DNA from: an uncultured delta proteobacterium | Lineage (GTDB): Bacteria; Desulfobacterota; Binatia; UBA9968 | Direction of reading: 5' to 3' | Assembly (NCBI GenBank): GCA_963816145.1 | Contig: CAWFJP010000005.1 | Location: 256,001-320,000 of the forward strand | DNA length: 64,000 nucleotides | Part shown: positions 1 to 64,000 of the stretch, one piece after another | Layout of the letters: each line of letters starts with the position of its first letter | How positions within the stretch are numbered: the first letter of the stretch is position 1 | The notes under the pieces: generated by a model | The model's database searches: none | What the model was told of the DNA's origin: nothing | The model's input: only the letters and a program-made list of their open reading frames with translations | Program-made: the position numbers and the translations under genes

Positions 1-303
1 GCCGCTGGTTAGGGTGAACATCAGCACCGGATCTGCGGTCAATACCTGGGCTTCGCCGTTCACAGCGCGCTCGACGTATGGGCGCAGCCGTTCGTAGTCG
101 CCGATAGCGACTTGATTACGATAATCTGCCAAGCTGCGAACGGCGGCGAAGCCATGATCTGTGCCGAAAGCGGTCGCGCGATTGCGCTGGACAATGTCGA
201 GCAGCAGTCGGTTCTGTACCGTCGCCGGATCGCCGCAACGTCTTTCCCAGTCCGTCCACAAACGGCCGGTGACATACGCCGCGGCTTCGATGATGAAATT
301 CAT
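1..303 (-). CDS. GH3 auxin-responsive-promoter family acyl-adenylating enzyme, 5' part (runs off window)
   Basis: Not in the ORF track. Manual translation from ATG 303: MNFIIEAAAYVTGRLWTDWERRCGDPATVQNRLLLDIVQRNRATAFGTDHGF...DYERLRPYVERAVNGEAQVLTADPVLMFTLTSG. This has the GH3 N-terminal pattern (Q..LL..I...N..T.FG..HGF, DYE...PY) and the start of the TSG(T/S) P-loop. Starts 5 nt after the upstream stop. Confidence 0.85.
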   Translation of the reverse strand, partial: MNFIIEAAAYVTGRLWTDWERRCGDPATVQNRLLLDIVQRNRATAFGTDHGFAAVRSLADYRNQVAIGDYERLRPYVERAVNGEAQVLTADPVLMFTLTSG

Positions 304-308
304 AAAGT

Positions 309-2180
309 TTAACGGTGCAATTCGATCTTTTCGACAGTCAGTCGTTCCAGGGCTTGATCTTTCACGGTGACGCTCAAACCGCGGCTTTTCAGCAGCGGTG
401 CGCGGCCGCCCAAGCCGAAGGCGAGGTTTTCGAAGGTGATGTCCTCAGTAAGCAACCACGTGCCAAACGACCCCTCGGCGCAGACTAGCGCCGGAACATG
501 GGCCGCCAAGGTTCTTCCAGCGGCCGACAAGATGCCGGTCTCGCCGACTTGGGCGCCGACTTGGATGTTGATGCCGGCTTCCTGGGCGATTTTGGCGATG
601 GCTAAGCTGCCGGCGATGCCGCCGTTCTTCGATAGGCGAATATTGAATAGATCGCAGCCATTTCTCTGCGATCAGCGGCGCGCCTGATCGAGAGTGACGA
701 GCGATTCGTCAGCCATGACCGGGATGCCGCACTCGGCGCGAACTTTTTTCATGCCGGCGATGTCTTCGGCCGCCACCGGTTGTTCGATCATAACGAGCTT
801 AAAGGGCGCCAACAGTTTCAACTGTTCAAGCGCTTGTGCCGCCGTCCAGGCGCCGTTGGCGTCGGCGCGGAGTTCGACGCTGTCGCCCACCGCTTTGCGC
901 ACGGCGTCCAGGCGTGCGGCATCGTCGGCCGTGCCGACCTTGACTTTGATTTGCTTGATGCCCAAGCGCGCCATGCGCTTGGCTAGCGCGGCAGCGTCTT
1001 TGGGACTGTCGGCGGAGATCACGCCGCTGTAGACGACCTCGAAACGGCACGGCGGGAGATAGTCCGCCAAAGCGCTGTGATCGGCGCGCAGGCTCCAGTC
1101 GAGGAGCGCCAGTTCGACGGCGCAAAACGCCGCGTTCCAGGCGATGACGCTGTTGTTGGATTCCAAGTTTTGCGTCCAGTCCGGCAATAGCGACTGGAGC
1201 TGCTCGATGGTCTGCCATCCTGGATAAAAACTTTCTTGAAAAATCCGCGGCGCAAGGAAGTCGCGGATGCGGGCGATCATGCTGTCGGAGTTTTCGCCGG
1301 TGACATAGGCGCGTGGCAGTCCTTCGCCAAAACCGCTGCGGCCGTCGCTGCCGCTGACTTTGACAACGATGGCATCGCTCTCCTCGCGGCTGTGCAGCGC
1401 ATGACTAAAAGTTTGGTGGAATGGGATGCGCAGGCGGTAGACGGTCAGCGCGTCAACGCGCCGCGGCTGGGCCGCTTTGCTGCGCGTTTTCAGCCGTGAA
1501 CTCGGCGGAAAATAGTGGCGGCAGAAAAGCTTGTCGCCGAGGGTGACGCCGGCGATCTGCTCGAAGAGAGCATCGGAGATTTGATGAAACTGGGTATAGT
1601 CTTGGATCACCGTGATGGCTTCTTCGGCATGACGGATATCGACTTCGGAGTGCAGCTCGAACCAGCGCAGGGCGGCGCGCGGAATCGCGTACTTATGTTG
1701 GAGCGCGTTGGCCAGTTCGCTGGAGCAACGCGACAGCATGAACTCGAAGCTCATGGTTTCAAGCAGCACCGACAGGCAGAGTTCGCGTAACGTCGCCACC
1801 GGCACACGGGTGGCGCAAACCAGCGCGACCCGTCGGCGCGCATCGTTGATCAGTTGGTTGATTTCGTCTTGATTGAAACCGACGGCGCGGGCCATGTCCA
1901 AGAGCAGCTGGGAGTGGGGCGGTTCATCTTCGGACCGGCCCATTTCTTCGAGCAGGTTTTCTTTCAACATTGCGGCCGCGGTGGACGGTAGCGAGGCGAA
2001 ACAGAGCGCGACGATATGCGCCGATAGATAATGGGTGCGAAAGACATTGCGCAAGAACTCGTAGGCCGCCGCGATACCGGCGCCGCCGCCGACGAGTTCG
2101 CGGTATTCGGCGGCTTGCGTGAACTCATCAGTGGCTTGCTCGAAATATTTTACGATCGATTGCGCGGCGACCATGGTCAC
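309..2180 (-). CDS. Fusion of heme-oxygenase-like diiron (CADD/PqqC/UndA-type) domain and enolase-superfamily (MLE/dipeptide epimerase-like) domain; interrupted by TGA at 672-674
   Basis: N-terminal ENLLEEMG..PPH and WFELHSEVDIRH iron-ligand motifs. C-terminal IKVKVG, DAN, EQP, DES motifs. The same frame continues past the TGA as GCDLFNIRLSKNGG...VGETGILSAAG...EGSFG to the stop at 309. Confidence 0.85.
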
Positions 2181-2222
2181 CTCCGTCGCTGATTAGGAAG
2201 CGGTTGCGGTTCGCTGGCGCTC

Positions 2223-5200
2223 CTAAGCGCTGGCCATTTCTAGCGCTAACGCTTTGACTGTTTTTAGATCGGCTTTGCCCGAGCCGAGGATGGGAATCGC
2301 GTCGATCGGGTGGAGATCGTCGCGCTTCGGTATCCATAGTTTTGGCAATGCGGACTTGTTGAGCTTGTCCCACAGTTCTTCGCGGCTGACGCCGTTCTTG
2401 GCGAAGAAAACCACCAGCTTCTCGCCGCGCTGCGCGTCCGGGATCGCCGTGACCACGCTTGCCGGGCTGCCGAGGACTTGGTTGATCATTTCTTCGATCT
2501 TCATATGGGGCACCATCTCGCCGCCGATCTTGCTGAAGCGCGACAAACGGTCAGTGACCGTGATGAAGCCGTCCTCGTCGATGCTCGCGATATCGCCGGT
2601 GACATACCAACCGCGACGCATCGCCTGGTCGGTGAGGTTCTGCTGATTCAAGTAGCCAAGCATGACATTGGGTCCTTTGATGAGCAGCAACCCGGCTTCG
2701 CCTGGGCCGAGGGTTTCGCCGCTATCGGGATCGACGACCTTGGCGGCGACGCCAGGGAGGGGGTGGCCGACGGTGCCGGGCTTATGGCCGGTCTGCTTTT
2801 CTTTACCATCGACGACATCGGGCGTGTTGACCGCGGCCACCGGTGAGAGTTCGGTGCAGCCGTAGCCTTCAAGAATCGTTAAGCCGAATTTCTCCTCGTA
2901 TCCCTGGGCGATCTGCTCGCGCAACTTCTCCGCGCCGGCGATGACGTAGCGCAGCGACGCGAATTGTTCCTTGGTGCAGCGGCGCCAGTAGCTGACATAG
3001 AAGGTCGGCGTGCTGATCATCAGCGTCGCGCGGTATTTCTGCACGGTCTCGCCGACGGTTTTGGCGTCGGTGGGATTGGCGTGATAGACCGCGCCGAAGC
3101 CGGTCAGCAGCGGCAGCCAAATCGTTGCGGTGAAACCAAAGGCGTGAAACAGCGGCAGGATGCCCATGATGCGATCCTGCGGCGTGAATTGAATTATTTG
3201 GCAGATGGCCTCGACGTTGGAAATAATGTTGTGGTGCGACAGCATCACGCCTTTGGGCGTGCCGGTGCTGCCGCTGGAAAAAATAATTGTTGCGAGATCG
3301 TTGGGGCGCTGTTGTTTGCGCGCCCGGCGGTTGAGCCAGCGCACCGGCGTGACGTAGGCCTTGACGGCGGTGGCGAATTTCACCGCGCCGGAAAAGCTCT
3401 CGCGGACCTCCTCGACGAAAACCATGCCGTCCATTTCCTCGAGATTGGCTTTTTCCAAAAACGCTCGCGACGTGACGATGGTTTTAATCTTGCACTGGGC
3501 AACCGCCGCAGCCATGGCTTCCTTGCCGGCGGTGAAGTTGAGATTCACCGGCACTTTGCCGGCCAACTGGATAGCTACGTTAATCAGCGCGCCGCCGACG
3601 CTGGCGGGCAGCATGACGCCGACCATCGTCTGATTCGCGCAATGGCTGCGCAGCCAGCGGCAAAAAAGCAGGCTGCCGACCAAGGTCTTGCCATAAGTGA
3701 GTTCGCTGCCGGTGGTGTCGGCCATACAGAATCTCGACCAATGGCGCTTGGCCGTCTCGACGAACTTGGCGTGGAGCAGATCACCGGGAAGGCGGCGGTA
3801 TTCCACCGCCGCGCTTTCGAGCTCTAAGATGGCGTTGCGTACTTGCGGCACGGTGGAAGTCGGCGGCAACGGCGCGCCGAAGGAAACGGTTACCGAGTAA
3901 GGAAACTTCTCCGGCCATTTGCGAAAAAATTTGCCGTCTTTGAAACTGAAGATGCTGCCCCAGAGCTGATCCAGGTGCACTGGCACGATCGGCACATGGG
4001 TGCCTTCGACGATTTTCTCAAAGCCGCGCTTGAATGGCAGCAGCCGGCCGGTGCGGCTGATGGCGCCCTCGGCGAAGATGCACACCACATGGCCTTTTTC
4101 GAGCTCGTTTCTCGCCCGCTTGAGCGATTCGACGATGTCGCGCCGGTTGTTCGCCGACACCGGGATGGAGCGCATCAGGCGGAAGAACCAATTGAGCGAT
4201 TTTAGGTCGTAATACTCTCGGTGCAGCATGAAGCGGACAAAGCGCGGCAGCGGCGCGCCGACCAAAAGCGCGTCGACGAAGGAGACATGATTGCAGACCA
4301 GCAGCGCCGGCCCCTGGAGCGGCATATTTTCCGCACCGACGATGCGAATGCGGTAAAGCGTGTTGGTCAAGAGCCAGACGACGAAGCGCACGAAATAGTC
4401 CGGCAGCAGGTACAAGACCACTCCCGTGCCGGCTAGAGTAAATAGCCCGATCAGCAAGATGATCGTATCCGGGGATATTTGAAGCGGGGTTTTCAGGAAC
4501 CAGTGCAGTGCGGCCGCCAGAGCGATGCCGATGGTGTTCATGAAATTGTTGGTGGCGATCAGTTGGCCCTTTTCTTCTTTGCCGCTACGCTGCTGCAAGA
4601 GCGCGTTGAGCGGCACGGCAAACAGGCCGGCGCTAAAGCCCAGGAGCACCAGGGCCGTGGCTGTGTAGGGATAAGAGGGCGCCGACCAGGCGACCAGCGC
4701 GAGGCAAAAGCCCATCGCCACCGAGCCCAGCGGCACGAGGCCCAACTCGACGTGATCGCCGGAGAGTTTGCCGGCGGCGAGACTGCCGATGCCGATACCG
4801 ATGGCCAAGAAAGTTCCTAACAGTCCGATGTGAAACTCATCGAGCTGTAACAGCTCTTTGCCGAAGAAGAGAATGTTGATATTGACCAGCGCGCCGAGAA
4901 ACCAGAAGTAGGAGATGCCGATCACCGTCAGCCACAGCGCACGTTCACTGCGCAGCCGGCGCAAACCGTCGGTAATTTCGCCGAAGGGGTTCAAGTTCAA
5001 TAATTTCGCCGCGCCCGAAGGTGGCACCCGGGCGATGCCGAGGCTGGTGAAGTAGCCGGCCACGGCGATGGCGATCATGATCAAGCCGATGCGCGGCAAA
5101 TCATGTTTCCAAACTGAAAAGATCGCACTGCCGAGCGAGGTGCCCAAGATGATCGCCATGAAGGTGCTCATCTCCAATAGGCCGTTACCGCGGGAAAGGT

Positions 5201-5618
5201 CTTTGTCCGGCAGCATCTCCGGCAAGATGCCGTACTTCGCCGGGCTGAAGAAGGCGGAGTGCAGACCCATCAAAAAAACCGCGCCGAGCATGGGGCGGAC
5301 GTCGCCATAAAAAAATGCCACCAGCGAGAAGACCATGATGGCGATTTCGATCGCCTTCACCGCCACCAAGATGGTTCGCTTGCTACAGACATCGGCGAGA
5401 TGGCCGGCATAGCCGGAAAACAGTGCCGATGGTAAGATAAACAGTATGGCGATCAATTCGACGTAATAGTCGCCGCCGTGCCCGGCGAGGCTTAGGGCGA
5501 CGAAAGAGACCACGATTTTTAAAAAATTGTCGTTAAATGCCCCCAAGAACTGGGTGCAGAAGAACGGAAAGAATCCCGGTAGTTTGAGCGTATTAGTGTA
5601 GTTGCCGTTGTTCATCAA
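2223..5618 (-). CDS. Aas-like trifunctional protein: LplT-type MFS + PlsC-type acyltransferase + AMP-binding acyl ligase
   Basis: TQFLGAFNDN MFS start; NHVSFVD and IFAEG acyltransferase motifs; FSSGSTGTPKGV, EGYGCTE, TGD and RFSKIGGE adenylation motifs; 1131 aa. Confidence 0.92.
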   Translation of the reverse strand: MMNNGNYTNTLKLPGFFPFFCTQFLGAFNDNFLKIVVSFVALSLAGHGGDYYVELIAILFILPSALFSGYAGHLADVCSKRTILVAVKAIEIAIMVFSLVAFFYGDVRPMLGAVFLMGLHSAFFSPAKYGILPEMLPDKDLSRGNGLLEMSTFMAIILGTSLGSAIFSVWKHDLPRIGLIMIAIAVAGYFTSLGIARVPPSGAAKLLNLNPFGEITDGLRRLRSERALWLTVIGISYFWFLGALVNINILFFGKELLQLDEFHIGLLGTFLAIGIGIGSLAAGKLSGDHVELGLVPLGSVAMGFCLALVAWSAPSYPYTATALVLLGFSAGLFAVPLNALLQQRSGKEEKGQLIATNNFMNTIGIALAAALHWFLKTPLQISPDTIILLIGLFTLAGTGVVLYLLPDYFVRFVVWLLTNTLYRIRIVGAENMPLQGPALLVCNHVSFVDALLVGAPLPRFVRFMLHREYYDLKSLNWFFRLMRSIPVSANNRRDIVESLKRARNELEKGHVVCIFAEGAISRTGRLLPFKRGFEKIVEGTHVPIVPVHLDQLWGSIFSFKDGKFFRKWPEKFPYSVTVSFGAPLPPTSTVPQVRNAILELESAAVEYRRLPGDLLHAKFVETAKRHWSRFCMADTTGSELTYGKTLVGSLLFCRWLRSHCANQTMVGVMLPASVGGALINVAIQLAGKVPVNLNFTAGKEAMAAAVAQCKIKTIVTSRAFLEKANLEEMDGMVFVEEVRESFSGAVKFATAVKAYVTPVRWLNRRARKQQRPNDLATIIFSSGSTGTPKGVMLSHHNIISNVEAICQIIQFTPQDRIMGILPLFHAFGFTATIWLPLLTGFGAVYHANPTDAKTVGETVQKYRATLMISTPTFYVSYWRRCTKEQFASLRYVIAGAEKLREQIAQGYEEKFGLTILEGYGCTELSPVAAVNTPDVVDGKEKQTGHKPGTVGHPLPGVAAKVVDPDSGETLGPGEAGLLLIKGPNVMLGYLNQQNLTDQAMRRGWYVTGDIASIDEDGFITVTDRLSRFSKIGGEMVPHMKIEEMINQVLGSPASVVTAIPDAQRGEKLVVFFAKNGVSREELWDKLNKSALPKLWIPKRDDLHPIDAIPILGSGKADLKTVKALALEMASA

Positions 5619-5745
5619 TGCTGGCTAATTTACTCGGCTCTGTCCGGTTCGGCAAGATCGAATTCTTGCCAATCATCTCTATTCAATTGCGACTTGGTAC
5701 ACTGAAGCGCTTGCGCAAGCCTGACGAACTTTACATAATCCCCCC

Positions 5746-6519
5746 ATGGAATTGACTTATTTAACAGTCCCCCAGTGGCAGAAATACGATGGTTTGCTGC
5801 ATGGCTTCATGGGCCGGCGCGGCGGCAAGAGCGTCGGGCGCTATGCCGGACTCAATGTTTCGTATCGCGTCGGTGACGATAACAAAGTCGTCAGCCAAAA
5901 CGTTTGCGATATGAAGGCGGCCATCGGCATCCATGACGGCAAGATCGTCACCATGCAACAGGTGCATGGCGATAACCTCATTGAAGTCACCGACAAGAAG
6001 ATGAAGGAAGCCGGTCAAGCCGACGCCATGGTGACTGCGGAGAGCGGTCTCTATCTCGGCGTGCTGACGGCCGACTGCGTGCCGCTGCTCTTCATCGCGC
6101 CCAAAGAGCGCCTGGCGGCGGCGGTGCACGCCGGTTGGCGCGGCACGCTCACGGGCATCGCGTCGAAGACCGTCGACTACTTCAAGAGCCGATACGGTGT
6201 CGCAGCCGGCGACTTGCAAGTGGCCCTTGGGCCGTCCATCGGCGTGTGCTGCTATGAAGTCAACAACGATGTTGCCGTACCGCTGATGAAAAAATGGGGC
6301 GCCCTGACAACGCCGAGCATCGCAATGAAAAACGGCAAACCCCATATCAACCTGAGCCGGCTCAACCGAGACATCCTGCGCGCTGTCGGCGTGCCCGGCA
6401 CGCAGCTCTTCCAAATCGGCCCCTGCTCGTCCTGCGCGACCGATGATTTCTTTTCCTACCGCCGAGAAGGCGGCGAGACCGGCCGGCAGATCGGCGTCGT
6501 GGGTTGGTTGCCGTCCTGA
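5746..6519 (+). CDS. pgeF: PgeF/YfiH family peptidoglycan editing factor / purine nucleoside phosphorylase
   Basis: QVHG, TADCVP, HAGWRG, GPSIG..CYEV, FFSYRR motifs. Confidence 0.92.
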   Translation: MELTYLTVPQWQKYDGLLHGFMGRRGGKSVGRYAGLNVSYRVGDDNKVVSQNVCDMKAAIGIHDGKIVTMQQVHGDNLIEVTDKKMKEAGQADAMVTAESGLYLGVLTADCVPLLFIAPKERLAAAVHAGWRGTLTGIASKTVDYFKSRYGVAAGDLQVALGPSIGVCCYEVNNDVAVPLMKKWGALTTPSIAMKNGKPHINLSRLNRDILRAVGVPGTQLFQIGPCSSCATDDFFSYRREGGETGRQIGVVGWLPS

Positions 6520-6629
6520 TTTTCATTGCCCTGGTCTTCGCTGCGAGCCGGATTCTCTTGACGACTCGGCGCGAAATCGCTAGCGTTGGCGAAATTATTT
6601 CTTGGGCGGTCAGGTAACGGAGGAGAGGT

Positions 6630-7592
6630 ATGAAAATCAGCCGTCGTAATTTCTTAACCAAGGTCACCGTCGGTGTCGCTAGCCTTTCGTTGGCGCGGGA
6701 TATCGCCTGGGCGCAGGCCAAGGGGAAGGTGGGCTACATGAAGATCGTCGATAATGCGGCGATGTTCATGGCGATGGACAAGGGTTTTTTCAAAGCCGAA
6801 GGCATCGAATTGGAGACCGTGCCGATGGCCGGGGGCGCGGTGATCGTCCAGGGGGTGACTTCGGGTGACCTGCAATTTGGCTGGACCAACGTGATTTCGC
6901 TCTATCAGGCCCATGGAGAAGGCTTCGACTTCAAGCTCATCGCCGGCGGCGCGACCAACGTGCGCGGTAGCAACGAAACCCATGCGATGATCGTCGGCAA
7001 GGATTCGCCGATCAAGAGCGCCAAGGACCTCGAAGGTAAGACCGTCGCGGTTAACACGCTCAACAATATCGTCCATTTAATGGCGCTCGCCTGGGTCGAC
7101 AAGAACGGCGGCAACTCGAGCAAGGTCAAGTTCGTCGAGATTCCGTTCCCGCAAATGGAGCCGTCTTTGGTCGCCGGCAAAGTCGATGTCATCAGTGTGC
7201 AGGAGCCGTTCGCCGCGGTGGCGGCGCGCCGGCCGGAAACTCGTGTATTAGCGAATCCCTGGGGCGATGTGTTGCCGCGTTTTCTGATCGCCAGCTGGTT
7301 TGCTTCGGATAAGTGGCTTCACAAGAACCGCGGCGTCGCGCAAGGCTTCGTGCGCGCGATCAATCGCGGTGTCGACGCCATCCGCGCCGACAGAGACGGC
7401 GCCCGCGCAGCGATGATCAAATGGGCCGGTCTCAACCCCGACTTCGCCGATAAGATCGGCTTGCCGCAATTCGACAAAGCGATCTCCGAAAAAGACGTCC
7501 AGGTAACCATGGATCTGACCTACAAATACAAAATGATTTCGAAGCCGCTCAAAGCGAAGGACGTGCTGAGCGACCTGGCAACCAAAGCGTAA
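6630..7592 (+). CDS. NMT1/SsuA-type ABC substrate-binding protein with Tat signal
   Basis: SRRNFL twin-arginine leader; KGFFKAEGIELE, DLEGKTVAV; GGAGAGG RBS. Confidence 0.88.
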   Translation: MKISRRNFLTKVTVGVASLSLARDIAWAQAKGKVGYMKIVDNAAMFMAMDKGFFKAEGIELETVPMAGGAVIVQGVTSGDLQFGWTNVISLYQAHGEGFDFKLIAGGATNVRGSNETHAMIVGKDSPIKSAKDLEGKTVAVNTLNNIVHLMALAWVDKNGGNSSKVKFVEIPFPQMEPSLVAGKVDVISVQEPFAAVAARRPETRVLANPWGDVLPRFLIASWFASDKWLHKNRGVAQGFVRAINRGVDAIRADRDGARAAMIKWAGLNPDFADKIGLPQFDKAISEKDVQVTMDLTYKYKMISKPLKAKDVLSDLATKA

Positions 7593-7657
7593 GATCGGAA
7601 TGGGGTGATGGAGTAGGGGAGCGATGGGTTCGGAAAACCCAACACTCCAACACTCCA

Positions 7658-8455
7658 GTGCCCCATTCCAACATTCCCGTGGCCATCCTCGACGTTCAAT
7701 CCCTGTCAAAAAGCTACCGTCAATCCAGCGGCGAAACCACTTTGGCGGTCGGCAACATTACCTGCCAAGTGGAGGCCGGCGAGTTCGTTTCTTTCGTCGG
7801 TCCGTCGGGTTGCGGTAAGACGACATTATTGATGTCCATCGCCGGGCTGTTGGCGCCGAGTTCCGGCAGGGTGGTGGTCAACGGCAAAGAAGTCAACGGC
7901 CCACCGCCCAACCTGGTGTTGCTGTTTCAGGAGTACAATAAATCACTGTTCGCTTGGCGCTCGGTGCTCGGCAACGTGCGATTCGGTTTGGATGCGCGCG
8001 GTGATCGGTCGGCGGCGGCTGAAAGCAAGGCTCGCAAGCTGATAGAGCTGGTCGGCCTGAAGGGCTTTGATAGCCACTATCCCTGGGAACTGTCCGGCGG
8101 CATGCAGCAACGCGTGGCAATCGCCCGGGCGCTCGCCTACGAGCCGGAAGTTCTATTAATGGATGAACCGTTCGGCTCGCTCGACGCTTTGACGCGGCTG
8201 GAACTAGAAGACACACTGCTGCGCCTGTGGGCGGAACTCAAGACCACGATACTTTTCATTACCCATGATATCGAAGAAGCGATCTATCTTTCCGACCGCA
8301 TCTGGGTGCTGAGCCGGCGTCCATCGCAGATCATTCAAGAACTCAAAATCGATTTCCCCCGGCCGCGTCATCAAGTGACAACCCGCGCCGAAGGTCGTTT
8401 TATGGAACTGCGCAACGATATTTACCGGCAGATCGGCAATCAGGGAATACCGTGA
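7658..8455 (+). CDS. NitT/TauT ABC transporter ATP-binding protein (true start may be GTG 7679)
   Basis: GPSGCGKT Walker A, LSGGMQQR, DEPF, THD. Confidence 0.93.
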   Translation: MPHSNIPVAILDVQSLSKSYRQSSGETTLAVGNITCQVEAGEFVSFVGPSGCGKTTLLMSIAGLLAPSSGRVVVNGKEVNGPPPNLVLLFQEYNKSLFAWRSVLGNVRFGLDARGDRSAAAESKARKLIELVGLKGFDSHYPWELSGGMQQRVAIARALAYEPEVLLMDEPFGSLDALTRLELEDTLLRLWAELKTTILFITHDIEEAIYLSDRIWVLSRRPSQIIQELKIDFPRPRHQVTTRAEGRFMELRNDIYRQIGNQGIP

Positions 8456-9231
8456 GCCGTTCGCACCCATTTAACTGGCTGGGCTGGTCAAGCTTCGCTT
8501 TGCTGCTCGTGACCTGGGAGCTGATTGCGCGGGCGACACCAAAGCTTCTGCTCTACTTCCCACCGGTGAGCCGTATTCTCGCCGCTCTTGGTCAAGCGCT
8601 CGCCACCGGTTCCATCGTTCAACATGGATTGGTTACGCTGGGCCGCTTTGCCGAAGGATACTTACTTTCCGCCGCACTGGCGGTGACATTGGGCGTGATG
8701 CTGGGTTACTTTCGATTTCTGCATAGTTTGCTGGCGACGTCGATTGAATTGCTCCGGCCCATGCCGTCGGTGGCGATCATTCCGGTGGCGATTCTTTTGC
8801 TCGGCATCGGCGACGGCATGATTGTCAGCGTCACGGTTTACGCTAGCGTCTGGCCGATTCTCATCAACACCATCGACGGTGTGCGCAGCGTCGACGCCAC
8901 CTTAATCGATACCGGCCGGACCTTTGGGCTCAATAGCTGGCGGATTCTCCGGCAGATCATTTTGCCGGGGGCGTCGCCGTATGTCGTCACCGGACTGCGC
9001 ATCGGTTTGTCGATCGCATTGATTCTCGTCACCACGGCGGAAATGATCGCCGGCAGCAGAGGATTAGGTTTTTTTATCCTCGATGAAGAACGGGCGATGA
9101 ACAGCGCCAATATGTACGCTGGCATTGTCGTCGTTGCTCTGATGGGCTACGCGCTCAATCGGCTGTTCTTGTTGCTCGAAACCCGGGCGATGAAGTGGCG
9201 CCACGGCATGATGGCGCGGCAGGTGGCGTGA
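8452..9231 (+). CDS. NitT/TauT ABC transporter permease
   Basis: Hydrophobic; LRPMP, NTIDGVRSVD, AEMI...GLG; overlaps the ATPase stop. Confidence 0.9.
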   Translation: MSRSHPFNWLGWSSFALLLVTWELIARATPKLLLYFPPVSRILAALGQALATGSIVQHGLVTLGRFAEGYLLSAALAVTLGVMLGYFRFLHSLLATSIELLRPMPSVAIIPVAILLLGIGDGMIVSVTVYASVWPILINTIDGVRSVDATLIDTGRTFGLNSWRILRQIILPGASPYVVTGLRIGLSIALILVTTAEMIAGSRGLGFFILDEERAMNSANMYAGIVVVALMGYALNRLFLLLETRAMKWRHGMMARQVA

Positions 9232-10007
9232 TGGTGGCATTGTGGCGGTTCAAGGGTGCCGGGTTTCTGTTAACGCTATTAGCTATTTGGGAGCTTGCCG
9301 CCGATGCCGAATGGATCAACGCGCTGATCGTGCCGCTGCCCAGCAAGATCCTTAAAATATTTTTCGAGCTGGTCGCCTCGGGGCAAATTCCCATGCAGAT
9401 TCTCGTCAGCATGAAACGAGCGCTCGCCGGCTACCTGCTCGCCGCCGGGATCTTTATCCCGCTGGGAATCTTCATGGGGATATCGCCGATGATTTACCGG
9501 CTTTTCGAAGTTATCGTCGAGATGCTTCGCCCCGTGCCTCCGCCAGTGGTGATCCCGGTGGCGCTGCTGTTTTTCGGCTTGGGCGACGAGATGAAAATAT
9601 TTGTGATCTTGTTTTCTTGCGCCTGGCCGATATTGCTCAATACCATCGACGGCGTGCGCGGCGTCGACTGGGTGCTTTTGAACACGGCGAGAACTTTTCG
9701 CCTGTCACGCGTGAAAACCATTTGGCAGGTAATACTTCCGGCCAGTTTGCCACAGATCATGACGGGGCTGCGAGTCAGCTTGCCGATCATGCTGATTCTT
9801 GTGGTGATCTCGGAGATGGTCGGCAGCACCGATGGTATCGGCTATTTCGTCCTCGATTCTCAACGCCGTTTCAAGGTCGCGCAAATGTACGCCGGTATGC
9901 TCGCGCTGGCGATTTTGGGCTACATGCTTAACCAGCTTTTCAATTTGATCCAGTGGTTGCTACTGCCGTGGCATAGGGGAATGGATAATAGGAAGGATGA
10001 AGGATGA
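9231..10007 (+). CDS. NitT/TauT ABC transporter permease (second)
   Basis: TGATG coupling to the previous permease; LRPVP, NTIDGVRGVD, SEMV..DGIG. Confidence 0.9.
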   Translation: MVALWRFKGAGFLLTLLAIWELAADAEWINALIVPLPSKILKIFFELVASGQIPMQILVSMKRALAGYLLAAGIFIPLGIFMGISPMIYRLFEVIVEMLRPVPPPVVIPVALLFFGLGDEMKIFVILFSCAWPILLNTIDGVRGVDWVLLNTARTFRLSRVKTIWQVILPASLPQIMTGLRVSLPIMLILVVISEMVGSTDGIGYFVLDSQRRFKVAQMYAGMLALAILGYMLNQLFNLIQWLLLPWHRGMDNRKDEG

Positions 10008-10071
10008 AGGCGGAAGGATGAAGTTCGGATTGATTCCGATTCTTCCATTATCCCTCCGCCTTCATCCTTGT

Positions 10072-10983
10072 TTATACGATATGCATGCCGCCGCCGGGCG
10101 GCGGGGTCGGCTGGTTTTTGCCGGGCAGCCAGGGCACGTCTTTGCGCGGGCTATTGCCGATGACTTTGAACTTGGCCCGGCCCATATTGGCGAATTCGAT
10201 CTCGATGGTGTCGCCGGAGTTGACCGGCGCCAAACCTTCGTGAAATGTGCCGGTGAGGACTACGTCGCCGGGGCTGAGCGTGAGCAGCTTGGTAAGCCAA
10301 GCGATCTGGTTGGGAATCTTATGGGCCATAGCACTGGTGTTATAGTTCTGCCGTGGCTCGCCGTTGGTCCAGGATTTCACGTTGACGTTATGCGGATCGG
10401 GAATTTCATCCTTGGTGATGATCCATGGGCCGCAGCAGCCATGGGAGCCTTGGCCTTTGCCGACAAATTGGGTGCGCCGCACTAGACCGCGCGTCGAGAT
10501 GTCGAACATCGGCACATAGCCGAACACATAGTCGAGCGCTTTTTTCTCCGGCACGTCCTTGGCGGCCTTGCCCATGACGAAGGCGAATTCGGCTTCGGGT
10601 TGATAAACCACGCATGCGGGTATATCGCGCAGCTCGACTTCGCCGTCGGGGCCGACCAGGTCGGGAGATTTGTAGAAATATTCGTTGGGAAAGTTATCGG
10701 CGGTGCGCTCCGGCCGGTCAATGTAGTTGCTAAAGGCGGCGAGACATTTGCCCGGCCGCGCCAGCGGACTGCGCAACTGCACGCTCGACAGCGGCACACC
10801 GTCCTGCTCGGTTAACACCTTTTCAAACCGCTTACGGTATTTACGCCAGCCCTCGATGATCTCCTCCATCACCCGCTGCGGCCCTTTGGCTTTGCGCGCG
10901 CTGATGGTACTGCTGACATCCACGACCATGTTGTCGTTTTTGATCACACCGATCTGGTCGTCGTTAAAACGAAGAATCTTCAA
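10072..10983 (-). CDS. Fumarylacetoacetate hydrolase family protein
   Basis: PEAE, GYVPMFDISTR, GKG, GPWIITKDEI, LSPGDVVLTGT; TTG start after GAGGAG. Confidence 0.88.
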   Translation of the reverse strand: MKILRFNDDQIGVIKNDNMVVDVSSTISARKAKGPQRVMEEIIEGWRKYRKRFEKVLTEQDGVPLSSVQLRSPLARPGKCLAAFSNYIDRPERTADNFPNEYFYKSPDLVGPDGEVELRDIPACVVYQPEAEFAFVMGKAAKDVPEKKALDYVFGYVPMFDISTRGLVRRTQFVGKGQGSHGCCGPWIITKDEIPDPHNVNVKSWTNGEPRQNYNTSAMAHKIPNQIAWLTKLLTLSPGDVVLTGTFHEGLAPVNSGDTIEIEFANMGRAKFKVIGNSPRKDVPWLPGKNQPTPPPGGGMHIV

Positions 10984-11187
10984 GTTAATCTCCTCTCGGC
11001 CACATTTCGGCCTATCTTTGCGACAACCGGATGGGGTTGTCAAACTGAAAATCCCGGCTGTTCGACACTGAATCGAATGAGCGAAGGAACATTTAGAGCA
11101 TCGACGCGAAACGGTGAGGAGCGCTAGACGCCGCGCAAGTAGGGTAGTATGTCGCAGCGGCGAGGATGGAACTGAAAGAACGAAGAT

Positions 11188-12180
11188 TTATTGCCCGAAT
11201 CGTTTCAGTTCCGCATTGGCACCATGAAAAAACGCGGTGTTGGGTGCACACTGATTTTTGGCAACTTGCAGTCCGGAAATGGCATCGTCTTTGGCGCCTT
11301 TGAGTAGTTTGGCCTCAGCGACGTAGAAATGGGCTTGGCATTGCCGCTCCGTCTTAAGGGTCTCGTCGGTAGCTTCGGTGGCGGCGTAAAGGGATGACTC
11401 GTCGATCTTACCTAGGTAGAATTCCAAGACCGCGGCGGGCCAGCGCTTATCTATCGACGCCCGTGTTGCCAGCTCGGCGAGCTCGCGCGCCGCACCACTA
11501 TCGTCATTGGCTTTGCCTAGGGCCAGATAGCGCCACAGACTGGCATGGCGGTTGTCGGGTCTGGTGCGGATCACTTGCTGCAGTGTCTGGGCGCTTTGGT
11601 GAAAGCGCCCTTGAAAAAATAATAGGTCGGCGAGCGGATGAGGGTCGACGGCGCTAAAGCCTAAACGCATGGCGGCTTCGTAGTCGTCCACCGCTTGATC
11701 GTAGTTGCCGGCGTCCCGGTTGGCGATGGCGCGATCACGCATAAGCAAGGCATTGTGCGGTTCGAGCGCAAGCGCTTTATCGAAGTCCTGGAGCGCGTGG
11801 CGGTAGTCGCGGCTTTCCTGGTGCGCGAGCGCGCGCTGGTGAAATGCGTTGGCGACGGAGGCATCTTGAGCAATCACGGTGTTAAAGTCCTCAATTGCTG
11901 CCGCGAACTCCTTTTTGCCGGCGAAGATCTGGCCGCGCAGAAAATAAGCCGGCGTATAGTACGGATTGACTCGGATCGCTGCGTGCAGATCGGCCAATGC
12001 GCTCTCGTAATTGTTTTGGTTGAAAAAATGCAGCGCGCGCTGGTGCAGACTGGTGGCGTCGCGCGGTTGCTCGTCGCTCGGCATCCGGTTGTGCGCCAGC
12101 TCACTTGGCACCTGGGCCAGTGCGATTTGGCTGGATTGAAGCAAAATGACGAGCAGAGGAATCACTAGAAGTCTGTGCAT
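11188..12180 (-). CDS. Secreted TPR protein, NlpI-like
   Basis: Signal peptide, several TPRs (AYFLRG, A..DF..A), NlpI-like C-terminus (LWRYL, WP..V.EFYLG, CQAHFY). Confidence 0.8.
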   Translation of the reverse strand: MHRLLVIPLLVILLQSSQIALAQVPSELAHNRMPSDEQPRDATSLHQRALHFFNQNNYESALADLHAAIRVNPYYTPAYFLRGQIFAGKKEFAAAIEDFNTVIAQDASVANAFHQRALAHQESRDYRHALQDFDKALALEPHNALLMRDRAIANRDAGNYDQAVDDYEAAMRLGFSAVDPHPLADLLFFQGRFHQSAQTLQQVIRTRPDNRHASLWRYLALGKANDDSGAARELAELATRASIDKRWPAAVLEFYLGKIDESSLYAATEATDETLKTERQCQAHFYVAEAKLLKGAKDDAISGLQVAKNQCAPNTAFFHGANAELKRFGQ

Positions 12181-12472
12181 GGCGGCACTTATAGAGCAAC
12201 ATCAATGCCATCGAGTTTGTGAGATTCGGCCTGCCGATTGGTCGGTTTCGCTTCCTTGAAAGCGGTAAAAACCTGATAGTTTCATCGTCGTGCATCCCCA
12301 GCGGGCGAAAATTGAGGATGCTGCTGGGCAAATTTGTCAATGCTAAGGTTTGCTGATGGAGGATTCGGCCTTCACTATTTCAACGACTTGAATCTTGCAG
12401 GCGCTGGGGCGTATACAAGTTAGGCGATCCGGCAGGCGCTGCAGATCACGTTGGATCACTCTCGGAGGATGA

Positions 12473-13561
12473 ATGTTACTAATCAATAATCACGAAGTGG
12501 AAAAACTGTTTTCGATGAAAGATTGTCTGGCCGCCCTCGAAGACGGCTATGACGATCTGATGATCGGCGACGCGGTCTACCGGCCGCGGTTGGACTTGTG
12601 GATGCCTTGTGAAAGGCCGGATGGCTACTGGCGCTGGGGCACCATGGAGGGCGCGAGCCGCAAGATCGGCGTGTTCGCGATCCGCATGAAATCGGACATC
12701 GTCTACTGGCCGGGCGGCGAGACCGAAGAAAAATATTGCATGCAGCCGGGCACCTGGTGCGGTTTGGTGATGGTCTTCAGCGTGCGCAACGGCGAACCGC
12801 TGGCGATGATCAACGATGGCCTGATGCAACATATGCGGGTTGGCGGCTGCGCCGGCCTTGGGGTGAAATATCTCGCCCGCGAGGACGCTTGCGACGTCGG
12901 CATCTTCGGCTCTGGCGGCATGGCGCGCAGCTATTTGGAAGCGTTTTACGAAGTGCGCAAGCTGCGCAAGGTGAAAGTCTACAGCCCAACCAAGGCGAAC
13001 CGCGATCGATTTGCCCAGGAGATGACCGGCAAGCTCGACATCGACGTGGTCGCTGTCGACGCACCGGAAAAAGTCGTGCGCGAAGCCGACATCGTCGCAA
13101 CCTGCACGGACTCGACGCAAACGGTTTTCGACAACCCCGAATGGCTAAAGGAAGGCGCCCATATCACCTGCGTGCGCGCCTGCGAAGTCGGACCCAAAGT
13201 GATCAAGCAATGCGACCTGTCGGTCAAGCTCGGCAAAAATACCATCGAAGCGATGGACGAAGGGATGGTCCGCTTGCACGGCAACGTTGGCTACATCGCC
13301 GGCCAGCCGGAAGAGCGGGCGCGCATTCCCAATCCGGCGGTGGACAATTACAAGGGCGACTACTTCAAATACTTTATGGACGTGCGTTCCGGTAAAGTTC
13401 CCGGACGGCAAAACAATCAACAGGTGACTTTCTTCATCAACGCCGGCACCCAAGGGCTGCAATTCGCCGCCTGCGCGGGCAAAGTAGTCGAGCTAGCGAA
13501 AAAGGCCAAGGTCGGACGGGAGCTGCCGACCGAGTGGTTTTTGCAGGATATCCGCGATTAG
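12473..13561 (+). CDS. Ornithine cyclodeaminase/mu-crystallin family protein
   Basis: GEPLAMIND, LAREDA, GIFGSGGMA Rossmann motif, ADIVATCT, GLQFAA. Confidence 0.88.
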   Translation: MLLINNHEVEKLFSMKDCLAALEDGYDDLMIGDAVYRPRLDLWMPCERPDGYWRWGTMEGASRKIGVFAIRMKSDIVYWPGGETEEKYCMQPGTWCGLVMVFSVRNGEPLAMINDGLMQHMRVGGCAGLGVKYLAREDACDVGIFGSGGMARSYLEAFYEVRKLRKVKVYSPTKANRDRFAQEMTGKLDIDVVAVDAPEKVVREADIVATCTDSTQTVFDNPEWLKEGAHITCVRACEVGPKVIKQCDLSVKLGKNTIEAMDEGMVRLHGNVGYIAGQPEERARIPNPAVDNYKGDYFKYFMDVRSGKVPGRQNNQQVTFFINAGTQGLQFAACAGKVVELAKKAKVGRELPTEWFLQDIRD

Positions 13562-13657
13562 ATAGAGAGCTGAGATAGAGATAGAGACCGGAATAAGAGC
13601 GGAGAGCAGATGCTGTTGCAAAGGCTGGGCGCTTTCTATCTCAATTCTCTATCTCTA

Positions 13658-14026
13658 TCAGTATCCCAGATCCTCGATCTCTTCCTCGTCCATGCCGAAG
13701 TAGTGGGCGATTTCGTGCAGCACCGTGAGGCGGATTTCTTCGCGCAGTTCGTCGAGATCGGGGAAGTCTTCCAAAAGCGGTTCGGCGAAGATCGTGATCT
13801 TGTCGGGCAAGAGCGGCGGATCGAGGCTCGATCGTTCCGGCAGCGGGACGCCCTGATAAAGACCGTAAAGGGTATCTTCTTCGGGATCGAGCTCCTCGGC
13901 GAGCAGCAGATCCCGTGATGGCCGGTCTTCGACGACGATCGCGATGTTGCGCAGTTGTTCGCGAAACGGGCGCGGCAGCCGGTCGATCAGACGGGCCACT
14001 TCTTTACGAATATCGTGATGATTCAC
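13658..14026 (-). CDS. Zincin-like metallopeptidase (DUF1025/Zincin_1)
   Basis: LYGLYQGVPL, PDKITIF, HEIAHYFG zinc motif; likely GTG start at 14026. Confidence 0.88.
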   Translation of the reverse strand: MNHHDIRKEVARLIDRLPRPFREQLRNIAIVVEDRPSRDLLLAEELDPEEDTLYGLYQGVPLPERSSLDPPLLPDKITIFAEPLLEDFPDLDELREEIRLTVLHEIAHYFGMDEEEIEDLGY

Positions 14027-14046
14027 CGCACTTAAGTGTCTCGTAA

Positions 14047-15201
14047 ATGATTCCACGCTGCAAGCTGCCGCATCAGTTTCTCTGGCTGGCGCTAGCGCTG
14101 ACACTGGCCGGCTGCGCGGTTCCCATCACTATTCCGGTGCCGTTGGCGACGATGAGCGACGATCTCGATGTTGATTCATTACACTTGGCGATCGGCCAGA
14201 GTCTTTTTTACCTGCAAAAGTTGCCCCCGGAGCGAATCGTCGGCGAACAGCCGCGGCCGTTCACGACGCGTGAAATTCAAGAATCTCTGATCGCATTTGA
14301 TGCATTGCTCGATCAATGGCAGTGCCGTGATTGTTTAGCGCGCGCGATCGCCGTCCGTTTCGAGTTGGTTGCGTCCAGTGCTGAGCCGGAGCAGGCCGAA
14401 GTGCTTTTCACTGGTTATTACCAGCCCGTGATTGACGCCAGTTTGACACCCAGCGAAGAATTTCGTTTCCCGATCTACGGCGTGCCGCCGGATTTGGTCG
14501 CACAGGACCAAGACGGCGAAAGAAAACTCGGCAGGATCGAGAACGAAGTGCTGGTGCCGTATTATTCGCGCCGCGAGATCGACCAACTTGGAGCATTGCG
14601 CGGCCGCAATCTCGAAATCGCCTGGGTAAAAGATCCCATCGATTTGTTTTTTCTCCATATCCAGGGTTCGGGACTCCTACGCTTGCGCGATGGCCGCGAG
14701 ATCTCTGTCGGTTATGCGGCGCAGAGCGGGCTGCCTTATCGCAGTATTGGGCGCTTGCTCATCGATAACGGCAAAGTGGCCAGAGAAGAGATGTCGATGC
14801 AGCGACTACGCCGGTATCTGACTGAAAATCCGACTGAGCAGGAAGAAGTCTTTGCCTACAATGAGAGTTACGTCTTTTTCCGTGTGCTCGAAGGCGCACC
14901 CGTTGGCAGCCTCGGCGTGCCTATCACCGCCGGCCGATCCATTGCCACCGATTCGCGGTTGTTTCCGCGCGGCGCGCTGGCGCTGGTGCAGACGGATATT
15001 CCAGTTTTTGGCGCGCTGGGGGAACTTGCGGGATGGCGTCCGGTGACGCGCTTTGTGCTCAATCAAGATACCGGCGGCGCGATTCGCGGGCGACAGCGTG
15101 CCGATTACTATTTCGGCACTGGCGACGAGGCTGGTGCTCTGGCGGGTTATATGAATCGGCAGGGGCGGATGTACTTCTTAGTGCTGAAGAACCATCGATA
15201 G
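14047..15201 (+). CDS. mltA: Membrane-bound lytic murein transglycosylase A
   Basis: Lipobox LAGC; FTGYYQP, FFLHIQGSG, SYVFF, QDTGGAIRG..RADYYFG. Confidence 0.92.
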   Translation: MIPRCKLPHQFLWLALALTLAGCAVPITIPVPLATMSDDLDVDSLHLAIGQSLFYLQKLPPERIVGEQPRPFTTREIQESLIAFDALLDQWQCRDCLARAIAVRFELVASSAEPEQAEVLFTGYYQPVIDASLTPSEEFRFPIYGVPPDLVAQDQDGERKLGRIENEVLVPYYSRREIDQLGALRGRNLEIAWVKDPIDLFFLHIQGSGLLRLRDGREISVGYAAQSGLPYRSIGRLLIDNGKVAREEMSMQRLRRYLTENPTEQEEVFAYNESYVFFRVLEGAPVGSLGVPITAGRSIATDSRLFPRGALALVQTDIPVFGALGELAGWRPVTRFVLNQDTGGAIRGRQRADYYFGTGDEAGALAGYMNRQGRMYFLVLKNHR

Positions 15202-15353
15202 CAGCGACCGAAACAGCGATCAGCGAGGTTCAGAATGGGTCTGTTCCCCTACTTCCGCACTATCTTCGTCCTGCTCGACCCCGCGCTTTCTTCTTATAGA
15301 TACTTGAGACATACTCAATATGCGTTATTCCTAATATTCGGTGCATCGATTGC

Positions 15354-16229
15354 ATGGCTCGGCATACTGAAACACAGCGGTTGAAATGGGCATTGATCAT
15401 AAGTTCGGTCTATTTTTTCGCCGAGTTAATTGCCGGTTTTCTCACCAATAGTTTGGCGTTGTTGTCCGACGCCGGCCATATGCTATCCGATATCGGCGCA
15501 CTCGGTCTCAGTATATTCGCCTTCCGGGTCGCCAAGCGGCCGGCGACGCATCACAGCACCTATGGTTATCACCGCGTCGAGATCCTCGCGGCGCTCTTCA
15601 ACGGGCTGATGCTTTGGCTGATTGTCGGTGTCATCTTCACTTCCGCTTACAACCGATTGTTCAATCCGCCGGCGGTCGAAAGCTCCGGCATGATCGTCGT
15701 TGCGGTCTTCGGGCTATTGGTCAATATTGCCGCGGCGGCGATTCTCCACGCCGGCCATCATCACCAGAATCTCAACATGCGTGGCGCGTTCCTTCATGTC
15801 CTGAGCGACGCCGTCGGCTCGGTGGGCGCCATCGCCGCCGGCGCGATCATGCTGGCGACCGGCTGGTATCTCGCCGATCCGCTTATCAGTATTTTCATCG
15901 GCGCGTTGATCCTGTTTTCGTCCTGGAGCTTGGTGAAAGATTCGCTGAGCGTGCTTATGCAGTCGGTGCCCAAGGGTATTCATCTGGATGAAGTGCGCCA
16001 GACCATCGAAGCGGTGGACGGGGTCAACAAAGTTCACGATCTCCATGTTTGGGCGGTGACCTCGGATATCTACACGCTGAGCGCTCACGCGGTGGTGGAG
16101 AACGGCGGGGACTTTCATCAGGTATTGAATGGCATCGAGGATACCTTGAAAGAGCGCTTCAACATCGAGCACACGACCATCCAATTGGAAACCGAGAGCC
16201 GTGAAGACAAAGAGTTCAAAGACTTCTAG
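15354..16229 (+). CDS. Cation diffusion facilitator (CzcD/ZitB-like)
   Basis: SLALLSDAGHMLSD, HVLSD, His-rich loop, VHDLHVW, HTTIQLE. Confidence 0.93.
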   Translation: MARHTETQRLKWALIISSVYFFAELIAGFLTNSLALLSDAGHMLSDIGALGLSIFAFRVAKRPATHHSTYGYHRVEILAALFNGLMLWLIVGVIFTSAYNRLFNPPAVESSGMIVVAVFGLLVNIAAAAILHAGHHHQNLNMRGAFLHVLSDAVGSVGAIAAGAIMLATGWYLADPLISIFIGALILFSSWSLVKDSLSVLMQSVPKGIHLDEVRQTIEAVDGVNKVHDLHVWAVTSDIYTLSAHAVVENGGDFHQVLNGIEDTLKERFNIEHTTIQLETESREDKEFKDF

Positions 16230-16656
16230 TGTTTTGCTCTCCCAGCCTCCAGCGCCTTTCCATGAAAGTGAAAATGTTCCTGTCAGTCGGTGTCGGCGTG
16301 TTGATCTTTGCCGGTGGCGGTGATTCGCTGCGCAATGTCTTTGGCAATCGCGACGAATTTGTCATCTCCGGCATCGTCGAAGCGGACGACAATCACGTGG
16401 GTTTCAAGGTCGGCGGACTGGTTCATAAAGCCGCTGCCACGCGATGTCAGGCGGTCACAGCCGAAGTACATGCGCGAGGCGAAGCTCTGGTAGCATTGCT
16501 GCTCTGTGAGATGAGGCGCTGATGCTGGCGGGCTTTGGGATGTCTTTCTTGATTTTGCGTTTGCGCCGTTTCAAAAATCACTTGAGCTAGTCGTCCTTAC
16601 TGGCGCTCGGAATTCCAGATTCAAAATTTGAGATTTCAAAACCCGGCAATGAATCG

Positions 16657-17880
16657 TCAGGATGTATAGGTCGGACTCGGCAGGATCTTTGCGCTGCGCG
16701 GCAGCAGGCAAGCCATCAGGGCAACGCTGATAAACGACAAAATCCCCAGCATCCAGAAGATTGTCGGCAGTTCCGCGCTCACCAACAGCAGACCGACAAT
16801 CGATGTCGAGGTGGTTTTAGAAACCTGCTGGATCAAACGATCGAAGGAAACGATGCCACCGCGCAGTTCTGCCGGCGCGTTTTGCGTGAGCAGACTTTTC
16901 TGCATCGGCGAGATCACGCCGTTGGCGAGGCCGTAGAAAAATAACGCGCCGCCAATCAACCAGACGCCGGGAATGAAAGGCACCGCCAACACCGACGCGC
17001 CGCTGACAACAAAGGCCAGGAACAAGATGTTCGCTTTGTCGCGGCCGGCGGCGATGCGCCCGGCCTGGCTCGAAGTCATCATGGCGCCAATGGCAAAAAA
17101 GATGTAGAGCAGGCCAGCGGTGGCCGTTGAAATTCCGTGGGTGCGCACCAAGAACAGGGGAAAGTAAGTGAGAAATCCGTAGTCGAGGAAGAAGCGCAGA
17201 AAGCCGGCGGTGAACGCAATCACGAGCCGGGGATGGCGGGTCAGGCGCAGGATATCGCCCAGATAGTGGGTCGCGGGCTGTTTGTGCTTGGCTTGGGTCT
17301 CGGGCATGCAAAAGAGTGCGATCAAACCGAGTGGGATCGCCAGTATGTAAAATACAAACGGCCAGAACCAGGCGATAGTCGCAAGCAATCCGCCGAGCGG
17401 TGGAAAGATGAAGTAACCGATGCGGTCGAGAAACACTTTTAGACCTTGGCCGCTGATTTCCTTATCGCCTTCCAACAAGTCGCCGATCAGGACGATGGTG
17501 AGCGGAATCACGGCGGCAAAGCCAATGCCCTGGAGCGCGCGAAAAACCAACAGCCAAGTGAAGTTGGGCGCAAACGCCATGGCGGCACCGAACAAGCCGA
17601 ACACCATCAAACCGAAAGCGAGCAGCAAGCGCCGGCCGTAGAGATCGGCGATGACGCCGAAGATCGGCGAGAGGAAGATCGCCGGCGCGGTGAACAGCGT
17701 CATGATCCATGAGAGTTGCGCGTCGCTGACCTGAAATGGTTGAGTGAGCGCCGGCAACGCGGGCTGGATGAAATTGACCCCCATCATCAAAGCCAAACTA
17801 GCGGCATAGACGATACTCAGCGCACGCACTTTTTCCGCGGCGAGTTTTTCCAAACCAAAGAAGGCGGCGATGGAGCCCAT
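16657..17880 (-). CDS. MFS transporter
   Basis: GVIADLYGRR motif A, ~12 TM segments; start placed at ATG 17880 because the upstream ORF extension runs through a repeat element. Confidence 0.88.
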   Translation of the reverse strand: MGSIAAFFGLEKLAAEKVRALSIVYAASLALMMGVNFIQPALPALTQPFQVSDAQLSWIMTLFTAPAIFLSPIFGVIADLYGRRLLLAFGLMVFGLFGAAMAFAPNFTWLLVFRALQGIGFAAVIPLTIVLIGDLLEGDKEISGQGLKVFLDRIGYFIFPPLGGLLATIAWFWPFVFYILAIPLGLIALFCMPETQAKHKQPATHYLGDILRLTRHPRLVIAFTAGFLRFFLDYGFLTYFPLFLVRTHGISTATAGLLYIFFAIGAMMTSSQAGRIAAGRDKANILFLAFVVSGASVLAVPFIPGVWLIGGALFFYGLANGVISPMQKSLLTQNAPAELRGGIVSFDRLIQQVSKTTSTSIVGLLLVSAELPTIFWMLGILSFISVALMACLLPRSAKILPSPTYTS

Positions 17881-18062
17881 AGAGCCGAAAGTAGGCGAAT
17901 CGCCTGGGAAAGGCAAACTGCATGAGTCGAGTAATGGAGTGATGGAGTCTGTAAAGGGTTTCCGGACCAGCGAATACTCCATCACTTCAATTCCAGCATT
18001 GGTCAGCGCGGCAGCGCCGTGATATGCATGGCGCAATTCCAACCGAGAGAAGGATAACCGCT

Positions 18063-19493
18063 ATGGCTCAAGACATGCGCACTTGGATCGATCAATTGGA
18101 ACAGGCTGGATTGCTGGCGCGCATTGGCAAACCCGTCGACCCGCGCACGCAGATGGGCGCGTTGCTCTGGCAAGCGCGCGATCGCGGTCTGCTCTTTGAG
18201 AATCTCCCCGGTTATCCCGGCTGGCGCTGTTTAGGCCAAGCGCCGGGTGACGTGGCGTTGGCGCCGGTCGCTTTCGGCAAGGCGCGCGATGAGATGATTC
18301 CCGAATTCGTCCGGCGCACGGAAACTCTCGGTAAGACTCGCTTGGTCGAGACTGGCCCCGTGCAGCAGAAAGTTTTGCTTGGCGACGATGTGGATATTAC
18401 CCAGATGCCGATTCATCAGGCCGGCATTCGCGACGGCGGGCCGTTCATTGGCTCGGGTTTGATGATTACCAAGAATCCCGAGTCCGGCCGGCGTAACTTG
18501 AGCTTTCATCGCCTGCAAATGAAGGGGCCGAAGAAGACTGGTATCTTGCTCTACCCGCGCCACGCCTGGACCAATTATCAGATGTACGAGGCGCAAGATA
18601 AGCCGATGCCGGTGGCGATCATGATTGGCCACCATCCGATGTACTATTTCGCCGCGGCGACCACGACGCAGTACGGCGTAGATGAGTTCGAAATCGCTGC
18701 GGCTTTGCTGCAAGAAGATGTCGAGTTGATCAAATGCCGCACCGTCGATCTCGAAGTGCCGGCCTGGGCGGAAATTGTGCTCGAAGGCGAGATCCCACCA
18801 AAAATACGCGAACCCGAAGGGCCGTTCAGCGAGTTTCAGGATTATTATCTCACCGGTTCCGGGCAAAATCCTATCGTCAATATCAAAGCGATTACGATGC
18901 GCAACGACGCGATCTTCAAAAACGTCCAGAACGGCACCGAGGTCGAGGGTTGCGTCTACCACAAAGTTCCCATGTCGGCGCAGATCCTGCGGCGCGCGCG
19001 CAGCGTCGGCGGGCTGGCCGATGTGCGCAATGTTTTGGTCATGCCGGGCATCTTCGGTGTGGTGGTGCAGATGAAACCGCGCTACTACGGCGAGGCGAAA
19101 AACGTATTGATGTCGGTGTTGTCGAGCGAGTACCAGCATCCCAAGATCGCCATCGCCGTCGATGTCGACGTCGATATTTTTAATTACGCCGAGGTGCTGT
19201 GGTCGATCAATACGCGGGTCAATCCATCAGAGGACATCGTAACGATTTCCGGCGCGAAGATTCACGCCATGGATCCGTCTTGTCCGGAGTTTGGCCACCC
19301 TGGCGCGCCGGGCTGGCATCGCATCGGCGGCAAAATGATTATCGACGCGACCAAGCCGCCTGAATGCGACGCCAAGCGGCGCATCGAGTTCGAGAGGCTC
19401 AAACCAGTGGGTTGGGAGACGGTGAACTTAGAGGATTTTCTGCCGGAGGGTTCGCCGCCGCTTAGAATAAAACCAAAAATACCAATGGACTAA
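18063..19493 (+). CDS. UbiD family prFMN-dependent (de)carboxylase
   Basis: DGGPFI, HRLQ, AEIVLEG, EGPFSEF catalytic loop, VDVDVDI, KMIIDATKP. Confidence 0.93.
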   Translation: MAQDMRTWIDQLEQAGLLARIGKPVDPRTQMGALLWQARDRGLLFENLPGYPGWRCLGQAPGDVALAPVAFGKARDEMIPEFVRRTETLGKTRLVETGPVQQKVLLGDDVDITQMPIHQAGIRDGGPFIGSGLMITKNPESGRRNLSFHRLQMKGPKKTGILLYPRHAWTNYQMYEAQDKPMPVAIMIGHHPMYYFAAATTTQYGVDEFEIAAALLQEDVELIKCRTVDLEVPAWAEIVLEGEIPPKIREPEGPFSEFQDYYLTGSGQNPIVNIKAITMRNDAIFKNVQNGTEVEGCVYHKVPMSAQILRRARSVGGLADVRNVLVMPGIFGVVVQMKPRYYGEAKNVLMSVLSSEYQHPKIAIAVDVDVDIFNYAEVLWSINTRVNPSEDIVTISGAKIHAMDPSCPEFGHPGAPGWHRIGGKMIIDATKPPECDAKRRIEFERLKPVGWETVNLEDFLPEGSPPLRIKPKIPMD

Positions 19494-19588
19494 AACGTTT
19501 CGTTCAAGGTTCAAGCGATCAAAGGTTCAACCTTGCTCCGTTCGGATTCCGACCTTGAACTCTTGAACCAAGCGCGGCGAGAGCCGCG

Positions 19589-19834
19589 CTATTCATCCGA
19601 CTCGCCGAAATAGTCTCTGACAATTCTTTCCTTGATATATTCGATGGCGCCCAGGTCCTGGATGATGTCGCCGCCAGTGTCGTAGAAAAAGATGTCGCCG
19701 TTCTTGTTGCGGCCGATGGCGACCAACCAATCGAGTTCGTCACGATCTTCCAACAGATAGTTGATAGCCTGATTTGCCCCTTTGCTGGCGATGATGGTTA
19801 CTTTGGGATTAGTGGTTTTCTTTACCTGGGTCAT
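19589..19834 (-). CDS. Hypothetical small protein (81 aa)
   Basis: ATG preceded by AGGAGG; plausible globular composition; no family recognised. Confidence 0.7.
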   Translation of the reverse strand: MTQVKKTTNPKVTIIASKGANQAINYLLEDRDELDWLVAIGRNKNGDIFFYDTGGDIIQDLGAIEYIKERIVRDYFGESDE

Positions 19835-19989
19835 TGCGCGGCCTCCTGGACCAGGAGAAAGTCTATAATAGTTAGCATAGGTAAACAACTTCGGCGGCCA
19901 GCCGCGAAAAGTTGGAGTATTGGAGTGATAGAATGTTGGAGTACTGGGTCCCGGACTACCCGCCACTCCATCACTCCAATCTTGTTCCG

Positions 19990-22900
19990 CTACTTCATGT
20001 TGAAGTCGACGCGGTTGGGTTTCCCCTTGAGCTTGGCTTGTTCTTCGCTGGTGAGAGGTTTGGCGGCGACGATGAAAAGGCGGTCGGCGGCGACCTGGCC
20101 GGTGGCCAATAGAGCGTCGCGCACAGCTTGGGCGCGTTGGCTGGCAAGCTGGCGCATGTCGTCGTCGGTGGCTTTGGCGTTCTGCATCATCAGTTTTTCC
20201 ATCTCGGCCACCGGTAAATCCACCGCGAACCCGATCAGATTGCGCGGCTTGGGAAAGCTCTCTTCGCCGTACGCGGCCTTCAAGTACTTCGGATACTCGT
20301 CTTTGTCGAATTGAATATCGTCCAGCGAGCGCTGGGCTCCACCCTGGCGCACCAGTTCGCGCAGCTTCTGTGCCTTGGCTTTTCGTTCGATGCCGACGCG
20401 TTTCAAGCCTTCGAGATCGGTCGCGGGGTCGACTCGTCCAATCAGTTCCAAGTTAATCGATGGGCGGTTGTTCAGTGCTTTGGCGAGGGTGGCAATTTTA
20501 CTCCTGGCGGCGTCATTCAAAGTGGCCCGGCCATTGTCGAATTCAACATAGCTCAGCTCTTCACCGCTGCCGCCGCCGCTGAAGACCGCGCCGAGCAAGG
20601 AGAATGGCGCGGTGACCGCCTTGGTTAGAATGTTGACGATGATGCGCCAGACGATGCCGCCGACGCTGAACTGCGGGTCGTCCAGCGAGCCGCTGATCGG
20701 CAAGTCGATGTCGATGACACCATTGCGGTCTTTGAGCAGAGACACAGCAAAGAGCACCGGGAGTTTGGTCGCGTCTGGACTTTCGATTTTTTCGCCGAAG
20801 GTGAGCTGGTTTAAAATGATTTTGTTTTCGGCGCTCAACTTGCGATTCTCAAGCTTGTATTTGACGTTAAACGAAAGCTTGCCTTTCTCGATGCCATAAC
20901 CGACATAGCGTCCCGAGTAGGGCGTCATCGGGCTCAGCTCGATCTCTTTGGCATCGGCCACTGTGTCAAGAAATAATTCTTTCGACAGCGGATTGATTTT
21001 GCCCTTGATCTCCACCGGCGCGGCGTTGTCGAGGCGGGCTTTGATATCGATATCACCGGGCGCTTCCGGTCTGAGCTCGGAAATCGTTCCCTGGACGCCG
21101 GTGAGATTGGCGTTGTAGTTGGGTTTGATGAACAGATCGCTGAAGTTGACGTTGCCGCCGGTGAGATTGATCGTGCCAATGGTAATCGCTTTCTCTTCGG
21201 CTGCGGCGGAGGGAGCCGCGGGTGCTGGCTTGTCCGGTGCTTTTGCCTCCGGCGCTTTCACCGTGGTTTTTTCCGGCGGCGGCTCGTCTTTCTTTTCCTC
21301 GCTTTCGGGCGTGAGCTTTTGCAAATTCATTTTACCGTCAGCGCCGAGGATTAAGCGGGAGTAGAAATCGCCCAGATTGATTTCGCCGATGTTTAATTTG
21401 AAAGGTTCGAGGTTGAACTGAAGGGCGTTTAAGTTGAGGGATTTCCACTTGAGCAGGTCGTTTGAGTTGCTCTTTTCGATGGTCGCAAAGTCGGTGATGT
21501 CGACGCTGCCGTCGTAGTTGACTCGGGCCGAGCCCTCGCCGCTGCCGTCGAAATTCAGATTACCCTTGGTGCCGATGTTACCGCTGGTGAACAAGAAGTT
21601 GACTCGGTCCTCCAGATAAGGCTGAAATGGCAGGATGTCAATCCCCTGAGCATCTACCGCCAGCCGAGCGCCGACGGGCCGGGTTCCCACAGTCCCGGTA
21701 AATTTCAAGGTCCCACTATCGTTGATTGTGGCTTGGAACGTCGCTTTGCCACGCGACTTTTCCACGTTGGAAAAATTCTCGCCGCGCAGTGTTGTGTTGG
21801 ATACGACGATTCGCGCCGGTTTCGCCAGGGAGCGATCATCGTAGACAATTCTAAAGCGGTTGAAAACCACGCGCTTGGTTTGCACGGTCCAAGACGCCTG
21901 TTCCGCTTTCACCGGCTGTTTGGTTGCGCTTTCAGGGCCGCGCGTCTTGAGCAGGCGGGCGTAGCTGATCCTCCCGTCCTTTTCCCGTTGGACATAGCCG
22001 TTGCCATCCCGGGCTTCCACGGAACCAATGATGACTGAACGCTTGCCGACGTCAACCGTGGTATCTTTCACGGTCAGGAGCGGAACGCGCCATAGGGGTT
22101 CGGATTCTCCCGGCACGTCCATGCGCAATGTTCGCAGGGCTGCGTTCAGCTCGGAAAGTTTTATCTCCGGCTCGTCTGCTTTCTGCGCGAAGGCAATCTG
22201 AGTCGTAAGGTCGAGAAGGCCGCCCTTGAATTCCACTCCGATCAAGTCTCCGTAATAAGGGCGGAGTTTTTTGAGTTGCAGCGCGTGGACTTCCAATTTG
22301 CCGTCTGCCAGCAGCGGCGTCAGTTGGACAGTGCCGGCGTGAGAGAAGGTTTCTTTTGCGTCAGATTCAAACGACAGTTCGACATTAGCCTTTTTATCGG
22401 CTTCATTGCTGAGCCCCGTGACTTTGAGGCGGACATTGTCGAGGCGCGTTTTGTAGGGCTGCTGCGGTTGTTCGTCGGCGAAGTGGATCGTTGCGCCATC
22501 GAGGGCGATATCCTCGATTAGATAAACGAACGGCTTGCCGTCGTCTTTTTTTGCCGGCGCTGGCTGACTGTTGGTCGATGGCTTCACCAGATTGGCCAGA
22601 TTGATTTCACCCTTACGGTCTTGCGTGACGTGAAGTTCGAGGCCTTGGGACTTGATCGACTTGACCGTCAACTTACTGGAGAACACTTCGAAGGCGCTGA
22701 TCGTGACATCGAAGTTGGGCAGCTTGAGCAGCGGCTCGGCGCTCGGTTGCTGCATCTCAAAGGCGTTAATAATGAGATCGCCCGACAGTGCCAAAACCGG
22801 CGTGGTTTTTGGCGCCGACTTGAAGCTCGCGGTTATTTTGCCGTTGAGTTGCCCGGATGGGACTTTGAAATTCAGCGCCACCGGCGAATATTCCAAGTAC

Positions 22901-23628
22901 TTGGCGATCTCCAGTTTGTCGAGCGTGAGACTCAGCCTGCTTTCGAGCGAGTCCTTGAACGGGGTGGTCGAATCGCCGGTGAGGTGGAAGGGCGCGCCGT
23001 TGATCACCGCGGCGAACTCCGGCTTGACCTTGATCTCGACATCGGCCGGCAGGCTCGAGATAAACGGCACGCCGATCTTGAGCGCCGTGATCGAGTGCTT
23101 GGTCTGCTCCGGCTGGTCGTCGAAATCGATCTTGCCATCGATGATTTGGATGTTGTTCAAGGCAAATTTTGGCGTCGGCCCGGAGGGGCCGGAGGTGAAT
23201 TCGTCGATCAGGTCTTGGAAGTTATATTTAAGGTCCGGATGGCGTACTAAATTGATATAGGGTTTGACCAGACGCAGCTCTTTGATCACCGGCGCCAGTC
23301 GAATCAGCGAGCGAAATTCCAGATTGACGAACAACTCGTCAAACGAAAGCGCCGGCGTGGGACCCTGCTTCTCCTGCATCAAAAAGCCGCGCACCGTGGC
23401 CGTCAGCGCGTAGGGATTGAACTTAATCTGCTCGATGGTGACCGGCCGGTGCAGCTTCTTCGATAGCTCGCTGGCGATCTTGCCGCGCAAGAGCGGCGGC
23501 GCGGCGAGGCCGAGCAGCACTCCGATGGCGACGATGATCGCGGCGAACCAAATGGCGATCTTGCGGGTCCGCGGATGGCGAACGATGGAGGCGGTTTTTA
23601 TGCGCAGATCGGCAAGTTCTGGCGCCAT
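19990..23628 (-). CDS. DUF748 domain (AsmA-like) protein with OmpA-like C-terminus
   Basis: N-terminal TM, FNPYAL, repeated beta-groove segments, AVSLLKDRNGVIDIDLPISGSLDDPQFS, LASQRAQAV..RVDF. Confidence 0.88.
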   Translation of the reverse strand: MAPELADLRIKTASIVRHPRTRKIAIWFAAIIVAIGVLLGLAAPPLLRGKIASELSKKLHRPVTIEQIKFNPYALTATVRGFLMQEKQGPTPALSFDELFVNLEFRSLIRLAPVIKELRLVKPYINLVRHPDLKYNFQDLIDEFTSGPSGPTPKFALNNIQIIDGKIDFDDQPEQTKHSITALKIGVPFISSLPADVEIKVKPEFAAVINGAPFHLTGDSTTPFKDSLESRLSLTLDKLEIAKYLEYSPVALNFKVPSGQLNGKITASFKSAPKTTPVLALSGDLIINAFEMQQPSAEPLLKLPNFDVTISAFEVFSSKLTVKSIKSQGLELHVTQDRKGEINLANLVKPSTNSQPAPAKKDDGKPFVYLIEDIALDGATIHFADEQPQQPYKTRLDNVRLKVTGLSNEADKKANVELSFESDAKETFSHAGTVQLTPLLADGKLEVHALQLKKLRPYYGDLIGVEFKGGLLDLTTQIAFAQKADEPEIKLSELNAALRTLRMDVPGESEPLWRVPLLTVKDTTVDVGKRSVIIGSVEARDGNGYVQREKDGRISYARLLKTRGPESATKQPVKAEQASWTVQTKRVVFNRFRIVYDDRSLAKPARIVVSNTTLRGENFSNVEKSRGKATFQATINDSGTLKFTGTVGTRPVGARLAVDAQGIDILPFQPYLEDRVNFLFTSGNIGTKGNLNFDGSGEGSARVNYDGSVDITDFATIEKSNSNDLLKWKSLNLNALQFNLEPFKLNIGEINLGDFYSRLILGADGKMNLQKLTPESEEKKDEPPPEKTTVKAPEAKAPDKPAPAAPSAAAEEKAITIGTINLTGGNVNFSDLFIKPNYNANLTGVQGTISELRPEAPGDIDIKARLDNAAPVEIKGKINPLSKELFLDTVADAKEIELSPMTPYSGRYVGYGIEKGKLSFNVKYKLENRKLSAENKIILNQLTFGEKIESPDATKLPVLFAVSLLKDRNGVIDIDLPISGSLDDPQFSVGGIVWRIIVNILTKAVTAPFSLLGAVFSGGGSGEELSYVEFDNGRATLNDAARSKIATLAKALNNRPSINLELIGRVDPATDLEGLKRVGIERKAKAQKLRELVRQGGAQRSLDDIQFDKDEYPKYLKAAYGEESFPKPRNLIGFAVDLPVAEMEKLMMQNAKATDDDMRQLASQRAQAVRDALLATGQVAADRLFIVAAKPLTSEEQAKLKGKPNRVDFNMK

Positions 23629-23723
23629 GGCGACCCTCGTCTGAGAGACTTTGCGGTGATCCTATCGCAGGGGTTGCCGCATGTCGAACCAATATGATGA
23701 ACTTATTGATCTTCAGGATTGGC

Positions 23724-24164
23724 TCAGCCACCGGTTTGGATCGTCTCTAACATCACGATGTAAGAACTCGGAATGTTCCAATGGTGCGCGCCTTCGAGGA
23801 TCAACCGTTTGTATTCCGGATTGGGCGGCGGCACATCGCTTTCTATCTCGGCGATATAGACCAGTGCTCGCAGCGGCTGGCTGCTGTTGTCCGGTGCGTA
23901 GACCGACAAAATCTCGCGGCGATATCCATCTTCGAAGCCGTCCATGATGATCAAATCGGCATCGCTCACTTCGTAGACTGCGCCCCAGACTTCCTTGCCG
24001 TTGACCGGGAAAACGTTGGCGGTGCCGCAATCGCGCAGGCGCGAGTGACGGGTAATGCCGAAATCGTAGTCCGGCAGTTTGGCGATGGTGACGAACTTCG
24101 ACGATGGGCAGCGCCGCTGCATTTGCCGCCAATTCAAATTCGATCCGTAGGCAAAATAGTACAC
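23724..24164 (-). CDS. Gamma-glutamylcyclotransferase family protein
   Basis: YFAYGSNL, VWGAVYE, MDGFE, P..EY. Confidence 0.9.
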   Translation of the reverse strand: MYYFAYGSNLNWRQMQRRCPSSKFVTIAKLPDYDFGITRHSRLRDCGTANVFPVNGKEVWGAVYEVSDADLIIMDGFEDGYRREILSVYAPDNSSQPLRALVYIAEIESDVPPPNPEYKRLILEGAHHWNIPSSYIVMLETIQTGG

Positions 24165-24346
24165 GGCAACCGCACCTCCAGTTCACCCGCGATCTTAAAG
24201 AATTTTCCACCCGGCACAAGCTGCCGGAAATGTGCGGGAAATCGCAATTTTGACGTAATTTGCCACTGAATTCTTTGACTTGTCCTTGTGTCCAACCAGA
24301 TATTCATGTTAGAAAAATCTCTTTGCCCGATGGGAGTTATGTCCAA

Positions 24347-24931
24347 ATGATGAGAAGATTCGCCACTTTGCTGTTGTTTTTGTCGTTGGGATTGTTGCCT
24401 GGGCGCGTATTTGCCGGTGAGCCCATTGCCCAACTTAGCGCAACCATCAATGAATTTGTCGCGATCATGGTCGACACGCCGGTGTCTGAGCTGCGCACCA
24501 CGGGTCTGCCCGATAAAGCCTTGAAGCTGATTCATAGCCGCTTCGACTTCTCCGAAATGACCAAGCGTTCGTTGGGACCGCACTGGATGAAACTCGCTCC
24601 GGCGGAGCAGGGCGAGTTCGTCGATGGGTTGACCTATCGTCTGCTCGTCACATATGGGCGCACGGTGCGCGCCTCTGGAGACGAAAAAGTTGTTTTCAAA
24701 AAAGAAACCGTAGACGGCGCCTATGCCAACGTAGAATCCACCGTGATCGGCGGCAACTCCGACACGTTGATCGATTACCGTCTCCATGAAGTGAATGGCC
24801 AATGGCGAGTCTACGACATGGTTATCGAACATGTGAGCATCGTCAGTAACTTCCGCGCGCAGTTTGAGCGCGAGATTGCGCGTTCATCGGTGCAGGGCTT
24901 GCTTGAGAAGATCAAACAGCGCCAGTCCTAG
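24347..24931 (+). CDS. MlaC/Ttg2D phospholipid-binding protein
   Basis: Signal peptide; FDFSEMTKRSLG.HW, IDYRL, WRVYDMVIE.VS.V.NFR.QF. Confidence 0.88.
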   Translation: MMRRFATLLLFLSLGLLPGRVFAGEPIAQLSATINEFVAIMVDTPVSELRTTGLPDKALKLIHSRFDFSEMTKRSLGPHWMKLAPAEQGEFVDGLTYRLLVTYGRTVRASGDEKVVFKKETVDGAYANVESTVIGGNSDTLIDYRLHEVNGQWRVYDMVIEHVSIVSNFRAQFEREIARSSVQGLLEKIKQRQS

Positions 24932-24966
24932 AATTCAGCGCGGCTCATTCGTTTATTGCTACTTCT

Positions 24967-25006
24967 AATCGGCCTAAGTTCAGCGATGAGCTTAGGCCGA
25001 TTTGTT
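24967..25006 (+). terminator. Probable intrinsic terminator after the mlaC-like gene
   Basis: aatcggcctaagttca / tgagcttaggccgatt stem followed by tgtt. Confidence 0.6.
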
Positions 25007-25118
25007 CTCGCAGTGCGCTACTTCCCCCGTTGTCATTTCGAGCAAAGCGAGAAATCCGTTCCGCTCGGTTAGCGATAGGCGTTGACGAACCGGGCGCACT
25101 TCGATACTTGGTCATGCC

Positions 25119-26069
25119 ATGACAAAGTTAAAAATTACCTTGGCCCTAGGCTCCTACGACCGGCACGGGCCTTTGCTTGAAGGCTGCATTCAGCACTCTG
25201 ATGTCGATATCGAATATATCGAGTGCGACCCGCAGCAGGGCAGACATGAGCGGTTCTTGCAGCACTTCGAGTTCGATGCCGCGGAGCTGTCTTTCTCCTC
25301 CTATTGCATCGCCATCGATCAAGGCATGCCGGTGCATGCCGTGCCGATATTTCCGCGCCGCCTGTTCAGCCAGTCGCAGATGTACAAGAACGTCAACTGC
25401 GGGATCCAATCGCCCAAAGACCTGATCGGTAAGCGCATCGGTTTGAGCGGCTATCAAAATACTCTGGGCGTGCGGGCCAAGGGCGATCTGACCCATTTTT
25501 ACGGCGTCGATCGAAACTCCGTGACCTGGATCACGCCCGGCAAGGAAGTCGTCGACGTCGACCTTCCAAGAGACCTAAAGATCGAGACCCGCGGCAGCAT
25601 GGTCGAGATCGAGCAGGAATTTGTCGGCGGCAAGATTCAAGCAATGTTCGTGTCGCGCTTGCCCAAGCCCTTCCGCGATGGCAATCGGAGCTTGGCCCGT
25701 TTATTCTCTGATCCGCAAGCCGAGGAGGAGCGTTACCTCCGCGAAGAAGGATATTTCCCGATCATGCATGTGCTCGCCTACAAAAAAGAATTGGAGCGGC
25801 AGCATCCAGAGTTGCCGCGCGCGCTTTTCGAAATCTTCGAGCGAGCTCGTCAGCGCGCGACGCAGCGCTGGGTCGATCCCAATTGGTCCATGGCAATGTG
25901 GGGTCGGCGCGAGCTGGAGCGGCAGAACCAATTGTGCAGCTTCGATCCGTGGAAGAATGGCCTGGTAGCTAACCGGAAAAATATCGAGCGCTTTGCGCTT
26001 TATAGCCACGAGCAGGGTTTGACCAAGCGGCGCTTAACTGCGGAAGAGCTATTTGTCGCAATTGACTAG
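25119..26069 (+). CDS. 4,5-dihydroxyphthalate decarboxylase-like / periplasmic-binding-fold protein
   Basis: ITLALGSYDR, EFDAAELSFSSY, PIFPRRLF, FPIMH, PWKNGLVANR family motifs. Confidence 0.8.
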   Translation: MTKLKITLALGSYDRHGPLLEGCIQHSDVDIEYIECDPQQGRHERFLQHFEFDAAELSFSSYCIAIDQGMPVHAVPIFPRRLFSQSQMYKNVNCGIQSPKDLIGKRIGLSGYQNTLGVRAKGDLTHFYGVDRNSVTWITPGKEVVDVDLPRDLKIETRGSMVEIEQEFVGGKIQAMFVSRLPKPFRDGNRSLARLFSDPQAEEERYLREEGYFPIMHVLAYKKELERQHPELPRALFEIFERARQRATQRWVDPNWSMAMWGRRELERQNQLCSFDPWKNGLVANRKNIERFALYSHEQGLTKRRLTAEELFVAID

Positions 26070-26099
26070 AATCGGTCTGATGGTAAGTGGATCTCCTGG

Positions 26100-27404
26100 C
26101 TATTTTGTTGCCGGCGCGAATGGCTGTTGAATTGGCGGGCGTGCCAGCAAAATTAATAGCGAAGACGTGAACAGAGCGCAGGAAAAGATCGTAAACGACA
26201 AATTATAGCTGCCCGTGACGTCGTGCAAGAAACCGAAGAACGGCGCGCCGCTGGCGGCGAATAGGTTCGAGAAGAAGAGCGATAAGCCGCGCACGGTTCC
26301 CAAAGAATTCCGCCCGAAGAAATTAGCCCAGATCACTTCGCGCAGGACAAAACTCCCGGCCAATCCGGTGCCGTAGAGAAAAAATCCCACATAGGTTACT
26401 TGAATATTCTGACTGGTGATTGCGGTGATCAGTCCCACGCCCTGGATCAAAAACTGGACGCAGGAAACTTTTCTGATGTCGATTCTGTCGGCGAGCATGC
26501 CCCAGACCAGTGTGGAGCCGAGTTGAGTGACCGCAATCGTGCTCATGAACGAGGCGGCGATTAGCGGCGAATAGCCGATGTCGGTGACATAGGAGAAAAT
26601 GTGCAGATTGAGACCGGCGATGCCGACGCTGGCGATGCCGAAGGTGACGACCAGGAGCCAAAACGTCGGCAGTCGCAGCGCTTGTCCTCGCGTCCATGCG
26701 GCTCCCTCGGTTACTGTGGGTGAATCCACCGGCGCGTGATTCGTGACCGAAGTATCGGTGTTTGGGCCCGAGACGTCACCGTCGGGACGCAGTCCGATGT
26801 CTTCCGGCCGTCGGCGCACGAAAATCAAAGCCGGACCGATGACTAACAGCGGCGCAATGACGCCGAAAACAGCCCAGGTATTGCGCCAGCCGATTAGGAC
26901 AAACAGCGACGCGGCGCACAAGGGGATGCTAAACTTGGCGATACCCGTGCCCAGGTTGGCGATGCCCATGGCGCGGCCGCGCTTGCGCACGAACCATTGG
27001 GCAATGGTCACGTTGATGACCAGCGAACCCAAAAGCGCTTCGCCGGCGATCACTAGCGAGCAGCGCACCAAAACAAACTGCCAAAAGCTTTGCACCAGAC
27101 TTGAGAGCAACAAGCCGGCGCTTTCCATAGCGACGCCGAGGACGAGCACGCCGCGCCCGCCGTGACGGTCGATCCATGGGCCGAGCATCGGCACGATCAG
27201 CGCGGCAACACCGATCTCGAAAGTGCGGATCAGCGAAAACGCGCCCCGCGTCACACCCAACTCTTCGGTGATCGGTTTGAGAAAAATGCTCAGTGTGCTG
27301 GAAAACGCGAAGGTGCCGGCGATGTTGACGAGAATGCCGACGGCGACGATGTACCAGCCGTAGAAAAACTTGCCGTGGATTTGGTTGGTGGATTGGAAAT
27401 TCAT
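26100..27404 (-). CDS. MFS transporter (OFA/MCT-like)
   Basis: FFYGWYIV, WFVRKRGRAMG, GMLADR, FGRNSLG. Confidence 0.9.
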   Translation of the reverse strand: MNFQSTNQIHGKFFYGWYIVAVGILVNIAGTFAFSSTLSIFLKPITEELGVTRGAFSLIRTFEIGVAALIVPMLGPWIDRHGGRGVLVLGVAMESAGLLLSSLVQSFWQFVLVRCSLVIAGEALLGSLVINVTIAQWFVRKRGRAMGIANLGTGIAKFSIPLCAASLFVLIGWRNTWAVFGVIAPLLVIGPALIFVRRRPEDIGLRPDGDVSGPNTDTSVTNHAPVDSPTVTEGAAWTRGQALRLPTFWLLVVTFGIASVGIAGLNLHIFSYVTDIGYSPLIAASFMSTIAVTQLGSTLVWGMLADRIDIRKVSCVQFLIQGVGLITAITSQNIQVTYVGFFLYGTGLAGSFVLREVIWANFFGRNSLGTVRGLSLFFSNLFAASGAPFFGFLHDVTGSYNLSFTIFSCALFTSSLLILLARPPIQQPFAPATK

Positions 27405-27536
27405 TCGCTCGTCCGCGGGCTGACTCTCGTCAAATCACGACTCGCCATCAAGTAATCTTCTTACGCGACGCAGCTTGCAAATACCAATTGGCGGCCATAA
27501 AAGTGGCTGAGTCAAAGAGTGATCTCGGAGTTGCTC

Positions 27537-28613
27537 ATGCTGATTCTTTCCAACGAGGATATCGAAAAGATCCTTCCAGTGGGCGCGTGTCTCGACGTGC
27601 TAGAAGAGGCTTATCGCGATCTTGGTAACGGCCTGGCGGCGACGGTGCCGCGCTATGATGTCTTTAGCCCGACCAAACCTAACGAGTTTTATGAATACAA
27701 AACCATGAGCGGCGTGCTGCCGGGTCGCGGCATTGCCGCGCTGCGGCTCAACTCTAGCGTGGTCAAGTGGTACGAGAAGGCCGGCGGCGTGCGCAAGGAT
27801 AAATTGCCGGTTGCGGGCGGCGATCGCTACGTCGGCTTGATTATGTTGTTCAGCACCGAGACCGGCGAGCCACTGGCAATCTTTCCTGACGGCTACGTGC
27901 AGAAGTTGCGCGTTGCCGGCGCCAGCGCGATTGCGGCGCGTTATCTGGCCCGCAAGAATTCCACCACCATGGCGTTGCTCGGATCGGGTTGGCAGGCGAG
28001 CGCGCACCTGGTCACGATGGCGATGGTCCGAGACTTGAAGCAGGTCCGGGTGTTCAGCCCGACACCGGAGTCGCGCCGCAAGTTCGTCGATGAATGGCGC
28101 GGCAAGGTGAAGGCGGAGCTGATCGAATCTAGCAGCGCCGCCGAAGCGATCAAAGACGCCGACATGGTGATCGCGACGACCAATTCGATCTCGGCCCTGT
28201 TTCCCGGCGAGATTTTACAACCGGGCATGCATGTGTCATGCGTCAAACCTTGCGAGCTCGATGCCGTGACTTATAAGCGGTCTGATCCGTTGATTATTCA
28301 CTGGCACGAAGCCAAACCGTTTCAGATCACCATCGGTGTCGATCCGCAGTCGATTCCCGACGTGGCGGAAGGCTGGCACCATCCGATCACAAGGGAGGAT
28401 TCAGCGATCTGGGATTTGCCGACGATCTCGCAATTGGTCAATGGCCAGCATCCGGGACGAGTAAAAGACGATGCGATCAGCTGTTTTTGCAACAACGTCG
28501 GCCTCGGCCTGCAGTTCGCGGCGGTCGGCAGCGAGGTGCTGGCGCGGGCGCGAGAAGCGCGGGTGGGACGGGAAATTCCCACGGATTGGTTTTTGGAAGA
28601 TGTGCATCCTTAA
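27537..28613 (+). CDS. Ornithine cyclodeaminase/mu-crystallin family protein (paralog 2)
   Basis: TGEPLAIFPD, LLGSGWQA, GLGLQFAAVG, C-terminal GREIPTDWFL. Confidence 0.88.
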   Translation: MLILSNEDIEKILPVGACLDVLEEAYRDLGNGLAATVPRYDVFSPTKPNEFYEYKTMSGVLPGRGIAALRLNSSVVKWYEKAGGVRKDKLPVAGGDRYVGLIMLFSTETGEPLAIFPDGYVQKLRVAGASAIAARYLARKNSTTMALLGSGWQASAHLVTMAMVRDLKQVRVFSPTPESRRKFVDEWRGKVKAELIESSSAAEAIKDADMVIATTNSISALFPGEILQPGMHVSCVKPCELDAVTYKRSDPLIIHWHEAKPFQITIGVDPQSIPDVAEGWHHPITREDSAIWDLPTISQLVNGQHPGRVKDDAISCFCNNVGLGLQFAAVGSEVLARAREARVGREIPTDWFLEDVHP

Positions 28614-28656
28614 AAATTTTCGTTCAAGGTTCAAAAGTTCACTGTTCAAGGTCGGA

Positions 28657-29646
28657 ATGGTGGATTGCGTTGTCGCTGCTCTTTTTATGTGGCTGGCGTT
28701 TTTTGTCTATCCGGTTGCCGCGCAAACGTTCAAGCTCAAGGTCGCTTATCCGACGACGGTGGGGTCGATGGCGGTGGTGTGGGTGGCGAAAGAGGCGAAA
28801 CTATTCGAAAAGCATGGCTTGGAGGTAGAGTTGATTTACGTCGCCGGTAGTTCCCGGGTGGTGCAGGCGATGTTAGCGAAAGATATTCCGATCTCCGAGA
28901 TCGCGATCCCCGCCGTGATCCAAGCCAATCTCGCCGGCGCTGATCTCGTCATGCTCGCCGGGCCGAATCATAAGCCCGGCCAGAAAATCATGGTCAAGCC
29001 GGAGATCAAGCGGAGAGAGGATCTGAAAGGCAAGAAGATCGGCATCACACGCTTTGGCACCTCGGATGATTTTCTCTTGCGCTACGTGCTCGGGCAGTGG
29101 GGTCTGCAGCCTGAACGGGATGTGGCGTTGATCCAGATGGGCGGTTCGCCGGAAATTCTCGCCGGCCTGGCATCGCGCGCCGTCGACGGCGGCATGCTGT
29201 CGTCGCCATTGCATCTGCAAGCCCTGAAATTTGGTTACAGCCTGCTAGCTGACTTGAGCGCCATCGGCGTCGATTATCAGGGCGCCGGCGTGGTGACGAC
29301 CCGGTCGTACCTGCGCGAAGCGCCGGACACGATGCACCGTTATCTGCGCGCTTATATCGAAGGGCTGCATCGTTTCAAAACCGACAAAGCCTTCGCGGCA
29401 AAAGTCATCGGCAAATATTCGCGCATGACGGAGCCGGAGGCTTTGGAAGAAACTTATCAGCACTATGCCGTCAAAGTGATGCCGCGGGTGCCGTACCCGA
29501 CGATCAAAGGCATTCAAATGGTCCTGGATGAGATCGGTACGCGCACACCGAAGGCCAAGAGTCTGTCGCCGGAGAGTTTCATCGACGTGAGCTATCTAAA
29601 AGAATTGGAGCAGGGTGGGTTTATTAAGAAGTTGTATGGCGAGTAA
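28657..29646 (+). CDS. NMT1/SsuA-type ABC substrate-binding protein
   Basis: Signal peptide; LFEKHGLEVEL, DLKGKKIGITRFG, ELEQGGFIKKLY; start approximate. Confidence 0.87.
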   Translation: MVDCVVAALFMWLAFFVYPVAAQTFKLKVAYPTTVGSMAVVWVAKEAKLFEKHGLEVELIYVAGSSRVVQAMLAKDIPISEIAIPAVIQANLAGADLVMLAGPNHKPGQKIMVKPEIKRREDLKGKKIGITRFGTSDDFLLRYVLGQWGLQPERDVALIQMGGSPEILAGLASRAVDGGMLSSPLHLQALKFGYSLLADLSAIGVDYQGAGVVTTRSYLREAPDTMHRYLRAYIEGLHRFKTDKAFAAKVIGKYSRMTEPEALEETYQHYAVKVMPRVPYPTIKGIQMVLDEIGTRTPKAKSLSPESFIDVSYLKELEQGGFIKKLYGE

Positions 29647-29667
29647 CCTATCGGCCCAATGCCCGGC

Positions 29668-29922
29668 TCAACCGCTGGACGGCCACGGCGAGCTCGTCGA
29701 TATGAACGACAATGGCTCGCGCGACAGGCGTAAACCCGTAAAGCAATCCTAGCCGCGGTTCGGACTACTAACGCCAATGAATCGTTTACCCGGTCGAAGT
29801 ATGTCGCATGTGTGACACGAGCAGCAACGGTGCTGGCGAACGAGGGACTGCTGCCGTCGCGGGTAGCGAATCACTATGTGTGTAAGGCGCAATCGACGGC
29901 GTTGATTCAAATTGGACGCTAA
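29668..29922 (+). pseudogene. Degenerate 3' fragment of a lost gene (possibly an alpha/beta-hydrolase-type protein)
   Basis: Two frames join into protein-like text: QPLDGHGELVDMNDNGSRDRRKPVKQS*PRFGLL / NESFTRSKYVACVTRAATVLANEGLLPSRVANHYVCKAQ. Contains an internal stop and a shift; no start. Confidence 0.4.
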
Positions 29923-30097
29923 CGGAGAGCCAAGACATTTGTGCCGGTGGATGATTGAGCGGCGCTAAAGTTTCTTGGAATTCACGAAATTACCAAATGT
30001 TTTGCTTGGTCGACGGACGCGCAACCTTTGCGATCCGTCGATCGCTGCGAGTGCGACTATAAATCAAATTATTTTTTTGCGCCGCTCAATTATTTTA

Positions 30098-30126
30098 TTG
30101 ACAGGAAAAAATCACTTCCGTAAAGT
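30098..30126 (+). promoter_or_regulatory. Strong sigma70-type promoter with upstream A/T tracts
   Basis: TTGACA (30098-30103), 17-nt spacer, TAAAGT (30121-30126); A/T-rich 30061-30097. Confidence 0.8.
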
Positions 30127-30158
30127 AATGGTCAGCAGGGAAAGGAGGTGGTCCAGAC

Positions 30159-30200
30159 ATGATTGATTTAAGTACTGGCTGTGAGGTGGCTGAGACTTAG
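30159..30200 (+). CDS. 13-aa mini-ORF MIDLSTGCEVAET
   Basis: ATG 10 nt after the GGAGG of an exceptionally long SD; TAG at 30198-30200. Confidence 0.5.
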   Translation: MIDLSTGCEVAET

Positions 30201-30267
30201 GCTCTAGGCGGAATCTCTGATGGAGATTCGGGCCTAGAGCCTGGGAATCTCCCTCAGCCACCGCAGT

Positions 30268-30322
30268 GGCCCGCTACACCGGTTGCGCAAGCCGCCGTGT
30301 GTAGCGGGCCTTCTTATTTTTT
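30268..30322. terminator. Hairpin terminator between the small transcript and the convergent HEAT-repeat gene
   Basis: ggcccgctacac / gtgtagcgggcc 12-bp stem followed by ttcttatttttt on the + strand. Confidence 0.7.
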
Positions 30323-31021
30323 CTGCAATATTTTGAGTGCCGCATCGGCGCTCTTTTTGATTTGCTGGTTGCCGCCTATGCTCGCTTCAGTGAGTGCTCG
30401 GAGAAATTCTTGATCCGCGGATCCTAGACTCGCCAAGGTCACGGCGACCGCGTTTTTTACGCGGTCGTCGGTGTCACGCAGATAACTTGCAAGGAGTTTC
30501 TGACGGACCGCGGCATCCACATCGCTTCTTAGCTTAAAACTGGTGACCGCGGCGACGCGCACTGTCGGTTCATCATCGTCCAATGCTTTCAGCATTGCTG
30601 CTCGACTCTCGCCGTCGCTCAAAGCTAAATCGCGCAAGCAATAAAGCGCCATGCGTTTTTGATTGGCACTGCCGCTTATGCATAGTTCAATCAGCAGTGA
30701 GACCACTGCGGGTTCTTGTTGCGCGATGCGCACCAGTAGCAGGCCGTTGGCCCAACGAATATCGGGTTCGCGATGATCGAGGGCGATGAGCAATGTGCGA
30801 AGGACAGCGCCTGAGGGTTGGCTTTGATGGCCGAGGACATAAGCGACCGGCCAATAGTTTCTGTGATCGGGTTCGTTGAGCCGGTGGTTTAGGGTGTCCC
30901 GGAGGCCCGCGGAGGTTTCCCCCAGGGCGATGAGCTTGTCGACGGCGGCGCGGATCGTCGGTTTGTCGGGATGATCGAGGGCAGTGATGAGATCGGCGAT
31001 CTCGCGTGAATCGGTTGCCAA
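30314..31021 (-). CDS. HEAT/PBS-lyase-like repeat protein
   Basis: Repeats of ALDHPDKPTIRAA, ALDHREPDIRW, ALDDDEPTVRVAA, DTDDRVKNA. Confidence 0.8.
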   Translation of the reverse strand: MATDSREIADLITALDHPDKPTIRAAVDKLIALGETSAGLRDTLNHRLNEPDHRNYWPVAYVLGHQSQPSGAVLRTLLIALDHREPDIRWANGLLLVRIAQQEPAVVSLLIELCISGSANQKRMALYCLRDLALSDGESRAAMLKALDDDEPTVRVAAVTSFKLRSDVDAAVRQKLLASYLRDTDDRVKNAVAVTLASLGSADQEFLRALTEASIGGNQQIKKSADAALKILQKK

Positions 31022-31052
31022 GAGCGAACTCCAGCGCGAGCGGGTAGCCGAA

Positions 31053-32246
31053 TTAGATTTCCAAAAACTGCGGACAGTCGGTCAGGTTGCGGTTGCCTTT
31101 GGGCCTAACTACCACGACGTCTTCCAATCGGACGCCGCCGACGCCTAAGTAATAGAGCCCCGGTTCCACGGTGACCACATGGCCGGTGCGCAGGACCGCG
31201 TCGACCGGGGCGATGCGCGGCGGTTCGTGAATGTCCAAGCCCAAACCATGGCCGGTGCCGTGAAAGAAGCCCTGCATGCGGCCGTTGATCCTGCCGGTGG
31301 GAAAGCCCCGGGCGGCGAACATGTTCAAAATATTCTGGTGCACTTCCTTACCATTGACGCCGTCGCGGATCTGGTCGTAGCCGATCCGTTGGCCGGCTTG
31401 CACGGTGGCGTAGATTTGTTTCAATTTTTCCGACGCCCGGCCGCGCACCACGGTGCGGCTCAAATCGCCGAAATAGCCATTGTGTTGCGAGCGCGGGAAA
31501 ATATCGAAGATGATCGAAGTGTTCGCTTTGATCGGGCCGGCGCCTTCATGGTGCGGATCGACGCATTGATTGCCCGACGAGATGATCGTGTGGCTCGGCA
31601 GCCAGCCTTGCGCCATGATCGTCGTATTGACCCCGGTCTTGAGCATCTCGGAAGTCAGCCGCAGACCGTTGAGATAGAGATACCCGTCGCGTTTGGTCTT
31701 GGTCCGTTTGAGCATGCGGATGCCGGCTTCCAAACCGAGACGGGCGATGCGCAGCGATTCGGTGATCTGTTTCACTTCAAGATTGTTCTTGGTCTCGCGC
31801 TGGGGCCAGAAGGGGTCGCGCTTGATCTGCACGCTGTAACCTTTCGCACGCAGTTGGTCTAACAATAGGGCGGAAAAATTTGCCGGCACGATGAGCGAGC
31901 GAATGCCGCGCTCGCGAAAAATCAAATCGACAATGTCGATCATTGCCGCCGGCGCTTTGCCGAGTTTGCGCAGTTTTTTCTGATAGAGCGACAACGACAG
32001 CACCCGGTCGGCGTGAGCCTGCTTCTTGGCGCGGTCGATCTCGAGATCGCTCATGACGATGTGGCGATGGTTCTTGTGCTCAAAGAAAATAAACGGATCG
32101 GGCACGAAGAAGCCGGTGGCGTAAAGCATGTTGGCGTCGCCTTCGCTGGCGGCGTAAAGCAAGATCGCCTGATTCGGTTTAAGCTGGATCGGTTGCAGCA
32201 CCGGCCCGCTCGAGATGTTTTGCGGCTTTGGATTCGCTTCGAGCAT
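31053..32246 (-). CDS. Xaa-Pro aminopeptidase (M24 family)
   Basis: DIFP..GYFGDLSRT, HGTGHGLGLDIHE, VTVEPGLY, GVRLED. Confidence 0.93.
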   Translation of the reverse strand: MLEANPKPQNISSGPVLQPIQLKPNQAILLYAASEGDANMLYATGFFVPDPFIFFEHKNHRHIVMSDLEIDRAKKQAHADRVLSLSLYQKKLRKLGKAPAAMIDIVDLIFRERGIRSLIVPANFSALLLDQLRAKGYSVQIKRDPFWPQRETKNNLEVKQITESLRIARLGLEAGIRMLKRTKTKRDGYLYLNGLRLTSEMLKTGVNTTIMAQGWLPSHTIISSGNQCVDPHHEGAGPIKANTSIIFDIFPRSQHNGYFGDLSRTVVRGRASEKLKQIYATVQAGQRIGYDQIRDGVNGKEVHQNILNMFAARGFPTGRINGRMQGFFHGTGHGLGLDIHEPPRIAPVDAVLRTGHVVTVEPGLYYLGVGGVRLEDVVVVRPKGNRNLTDCPQFLEI

Positions 32247-32439
32247 GATAGTTGTCGCGCCTCGATTCGTCGTGGTTATGATTTTCTTGCGGCTTCATCA
32301 CGCTAACAAGTTGATGCTGGAACTGCAAGTTTTTCCCCGTGAATTCGCGCGATTGAGTTGACAGTCAGACGACTTTTGTTATGATGCCGCCACTCGCTGG
32401 CGAAACTATTTTGCTTTCGCGCCTAAGGAATTTCTCTCG

Positions 32440-33990
32440 ATGACGATAGCCAACAATCTCGACAAGCTCCGCGAACTCAACGACAAGGCCGAAGCCGGCG
32501 GCGGCGCCGAACGGGCGCGCCGGCAGCATGAACAGGGCAAGCTTTTGGCGCGCGAGCGTCTCGACATTCTGCTTGACAGCGGCAGTTTTGTCGAGATCGA
32601 CCGTTTGCGCACGCACCACAGCACCGACTTCGGTCTCGATAAACAAAAATTTTTAGGCGACGCTGTCGTCACCGGCTATGGCGCTATCGACGGACGGCTC
32701 GTCTATGCTTACTCGCAGGACTTCACCGTCTTCGGAGGCAGCTTGAGCCGGGTGGTTGCCGACAAAATCTGCAAGGTCATGGACATGGCGGTGAAGAATG
32801 GCGCACCGCTCATCGGTATCAACGACTCCGGCGGCGCGCGCATTCAAGAAGGTGTCGATAGTCTTGCCGGTTACGGCGATATTTTCCAGCGCAACGTCAT
32901 GGCATCCGGCGTCGTGCCGCAAATCACAGCGATCATGGGACCGTGCGCCGGCGGCGCCGTCTATTCGCCGGCGATCACCGACTTTATCTTTATGTGCAAG
33001 ACGAACAGCTACATGTTCATTACCGGTCCGGACGTGATCAAGACGGTGACCCATGAAGAGGTGACCAAAGAAGATCTGGGCGGTGCGGAAACCCACACGG
33101 GGAAGAGCGGCGTGGCCCATTTCACCGCCAATACGGAAAAGGACTGCTTGCTGATGATCCGTGAGTTGGTCAGCTTTCTGCCCAGCAATAATCAGGAAGA
33201 TCCGCCGTTCCGGCCGACCCATGACGATCCGCTGCGGCGCGACAAGCGGCTCAAAGACATTATCCCCGACAATCCCAACCGTCCCTACGACATGAAAGAG
33301 TTGATCGCCGCGGTGGTGGACGAGGGGTATTTCTACGAGGTTCAACCGGAGTTCGCTCGCAATATCCTCATCGGTTTCGCCCATGTCGGCGGGCGATCCA
33401 TCGGCATTGTCGCTAATCAGCCGAATCACTTGGCCGGCTGTTTGGATATCAACGCTTCGGTGAAGGCGGCGCGCTTCATTCGCTTCTGCGATTGTTTCAA
33501 TATTCCGATCGTCACTTTTGTCGACGTGCCGGGTTTCTTGCCAGGAACCGAGCAGGAATATCACGGGATTATCCGTCATGGCGCGAAGTTACTTTACGCC
33601 TACGCCGAAGCGACTGTGCCCAAGGTTACCATCGTCACGCGTAAAGCCTATGGCGGTGGCTACATCGTCATGGCGAGCAAGCATCTGCGCGGCGATGTCA
33701 ATTTAGTTTATCCCACCGGCGAGATCGCCGTCATGGGTCCGGATGGAGCGATTAACATCGTTTTCCGCGATGCTCTCCTGAAATCGGCCGATACGGCCAG
33801 GACCCGCGACGAGTTGGTGAACAATTATCGCGAAACCTTCGCCAATCCTTTCAAAGCCGCGGAGTCAGGCTACGTCGATGGGATCGTTTACCCCGAAGAG
33901 ACCCGGCCGACATTGATCCGCGCCTTGGAAATGCTTAAGAACAAGCAAGATCACAATCCGCCCAAAAAACATGGGAATATTCCACTTTAA
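32440..33990 (+). CDS. pccB: Acyl-CoA (propionyl-CoA) carboxylase carboxyltransferase subunit
   Basis: [44 protein letters not shown]. Confidence 0.93.
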
Positions 33991-34094
33991 AGAAGGCACG
34001 AGGCTTGAGGCGCGAGTAAGAATATTAGGAGCACGGATTTTTTCCGATTTATCTTACTCACGCCTTACGCCTCTCGACTCATGCCTAGCCTCTA

Positions 34095-35627
34095 ATGTTT
34101 AAGCGAATCCTCATTGCCAATCGTGGCGAGATCGCAGTGCGCATTGCGCGGGCTTGCCGCGAGCTCGATATTGAATCGATCGCGGTTTATTCGGAAGCCG
34201 ATCGCGAGTCGCTGCATGTCAAATACGCCGACTATGCTTACGCCATAGGCCCGGCGCCGTCGGTGCAGAGTTATCTGGTCATCGATCGGATCATCGATGT
34301 CTGCAAGACGAGCGGCGCCGAGGCTGTGCATCCGGGATACGGATTCTTGGCGGAGAATGCGAAGTTCGCGCAACGCTGCAAAGACGAAGGCATCGTCTTC
34401 ATCGGTCCGTCGCCCGAAGTCATCGATCAAATGGGCGACAAGGTCAAAGCCCGCCAAATCATGAAAGCCGCCGGCGTGCCCGTCGTGCCGGGTTCCGACG
34501 GCATTCTGACTTCCGAAGAGGAAGTGCTCCAGACCATGGAAGCGATCGGCTATCCCTGCATGTTGAAAGCGGTGGCCGGCGGCGGCGGTAAAGGGCTCCG
34601 ATTGGTGCGCTCGCGGCGCGAGGTGTCGTCGGCCTATCGCGCGGTTGGCTCGGAAGCCAAATCTTCCTTCGGCGATGCTCGCCTCTACGTTGAAAAATTC
34701 ATCGTCAAGCCGCGTCACGTTGAGATCCAAGTCCTGGCCGACAGTTATGGCCGCGTTATCCACCTTTACGACCGCGAGTGTTCGATCCAGCGGCGCCACC
34801 AAAAAGTCATCGAAGAATCGCCCGCCCCAGGGCTGGAAGACCGCACGCGGCGGCGCATCGACCGGATCGCCATTCAAGGCGCCCGCGCGGTCGGTTATGT
34901 CGGCGCTGGGACGCTGGAGTTCCTCCTCGATAGCGAGCAGAATTTTTATTTCTTGGAAATGAACACCCGGCTGCAAGTCGAGCATGCGGTGACTGAGCGG
35001 GTGGTCGGTATCGACTTGGTCAAGGCGCAGATCGAAATAGCCGCCGGCGGCTATTTGCCTTGGCGCCAGCGCCATATTACTCAGACCGGCCACGCCATCG
35101 AATGCCGGATTTACGCCGAAGACCCCGAGCGCGATTTCATGCCATGCCCTGGCCGCATCGAAGGTTTGCGTCTGCCCGAAGGGCTGGGTTTGCGCAACGA
35201 CAACGGTGTCTATGAAGGCGCCGAGGTGTCGATCTATTACGATCCGATGATCGCTAAGCTGATTACCTGGGGTGAGAATCGCGTCGAAGCAATTCTGCGC
35301 ATGCGCCGGGCGCTGCGCGAATATCAAGTGCGCGGCATCAAAACCAACATCTCGTTTCTTCAGTGGATCTTGCGCCATCCCCGGTTTATGTCCGGTGACT
35401 TCAATACCGGGTTTATCGACGAAGAGTTCAATCCCAAGGCCAACGAAGAGGTCTATCCACATAAGGAGATCGCGCTCGCTTCGGCGGCGATCGCGGCGAT
35501 GCACAGCGAACATGAACGTACCTTGGGTTTGCTCGCAAAAGGCGCAGCCGAACCGTCCAAGTGGCGCCAGCAGCGCGCTTCGTTGCGCCGTTTCGCCGCG
35601 CCGGGCAACCGCGGTTGGCGGCGTTAG
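34095..35627 (+). CDS. accC: Biotin carboxylase subunit
   Basis: ILIANRGEIA, HPGYGFLAEN, GGGGKG, RECSIQRRHQK, EMNTRLQVEH, YYDPMIAK. Confidence 0.93.
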   Translation: MFKRILIANRGEIAVRIARACRELDIESIAVYSEADRESLHVKYADYAYAIGPAPSVQSYLVIDRIIDVCKTSGAEAVHPGYGFLAENAKFAQRCKDEGIVFIGPSPEVIDQMGDKVKARQIMKAAGVPVVPGSDGILTSEEEVLQTMEAIGYPCMLKAVAGGGGKGLRLVRSRREVSSAYRAVGSEAKSSFGDARLYVEKFIVKPRHVEIQVLADSYGRVIHLYDRECSIQRRHQKVIEESPAPGLEDRTRRRIDRIAIQGARAVGYVGAGTLEFLLDSEQNFYFLEMNTRLQVEHAVTERVVGIDLVKAQIEIAAGGYLPWRQRHITQTGHAIECRIYAEDPERDFMPCPGRIEGLRLPEGLGLRNDNGVYEGAEVSIYYDPMIAKLITWGENRVEAILRMRRALREYQVRGIKTNISFLQWILRHPRFMSGDFNTGFIDEEFNPKANEEVYPHKEIALASAAIAAMHSEHERTLGLLAKGAAEPSKWRQQRASLRRFAAPGNRGWRR

Positions 35628-35638
35628 AGTTTGAGACC

Positions 35639-36142
35639 ATGGCGTTTATCGGCAAGCTCGGCGATCAAAGCTTTACCGTAGAAATCGAGGAAACCGGCAA
35701 GTCAGTCTACCGGGTATCGGTGGACGGCAATGAGTTCGTCGTCGACGGCAAAAAAACCGGCCGAACTAATTATTCGCTGATCGTCGGCAGCCGCTCCTTC
35801 GAGATCGAGGTCGACAACACCGACGATGAGTACCGGGTGCTTGTCGACGGGCGCAATTACCATATTAACCTCGTCGATGAGCGGCGTATGCGCGTCGGCG
35901 GCACCCAGGGCGGCCTTGAACTCCAAGGCCGGCAAAAGGTTTCGGTGCCGATGCCAGGCAAAGTGATCGCCGTCTTGGTCTCCGAGGGCGACCAAGTTGA
36001 AAAGGGCCAGGGACTGGTGATCGTCGAAGCGATGAAGATGGAAAACGAAGTGCATAGTCCCATCGCTGGCGAAATCAAAGAGATCAAGGTGAAGCCGGGG
36101 GATACCGTTGAAGGTGGCGCGCTGCTGGTTGTTGTGGAGTAG
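35639..36142 (+). CDS. Biotin carboxyl carrier protein
   Basis: PMPGKV, EAMKME biotinylation motif. Confidence 0.92.
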   Translation: MAFIGKLGDQSFTVEIEETGKSVYRVSVDGNEFVVDGKKTGRTNYSLIVGSRSFEIEVDNTDDEYRVLVDGRNYHINLVDERRMRVGGTQGGLELQGRQKVSVPMPGKVIAVLVSEGDQVEKGQGLVIVEAMKMENEVHSPIAGEIKEIKVKPGDTVEGGALLVVVE

Positions 36143-36212
36143 TCAGGATCTCACGTAAATTCCCCCGAGTGAATCTTGTCAGCTTAAAACTTTCGTGTTA
36201 TAGCAGCGCACG

Positions 36213-36764
36213 ATGATTCCGAAAAAGTGTTTTTTTACCAAAGGTGTCGGCGTCCACAAAGAAAAGTTGGCGTCGTTCGAGTTGGCGTTGCGGCAAGCCG
36301 GTCTGGCTTATTGCAACTTGGTATTGGTGTCGAGCATCTTTCCGCCTTACTGCAAACGGCTTTCCAAGGAAGAAGGGGCGAAGCTGCTCCGACCCGGTGA
36401 GGTTGTGTTCAGCGTCTACGACCGCGAGAGCACCAACGAGCCCAATCGCCTGGTGGCCGCCTCGGTGGGTGTGGCGATTCCGTCGGATGAGAGCCAATAC
36501 GGTTATCTGTCGGAGCATCACTCTTTCGGCGAGACCGACGAAAAGGCGGGCGACTATGCCGAGGATCTCGCCGCCAGCATGTTGGCGACGACTCTGGGTA
36601 TCGAGTTCAATCCCGACACCGCCTGGGACGAGCGCGAGCAGCTTTTCAAAATGTCTGAGAAAATCGTCCGTACTTCCAACATCACGCAATCCGCCATCGG
36701 CAACAAAGACGGCTTGTGGACCACCGTGTTTGCCGCCTGCGCGTTTATCAACGACGATAACTAG
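36213..36764 (+). CDS. pdaD: Pyruvoyl-dependent arginine decarboxylase
   Basis: SFELALR.AG, NLV.VSSIFPP self-cleavage site, GYLSEHH, WTTVFAA. Confidence 0.92.
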
Positions 36765-36791
36765 ACTTAAATTCTGACTCTGAAAGAAAGC

Positions 36792-36821
36792 AGGGCGCTC
36801 CCTTTGGAGTCGCCCTTTTTT
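36792..36821 (+). terminator. Intrinsic terminator after pdaD
   Basis: agggcg-ctcc / ggag-t-cgccct stem followed by a T run. Confidence 0.7.
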
Positions 36822-37061
36822 GTTTTCCATTCCGCAACTGGCAGTCTGCGGCGGTGCGAGACGCCATCTGTCTGTCGGGAAGACAATAACTAGTTGGTGC
36901 CCCGAAGCAAAAGAACGCTCAGCGTTGCTATGCGACCCTTTTCGAATGAAGAGCACGGCGGTGCCAAGCGCAGCGATAGACTTTGCAACCGCAGGGATGG
37001 GTGGCTTATCGATTCGCGCCGCGCGCGGCCGGTGGTGATTCTGCAATTGCAGAAGTGGAGC

Positions 37062-37835
37062 TTATTTCGCCGCCCGTTCCAACCGGTTCATCCGAAAGCG
37101 CGCCAAGTAGGCGACGGCGATACTCAAGAGATAGAGTCCAAACAACGGCACCATCAGCAAGATTTGCGAGACTAGGTCGGGCGGTGTCAGGATCGCCGCT
37201 AGGAGCGCGATGGCGATCAGAGCGTAGCGGCTGTGACGGATCAAGAAGCGATGGTCGATCAGGCCGACCCGTGCGGTGAAAAACGCGACCACCGGCAGTT
37301 CGAACATGGCGCCGGTCACCAACACCATGCGCGATACCGTCGACAGGTAATCGCCGACTTGCAGCATCGGCTTGACGCCGATGACCTCGTAGCGGTGCAG
37401 CATGAAGCTCAATCCTTGTTGGATCAATATGACATAACAAAAGGCCACGCCGGCGCAGAAGAATAGCGAGCCGGCAAAGACGAAGCTACGCGTGTAGCGC
37501 TTCTCATGTTCATAGAGACCGGGAGCGACGAATTGCCAGCCCTGCCACAGGAGCACCGGCAGAGCGACGACCAAGGCGGCGACGAAACCAATTTTCATTT
37601 TGGTAAAGAATGCCTCGGTCACCGCGGTGCCGATCAAGGTCAGTCCCTCGATCTTTAGTCGGCGCAGCGGCGCCGCGAGCACCGCAAAGATCGCATCGAC
37701 GTAGTAGAAGCAGCCGAGGAAAGCGATGGCGACGGCGAGAACGGATTTGATTAACCGCGCGCGCAACTCTCCCAGGTGGGAGGTGAAGGGCATTTGAACG
37801 TCGGCGGGCTGCCCATTGCCTTCTGGCATCGTCAC
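37062..37835 (-). CDS. tatC: Twin-arginine translocase subunit TatC
   Basis: [30 protein letters not shown]. Confidence 0.95.
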
Positions 37836-38110
37836 TTTTTCTCTGCGGTGTCGGGATTCGCATCCGGCGGGGATGTTCCCGGGGCTTGAGCGACCCGGGA
37901 ATCCTCTGTTGGTGGAATAGTCGGGGATTCAGGATTGTCGAGATCCGCCTCGACTTTGCGAAACTCATCTTTGAGCTCATCGGTGGCGCGGCGAAATTCG
38001 GCCAACCCTTTGCCCAAAGTCTTGGCGAGCTCGGGCAGCTTCTTGGGGCCCAGGACGATCAAGGCCAGTCCCAAGATCAATAGTAATTCCGGCATGCCGA
38101 TGCCAAACAT
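37832..38110 (-). CDS. TatA/TatB family translocase subunit
   Basis: [34 protein letters not shown]. Confidence 0.92.
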
Positions 38111-38330
38111 ATAGCTAAACTAAGCGATTTCACGCAGCTCCGCAAGATTGCGCTATGGTTAACGTTAGCTTCGACCTGGTGCACAGAGCAGGGCGTGCTT
38201 TCTTGCCGCGCTCGAATTGACAGGTAGATGATAGTGCCTTGTCATCCCGAGTGGAGCGACAGGTCCCGGCCGCGAGGAGTCACGTTCAAATCGCTTTGCA
38301 GCGCCTCGGCGTCGGTGTTAGGTTCTCCCT

Positions 38331-39359
38331 ATGGCTAAGACGGCGGTCGTGGTCGATAAAGAGTATTTGAAGCACCAGCCGGGAGATGCTCATCCGGAGA
38401 GGCCCGAGCGGATCAAAGTCTTGCTGGATTTGGCCGAGAGTCTCGATCCCGCCAGGTTCCAATTATTGCCGCCGATGCCGGCTCAACGTGCCGACATCGA
38501 AGCAACCCATGGCAAAGATCACGTCAAGTTGATCGAATCGACGGCGCGACATAATCGCTACGCCTTGGACGGCGACACCATCACTTGCCGCGATTCGTTT
38601 GCTGTCAGCTTGCTCGCGGTGGGAGGATTCATTCGTTTGCTCGATGCCGTCGCCGTACAGGATTGCCGGAACGGTTTTGCTCTGGTGCGACCGCCGGGCC
38701 ATCACGCGTTGCGCAACCGCGCCATGGGATTTTGTCTGTTTAACACGATGGCGATCGGCGCCGAGTATTTGAAGCGCGCTCATGGCGTCAAGAAAATTCT
38801 CATCATGGATTGGGATGTGCACCACGGTAACGGCACTCAAGATGCTTTTTACGCCGATCCTTCGGTGATGTTCATTTCGACCCATCAGTATCCTTTCTAT
38901 CCCGGCAGCGGCGCGGCCAACGAAACCGGCAGCGGCGCCGGCGAAGGCGTTACCATCAATATCCCGCTGCCCGCTGGTTGCGCCGATGCCGAGTATGCCC
39001 AGGTGTTTCACGATATCATTGTGCCGGCGGCGGAAAAATTTGTGCCGGATTGGATCCTGGTTTCCGCCGGTTTCGATCCGCACCGGCGCGATCCGCTGGG
39101 CGGCATGGGCGTCACCGACGAAGGGTTCGCACTGATGGCGCGCCGTTTACTCGCGCTCGCCGAGAAATTCACTGATGCCAAGATCGCTTTTCTGCTCGAA
39201 GGCGGGTACGATCTTGCCGGCCTGCGCGGTTCGGTGGCGGCGGTGCTCGATACTATGCAATCGGGGGGAGCGGCGGCGCCCGACGCGCCCAGGTTGAACG
39301 ACAGTCGGATCGCGCCGCTAATTCGCCACATTCAACAGCTTCATGAACGATATCGATAG
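38331..39359 (+). CDS. Histone deacetylase family (Zn-dependent amidohydrolase)
   Basis: HPERPER, RPPGHH, GFCLFN, DWDVHHGNGTQ, SAGFD, LEGGY. Confidence 0.94.
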   Translation: MAKTAVVVDKEYLKHQPGDAHPERPERIKVLLDLAESLDPARFQLLPPMPAQRADIEATHGKDHVKLIESTARHNRYALDGDTITCRDSFAVSLLAVGGFIRLLDAVAVQDCRNGFALVRPPGHHALRNRAMGFCLFNTMAIGAEYLKRAHGVKKILIMDWDVHHGNGTQDAFYADPSVMFISTHQYPFYPGSGAANETGSGAGEGVTINIPLPAGCADAEYAQVFHDIIVPAAEKFVPDWILVSAGFDPHRRDPLGGMGVTDEGFALMARRLLALAEKFTDAKIAFLLEGGYDLAGLRGSVAAVLDTMQSGGAAAPDAPRLNDSRIAPLIRHIQQLHERYR

Positions 39360-39436
39360 CTTGGATATCCTATTGATTCACCGGAAACTCTCCATTATCG
39401 TGAAGTTTCAAATCCTTCAAAGATTGGTTAAGCATC

Positions 39437-40687
39437 GTGAATACAACTGAACCACACAGAGTTGTTGTGACCGGCATTGGTCTGGTCACGCCATTGGGAA
39501 CCGGAGTCGACAAGAACTGGGACGCCTTGATGGCGGGCCGCTCCGGCATTCGCAAGATCAGCCGTTTTAACGCCGAGGCTTTTGCGTCACGTATTGCCGG
39601 CGAAGTGCCGGACTTCAAAGCCGACGATTACATCGAACCGAAAGAGATCAAGAAAATGGATCTCTTCATTCAGTACGCCATGGGCGCCACGGCGCAGGCG
39701 ATGGCCGACAGCGGTCTCAAAATCGAGGGCGAATTCGCCGAGAACGTCGGCGTCATCATCGGTGTCGGCATGAATGGCCTCGATACCCTTGAAACTACTA
39801 AAGAGGCGCTGATGGCGGGCGGGCCGCGCAAGATATCGCCGTTTTTCATTCCGAAAGTTATCTCGAACCTCGCCCCCGGCCATGTGGCGATTCGTTACGG
39901 CGCCAAGGGCATCAATTTCACGCCAACTTCGGCTTGCGCTTCGGGCAACCACGCGATCGGCGAGGCCTATCACATGATTCGCCGCGGTTTGCAGGACGCA
40001 GTGATCGCCGGCGGCGCTGAGGCGGCGATCACGCCTTTGGGGGTGGGCGGTTTCGCCGCCATGAAAGCGCTCTCGACGCGCAACGACGAGCCCGAGCGTG
40101 CCAGCCGGCCGTTCGATAAAGAACGCGATGGTTTTGTCATCGGCGAGGGTTCCGGCATCTTGATTCTCGAAGAGCGCGAGCACGCGCTCCAGCGCGGCGC
40201 CAAGATCTACGCCGAAGTGATCGGTTACGCGGCCAACGGCGATGCGCATCATATGACCGCGCCAGCGCCCAACGGCGAAGGCGCGGCGCGCTGCATGCGC
40301 TTGGCCTTGAAAGACGCCGGCATCGCGCCGAGCGGTGTGAGTTACATCAACGCCCATGGCACCTCCACGGAATATAACGACGCCAACGAAACCACGGCGA
40401 TCAAGACGGTCTTTGGCGAGGCGGCGGCCAAGCTGGCGGTGAGCTCGACCAAATCGATGACCGGACATTTGCTCGGTGCCGCCGGGGCGGTGGAAGGCGT
40501 CTTCTCGACGCTGGCGCTGCATCACGGCATGCTGCCGCCGACGATCAATTATGAAAATCCCGATCCCGCTTGCGATCTGGACTATGTCCCCAATCAGGCC
40601 CGCAAGGCCGATGTGAAAGTGGTATTGTCCAACTCCTTCGGATTTGGCGGCACCAATGCTTGTGTGATTTTCGGGAGGTGTGCATGA
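39437..40687 (+). CDS. fabF: Beta-ketoacyl-ACP synthase II
   Basis: RVVVTG, SACASG (Cys), [21 protein letters not shown]. Confidence 0.95.
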
Positions 40688-41676
40688 GCCGCTCCGAACG
40701 CCGCAGCGTGATTCTCGGTACCGGCTCCGAGATGCCGTCCAAGATTATCACCAACCATGATTTGGAGAAGGTGGTCGACACCAGCGATGAGTGGATCACC
40801 GTGCGCACCGGCATAAAAGAGCGGCGCGTCCTCGAAGACGGCAAGGGCAACGCCGACATGGCCTATGAAGCGGCAAAACGCGCCCTTGACGACGCCCATG
40901 TCGATGCCAAGGATCTCGACGCCATCATTATGGGCACGGTTTCCGCGGACTATCCGTTTCCGAGTTCCGCTTGTGTGCTCGAAGACAAGCTTGGGGCGCG
41001 CAACGCATTTTCCTTCGACGTCGGCGCGGCATGTTCGGGTTTTATCAATGCGCTTGCGGTCGGCGATCTATACATTCGCAGCGGCAAGGTCAACAAAGCG
41101 CTCGTCGTTGGCTCCGATGTCTTGAGCCGCATGCTCAACTGGAAGGATCGCGGCACGTGCATACTCTTCGGCGACGGTGCCGGGGCGGTGGTGCTCGGCG
41201 CGTCCGAGAACGGTTCCGGGGTGCTGAGCACGAAGCTCCGTACCGACGGTTCGTACGCCAAGGCGCTTTACGTTCCCGCCGGCGGATCGCTCAAACCGCC
41301 CTGTCCGGAGACGGTTCGAAACAACGAGCACACGATCACGATGAACGGCAAAGAGGTGTTCAAGGTCGCCGTACGTTCCATGGAGGAGATCAGCCGGCAA
41401 GCCCTCGATGAAGCCGGCGTCACCATCGATCAAGTGGCGCTGGTCATCCCGCACCAAGCCAACAAGCGGATCATCGTCGCCCTCGCCGAGCGGCTCGGCG
41501 TGCCGATGGAAAAAGTGGTGGTCAATTTAGAAAAATACGGCAACACGTCCGCGGCATCGATCCCGGTCGCTCTCGATGAAGCCAAACGCGCCGGCCGCAT
41601 CCATCATGGCGATATTGTCCTGCTCAATGCCTTCGGCGCCGGATTCGCTTGGGGCGCGGCGGTGGTGAAGTTCTAA
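40684..41676 (+). CDS. fabH: Beta-ketoacyl-ACP synthase III
   Basis: DTSDEWI.RTGI, AACSGF, PHQAN, GNTSAAS; ATGA overlap with fabF. Confidence 0.95.
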
Positions 41677-41741
41677 ATGGCCGCCCTAGGGCTCAAACCA
41701 TACCGCGACTGATGTCGCCCGGCCTAAGTGCAAGTACGTTT

Positions 41742-41820
41742 CGTCATTCCGGCGCAGGCCGGAATCCATCTTCACTTTCCTGTAAATCCACGAACCTGGA
41801 TACCGCTTTCGCGGGTATGA
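41742..41820. repeat. CGTC-type palindromic (REP/dRS3-like) inverted pair
   Basis: cgtcattccggcgcaggccggaatcca ... tggataccgctttcgcgggtatga; related copies at 47207 and 50353. Confidence 0.75.
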
Positions 41821-41875
41821 TTTGAGCAAGAGTTGGCCATTGAGTGGCGTCTTGGTGTCCGGCGGGCGTTCCAAT

Positions 41876-43225
41876 TCAGGTCTTCTGTTTGATCGTCTCA
41901 CTCACCTGACGGTGTAACTCACGCAGCGCATCGCTGTATTCGACCGGGTAGGCGGCGGGATTGCGAATGTCTTTGACGGCGTCGTCGAGGCGGTAAAATT
42001 CCTCGAGAAATCTTTCCCGCGAGGTTGTCAACGGCGGCGATTTCAGTGCGCGGCCGTTGTCCATGACCTTTTCGAGCAGCGGTTCGCTATCTGCGAGTTT
42101 TTCATCGCGTCGGCTGAGCACATCTTGGCGCAACTGTAGGCGGTCATTCAAACGGCGAAACACCTGCTTCTTTCCGGGCCAGGAAGTTTTCCCAGTGCTG
42201 AGTTTCTGCACGGGGCGGCCGGCGTATTCGACCATCTTGTAAGACATGTCGGTCCACGGTGCGTCGGCTGAGGTGCCCATCTTGGTGCCGACGCCGTAGC
42301 TGTCGAAGGGGATTTGCGCGGCGGAGAAGTCGGCGAGATCGTATTCATCTAGGCCGCCGCTGCCGAGAATTTTGACTTGTTGCAGCCCGGCATCGTCGAG
42401 GATTTGACGCACGGCGCGTGCCTGTGCCGGTAGATGGCCGCTATCGATACGCACGCCGATGAGCTTCTCGCCGCGCTCGGCTAGTTCCTTGCCGACGGTC
42501 GCGGCGTTACGCGCGCCAGCCACTGTGTCGTAGGTATCGATCAACAGGGTCGTGGCGCGCGGAAAGCTCTCGGCGTAGGCGCGGAAGGCGTCGATTTCAC
42601 GTTCGAAGCTCATGACGAACGAATGCGCCATGGTGCCGACGATGGGGACGGCGTAATTTTTTCCAGCCAAGACATTGCTTGTGCCCGCGAAGCCGGCGAG
42701 ATAGCTGGCGCGAGCCACTTTCATGCCGGCGTCGGTGCCGTGCGTCCGGCGCAGGGCGAAGTCGACGACCGGCCTGCCGGCGGCGGCATGGAGGCAACGA
42801 GCGGCTTTGGTGGCGATCAAGCTTTGCAGATGGATTTGATTAATGATGAAGGTTTCCGCGATCTGCGCTTGGATTACCGGCGCGGTGATCTCGAGCACCG
42901 GCTCGTCTATGAAAAACAACCGTCCTTCGGGGATCGCCCACACTTCGCCGGTGAATCTCACATCAACCAGGTAATGGAGAAAATCGTCGGTGAAAATCTT
43001 CTGCGCCGCAAGATAGTCGAGGGCCGCGTTATCGAAGGAGAAATTTTCCAAATAATCGAGCACATCAGACAGTCCGGCGGCGACGAAGTAGCCGCGGTTG
43101 GGCGGATAACTGCGGATGAATAGGCTGAAAGTCGCCTCGCTGAGCCGTTGCTCGCGGAAGTAGCCTTGAGCCATGGTGAGCTGGTAGAGGTCGGTGAGTA
43201 AGGTTAGATTTGCCTGGCCTTGCAT
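41876..43225 (-). CDS. pncB: Nicotinate phosphoribosyltransferase
   Basis: LLTDLYQLTM, DFALRR, GTMAHS, LIDTYD, GVRIDSG, YGVGT. Confidence 0.94.
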   Translation of the reverse strand: MQGQANLTLLTDLYQLTMAQGYFREQRLSEATFSLFIRSYPPNRGYFVAAGLSDVLDYLENFSFDNAALDYLAAQKIFTDDFLHYLVDVRFTGEVWAIPEGRLFFIDEPVLEITAPVIQAQIAETFIINQIHLQSLIATKAARCLHAAAGRPVVDFALRRTHGTDAGMKVARASYLAGFAGTSNVLAGKNYAVPIVGTMAHSFVMSFEREIDAFRAYAESFPRATTLLIDTYDTVAGARNAATVGKELAERGEKLIGVRIDSGHLPAQARAVRQILDDAGLQQVKILGSGGLDEYDLADFSAAQIPFDSYGVGTKMGTSADAPWTDMSYKMVEYAGRPVQKLSTGKTSWPGKKQVFRRLNDRLQLRQDVLSRRDEKLADSEPLLEKVMDNGRALKSPPLTTSRERFLEEFYRLDDAVKDIRNPAAYPVEYSDALRELHRQVSETIKQKT

Positions 43226-43372
43226 AAATCTGATTCGCCTGCGATCGCTAGGCAATTCAATACCGGGATCGCGCCTCGCAGGCAAGCTACTCCTGTTGAT
43301 TTGTCGGGACTGTTTTGTTAAGAATTTCGTATAGGTTACAACTAATTAGCCATCGATTAGGAGGCATTATTA

Positions 43373-44095
43373 ATGTTTACCGATAAGGTCGATTTGAAGG
43401 ACTTTGAAAAGCAGGATCCGGAATACCAGGACTTGCTCCGGCGTGTTCTGTCGATCCAGGCGGATTGTGAGATCGGCGGTCCCAATCTCTACGTGAAAGA
43501 CATTTTGCCGAATGCGCCGACCAAGCTCGATCAGCTGATCGTCGCGCGCACGGCGGCGGAAGAGATGGACCATTATCGCAAGATCGCCAAGCTTGCCGGC
43601 GATATCGGCGTCGATGTTTCCTTCGTCCTCAGCCGTCCCAATAAAGATCGCTATGTCGAGGCGTTTCGCGGTGAAATTAAAACCTGGGAAGACTACGCGG
43701 TGTTCGGTTTCTTGATCGACCGCGTCGGTCGCTTTCAGCTGGAAGAATTTATCGGATGCACTTACTTGCCGCTGGCCCGCGTGGTTGAAGATCCTGATAT
43801 GATCCGCGAAGAAGAAGGGCATATCGATTTCGGCGTCAATGCAAGCGCGGAGTGGGCGGCCAAAGGTGGTGAAACGAAAGCGAGAATTCAGAAGGCGGTC
43901 AACTACTGGTACGTCAAGGGACTCGATATGTTCGGCAACAGCAAGTCGTACCGTTCCGAACGGTACATGCATTGGGGTTTGAAGCGCCGCACCAACGCCG
44001 AGGCTCGCGCGATATACAAGGAAGAAATCGATGGCTTGCTAAAAAAAATGGATCTAGAGATTCCCGATCCAAATAAGGGCCGGCTCTATACCTAG
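43373..44095 (+). CDS. PaaA/BoxB-like ferritin-fold diiron protein
   Basis: QADCE, AEEMDH, FLIDR, REEEGH ligand set; NYWY...LDMFG, WGLKRRTN resembles PaaA; AGGAGG RBS. Confidence 0.82.
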   Translation: MFTDKVDLKDFEKQDPEYQDLLRRVLSIQADCEIGGPNLYVKDILPNAPTKLDQLIVARTAAEEMDHYRKIAKLAGDIGVDVSFVLSRPNKDRYVEAFRGEIKTWEDYAVFGFLIDRVGRFQLEEFIGCTYLPLARVVEDPDMIREEEGHIDFGVNASAEWAAKGGETKARIQKAVNYWYVKGLDMFGNSKSYRSERYMHWGLKRRTNAEARAIYKEEIDGLLKKMDLEIPDPNKGRLYT

Positions 44096-44112
44096 TTCGA
44101 AGGAAAAAACTC

Positions 44113-44304
44113 ATGGAAGCAGCACCAAATACTGATGCATTGGACCAGCAGTTCAAAGAGTTCATTCAAGCATTGAAAAAAGCCGTAGGCACCGGCATTC
44201 CCCATCTCAAAGACGATCCAAAAGTCGTTGACCAGGCGATCACCGATTGCAAGGAAATCTTGGATGTGGTGATGGAGGGAAATGTCAAGGAGTGGATCTC
44301 CTAA
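44113..44304 (+). CDS. Small acidic hypothetical protein (63 aa)
   Basis: Starts 17 nt after the diiron gene, AAGGA RBS, amphipathic helical pattern. Confidence 0.7.
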   Translation: MEAAPNTDALDQQFKEFIQALKKAVGTGIPHLKDDPKVVDQAITDCKEILDVVMEGNVKEWIS

Positions 44305-44419
44305 ACATCGGTTCCTCGCTCATTTCCGACGAATTAAGCTTCATGACAAGGCGCCTGGATGGAACGGGCGCCTTTGTCGTATCTATAACCAGTAAATCTA
44401 AGCACGGGAGAACGGGACA

Positions 44420-45199
44420 TTGAACGTTATCGTATGCGGCAAGGTTATCCCCGCCAGCACGGTCACCATCGAGATCGATGCTAATACCAATCGGCTGGTC
44501 CGCAAGGGCGTACCGCACGAGCTCGATCCAGCCGCGGCGAGCGCGGTCGAAGAGGGGTTGCGCCTGACCGAAAAGCACGGCGGCACGGTGGTGCTGGTGA
44601 CCATGGGGACCAGCGATGCCACCATCGGCATTCGCAATGCTCTCGCCATGGGCGTTACTTCGGCGGTGCATATTCTCGACGACTCAGTGGCCGGCTCCGA
44701 TACCCTCGGTACGGCCAAGCTTCTCGCCGCTGCGATCAAGAAACAGGAATACGATCTGGTACTTTGCGCGACCGAAAGCGGCGACAGCTACTCCGGCATC
44801 GTCCATGGACAGATCGCCCAGCTTCTCGGACTGCCGCCGCTCACCTTCGCCAAGGAAGTCTCTGTCGAGGGCGGCAAGATCACGATCAAACGCCAGAGTG
44901 AATCGGGTTTCGATACCGTCGAGTCGACCTTGCCGGCGTTGGTGGCGTGCAGCAGCGGTATCAACGAACCGCGCTATCCGCAGTTGAAGGGCATCATGGC
45001 GGCGAAGAAAAAAGAGATCAAAGTCTACAGCGCCGCCGATCTCGGTTTGTCGCCGGATCAAGTGGGTGAAAAAGGCGCGCGCGAAAAAGTTCTAACCATT
45101 GGCCGGCCGCCCAAACGGCAAGCCGGCAAAGCGGTAACCGACGAAGGGGAAGGCGGCAAGCAGATCGCGGATTTTCTTGCTGAAATCAAGGTGATCTAA
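44420..45199 (+). CDS. etfB: Electron transfer flavoprotein beta subunit
   Basis: TTG start after GGAG; ALAMG, GSDTLGTA, INEPRYP.LKGIM.AKKKEI. Confidence 0.93.
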   Translation: MNVIVCGKVIPASTVTIEIDANTNRLVRKGVPHELDPAAASAVEEGLRLTEKHGGTVVLVTMGTSDATIGIRNALAMGVTSAVHILDDSVAGSDTLGTAKLLAAAIKKQEYDLVLCATESGDSYSGIVHGQIAQLLGLPPLTFAKEVSVEGGKITIKRQSESGFDTVESTLPALVACSSGINEPRYPQLKGIMAAKKKEIKVYSAADLGLSPDQVGEKGAREKVLTIGRPPKRQAGKAVTDEGEGGKQIADFLAEIKVI

Positions 45200-46168
45200 G
45201 TGGCGGACACAATCTGGGTATACGCGGAAATTAGCGACGATAAGATAACCACCACGTCGTTGGAGATGTTAGCCAAGGCCGCCGAAGTCGGCAAGGCCGA
45301 GGCAGTCCTGCTCGGACCGGCGCCGGACGAAGCCGTGCAGACATTGGCGAATCACGGCGCCAGCAAGATCTTCCGCTCGGCGGACGCTGTCTACAAAGAT
45401 TATCTGACTTTGCCTGCGGCGGAGACCGTCGCGGGTTTGATTCAGGAGCATAATCCGGCGGTGATGTTGTTCGCATCGAGCTATGCTGGACGCGACTTAG
45501 TCGCCAACTTGAGCGCCCGGCTCGACTGCGGCGCGATCACCGATGTCGGTGATTTCGAGCTCAAAGACGGCAGTGTCGTTGCCAGCATTCCTGCGCTTGG
45601 CGCGAGCTATCAGAACACCAGCACATTGCTCAATCAAGGAACCAAGCTTCTAGTCGTGCGGCCGAAGTCGTTTGAACCGAAAGAAAATCAGCAAGCCCTG
45701 GCGGTAGTAGAGTTGCCGGCGGCGGCGGGCGATGGCTTGCGCAAAGTTCACATTAAAGAGCGGGTCGTCGTCAAACGTGAGGGGCCGTCGCTCGAAGGCG
45801 CCAAGATCGTCGTATCAGGTGGCCGCGGCCTCAAGGGAGAAGAGCAATTCAGCTTGCTGAAAGATCTTGCCGATGTGCTCGGCGGCGCCGTGGGCGCGAG
45901 CCGTGCCGCGGTCGATGCCGGCTGGGTGCCCTACGCCATGCAGATCGGCCAAACCGGTAAGACCGTCAAGCCGGACATTTATTTTGCAGTCGGCATTTCC
46001 GGCGCCGTGCAGCATCTCTCGGGAATGAAGACGTCCAAATACATCATCACCATCAACAAAGATCCCGATGCGCCGATTTTCCAGTACTCCGACTTCGGCG
46101 TCGTCGGCGATCTCTTCAAAATCGTGCCGCAGTTGATCGAAGAGCTGAAGAAGCGCAAAGGCGCTTAG
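45200..46168 (+). CDS. etfA: Electron transfer flavoprotein alpha subunit
   Basis: [40 protein letters not shown]. Confidence 0.95.
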
Positions 46169-46211
46169 CTTTCAGAACTATTCACCGCAAATAACGCAGA
46201 GTACGAAAAGT

Positions 46212-46242
46212 AAAGGGGCGGGTCTTGGACCCGCCTTTTTTT
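46212..46242 (+). terminator. Intrinsic terminator after etfA
   Basis: ggcgggtc-ttg-gacccgcc followed by a T run; related copy at 47047-47075. Confidence 0.75.
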
Positions 46243-46280
46243 CTTGCATCGTTGTTTTTGCCAAAATACTATCGTGCTCA

Positions 46281-46811
46281 ATGGGTACCCGCGAAAAAAA
46301 ACAGCCGCTTTGCATTGTAATCGCGGGTCCGAACGGCGCGGGCAAAACTACATTTGCACGCGATTATTTACCGCGAACCGCTCGTGTCGTCCATTTTGTC
46401 AACGCTGACCTAATTGCCAGTGGACTATCGCCGCTCCGACCGGATCTAGCGGCGTTAGCCGCCGGGCGTCTCGTTCTTAAAGAAGTTGACCGTCTCGCCA
46501 AGGCCAGGAGCAATTTTTCTTTCGAAAGCACTTTGAGTGGCTTGGTTTATTTGCGTCGGTTGAAACGTTGGAAGGCGGCCGGTTACCGGATTGAGATTAT
46601 TTATCTCTATCTTTCGTCGCCTCAATTGGCGCTGCGCCGTATAACTGCGCGCGTTAAGCAGGGCGGGCACGCCGTGCCGCCGGCGGACGTGCTGCGTCGT
46701 TTTTCACGGAGCTGGGTGAACTTTCAAAACTCTTATTGTCTTTTAGCTGATGAGTGGACGGTGTATGATAACTCTGGTGATAAGCCGCGTATGTTGGCGC
46801 AACGATTATGA
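46281..46811 (+). CDS. Zeta-toxin-like P-loop ATPase/kinase
   Basis: IAGPNGAGKTT, FVNADLIA, FESTLSG, RVKQGGH.VP, YDNS. Confidence 0.85.
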   Translation: MGTREKKQPLCIVIAGPNGAGKTTFARDYLPRTARVVHFVNADLIASGLSPLRPDLAALAAGRLVLKEVDRLAKARSNFSFESTLSGLVYLRRLKRWKAAGYRIEIIYLYLSSPQLALRRITARVKQGGHAVPPADVLRRFSRSWVNFQNSYCLLADEWTVYDNSGDKPRMLAQRL

Positions 46812-46966
46812 AAAAAAACGATAAGAAACCGAGTCCATCAAGGTTTTCCATTGCCGTCGGACGATCGCTGCGCCGCGCGGCCAAGGCCGCGCGCAAGACA
46901 GCGCGCATGCACGGAACTCCGATTTACTTATGGAAGGACGGTAAAGTCGTCGCTGAGAAACCGTGA
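46808..46966 (+). CDS. Small basic partner protein (52 aa), possible antitoxin
   Basis: Below the ORF-track cutoff. ATGA overlap; MKKNDKKPSPSRFSIAVGRSLRRAAKAARKTARMHGTPIYLWKDGKVVAEKP, the G.P...W.DGKVV type seen beside these ATPases. Confidence 0.75.
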   Translation: MKKNDKKPSPSRFSIAVGRSLRRAAKAARKTARMHGTPIYLWKDGKVVAEKP

Positions 46967-47206
46967 TAAACTCTACCGAGGCGACGGCGGCGTCAATTTG
47001 GCACCGCAATTGATCAAAGATATCAAAAAAGGCAAGGGCGCGTAGTAGGGGCGGGTCTAAGACCTGCCCTTTTTTGTATTCGTGGACTGAGAGCGTGCGG
47101 AGATTTTTGGCGTTGCCGTAAGGTCGTTGTGCCTCCGTGTTGCTACTGGTGATTCCTCACCTCCGTGCCCAGGTCCCTGAATCTGTCGACTCTCAATTGA
47201 CTTACC

Positions 47207-47308
47207 ATCCGTCATTCCGGCGGACGCCGGAATCCAGGTTTCCTCAACGGTAGAGAAGTATCTATCGATCAAAGATACTGGATGCCGGCTTGCGCCGGCA
47301 TGACGGAT
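47207..47308. repeat. CGTC-type palindromic inverted pair
   Basis: atccgtcattccggcggacgccggaatccag ... ctggatgccggcttgcgccggcatgacggat. Confidence 0.78.
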
Positions 47309-47329
47309 CTTCACTTCGCCTAATGGCGG

Positions 47330-47909
47330 CTAACCTTTAAGCACACCAGTAGCTCTCGCCGTGTGCGTGGCGATGGCGTCCATCAGACGCCGGCGACAGG
47401 CAGTCGTAGGGCTCCAGCTTCAACTCTTTCAGCCGCGCTCTCACGGCGCCCATGTTGGCGGGATCGGCGCCGGACTCGATGATCGACGAGACAAACGCGG
47501 CGAACTCCGGCGGCGCCCAACCTGGTTCCGAAGAAAGCTCCGTGTGGATGAAATCGAAGCCGTAGAAGGGATGCTTGGCGTTGTCGATGCGGCCGTACAT
47601 ATGCACGCCGCAGCCGCTGCAAGCGTAGCGTTTGATCGCTGCGTTGGCGTCGACGACTTTCAGCTTGTCGCCGTTGGCGGTCACCGAGAGATTGTCGCGG
47701 CTGACCACGGCGACCTGGGAAAACAGCGCACCAGCCGGTTTCCAGCATTTGGTGCAACCGCAGACATGATTGTGCGCGCATTGGCCATTGATGGTAACCG
47801 CGACTTTCTTGTCGGCGCAGCGGCACAGTAGGGTGCCACCGGCGAAATTCGCCGCAGCTGGCTTTACGCCCTGATCGACCGCTGGGTGAATCGAGATTGG
47901 GGATGTCAT
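47330..47909 (-). CDS. gfa: S-(hydroxymethyl)glutathione synthase (formaldehyde-activating enzyme), apparent frameshift near 47387
   Basis: [41 protein letters not shown]. Removing one base restores the tail [18 protein letters not shown]. Confidence 0.9.
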
Positions 47910-48088
47910 GTTGGATTCCTCCTGGCGAAATCTTGATCGATTAGTCTTAACGCAATACCGTGGATCGACGCAAGCTTGATCTTCATCGCCTGTGTTAAGT
48001 TGACGATTGTGTCGAACCAGTAGTAGAAGAGCAATGCATCGGCGCATCATAATTCCAACCGATGCATTCGTTTGCGGAGAGTTGAGTC

Positions 48089-49135
48089 ATGAAAAGATCA
48101 TTCCCCGTCATCGATGCCGACGGCCACATTCTCGAAAAGGATCACGAGCTGCGCGAGTATCTCCCGCCTGAGTTTCGCGCTGTGCCGGGGAAGCGCGAGT
48201 ATCCGTTGTTTTCCTGGGATGGCTGGGCGCGCGGTGCGCTATCGCCGACCAAGCGGGAGCATCCGAGCGTCGAGCTATGGATGCGTTTTCTCGATGCGAC
48301 GGAGATTGCGCTCACCGTTCTTTATCCTAACGAAGGACTGAATATCGGTTTGCAGCGCGATCGCGATTGGGCCGTCGGTTTGGCGCGGGCGTACAACGAC
48401 TGGCTGCATCATGATTTTCTGAGCGTCAGCCCGCGTTTCCAGGGTGTGGCGCTGTTGGCGCCCCAAGAGCCCCAGGAGGCCGCCAAAGAATTGAAACGCG
48501 CGGTGCGCGAGCGCGGCATGGTCGCCGGTATGTTGCCCGGCGTGATGAGCCCGATGAAGGGACTGGGTTTGCCGGAGTTCGATCCGATCTACGCGATGGC
48601 GGAAAAGCTCGACGTGCCGCTCGCCGTTCATAGCGGCCCGGCGGTGGAGCTGGGCTTGGAGCATATGCAATCTTTCGCCGGCGTTTATCCGCTCAGCCAT
48701 CCGTTTGCGCAGATGCAGCAATTGACCAGCATGATGATCTACGGCGTGTTCGAACGGTTCCCCAAGCTGCGCGTCGCATTCCTCGAATCTGGCTGTGGCT
48801 GGGTGCCGTATATGGCGGATCGATTGGACGAGAGCTGGGAGCACCGGCGCAACCGCTGGCCACACCCAACCAAGCGATCGCCGAGCGAGATCATGAGCGG
48901 CGGTAATTTATACTACGCTTGCGAGCGGGAAGAGCGCACCTTGGCCACGGTGGCAGATATGATCGGCGCGGGGCAGCTTTTATGGGCGTCCGATTTTCCC
49001 CACGAGAGGCCTTGGGATGAGTTCAGCGGTGATATCGATACGCTGGTTAACCGGAAGGATTTGCCGGAGGGGCTACCGCGGAAAATTTTGTTTGATAACC
49101 CCAGGCGGTTTTATAAGTTGAAACTGGACGGGTAA
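48089..49135 (+). CDS. Amidohydrolase_2 family protein
   Basis: IDADGH, AYNDW, LAVH, FERFPKLRVAFLESG.GW, SDFPH. Confidence 0.9.
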   Translation: MKRSFPVIDADGHILEKDHELREYLPPEFRAVPGKREYPLFSWDGWARGALSPTKREHPSVELWMRFLDATEIALTVLYPNEGLNIGLQRDRDWAVGLARAYNDWLHHDFLSVSPRFQGVALLAPQEPQEAAKELKRAVRERGMVAGMLPGVMSPMKGLGLPEFDPIYAMAEKLDVPLAVHSGPAVELGLEHMQSFAGVYPLSHPFAQMQQLTSMMIYGVFERFPKLRVAFLESGCGWVPYMADRLDESWEHRRNRWPHPTKRSPSEIMSGGNLYYACEREERTLATVADMIGAGQLLWASDFPHERPWDEFSGDIDTLVNRKDLPEGLPRKILFDNPRRFYKLKLDG

Positions 49136-49236
49136 CGGATCGTTCAAAGGTTCAAATGTTCAACGACAGAATCCGGATCCGACCTTGAACCCTTGAACTT
49201 TTGAACCTTGAACGGGCTTCGATACAGAGGTTAGCA

Positions 49237-50151
49237 ATGCGCGTACTGATAACCGGCGCCGGCCTAATAGGTACTCACACCGCTAAAGAGCTATTGGACC
49301 GCGGCGATGAGGTGACGTTTTTCGATTTCGCACCACGGCCGGATTATATCCGGCAAGTGACCGGCAAGGACGTGCCAGTGCTGCGCGGCGACATCCGCGA
49401 TTTAGCAGCGCTGGTGGATGCCTTTCAGACAGCGCGGCCGGAATGCGTGATTCATTTGGCCGCGTCGGTGGGCGAGGCCAATATCAACAACGTCTACACT
49501 GGGTTCCAAATAAACTTAGTCGCTGCCATCAACGTCGCCGAGGCGGTGCGCCTGGCGGGAGTGCGCAGGCTGGTGCACGCGAGCACGCAGGCGGTCTATT
49601 CCGGCGAGGATCCGAAAGAGCTGCTGCGCGAGGACTCGCCGATCGACTGCCGCGAGCGGGTGTACAATGCTTCGAAGATCGGCTGCGAACATGTGCTGCG
49701 CACCTACTCGGCGAAACACAAGATCGAGCTGGCGCTACTGCGTTTTGCCGGTGTCTACGGCTATCATTCGGTCTCCGGCGGTCCCGGTGTAGCGGTGCAG
49801 CAGGCAGTGTGGGACGCCATGGCGGGCAGGCCGGTGGTGCTCAATGTCTATGAAACCGTCGATTTCATTTATGTTAAGGATTTGGCGCACGGAATCGCCC
49901 TGGCCGTGCACACTTCGCCGTTGCCGCATAACGTGTATAACCTGGGCAGCGGCAGGTTGACGACCGTGGAAGATGTCGAAGCCTCGCTGACGGCGATCTT
50001 TCCCGGCATAAACATGAGACGGGGCAAGCTGACGCTGGCGCGCCCGCGCATGGATATCACAAGAGCGCAGACGGAATTGGGCTACAAACCGGAGTACAAG
50101 CTGGAAGCCGGACTGCGCGATTACATCGCCGAGTTGAAGAAGGGAAGTTAA
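49237..50151 (+). CDS. NAD-dependent epimerase/dehydratase (extended SDR)
   Basis: [30 protein letters not shown]. Confidence 0.9.
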
Positions 50152-50550
50152 CCACAAAGGGCATTCGGTCACCCCCAGCTTCATCCTCCCCCGCATCGCG
50201 GGGGAGGAAAGAGGAGGGGGATTGGTCGCAGAGAACGCAAAGCACACAAAGGTAGGAGATTGCAATTCACCACGAAGTGTCCATGAGCTTACGCTCGTCT
50301 ACAGAGTATGAAATTGCAGCCCTCCCAGCACCACAGGGTTGCTCCCTTGATTTGTCATGCCGGCGAAGGTCGGCATCCAGGGGCGGGAGGGGATGGATAC
50401 CGGCTTTCGTCGGTATGACGGAAGCCTCATGCCAATTCGTCGCCCAGATCGTACCTGCACATGCATTTTCTGAGGAGGACACGAAGAGCACAAATTCCGA
50501 AGAATAGTTATCCGAAACCTTCGTGTCCTTCGTGATCTTCGTGGTGAGTA
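50152..50550. repeat. Composite of nested palindromic/repeat elements
   Basis: cctcccccgc-atc-gcgggggagg palindrome (50172-50220), CGTC-type pair (50353-50420), 9-nt-period cacgaag/cttcgtg arms (50478-50548). Confidence 0.7.
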
Positions 50551-50580
50551 AGAATTGCACAATCATAGGAGACACTCACG

Positions 50581-51636
50581 GTGAAACGAGACTTTCCGAT
50601 CATCGATGCGGACGGGCATGTCATTGAGGACGTCCAGCAGTTGCGCGAGTTTTTGCCCGGCTCGTACCAGAAGGAAGCGGGCAAACGCGAGTACGTGTTG
50701 TTGCCGCGCGACGGTTGGATGCGCGGCGCGCTGACGCCGCGCAAGCGCGAAGATCCCGATCCGAAACGCTGGATCAGCTTTCTCGACGCCTGCGGCATAT
50801 CGACCACAGTGCTGTACACCAGCGCCGGTCTGAGCATCGGTCTGGTTCATGATAGCGACTGGGCCGTGGTCGTGGCGCGGGCCTACAATGACTGGTTGCA
50901 TGAGCATTTTCTCCGTGTCAGTCCGCGCTTCAAAGGCGTGGCGCTGCTGGCGGTGCAGGAGCCGGCCGAGGCGGCCAAAGAGCTTGAGCGCTGCGTGCGC
51001 GACCTTGGCATGGTCGGTGGCATGCTGGCGGCGGTGATGAATCCCATGCGCGGCTTCGGCTTGCCTCAGTTCGATCCGATCTTCGCAGCGGCGGAGCATT
51101 TGAACGTGCCGCTCGGCGTCCACGCCGGTTCTGCCGCCGAGTTGGGGCTCGATCATTTCACCAGTTTTGCCGGCGTCTATCCCTTGAGCCATCCGTTCGC
51201 CCAGATGCAGCAGCTGACCAGCATGATGATTCACGGCGTCTTCGAGCGCTTCCCGAAGCTGCGCGTGGCGTTTCTTGAGTCCGGCTGCGGCTGGGTTCCC
51301 TATTTGATGGACCGTCTCGAAGAGAGTTACGAGCATCGCTACAATCGTTGGCCCTACAAAGCCAAGAAATCGCCGCGCGAAATCATGCGCGGCGGCAATC
51401 TTTACTATTCCTGCGAAGTCGGCGAGTCAACATTGAGCTCGGTGGCAGCATTGATGGGCAGCAGCCAAATAATCTGGCCCTCGGATTTTCCCCATGAGCG
51501 GCCATGGGACGAGTTCTCCGGCGACCTCGACCGATTCATCGCCCGCGAGGATTTGACCGGGAGCGCGACGAGGCAGATTCTGCTCGACAACCCGTGCCGG
51601 CTGTATGGGCTCAAGCCCGAAGAACTGGCTAGATGA
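50581..51636 (+). CDS. Amidohydrolase_2 family protein (close paralog of 48089..49135)
   Basis: Same motifs; shares SFAGVYPLSHPFAQMQQLTSMMI and SDFPHERPWDEFSGD exactly. Confidence 0.9.
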   Translation: MKRDFPIIDADGHVIEDVQQLREFLPGSYQKEAGKREYVLLPRDGWMRGALTPRKREDPDPKRWISFLDACGISTTVLYTSAGLSIGLVHDSDWAVVVARAYNDWLHEHFLRVSPRFKGVALLAVQEPAEAAKELERCVRDLGMVGGMLAAVMNPMRGFGLPQFDPIFAAAEHLNVPLGVHAGSAAELGLDHFTSFAGVYPLSHPFAQMQQLTSMMIHGVFERFPKLRVAFLESGCGWVPYLMDRLEESYEHRYNRWPYKAKKSPREIMRGGNLYYSCEVGESTLSSVAALMGSSQIIWPSDFPHERPWDEFSGDLDRFIAREDLTGSATRQILLDNPCRLYGLKPEELAR

Positions 51637-51695
51637 ATTCCGAATTAGAGAATTAACCGCAAAGAGCGCAAAATGCGCAAAAAGGAAATGCACCC

Positions 51696-52667
51696 ATGAA
51701 AATCGCAGTGATCGATGATTACCAGAATGCGTTCAAAACTTTAAAATGTTTTCCCAAACTCGCCGGTCATGAGGTGGTGGTGTTTACCGACACCGCCAAT
51801 GACGTGGCGAGCCTGGCGGGGAAATTGAAAGACGCGGACGCCGTGGTGTTGACGCAGCAGCGTTCCTACTTTCCGCGCGAGCTGATCGAGAAGCTGCCTA
51901 AACTGAAGCTCATCGGTCAGACCGGTAGGGCCGCGACCCATGTCGATTTGGAGGCGTGCACGGAAAAAGGCGTCATCGTTTCTGCGGGCGGATCGGGGAA
52001 TCCCAACGCCACCGCGGAGCTTACCTGGGGATTGATCCTGTCGTCGCTGCGCAGTTTGCCGCGTGAAGTGACCCGACTTAGAGACGGCCAATGGCAATCG
52101 ACATTAGGTATCGGTGTCAGCGGCAAAACCATCGGCATCTACGCCTACGGCAAGATCGGCAGCATCGTTGCCGCGGTGGGCAAAGCCTTTGGCGCTCGTG
52201 TGGTTTGCTGGGGGCGTGAGGGTTCGACGGGCCGAGCGAAGGCCGCTGGATTCGAGGTTGCCAAGAGCCGCGAGGACTTCTTCGCCGAAGCCGATATTAT
52301 CAGCCTGCATTTGCCATTGAACAAAGATACTCGCGGCATCGTGACCGCCAGCGATTTGGCGCGCATGAAGCCGACGGCGTTGATCGTCAATGCCAGCCGT
52401 TCCGGCTTGATCGCCAAGGGGGCATTGGTCGAGGCTTTGAAGGCCGGGCGGCCAGGCTTTGCGGCAGTCGATGTTTACGACAAGGAACCGGTCGGCGCCG
52501 ATGAGCCGTTGATCAAGATGGGCAACGTCACATGTACACCGCATTTGGGCTACGTGACGCGTGAAAGCTATGAAGAGTATTACGCTGTGGTGGTCGACGA
52601 CATCGTCAACTTCGCCGCCGGCAAGCCGAGCCATGTTTTGAATCCGGATGCGCTTGGGAAAGCCTGA
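51696..52667 (+). CDS. D-2-hydroxyacid dehydrogenase family protein
   Basis: IDDYQ, TAELTWGLIL, YGKIG, MKPTA..VNASR, DVYDKEP, TPHLGY. Confidence 0.92.
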   Translation: MKIAVIDDYQNAFKTLKCFPKLAGHEVVVFTDTANDVASLAGKLKDADAVVLTQQRSYFPRELIEKLPKLKLIGQTGRAATHVDLEACTEKGVIVSAGGSGNPNATAELTWGLILSSLRSLPREVTRLRDGQWQSTLGIGVSGKTIGIYAYGKIGSIVAAVGKAFGARVVCWGREGSTGRAKAAGFEVAKSREDFFAEADIISLHLPLNKDTRGIVTASDLARMKPTALIVNASRSGLIAKGALVEALKAGRPGFAAVDVYDKEPVGADEPLIKMGNVTCTPHLGYVTRESYEEYYAVVVDDIVNFAAGKPSHVLNPDALGKA

Positions 52668-53426
52668 TCAATGAGTTTGTGTAGCCGCCTTTTGCTCGAA
52701 CATTGCGACGCAAAACATCATGAATATGAGGAGTACCGCCGATGCGGAATAGCGGCTTAATGCCAATCCACCGCCGCTGTGAGGCTTGTCAAGAAAGTCC
52801 CCTAATACTGCGCCAAGCGGTCGCGTGAGAATGAATGCCGCCCAGAACAGTAGGGTCCGAGAAAGGTTTGTCCAGTAGTAGGCTACGACGACGAATGCCA
52901 GTTGTCCGCCGAATATCATCATGCCTCCGAGATATCCAAGCCCCGCTGTGTCAGCCGTCCAATCGCCCAGCGCTGTGCCCAAGGTCTGAGAAAACATAAT
53001 CGTCACCCAATAGAACATCTCCGCCTTTGGAGAACTGATCGCATCGACGGATACCGTGCCCTGCGAACGATGCCAGATGGCCAAAGATGCCATCAGCAGG
53101 GCGAACAATATGGAAGATCCGCCTGCATAGCCGATCCCAAGAGAGCGGTCGGTGAAATCCGCTAACGTTGTCCCGACCGTTGTGGTTGCAATGATGGTTG
53201 CCCAGTAAAGCGATGGGTTAAAGCCCTTTGCCTTAATTTGCGCGACTACGGTGACTAGAAAGATTGCTGCGAAAATCACCGTTCCAACAAGATAGCCAAG
53301 ATCCATTGACATGGACACTGCATCGCCAGCAGTTTCACCCAGAGTCGTCGCAGCGATTTTGATGATCCAAAAGATCAACGTAATTTCTGGGACCTTGGTT
53401 AAAGTACGTTCGGTAGGACTATTCAC
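52668..53426 (-). CDS. COG4705/DUF347 membrane protein
   Basis: KVPEITLIFWIIKIAATTLGETAGD, EMFYW..TLGTALGD, FWAAFILTRPLGA..GD repeats. Confidence 0.88.
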   Translation of the reverse strand: MNSPTERTLTKVPEITLIFWIIKIAATTLGETAGDAVSMSMDLGYLVGTVIFAAIFLVTVVAQIKAKGFNPSLYWATIIATTTVGTTLADFTDRSLGIGYAGGSSILFALLMASLAIWHRSQGTVSVDAISSPKAEMFYWVTIMFSQTLGTALGDWTADTAGLGYLGGMMIFGGQLAFVVVAYYWTNLSRTLLFWAAFILTRPLGAVLGDFLDKPHSGGGLALSRYSASAVLLIFMMFCVAMFEQKAATQTH

Positions 53427-53548
53427 GCGACTCTCCTTTTTGTTCCAGGCAATTTTCTGCCAGCGGTCATCAAATCACAACCGAATGTCGAAGCTGCGGC
53501 GACAAAGTGTAATTCATGGATACGCGGGAGTCGCGTTTTTGCCTAAAG

Positions 53549-53585
53549 CTTTCACAAATGTAACGCTGCCGAAAGGTTTTGGTAA
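53549..53585. promoter_or_regulatory. Putative OmpR-family operator (copy 1)
   Basis: CTTTCA-N4-TGTAA, with GTAA/GAAA/GTAA at 11-bp spacing; similar site at 55790. Confidence 0.45.
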
Positions 53586-53719
53586 GCCTTGTCAGTGAAT
53601 CGTCGAAGCTTGACCATTTCGCCGGGTTCGACCCCTCTCTGGTTCAGTGGTCGACGTGACTTGAGTTTGCTGCGACTTTGAATTTAACTACCAATTGAAC
53701 TAATTTCATTGAATCAACT

Positions 53720-54394
53720 ATGCGCATCCTAGTCGTCGAAGACGATAAGAAAATCGCCTCGTTTATCGTCAACGGTCTCAAACAGGGCGGCTTTACCGTC
53801 GATCACGCCGATAATGGGCAAACCGGTATGGAGTTGGCGCTCGCATCTACTTACGATGCGGCGGTGATCGATGTGATGCTGCCACAGCTAGATGGCTTGA
53901 GCCTCATAGAACGACTACGCCAGCACAAGGTGCAGACACCGGTCATCATCCTGAGCGCCAAGCGATCGGTCGACGATCGCATCAAAGGGCTTCAGCGTGG
54001 CGGCGACGACTATCTGACCAAGCCGTTTTCCTTCGCCGAGCTTTTGGCGCGGCTGCATGCGCTGATCCGACGGACGAATCATGAAAGCGACCCGACGCGA
54101 TTTGCCGTCGGCGATCTGGCGCTCGATTTATTAACACGGGAAGTTTCGCGCGGCGACGTCAAAATCGATTTGCAGCCGCGTGAATTCGCTTTGCTGGAAT
54201 TGCTGATGCGCCACAAAGGTCAAGTGATATCGAAAACCATGATCATCGAGCAAGTTTGGGGTTATAGCTACGATCCGATGACCAACATCGTCGACGTTCT
54301 GGTGTCGCGGCTGCGCAATAAAATCGACCGAGACTTCGACGCTAAGTTGATTCAAACCTACCGGGGAGTGGGCTATGCCCTCAAGCTTCCTTAG
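53720..54394 (+). CDS. OmpR-family response regulator (CusR/CzcR-like)
   Basis: ILVVEDD, DVMLP..DG, DDYLTKPF, NIVDV..SRLRNKID, RGVGY. Confidence 0.94.
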   Translation: MRILVVEDDKKIASFIVNGLKQGGFTVDHADNGQTGMELALASTYDAAVIDVMLPQLDGLSLIERLRQHKVQTPVIILSAKRSVDDRIKGLQRGGDDYLTKPFSFAELLARLHALIRRTNHESDPTRFAVGDLALDLLTREVSRGDVKIDLQPREFALLELLMRHKGQVISKTMIIEQVWGYSYDPMTNIVDVLVSRLRNKIDRDFDAKLIQTYRGVGYALKLP

Positions 54395-55775
54395 CCAATT
54401 GCGCAGATCGCTGGCGTTTCGCTTGACGATTTGGTACGCGGCTAGCTTTATCGTCATCGGCTGTGCGATTTCACTGATCTCGTATTTTTACCTTGCTTCG
54501 GCGGTGCGTGATAACCGCAAGCTCATCCAATCGAAGCTCAAGGAAGTCGCGAGCGCCGCGCAAACCGACGGGGCCGAGGCGCTGGGCCGCTCGGTGATCG
54601 TGGATTATCCTGTCCATGGCGGAAGGACGGTTTTTATTCGCCTGCTGGATAGCCAAGGGAATGTCCGTTTTCAGAGCTATCCGGAAATCTGGGATGAATT
54701 TCCCTCCGCGCCGCGAGGCGCGGTCGCGGTCGGTGTGTGGCACTACGTGCCGTCAACGAAAGACCGCGACGTGCTCGAATTGACCACGGTGCGATTGCCC
54801 AACGGTGATTTGTTGCAAGCGGGCAAAGAGATTCAAGACCGCAAAGAAATCCTTGAGCGGTACCGCGAAACGATCATCGGTGTGACTTGCGGCATGATTC
54901 TGATTGGCCTGGCGGGTGGCGCGTGGTTGGCGTATCGCGCGCTCAAGCCGGTGCGTGACATCACGGCGGCAACGCGCTCGATCGTCGCCACAGGAAACGT
55001 CGAGGCGCGGGTTCCCGAGCGCGGCCGCGGTGACGAACTTGACGGCCTGACGGTTTTATTCAATCAAATGCTCGCGCGCATCGACGCTCTCATCACAGGC
55101 ATGCGCAATGCGTTGGACAATGTCGCCCACGATCTGCGCACACCGTTGACCCGGTTGCGTGGCATTGCCGAAATGGCGTTGCGTAGCGAAGAGAGCGCCG
55201 AGCCGCAGCGCGATGCTCTGGTGTCGTGCATCGAGGAGTCCGATCGCATTCTCGCTTTATTGAATAGGCTTATGGACATATCCGAAGCGGAAACCGGCTC
55301 CATGCGTCTCAACATCGCGCCCATCGATGTCGCCAGTCTCATCGATGAATCTGTCGGCCTTTACGAATCGGTCGCCGAAGAGAAACAGATTGCCATCGCC
55401 GTGGATTGTCCGCCAGAAGTTCACATCGCCGGCGACCACGCGCGCATGCGTCAAGTGGTCGCCAACCTGCTCGACAACGCGATTAAATACACCGATGCCG
55501 GCGGTCATGTTTGGATCAATGCTAGTCGACAGAACACCGGGGTGTCGATCTCCGTGCGCGACGATGGTTGCGGTATTTTGCCTGAAGAGCGGCCACGGAT
55601 TTGGGATCGGCTCCACCGCGGCGATCGCAGCCGATCGCAACCGGGCTTAGGGTTGGGCCTTAGTTTGGTGCGCGCCATAGTGAGCGCGCACAAGGGCCAT
55701 GTCGAAGTGCAAAGCGCCCCGGGACAGGGCGCCATTTTCACCGTGTTGTTACCCGTGCATCCCACAATGGCATAA
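54375..55775 (+). CDS. HAMP-domain sensor histidine kinase
   Basis: Two TMs, HAMP, AHDLRTPL H-box, NLLDNAIKY, DDGCG, GLGLGL. Confidence 0.94.
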   Translation: MPSSFLSQLRRSLAFRLTIWYAASFIVIGCAISLISYFYLASAVRDNRKLIQSKLKEVASAAQTDGAEALGRSVIVDYPVHGGRTVFIRLLDSQGNVRFQSYPEIWDEFPSAPRGAVAVGVWHYVPSTKDRDVLELTTVRLPNGDLLQAGKEIQDRKEILERYRETIIGVTCGMILIGLAGGAWLAYRALKPVRDITAATRSIVATGNVEARVPERGRGDELDGLTVLFNQMLARIDALITGMRNALDNVAHDLRTPLTRLRGIAEMALRSEESAEPQRDALVSCIEESDRILALLNRLMDISEAETGSMRLNIAPIDVASLIDESVGLYESVAEEKQIAIAVDCPPEVHIAGDHARMRQVVANLLDNAIKYTDAGGHVWINASRQNTGVSISVRDDGCGILPEERPRIWDRLHRGDRSRSQPGLGLGLSLVRAIVSAHKGHVEVQSAPGQGAIFTVLLPVHPTMA

Positions 55776-55789
55776 CGCCAACTCCGCAC

Positions 55790-55826
55790 CTTTCAATTTT
55801 GTAATGTTCTAGACAGATTCCAGCAA
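55790..55826. promoter_or_regulatory. Putative OmpR-family operator (copy 2)
   Basis: CTTTCA-N4-TGTAA, with GTAA/GACA/GCAA at 11-bp spacing. Confidence 0.45.
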
Positions 55827-56051
55827 GGTTTCCGATTCTGTTTTTTGTTTTCCGTGTTAGCTTCGTAACCATCGTGGTTGCTGCAAATAATTTGTTGTGC
55901 CGCGCCAACTTGACGGCTGCGATAGAGGAACAACGTGTTGTCTGAACAATCGATGGAAGCTGCAGTTAAGGAGAAGGCTGCTAAAAAGCGGTCTCTCAAA
56001 CGAAGCGCGACAAAGGATGCAAAGCTAAGCGGGCCGGTAACCGCGTCGGCG

Positions 56052-56666
56052 ATGAAAATCCCGCTGCTTGATCTCACGCCAAAGTTTCATTCCATCGAAG
56101 CCGAGCTGCATCAGCCCTGGGAGCAGATTTTCTCGTTTATGCGGCTGCTCAACGGCGCAAATCTACTGGCCTTTGAAAAAGAATTTGCCAAGTTCTGCGG
56201 CGTCAAGCACGCGCTCGGAATGGCCTGCGGTACCGATACTATTCCCCTGTCTTTGCGTGCAATGAATATCGCGCCGGGCGACGAGAATGTCTTGGCGGCG
56301 CATGCGCCGGCGCCGGTCATTGAACGGGTTATCCACATAGGTGCTGTGCCTGTACTGATCGACAAAGCCAACGCGGATTATGGCCCCGACTTGGACGGTT
56401 TATCGGCAGCCATAAGCACGACAACCAAGGCCCTGATCACCGTGCATTTTTTGGGTTTGCCCTGCGCCATGGATGACATCAATCGCATTGCCGCCGACCG
56501 CGGTGTCGCGGTAATCGAAGATGCGTCGCAAGCCCAAGGCGCGTTTTACCGCGGGAAGCGGGCTGCAGGCCTGGGAACGATCACCCCGATGAGCTTGGGG
56601 CCGGTAAAAAATCTAGCCTGTTACGGCGACGGCGATTCGCAGTGTTCCCCAACCGCTTCGGCTTGA
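56052..56666 (+). pseudogene. Truncated DegT/DnrJ/ArnB-type sugar aminotransferase
   Basis: IPLLDL, FEKEFA, IEDASQAQGA, KNLACYGDG, then the ORF ends at ~205 aa; the family normally continues well past this motif. Confidence 0.8.
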
Positions 56667-56699
56667 ACGCCGCCGGGTCACAATTTTAAGTGAACGTCA

Positions 56700-57863
56700 T
56701 TGAGTCGTATTAATCCGGCAACTATGAGTCAATCCGCGGTTCAGCAGCGGGCCTTCCGCTACCAGTTAGATCGACGCATTCGCGCAGCGGCGATGTTTGT
56801 AATGACCCGGATTATGCCCAGAACCGCGCCTGCGACCGTCGATCTGCGGCGCGAGAAAATTGAAAGGATTCTTTTAGTCCGCGGTGCGTTTCGTTTGGGC
56901 AATGCAATTCTGGCGACGCCGGCGATCCTACTGTTCCGCCAGAATTTTCCCAACGCTAGGATTGACTTCGTTGGCGGCAGCGCCGCTAAAGCGCTATTCA
57001 TTAACTTGCCGATCGATCACTTTTACAGCGTCTATCATAATTATTTAAAAGCTAGTTGGAGTTATCTATTCCTGCTCAAGGAGCTGCGCGGGCAAAAGTA
57101 TGATTTGGCGGTCGATGTGAGCGGATCGAGCACGGCGATGGGGGCTTTACTTGTCGGTGCGTCGGGCGCCCGGCTGCGCGCTGGACTGGCAGGGAAATGG
57201 GACCGTTGGTTCAATCTGCGAATTCGCCGCGCCGGCGCGCGGAACAAGTACGATAGTATGAGTCATTTGATTGGCGAGATGGGATTGGAAGGCGCCATCT
57301 GTTATCCGCGGGTGATTCTTTCGCCGTATGAGTTGGCGCGCGGACGGCAGCGAGTTCGCACAACGTTTGGCGAATCCGCAGGCCCGGTGGTGGGTTTGTT
57401 TGTCGGCGGGCGCAAGGCCCGCGGAAAGCGCTGGTCCAAGGAGAATTTCCTCCAACTCGCCTTAACGCTCAATGGTCGTGGTACACGGGTTATAATATTC
57501 GTCGGGCCGGAGGAACGGGAACTGGTCGCATATTTTCACGGCGAAGTCGGCCACCGCACCAAGGTTGTTTTTGACCCGGATCTGCGCCGAGTCGCCGCGC
57601 TGATCTCAGCCTGTGATTTGTTCGTTGCCTGCGATAGCGGCCCGGTCCATCTCGCCTGCGCGCTCCGGGTGCGCACCGTAGCGATTTTTCTGCATGATGA
57701 CTTCGCTCGCTGGGGTCCACCTTCTGAGTTGGCGCGAATCGTTTATGACGCAAATGGCGTGTCTGCTGAGGCCGTTTTCGATGCTTGTCGTCAGGAACTA
57801 TCGCCGAATAGTGCTATTACAGTCGATGAGAATCGCGCCGAGAGCGGTATTGCAGCAGGGTGA
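56700..57863 (+). CDS. Glycosyltransferase family 9 (heptosyltransferase-like)
   Basis: RLGNAILATP, YDLAVD, KRWSKENF, DSGPVHLA.A; start may be ATG 56724. Confidence 0.87.
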   Translation: MSRINPATMSQSAVQQRAFRYQLDRRIRAAAMFVMTRIMPRTAPATVDLRREKIERILLVRGAFRLGNAILATPAILLFRQNFPNARIDFVGGSAAKALFINLPIDHFYSVYHNYLKASWSYLFLLKELRGQKYDLAVDVSGSSTAMGALLVGASGARLRAGLAGKWDRWFNLRIRRAGARNKYDSMSHLIGEMGLEGAICYPRVILSPYELARGRQRVRTTFGESAGPVVGLFVGGRKARGKRWSKENFLQLALTLNGRGTRVIIFVGPEERELVAYFHGEVGHRTKVVFDPDLRRVAALISACDLFVACDSGPVHLACALRVRTVAIFLHDDFARWGPPSELARIVYDANGVSAEAVFDACRQELSPNSAITVDENRAESGIAAG

Positions 57864-58024
57864 CCGCCGTCATTGAGAAGCGGAATGATGGCCTTCCCGC
57901 GCAAGGGTATTCTCGGTACGTGACGTTGGACAAGCCTCCGTTCCCTGTCTTGAGTTTTACCTGCTCACTTTAATAATCGGATCAGAGTCATGGGTGACAA
58001 GATAACCGACAACAGGATGTCGCA

Positions 58025-59521
58025 TTGAACGCCGCTGATAGACTCACAAACGGCGATAAATTATTGTTTGGGTTGATCTTTGCCGGTCTGCTTCTTTGCC
58101 TGCTGTTTGCGCCGCCGATCTGGAATCGAGGAGAAGCCCGGGAGGGCTTGGTTGTGCAGGGGATTGTCCACAACCAGCAATGGATATTGCCATTTCGCAA
58201 TGGCGAATTGCCTTCTAAGCCGCCACTCTTTCACTGGATCGCCGCGAGTGGGGCGTCGGTTCTCGGCGAAAGCGATTTTGCTCTGAGACTGCCTTCGGCT
58301 ATCGGCGCGGGCGTAATGATCTTATTTACCTTTTTGCTCGGTCGCGCAATGGGCGGTAGACTGACAGGGTGGCTTGCCGTTGGGGCGCTCTTGGGTATGT
58401 ATGATTTTTGGCATGCCGCGTGGCAGGCCCGCGTGGACATGATATTTAGTGCCTGTGTAACAGCCGCGATTGCCGGCTTTTATTTTTGGTATCGAAATCG
58501 GTCTGACAGGGCGCGCACGAGTTGCTATCTCGCGACGGTTTGTGCCGTGCTTGCTAAGGGGCCGCTTGGTATCGCGCTGGTTGGTTTAGTAATCCTTGGC
58601 TTCTTGGTTGTCGAGAAGCGGCCTCGTTTGTTGTGGACATTTTGGTCCTGGCCGCTGGTTGGCTTGGCGTTGGTCGTCATCGGCGGGTGGTACGGCTGGG
58701 CCTATGCCATCGGCGGGCAAAAGTTTTTAGCGTTGCAAATCGGTATTGAAAACGTCGAGAGGCTTGTCGGTGGTGAGGCGTTTCCGAGGCGACCCGTGTA
58801 TCTCGATACGGCGATTTGGTTGGGCACCCGAACGTTGCCCTGGAACCTCGTCCTTCTCTGGTCGCTGGTTCGATGGCGGCGCGGCACGCGTGAAAATAGC
58901 GACGGTCACCTGTTGCACGTCTGGTGGCTGGCGATGTTTTGTTTGTTTTCCGTGGCGGCGTTCGCGCGCTCGGTGTATTTTCTTCCGATGCTTCCGGCGA
59001 TCGCTTTGCTCGCCGCACGGGCTTTGAGCGCCGCGATGCCGCAACCTAGCGCGGCAAGTGACACCGGAGACGCTAAAACCACGGTATTATATTGGCGGAG
59101 TCCGGCAACCTGGATAGGCATCGGCGTCATAGTGTGCGACTTGATATTCATGTTCGTGAGTTACGGCAGATGGCGCGATGATAGTCAGCTCAAGGCGAGA
59201 TTGGCGTTTGAAAAGAATCTCAGGGTCTTGATACCTATGGAAGCCCCGCTTTTTGCTACTCCGGGGCTTGACGTCGACGAAGTCATGGTCCTGGCCTATC
59301 GCCTAAAGCGGGAGATCGACCGCAGACCGCTGGCCTGCGCGAAGCGAGATGACTATTTTTTGGCGCCCACTGACAAACTGGCGGCCGGACAAGCGCAGGT
59401 CCTCGCATTGTTGGATCGCAGCAAGGTTGCGCTCGTCCGAGTGGTTGATGAAACCCATTCTGCTAACGGGGAAGCTTGCAAAAATGATTCTTTTCAGAAT
59501 TCTGATGGCGGAGACGTTTGA
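58025..59521 (+). CDS. ArnT/PMT-like GT-C glycosyltransferase
   Basis: GEARE, KPPLFHW, LRLPSA, ARVDM, KGPLG, LPW, YFLP. Confidence 0.88.
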   Translation: MNAADRLTNGDKLLFGLIFAGLLLCLLFAPPIWNRGEAREGLVVQGIVHNQQWILPFRNGELPSKPPLFHWIAASGASVLGESDFALRLPSAIGAGVMILFTFLLGRAMGGRLTGWLAVGALLGMYDFWHAAWQARVDMIFSACVTAAIAGFYFWYRNRSDRARTSCYLATVCAVLAKGPLGIALVGLVILGFLVVEKRPRLLWTFWSWPLVGLALVVIGGWYGWAYAIGGQKFLALQIGIENVERLVGGEAFPRRPVYLDTAIWLGTRTLPWNLVLLWSLVRWRRGTRENSDGHLLHVWWLAMFCLFSVAAFARSVYFLPMLPAIALLAARALSAAMPQPSAASDTGDAKTTVLYWRSPATWIGIGVIVCDLIFMFVSYGRWRDDSQLKARLAFEKNLRVLIPMEAPLFATPGLDVDEVMVLAYRLKREIDRRPLACAKRDDYFLAPTDKLAAGQAQVLALLDRSKVALVRVVDETHSANGEACKNDSFQNSDGGDV

Positions 59522-61268
59522 TGCCCGCGGCCAGTGAACAACCAGACCTCGCTATGGACCGTGCACAAGGAAATCGTTGGCTGCATATGGTTTTACTTGT
59601 CGCGCTGTGCGGCGTTCTCTACTTTCCCTACCTCGGCAGCACGCCGGTCTTCGATAAGGGCGAGCCGCGTGAAGGCCTCGCGGTGCAGGATATCGTCCAG
59701 CGCGGCGAGTGGCTGTTTCCACTCAAGCGCGCCGCGGCGATCCCGTCCAAGCCGCCGATGTTTCACTGGACGGCGGCATTGACCTATCAATTCACAGGTG
59801 TGCTGGACGAGGCAACCCTGCGTTTCCCGTCGGCGCTTTATGCGACGCTCGGGGTGATTTTTCTCTATCTCCTTGGCGCCAGGCTGTTTGGCGCTCAGGT
59901 CGGTCTGTTGGGCGGGGCGATTCTGGCGACGACGATGATCTATCAGACCCAGGCGGTGAACGCTCGCGTCGATATGACTTTATGTTTCTTCGTCACGCTC
60001 AGCTTGATTCTGTTCTACAGCATTTACCGCGGTTTCTTGAACCATCCGCTTTGGCCTTACGCGATGTATCTGCTGGTAGGCTTGGCGACCCTATCGAAGG
60101 GGCCGTTGGGGATAGTTTTGCCGGGGCTGGTGATCGCAGTTTTTCTCGCGCTCAAACGTAATTGGCAGCAGTTTTTCAAATTCGCTTTGCATCCAGGTGT
60201 GCTGATCGCGCTGGTCCTCGTGGTGGGCTGGTATGGGCTGGCAATCAGCCGCGGCGGCGAGGGCTTCGTCAACCGCCAACTCCTGTCGGAGAATCTCGGC
60301 CGCTTTTTCGGCGGCTCGGGCCACAGCCATCCAATTTACTATTACCTGGGTTATCTCTTTAGTCTCGCCATTCCATGGTGTTTGTTTTATCCATTCATGT
60401 TTTGGGATTGGGCCAAAGAGCGCGGTAGCGCCGATGACGATCTGCGGTTTCTGCAAACCTGGTTTGGCGTCATGCTGATTTTTTTCTCGTTATCGTCCGG
60501 CAAGCGTGCGGTCTACCTCTTGCCCATGTATCCGGCGTTGGCGCTGCTCTTGGCGGTCTGGTGCCGTCGTCAAACGTCGTTGGGCGTTTTTCGCACTTGG
60601 TTTCTCCGGATCGTTTCCGCGATCGCAGTCGTGAGTGCTTTTGTCATGTTGTTCGTCGCGCTGGGTGATCTCTGGACCCATGATCCGTCACGGCTATTCG
60701 CGCCCATTGAGAAAATGCTCAAACCGAAGGACCGTGCCAATTTCTCGGTGATCGTTAACCAAATCGCCGGCTTCGGCTGGATGTTCGATGCCGCGGCGCT
60801 GGCGTGGGCCGCTCTCTGGTCGCTGTTCGGTTACTACCTCTGGCGTGGCCGCATGGTTGCAGCCGGTGGCGCTCTGGTTGCACTGTCGATTATCTTGGCA
60901 TTCTTTAGCCGCGGCTTGGTGGAAGCGAAGATCGCCGAGACTAAGAGCTACCGGGATTTCATGATCGAAGTGAATCGTCTGGTCCAACCGGCGGAAAGGT
61001 TGGTTTTGTACGGCGGATTCAACAGCGATGCGGTGGTATTCTATCGCGGCGGACCGGTCGACGTCGCTGAACGGCCCGCTCGACGATGGATCGGCTCGGA
61101 TCGCCGACGGCGCATGGTTACATCATTACCACTGAAAAAACCTGGAACCGGCTTCAGCAGGCACAACCGAAGTTAGCGCCACCGTTGTTGCGCAGCCGCG
61201 GAACAGGGCCCGAAGGCGACGCGCCACTGGTGCTGTTGCATGCGGTCACTTCAGTAACCGCTACTTAA
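59518..61268 (+). CDS. ArnT/PMT-like GT-C glycosyltransferase (second), apparent frameshift near 61080
   Basis: GEPRE, KPPMFHW, ARVDM, KGPLG, KRAVYLLP; plausible tail GYIITTEK...GTGPEGDAPLVL lies in another frame (61086..61268). Confidence 0.85.
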
Positions 61269-62244
61269 AGAATCCCTCTTTCTCCAGCTCGCGCAGGGCG
61301 CGCAGAGTCGACGAAGTCGTCGAATTTCCAGGCCTTGGTTTTGGTCTCTTTACCCAGTTCGTCGAGCACCGTTTGGATGCCTCCAGGGGTCGGAAACGGC
61401 CGGCGGTCCAACACCTGGACGCTGCGCGCGAGAGCGTAGTCGATCGTCGCCGCGTCATCGGTGCGCAGGGAGACGCGGATCACCGCTCTTGCGCGTGGTC
61501 GCGTCACTTTGCAGCGCGCGAATCGATTCGGACATGCTTTTGATCAGCGCTTTGACGGTCTTCTGGTTGCGATCGAGATAGCTGCCGACAAAATTGAGCG
61601 ACAAGGAACGGGTACTCGATCTTGGTGTCGGCCAGGTCGGTGAGGACGTTGAAGCCTTCTCGCTTGGCCCGTGGCACGAAGTCGGCTGCCATGATCGTGC
61701 CGTCGACGACGCCGCTCAGGATCGCCGTGATGCGCGCGCCGGAATTGCCGATCTGCAGGACGGTGACATCTTTTTCCGAATCTAGCCCGCCTTCTTTGAG
61801 CGCCAAGTTGGTCTGGAAGTGGGAGCCGGAACCGAAGCGGCTGACGGCGACTTTTTTGCCTTTCAGTTGCTTGATCGAGGTGATCGACGGCGCGGCGAGA
61901 TAGACATGGTTGAAGCGGTTGGCGACCACGGCGGCGATGCGCACGTCGGCGCCGCGAATCTTCGCCACCATCGCCTCAGAGCCCTGGGAAAACGACAAAT
62001 CGAAAGTGCCGGCGATAAGCGCCTGGCTGAGCAGCGAACCGCTATTGACGTAAACCACCTCGACGTCGAGCCCGTTTTTCTTGAAAATGCCGGCGCGTTT
62101 GCCCATTTCGAGAACATAGTTGTTGATGCCCGTGCCGCTGTAACCCAAGCGCATTTTGTCCACAATCTGCGCTCTAGCGGCTTGGGTTCCAATCAAAGAC
62201 AGGAGAAACGCCGTCAGCCCGATTCGCGTTATGCCCTTCATCAT
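61261..62244 (-). CDS. NMT1-type ABC substrate-binding protein with about three frameshifts
   Basis: GIFKKNGLDVE, LKGKKVAVSRFGS; C-terminal pieces in successive frames (LSLNF..YLDRN; PFPTPGGIQTVLDE; LRELEKEGFFK*), shifts near 61606, 61490, 61306. Confidence 0.8.
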
Positions 62245-62398
62245 TCCGAATCTCTCTTTCCGATAAGTTGAAACGCTCGCATCGTAATGCCGGCGAAAAG
62301 CCAGCACAAGAGAAAAACCGCATTGGCGCGAATCGCGCTCATCTTGATAGGGGTGATTATAGTTGTTAGATGGTGCTGGCGAGCGACAAGGAGAGCCC

Positions 62399-63325
62399 AT
62401 GGACTTAAGTCGTAGAAGCGTCATCAAATCCGGATTGGCAATGGGTACGTCATTGCTGCTGCTGCCGAGGCAGACGGCGGCGCAGAGCCAGCCGTTGATT
62501 CAGAAAAAGATCCCGTCGTCGGGCGAAGCGATTCCGATCATTGGCATCGGCACGGCGCGCCGTTATGAGGACGTCAAGAACGATGCCGAGAAAGTGCCGC
62601 TGCGCGAAACCATTCGGCAGTTCCAAGTCCTGGGTGGGAAGGTAATCGACAGTTCGCCCTCCTACGGCACGGCGGAAGCGGTGGTCGGTGAATTGGTCGA
62701 AGGTCTTAAAATACGCGACTCGCTGTTTCTCGCCACCAAGGTGAGTTTGCGCAAAGGGGGCAGGGATGAGGGTGTGGCGCAGATTGAAGCCTCGTTCAAA
62801 CGATATCGTACCAACAAAATCGACCTGCTCGCCGTGCACAATCTGCTGGACACCGACACCCAGCTCAAAACGATCCGCGACCTCAAGGCAGCGGGGCGGG
62901 TGCGTTACGTCGGTATCACGACATCGTTCGACAACCAGTACCGCGACTTTGAGCAAGTGATGAAGAAGGAGACCCTGGACTTTATTCAAGTCGATTACGC
63001 CCTCGACAACCGCGATGCCGGTGACCGGCTGATTCCGCTCGCCGGCGACCGCGGCATGGCGGTGATGATCAATCTGCCGTTCGGACGTGGCCGGCTGTTC
63101 AGCGCCGTGCAAGGAAAGAAGTTGCCGGAGTGGTCGAGCGAATTCGACTGCGCGAGTTGGGCGCAGTTCTTATTGAAATATATCGTCTCGCATCCCGCCA
63201 TCACTTGCGCTGTGCCGGGCATGGCCAGGCCTGAATATGTCGTCGATAATCTCGGCGCGGCGCGCGGTCGCTTGCCGGACGCGGCGACGCGCAAGCGCAT
63301 GGAGCAGTTCATTGATAACGTCTAG
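62399..63325 (+). CDS. Aldo/keto reductase with twin-arginine-like leader
   Basis: LSRRSVIK leader; IGIGT, IDSSPSYG, ATKV, VHN tetrad residues; VRYVGIT. Confidence 0.9.
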   Translation: MDLSRRSVIKSGLAMGTSLLLLPRQTAAQSQPLIQKKIPSSGEAIPIIGIGTARRYEDVKNDAEKVPLRETIRQFQVLGGKVIDSSPSYGTAEAVVGELVEGLKIRDSLFLATKVSLRKGGRDEGVAQIEASFKRYRTNKIDLLAVHNLLDTDTQLKTIRDLKAAGRVRYVGITTSFDNQYRDFEQVMKKETLDFIQVDYALDNRDAGDRLIPLAGDRGMAVMINLPFGRGRLFSAVQGKKLPEWSSEFDCASWAQFLLKYIVSHPAITCAVPGMARPEYVVDNLGAARGRLPDAATRKRMEQFIDNV

Positions 63326-63357
63326 GCCGTTAACGGGCGCAGGGCGAGGGGATAGGC

Positions 63358-64000
63358 GTGGGGAGTGACTCTATTCGACAATCGGCTGCGCAAGATGGCA
63401 TCGTCTATCGGCTCCTGAGACGCGCGATCGATGTCCGGCCGGCGGAGCTGCGGGCGCTCGGTTGGTCGTGGCTTTATATCATTTCGCTGTTTGTTTCCTA
63501 CTACATTCTCAGGCCAATCCGCGATGAGATGGGTGTGGCCGGCGGGGTGGAGAATCTCCCATGGTTGTTCACCGGCACGTTAGTCGGCATGATCGTGGTC
63601 AATCCGCCCTTCGCGGCCTTAGTCGCGAAGCTGCCGCGGGTGAAGTTCATCGGTCTTAGCTATCGTTTCTTCGCCGTTAACCTTTTGTGCTTTGTCGTGC
63701 TCTTGCGGATGGCTTCGGGCCAAGAGATTATCTGGATCGGCCGGTTGTTTTTTATCTGGACATCGATTTTCAATCTATTCGTCGTCTCGGTGTTTTGGGC
63801 GCTGATGGTCGACGTCTTCGACACCGAACAGGGCAAGCGGCTGTTCGGCTTCATCGCCGCCGGCGCGACCATCGGCGGAATCATGGGCGCTAGCATCACC
63901 GCCTCGCTCGCCAAGCAGGTGCCGGCAGCCTATCTACTATTGGCTTCCGCAACATTGTTGGAAGTCGCGGTCTTCTGCGTCGGCAGCTTGTCGCGTCTGT
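63358..64000 (+). CDS. MFS transporter of Npt/TLC (NTP/NDP exchange)-like type, 5' part
   Basis: Not in the ORF track (no stop in window). GTG 63358; YYILRPIRDEMGVAGGVENLPWLFTGT, FFIWTSIFNLFVVSVFW.LM.D.F..EQGKRLFGFIAAG. Confidence 0.85.
   Translation, partial: MGSDSIRQSAAQDGIVYRLLRRAIDVRPAELRALGWSWLYIISLFVSYYILRPIRDEMGVAGGVENLPWLFTGTLVGMIVVNPPFAALVAKLPRVKFIGLSYRFFAVNLLCFVVLLRMASGQEIIWIGRLFFIWTSIFNLFVVSVFWALMVDVFDTEQGKRLFGFIAAGATIGGIMGASITASLAKQVPAAYLLLASATLLEVAVFCVGSLSRL

What the first reader, a model, noticed from the sequence alone, without database searches (positions are those of the whole stretch)
30061..30322. Orphan strong-promoter transcript with a 16-nt anti-16S sequence, a 13-codon ORF and long hairpins
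Seen: TTGACA-17-TAAAGT promoter with A/T-rich upstream DNA, the closest match to consensus I noticed in the window. It is followed by AAAGGAGGTGGTCCAG (30141-30156) and the ORF MIDLSTGCEVAET*. A nested stem follows: ggtggctgag/ctcagccacc, aggctctaggc/gcctagagcct, gaatctc/gagattc. Then a 12-bp terminator stem. No normal gene lies downstream on this strand. Established: the reverse complement of the bacterial 16S 3' end is AAAGGAGGTGATCCAG, so the match is 15/16 with a G:U, far longer than a normal SD. A second SD-like GAGGTGG inside the ORF is buried in the stem. Inference: an abundant ~180-nt RNA that could bind or sequester 30S subunits, or the mRNA for a tiny Cys-containing peptide, or a translation-controlled structural switch. 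I cannot assign it to a known family.
Basis: partly seen in the sequence, partly recalled or inferred. Interest (0 to 1): 0.8.

Follow-up and report, generated by a model that had tools for sequence, protein, structure and literature searches.

The report
Ribosome-hugging small RNA with mini-ORF
This is a stand-alone small RNA gene of an already catalogued but unstudied family (Ms_IGR-5) that occurs in several bacterial phyla and looks built to catch a ribosome, have it read a tiny frame and so unfold a hairpin.

Summary
One claim fails: the promoter is not the best consensus match in the window.

The element has a name. Rfam RF02471 (Ms_IGR-5, "Actinobacteria sRNA") matches window 30134-30317 at 46.2 bits, just over the 45-bit cut-off. 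I found no functional study of the family.

New here:
- **Distribution.** The gene is not confined to Actinobacteria. It is found, nearly always once per genome, in five phylum samples.
- **Conserved layout.** 103 of 104 model-found loci share one plan:
  - a 16-18 nt complement of the 16S rRNA 3' tail;
  - a start codon;
  - 11-19 sense codons;
  - an invariant GAG-GUG, with a stop exactly three codons later.
- **Structure.** GGUGR pairs with a downstream YCACC strand, and the inner pairs of that helix covary.
- **Peptide.** It is not conserved. Cys is replaced by Arg, Ser and others, and pN/pS is about 1.

Best reading: a translated riboregulator in which the act of translation matters, not the peptide. 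The mechanism is inferred. Transcription in this organism is not shown.

The parts
30061..30097 (+). A/T-rich DNA upstream of the -35 hexamer (possible UP-like element)
   Evidence: Read directly. A/T-rich DNA is also seen upstream in same-genus relatives. Function not tested.
30098..30126 (+). Promoter-like site TTGACA-17-TAAAGT
   Evidence: Scores 10/12. TTGACA-17-TAAACT or a similar site sits at the same distance in relatives. Leptospira and Ignavibacteriales copies have their own upstream promoter-like DNA. It is not the best match in the window.
30134..30317 (+). Match to Rfam RF02471 (Ms_IGR-5), model positions 1-184
   Evidence: 46.2 bits against a gathering score of 45, E 3.1e-7 over the whole window. 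Alignment shown.
30139..30156 (+). SD1: GGAAAGGAGGTGGTCCAG, complement of the 16S rRNA 3' tail
   Evidence: 18 contiguous pairs (2 G:U) with the genome's own 16S tail. Unique among 8,987 GGAGG sites apart from the rDNA antisense. AAGGAGGTG is invariant in the 37-sequence alignment.
30153..30178 (+). P0: small hairpin (CCAG 30153-30156 with CTGG 30175-30178) that loops out the start codon
   Evidence: Present in the centroid structure. Own partners average -5.08 kcal/mol against -4.28 +/- 0.19 for permuted partners, 0 of 1000 permutations as low. Weak or absent in some lineages.
30159..30200 (+). Mini-ORF of 13 sense codons plus TAG (MIDLSTGCEVAET*)
   Evidence: The same layout is found in 103 of 104 model-found loci. 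Lengths are 11-19 sense codons. Starts: ATG 38, TTG 19, GTG 14, CTG 6, ATT 4. Stops: TAG 70, TAA 6, TGA 5.
30183..30189 (+). SD2: internal SD-like GAGGTGG (codons Glu-Val), 6 nt upstream of the last sense codon
   Evidence: GAGGTG is present in all 83 anchored unique hits, and a stop follows at +15 nt in 80 of them. Two of the three misses are script mis-anchoring and one (L200) is real. It is never GAA or another GTN codon in these hits.
30185..30194 (+). P1, 5' strand GGTGGCTGAG
   Evidence: Pairs with 30253-30262. The fifth pair reads GC 33, AU 20, GU 9, CG 2, UA 1. Inner pairs covary.
30199..30242 (+). P2/P3: lineage-variable inner hairpin (30199-30209 with 30232-30242; 30211-30217 with 30223-30229)
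   Evidence: Predicted by the fold. Length and sequence differ between phyla, but a hairpin sits there in each.
30246..30252 (+). Conserved internal-loop motif AAUYC (here AATCTCC) just 5' of the P1 3' strand
   Evidence: Unpaired in the MFE structure. An (A)AATYC-like motif is found at this place in all four groups of loci.
30253..30262 (+). P1, 3' strand CTCAGCCACC (the CACC end mimics the anti-SD)
30268..30322 (+). Intrinsic terminator: 12-bp G+C-rich stem (30268-30279 with 30299-30310) and a T-run
   Evidence: Fold and direct reading. A hairpin directly after P1 is present in relatives of all groups. Not listed by the simple scan.

Best explanation
Window 30098-30322 is a self-contained small-RNA gene of the Rfam family Ms_IGR-5 (RF02471). 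It lies in a non-actinobacterial genome whose nearest named look-alikes are records titled Candidatus Binatia.

Its conserved anatomy, in order:
- its own promoter;
- a 5' end complementary to nearly the whole single-stranded 3' tail of 16S rRNA (SD1);
- a start codon;
- a frame of 11-19 codons whose amino acids drift freely;
- an invariant GAG-GUG (SD2) followed after exactly three codons by a stop;
- a long helix (P1) in which GGUGR-CUG pairs with a downstream CAG-YCACC strand;
- a conserved AAUYC loop motif;
- a terminator.

Most likely working (inferred, not shown):
1. The RNA recruits a ribosome very efficiently through SD1.
2. The ribosome translates the mini-ORF and in doing so melts P1.
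3. It terminates with SD2 placed at Shine-Dalgarno distance from its P site, where SD2 can re-pair with the anti-SD.

What matters would then be the act of translation, and the remodelling or ribosome tethering that results, not the peptide. The RNA would be a translation-operated riboregulator or ribosome-status device whose downstream target is unknown.
For: **Identity**
- The Rfam match is full length and above its cut-off.
- The genome holds one copy.
- 35 of 41 genomes of the same order (G000 included) match RF02471 at E <= 0.01.
- The same architecture is seen in actinobacterial loci.

**Independent gene**
- It has its own promoter and terminator.
- The downstream gene is convergent.
- No neighbour is shared between the Actinomycetota, Binatia, Acidobacteriota and Ignavibacteriales-type loci compared.
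- Neighbours differ even between a Mycobacterium and a Streptomyces locus.
- A passage on S. avermitilis calls the homologue an sRNA transcription unit with mapped ends. A table on S. lividans marks it as RNA-seq validated.

**Translation**
- 103 of 104 model-found loci keep start, open frame and stop position, and three different stop codons are used.
- Length changes are whole codons.
- A passage on M. abscessus and M. smegmatis reports ribosome footprints on MS_IGR-5 homologues.

**The peptide is not what is selected**
- The residue before Glu varies.
- pN/pS is 0.77 for actinobacterial codons 2-4, 1.25 for codon 5, and 1.06 for Binatia codons 2-7.

**RNA-level constraint**
- GAG-GUG is never a synonymous variant in the hits.
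- P1 covaries. The fifth pair reads GC 33, AU 20, GU 9, CG 2, UA 1.
- Explicit compensatory variants occur, such as GGUGGUGAC/GUCACCACC, GGUGGUGUC/GACACCACC and GGUGGCG/CGCCACC.
- Inner-strand partners average -5.03 kcal/mol against -3.93 for cross-pairings, and 0 of 1000 permutations reach the observed mean.

**Ribosome complementarity**
- 18 contiguous pairs with the genome's own 16S tail, unique in the genome.
- A or G at the wobble position of SD1 both pair with the rRNA U.
Against: - **No direct evidence of a discrete transcript in this organism.** Contigs from four RNA libraries cover parts of the region at depth 2.6-5.7. None has the predicted ends. One starts at 29932, upstream of the promoter, so read-through or DNA carry-over cannot be excluded.
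- **The mechanism is inference from anatomy.** No target, phenotype or structure-probing data exist.
- **Search bias.** My model R1 was built from sequences picked with a pattern that required AAGGAGGTG and TGYGAGGTGRCTG. The invariance of GAGGUG among its hits is therefore partly built in. The independent Rfam consensus also shows GAGGUG in capitals.
- **Non-independence.** Relatives are not independent, so the permutation results overstate support.
- **Crude pN/pS.** It was pooled over non-independent pairs of very short stretches and not corrected for multiple hits.
- **An over-long SD could impede elongation.** This is recalled knowledge. It would favour the sponge rival.
- **P0 is not universal.** It is weak or absent in some lineages.
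Confidence: 0.5

Rival explanations
1. Ribosome (30S/70S) sponge. The 16-18 nt duplex with the 16S tail holds subunits on an abundant RNA and so titrates or parks them. The ORF only allows slow release.
For: - The SD1 complementarity is extreme and unique in the genome, and it is kept across phyla.
- A second anti-SD-binding site (SD2) sits at Shine-Dalgarno distance from the terminating P site.
- The ORF is never shorter than 11 sense codons. That is about one ribosome footprint between the initiating and terminating positions (the footprint size is recalled).
- The promoter is strong-looking.
Against: - A pure sponge would not need a conserved frame and a fixed stop position.
- There is one copy per genome and no abundance data for any carrier in hand.
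- Titrating ribosomes would need very high RNA levels.
- Not tested here.
Confidence: 0.2
2. Ordinary small-protein gene. The 11-19 residue peptide, ending x-E-V-[A/T]-x-x, is the functional product, and the hairpins only stabilise or terminate the mRNA.
For: - The frame, start and stop are conserved.
- Glu-Val-[Ala/Thr] is kept.
- A very strong SD suits high expression.
- Ribosome footprints are reported on mycobacterial homologues (passage).
Against: - Only Glu-Val is invariant, and always as GAG-GUG, never a synonymous codon. That points to RNA-level selection.
- The residue before Glu is C, R, S, L, K, E or G.
- pN/pS is about 1 in the rest.
- No modifying or partner gene is kept nearby.
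- No paper text held the peptide motifs in a relevant context.
Confidence: 0.12
3. Classical base-pairing sRNA. The pyrimidine-rich loop motif (AAUYCC...) or another single-stranded stretch pairs with target mRNAs. The ORF and its translation are incidental or only tune stability.
For: - The family was catalogued as an sRNA (Rfam).
- The AAUYC(C) motif is conserved and unpaired in an internal loop.
- C-rich loops are used by other actinobacterial sRNAs such as 6C (recalled).
Against: - It does not explain the fixed stop position, the in-frame start in 103 of 104 loci, or the 16S-tail complementarity.
- No targets were predicted or tested here.
Confidence: 0.1
4. Orphan leader-peptide attenuator. 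Ribosome position on the mini-ORF decides termination at the downstream hairpin, and so controls read-through into flanking DNA (here antisense to the HEAT-repeat gene).
For: - A short ORF overlaps the first strand of a hairpin system followed by a terminator.
- The HEAT-repeat gene is kept convergently downstream in 38 Binatia-type loci.
- Attenuator RNAs acting in trans are known in rhizobia (rnTrpL; abstract seen in the listing).
Against: - There is no same-strand downstream gene here and no conserved neighbour between the groups compared.
- The ORF has no run of regulatory codons.
- I saw no convincing antiterminator alternative. The GCCAC/GUGGC option would remove only 3 bp of a 12-bp stem (read).
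Confidence: 0.05

Closest known systems
Rfam RF02471, Ms_IGR-5 ('Actinobacteria sRNA', first found in Mycobacterium smegmatis)
   Same: Full-length covariance-model match above the curated cut-off. Promoter-proximal extended SD, mini-ORF, GAGGUGGCUG...CAGYCACC helix and terminator are in the same order as in Mycobacterium, Streptomyces, Nocardia and other actinobacterial loci.
   Different: - The host is not an actinobacterium. Of 41 genomes of its order, only G000 itself reaches Rfam's cut-off, so Rfam's threshold would miss the clade.
- Rfam's consensus structure does not contain the long-range P1 helix that covaries here.
- Rfam treats it as non-coding, whereas the frame is conserved.
- I could not read the founding paper, which is not held.
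Dual-function (coding) sRNAs such as SgrS/SgrT, RNAIII/hld and SR1/SR1P (recalled, not from a call)
   Same: An sRNA-sized independent transcript that carries a short translated frame.
   Different: In those cases the peptide is conserved and active. Here the peptide drifts, and the conserved features are the frame's position and two rRNA-complementary sites.
rnTrpL / peTrpL of Sinorhizobium (attenuator RNA with leader ORF that acts in trans; abstract seen in the listing)
   Same: A small RNA made of a leader-type mini-ORF, hairpins and a terminator, whose function goes beyond cis attenuation.
   Different: rnTrpL derives from a trp operon leader with Trp codons. Here there are no regulatory codons and no operon. 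No sequence relation was tested.
Internal Shine-Dalgarno at the prfB (RF2) frameshift site (recalled)
   Same: An SD-like element inside an ORF a few nucleotides upstream of a stop codon, placed to pair with the anti-SD of the ribosome that is decoding the stop.
   Different: The spacing to the P-site codon is 6 nt here, against 3 nt in prfB (recalled). There is no slippery codon and no downstream +1 frame, since the +1 frame stops after two codons (read).

Membership tests
Rfam RF02471 (Ms_IGR-5) | Covariance-model score at or above the curated gathering score (45 bits) | tested here: met
   46.2 bits, E 3.1e-7 over 64 kb. The margin is narrow, at 1.2 bits.
Rfam RF02471 (Ms_IGR-5) | Match covers the whole model (positions 1-184), not a fragment | tested here: met
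   Model positions 1-184 of 184, not truncated.
Rfam RF02471 (Ms_IGR-5) | Same order of parts as actinobacterial members (SD1, mini-ORF ending xEV[A/T]xx, P1 helix, terminator) | tested here: met
   Shown by the 37-sequence alignment across groups, the locus read-outs and the layout tally of 103 of 104 loci.
Rfam RF02471 (Ms_IGR-5) | Expressed as a discrete small RNA | tested here: inconclusive
   RNA-library contigs overlap the region at low depth but without the predicted ends. Expression is reported only for actinobacterial homologues (passages).
Dual-function (peptide-coding) sRNA | A translated short ORF within an independent small transcript | tested here: inconclusive
   Frame, start and stop are conserved, and footprints are reported in mycobacteria (passage). 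Translation in this organism was not tested.
Dual-function (peptide-coding) sRNA | Peptide sequence under purifying selection | tested here: not met
   pN/pS is 0.77-1.25 in the variable codons. Cys is not conserved. Only Glu-Val is fixed, and at the nucleotide level.
Leader-peptide transcription attenuator | A regulated gene downstream on the same strand | tested here: not met
   The next gene is convergent. No neighbour is conserved between the groups compared.
Leader-peptide transcription attenuator | Run of regulatory codons for one amino acid in the leader ORF | tested here: not met
   None is seen in 81 unique ORFs.
prfB-type programmed +1 frameshift site | Downstream +1 reading frame that continues the protein | tested here: not met
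   The +1 frame after ACT-TAG reads AGG CTC TAG (read).

The most novel reading that the evidence does not exclude
Ms_IGR-5 is a widespread ribosome-docking RNA that acts on the one partner all its hosts share, the 16S rRNA 3' tail.

- Two anti-SD-binding sites bracket a mini-ORF that is never shorter than 11 sense codons, about one ribosome footprint.
- An initiating ribosome (held by SD1) and a terminating ribosome (held by SD2) can therefore sit back to back.
- A single anti-SD mimic (YCACC) toggles between masking SD2 and being released.

The RNA would then park, meter or sense ribosomes, acting as a translational counterpart of 6S RNA, and could move between phyla because it needs no host-specific protein.
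Probability: 0.22. Interest if true: 0.85.

Novelty: new member of a known kind. Interest (0 to 1): 0.6.

Why it matters
The family has been in Rfam as an 'Actinobacteria sRNA', and I found no functional study of it.

It is in fact a single-copy gene with the same anatomy in samples of five phyla:
- Actinomycetota: 73 of 151 genomes;
- the phylum of an Ignavibacteriales genome: 54 of 151;
- Acidobacteriota: 19 of 151;
- Spirochaetota: 17 of 151;
- the window's own phylum: 4 of 151, only within its class, and 35 of 41 in its order.

Genes this small, this conserved and this widely spread are few. This one carries an unusually explicit hint of its partner: the longest complement to the 16S tail in the genome, plus a second rRNA-complementary site fixed relative to a stop codon.

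If the ribosome-tethering reading holds, it would be a new kind of global translation device. It could be tested in easy laboratory organisms such as M. smegmatis and Streptomyces.

If it is only a highly expressed mini-ORF, it remains a clean natural example of overlapping coding-frame and RNA-structure constraints. It would also be a reason to revise the Rfam entry's taxonomic range, structure and 'non-coding' label.

Tried and rejected
- **Expression in this organism.** Six RNA runs were listed as holding part of 29900-30700, and I laid four. They gave five short contigs (160-227 nt, depth 2.6-5.7) at 29932-30158, 30198-30357, 30183-30401, 30399-30624 and 30247-30445. None has the predicted 5' or 3' end, and one begins upstream of the promoter. 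This gives no usable evidence for or against a discrete RNA.
- **Consensus folding of the cross-phylum MAFFT alignment.** It returned no pairs, because the 3' strand is out of register between clades (a one-base bulge outside Actinomycetota). I therefore gave R1 only the five outer P1 pairs and judged the inner pairs with duplex folding and partner permutation.
- **Ungapped search for the 3' strand.** Too noisy in G+C-rich DNA, so abandoned.
- **Synteny clustering.** Spurious overlapping ORFs in G+C-rich genomes inflated it. Only the cross-group comparison was used.
- **Phage origin.** One scan of viral contigs gave 2 stretches with identical sequence. Their ORF stops before the GAGGTG, so I read them as a chance SD plus hairpin and not as members.
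- **PqqA-like or other RiPP precursor.** Considered from memory because of ...IDL..G.EV.... Dropped because the residues are not conserved and no maturase gene is nearby.
- **+1 frameshift or read-through at the stop.** Dropped. The +1 frame closes at once, and all three stop codons occur.
- **Literature.**
  - Searches for Ms_IGR-5 and RF02471 gave 3 papers in all, with passages read.
  - Searches on anti-SD, small RNA and short ORF, on peptide motifs and on the founding paper gave nothing functional.
  - A preprint on Rv0810c was checked (passages) and is unrelated.
  - The founding paper (Li et al. 2013, RNA 19:74) is not held.
  - Supplementary tables of the three papers, and of mycobacterial Ribo-seq studies, were not seen. 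They may hold coordinates, abundance or peptide evidence.
- **16S tails of three other carriers.** No match to my pattern in G193, G194 or G195. This says nothing, because MAGs often lack rRNA genes.
- **Not used.** Protein-structure, complex and protein-database tools, because the peptide is shorter than their limits.

**Unpublished genomes.** These were flagged by the tools: G005 (L028), G193 (L037, L185), G213 (L175), G196, G243, G277, G283 and G315.
- They are included in the counts.
- L037 is a row of alignment A1 and so of model R1.
- L028, L175 and L185 are rows of A2 and of the tallies.
- No conclusion depends on them alone.

**Rows dropped.**
- L001 and L151 are the window itself.
- L202 and L203 are weak partial hits without the second GAGGTG and were left out.
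- Hits shorter than 110 nt were left out.
Full report
**1. What is there**

Reading 29700-30700 confirms each item of the finding.
- TTGACA (30098-30103), a 17 nt spacer, and TAAAGT (30121-30126).
- AAAGGAGGTGGTCCAG at 30141-30156.
- An ATG at 30159 opening a 13-codon frame that ends with TAG at 30198-30200 (MIDLSTGCEVAET*).
- Three nested stems: 30185-30194 with 30253-30262, 30199-30209 with 30232-30242, and 30211-30217 with 30223-30229.
- A 12-bp G+C-rich stem (30268-30279 with 30299-30310) followed by a T-run to 30322.

The 195-nt stretch folds to -102.2 kcal/mol. Dinucleotide shuffles give -69.6 +/- 4.6 (z = -7.07), and none of 200 folds as well.

The promoter scan lists this as the only sigma-70-like site in 29500-31200, although one is expected by chance. 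Over the whole window, seven sites reach 10/12 or more under my criteria, and one at + 32358 reaches 11/12.

The only sizeable ORF downstream is a convergent minus-strand gene at 30314-31021 with HEAT repeats.

**2. The anti-16S match is real and exceptional**

The genome that holds the window is G000 (7.8 Mb, 31 contigs). Its 16S gene ends ...GCGGCTGGATCACCTCCTTTCT. Window 30139-30156 (GGAAAGGAGGTGGTCCAG) can pair with the last 18 of these bases without interruption, using 16 Watson-Crick and 2 G:U pairs.

I scored all 8,987 GGAGG sites of the genome in the same register. Only this site and the antisense strand of the 16S gene itself reach 18. The next best reach 15 (three sites) and 14 (one site).

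**3. It has a name**

Rfam finds one family in the whole window. RF02471, Ms_IGR-5 ('Actinobacteria sRNA'), matches 30134-30317 over model positions 1-184 at 46.2 bits (gathering score 45) with E 3.1e-7 (alignment).

What is in print is thin. Searches for the family name and accession gave three papers, of which I read the matching passages only.
- A table on S. lividans marks the RF02471 locus as validated by RNA-seq.
- In S. avermitilis, two of 139 sRNA transcription units with mapped starts and ends matched Rfam, one of them MS_IGR-5.
- In M. abscessus and M. smegmatis, MS_IGR-5 homologues are named among sRNAs that carry 'significant ribosomal reads'.

I found no functional study. The founding paper is not held, and supplements were closed.

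**4. It is not confined to Actinobacteria**

RF02471 finds one copy in G000. It finds a hit at E <= 0.01 in 35 of 41 genomes of the same order, G000 included (families f1 18/24, f2 5/5, f3 11/11). Only G000 itself exceeds Rfam's cut-off, and 14 control genomes gave none.

By record title most are Actinomycetota: Mycobacterium and relatives, Streptomyces, Kitasatospora, Nocardia, Saccharopolyspora, Actinomadura, Nakamurella and others. The rest carry these titles:
- Candidatus Binatia. Their elements are near-identical to those of the window's relatives, which places the window's clade there.
- Terriglobales.
- Blastocatellia.
- Ignavibacteriales.
- Leptospira weilii.

Two oddly labelled contigs share their neighbours with actinobacterial and Binatia loci respectively, so I treat them as mis-binned: a 'Gammaproteobacteria' MAG (L070) and an 'Acidiferrales' MAG (L135).

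I then built a covariance model, R1, from 37 sequences of all groups and searched even samples of whole phyla at E <= 0.001.

| Sample | Genomes with a hit |
|---|---|
| Actinomycetota | 73 of 151 |
| Phylum of the Ignavibacteriales genome | 54 of 151 |
| Acidobacteriota | 19 of 151 |
| Spirochaetota | 17 of 151 |
| G000's own phylum (hits only within its class) | 4 of 151 |

Nearly every positive genome has one copy. G216 and G555 have two. These samples were scored with strict filters and include incomplete genomes, so the negatives are 'not found', not 'absent'.

**5. It is a gene on its own**

Clustering of all ORFs within 3 kb of the element found no neighbour shared between the Actinomycetota, Binatia, Acidobacteriota and Ignavibacteriales-type loci.
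- In a Mycobacterium locus the element follows an aminotransferase class IV gene and a GCV_T-like gene.
- In a Streptomyces locus it lies beside a pyridoxamine-phosphate oxidase gene and a citrate synthase gene.
- Within Binatia, the convergent HEAT-repeat gene is kept in 38 loci.

Each lineage has promoter-like DNA of its own kind just upstream, and a hairpin just downstream.

**6. The frame is conserved, the peptide is not**

I took only loci found by covariance models, not by my pattern: the window, L002-L030, L152-L201 and L207-L230, 104 in all. I left out L202 and L203, which are weak partial hits. Of these 104, 103 show the same layout:
- GGAGG;
- 5-14 nt of spacer;
- a start codon;
- an open frame;
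- GAG-GUG;
- three more codons;
- a stop.

The exception, L200, has TAT in place of the stop and lacks the 3' half.

The 81 distinct ORFs show the following.
- Length: 11-19 sense codons, median 13.
- Start codons: ATG 38, TTG 19, GTG 14, CTG 6, ATT 4.
- Stop codons: TAG 70, TAA 6, TGA 5.
- Residue before Glu: C 44, R 25, S 7, L 2, and E, K, G one each.

Length differences are whole codons.

Pooled pN/pS is 0.77 for codons 2-4 and 1.25 for codon 5 of 47 actinobacterial 12-codon ORFs. It is 1.06 for codons 2-7 of 16 Binatia ORFs. This measure is crude: pairs are non-independent and it is uncorrected. It still gives no sign of selection on the amino acids.

By contrast, Glu-Val is always GAG-GUG, never a synonymous codon. 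Selection on a protein would allow synonymous codons at this depth of divergence. My model was seeded with sequences that all had GAGGTG, which biases this result. The independent Rfam consensus also has GAGGUG in capitals.

**7. The helix is real**

GGUGR-CUG-NN inside the ORF pairs with NN-CAG-YCACC 60-190 nt downstream (P1).
- On the model-fitted alignment of 85 hits, the four outer pairs hardly vary and so say nothing.
- The fifth pair reads GC 33, AU 20, GU 9, CG 2, UA 1, other 18. The covariation score is 0.166, against 0.098 +/- 0.008 in shuffles and at most 0.081 when the partner is slid.
- Duplex folding of 56 distinct strand pairs shows 8-11 bp in each. Explicit compensatory versions occur: GGUGGUGAC/GUCACCACC, GGUGGUGUC/GACACCACC, GGUGGCG/CGCCACC and GGUGCCUG/CAGG-C-CACC.
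- For the inner part alone, own partners average -5.03 kcal/mol against -3.93 for foreign partners. None of 1000 partner permutations reaches the observed mean, although only 31 of 52 individual pairs beat their own cross mean.

Three further points on structure.
- A smaller helix, P0 (GRUCC with GGAC-like), loops out the start codon and has similar statistical support: -5.08 against -4.28 +/- 0.19, 0 of 1000. It is weak in several lineages.
- An AAUYC motif sits unpaired just 5' of the P1 3' strand in all groups.
- Rfam's own consensus structure lacks P1.

**8. How it probably works**

*Shown.* The RNA offers the ribosome an exceptionally long landing site. A frame of conserved position but free content follows. 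The end of that frame is one strand of a conserved helix. The invariant GAGGUGR in that strand is itself complementary to the anti-SD, and it lies 6 nt upstream of the last sense codon. That is normal Shine-Dalgarno spacing for a ribosome whose A site holds the stop.

*Inferred.*
1. A ribosome loads at SD1 and translates 11-19 codons.
2. In doing so it necessarily unwinds P1, and it terminates with SD2 in reach of its anti-SD.
3. The freed YCACC strand and the AAUYC motif become available, and P1 re-forms when the ribosome leaves.

The output could be remodelling of the 3' domain, tethering of ribosomes, or both. I cannot tell which, and no target is known. I therefore commit to 'a translation-operated riboregulator in which the act of translation, not the peptide, is functional' at about 0.5.

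Rivals:
- a ribosome sponge (0.2);
- a true small-protein gene (0.12);
- a plain base-pairing sRNA (0.1);
- an orphan attenuator (0.05).

The fact that no ORF is shorter than 11 sense codons fits a geometry in which an initiating and a terminating ribosome sit side by side. The 30-nt footprint figure is recalled. This is a lead, not a result.

**9. What counts against**

- Transcription of the window's copy is not demonstrated. Five low-depth contigs from four RNA libraries overlap the region without matching the predicted ends, and one starts upstream of the promoter.
- All statistics use related sequences.
- R1's E-values are rough.
- Some counts include genomes flagged as unpublished (listed under Tried and rejected).

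**10. Verdict**

The element is a new, non-actinobacterial member of a known but functionally blank RNA family, so it is not novel as a family. Three things appear new, as far as my searches of held papers show:
- the cross-phylum range;
- the conserved translated frame with a drifting peptide;
- the pair of rRNA-complementary sites tied to the start and stop.

Interest 0.6.

Noticed in passing
window 32358-32385 (+): TTGACA-16-TATGAT scores 11/12 and is the best sigma-70-like match in the window. It lies just upstream of the carboxyl-transferase ORF at 32440-33990.
   Followed up: no
window 30314-31021 (-): The HEAT-repeat protein gene ends inside the element's terminator T-run, in convergent orientation. 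The same arrangement is kept in 38 Binatia-type loci. Whether the terminator is bidirectional or the pairing has meaning is unknown.
   Followed up: partly
L070 and L135: A contig titled 'Gammaproteobacteria' MAG shares its neighbours with actinobacterial loci. One titled 'Acidiferrales' shares its neighbours and a near-identical element with Binatia loci. Both are probably mis-binned or mis-labelled.
   Followed up: partly
L200 (G456:C16): A decayed copy in an Acidobacteriota genome. The stop codon is replaced by TAT, the frame runs on, and the 3' half (P1 3' strand) is missing from the match.
   Followed up: no
G216 (C17 and C126) and G555 (C1 and C4): Two genomes hold two copies each, where all others hold one. 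This could be duplication or assembly redundancy.
   Followed up: no
Mycobacterial loci, e.g. L041, L043, L049, L059: The lineage-variable inner hairpin often carries GGAATCACCTG, a look-alike of the 16S tail GGATCACCTCC. It could pair with SD1 or SD2 of the same RNA.
   Followed up: no
Actinobacterial loci L162-L168, L172, L174, L179: CTG stands where relatives have TTG or GTG as the start codon. The following codons are kept (for example CTG CAT AAA CC against TTG CAT AAA CC), which suggests CTG initiation in these lineages.
   Followed up: partly
window 29932-30158: A contig from an RNA library (run X15) covers the DNA upstream of the predicted promoter and runs into the element. This may be read-through from the upstream NMT1-like gene (28471-29646) or DNA in the library.
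   Followed up: no
L205 and L206 (viral contigs): Two viral contigs with identical sequence carry a long SD (AAGGAGGTGATC) and a GAGGTGACTGAG...CTCACCTCC hairpin, but their short ORF stops before the hairpin. They are not family members.
   Followed up: partly
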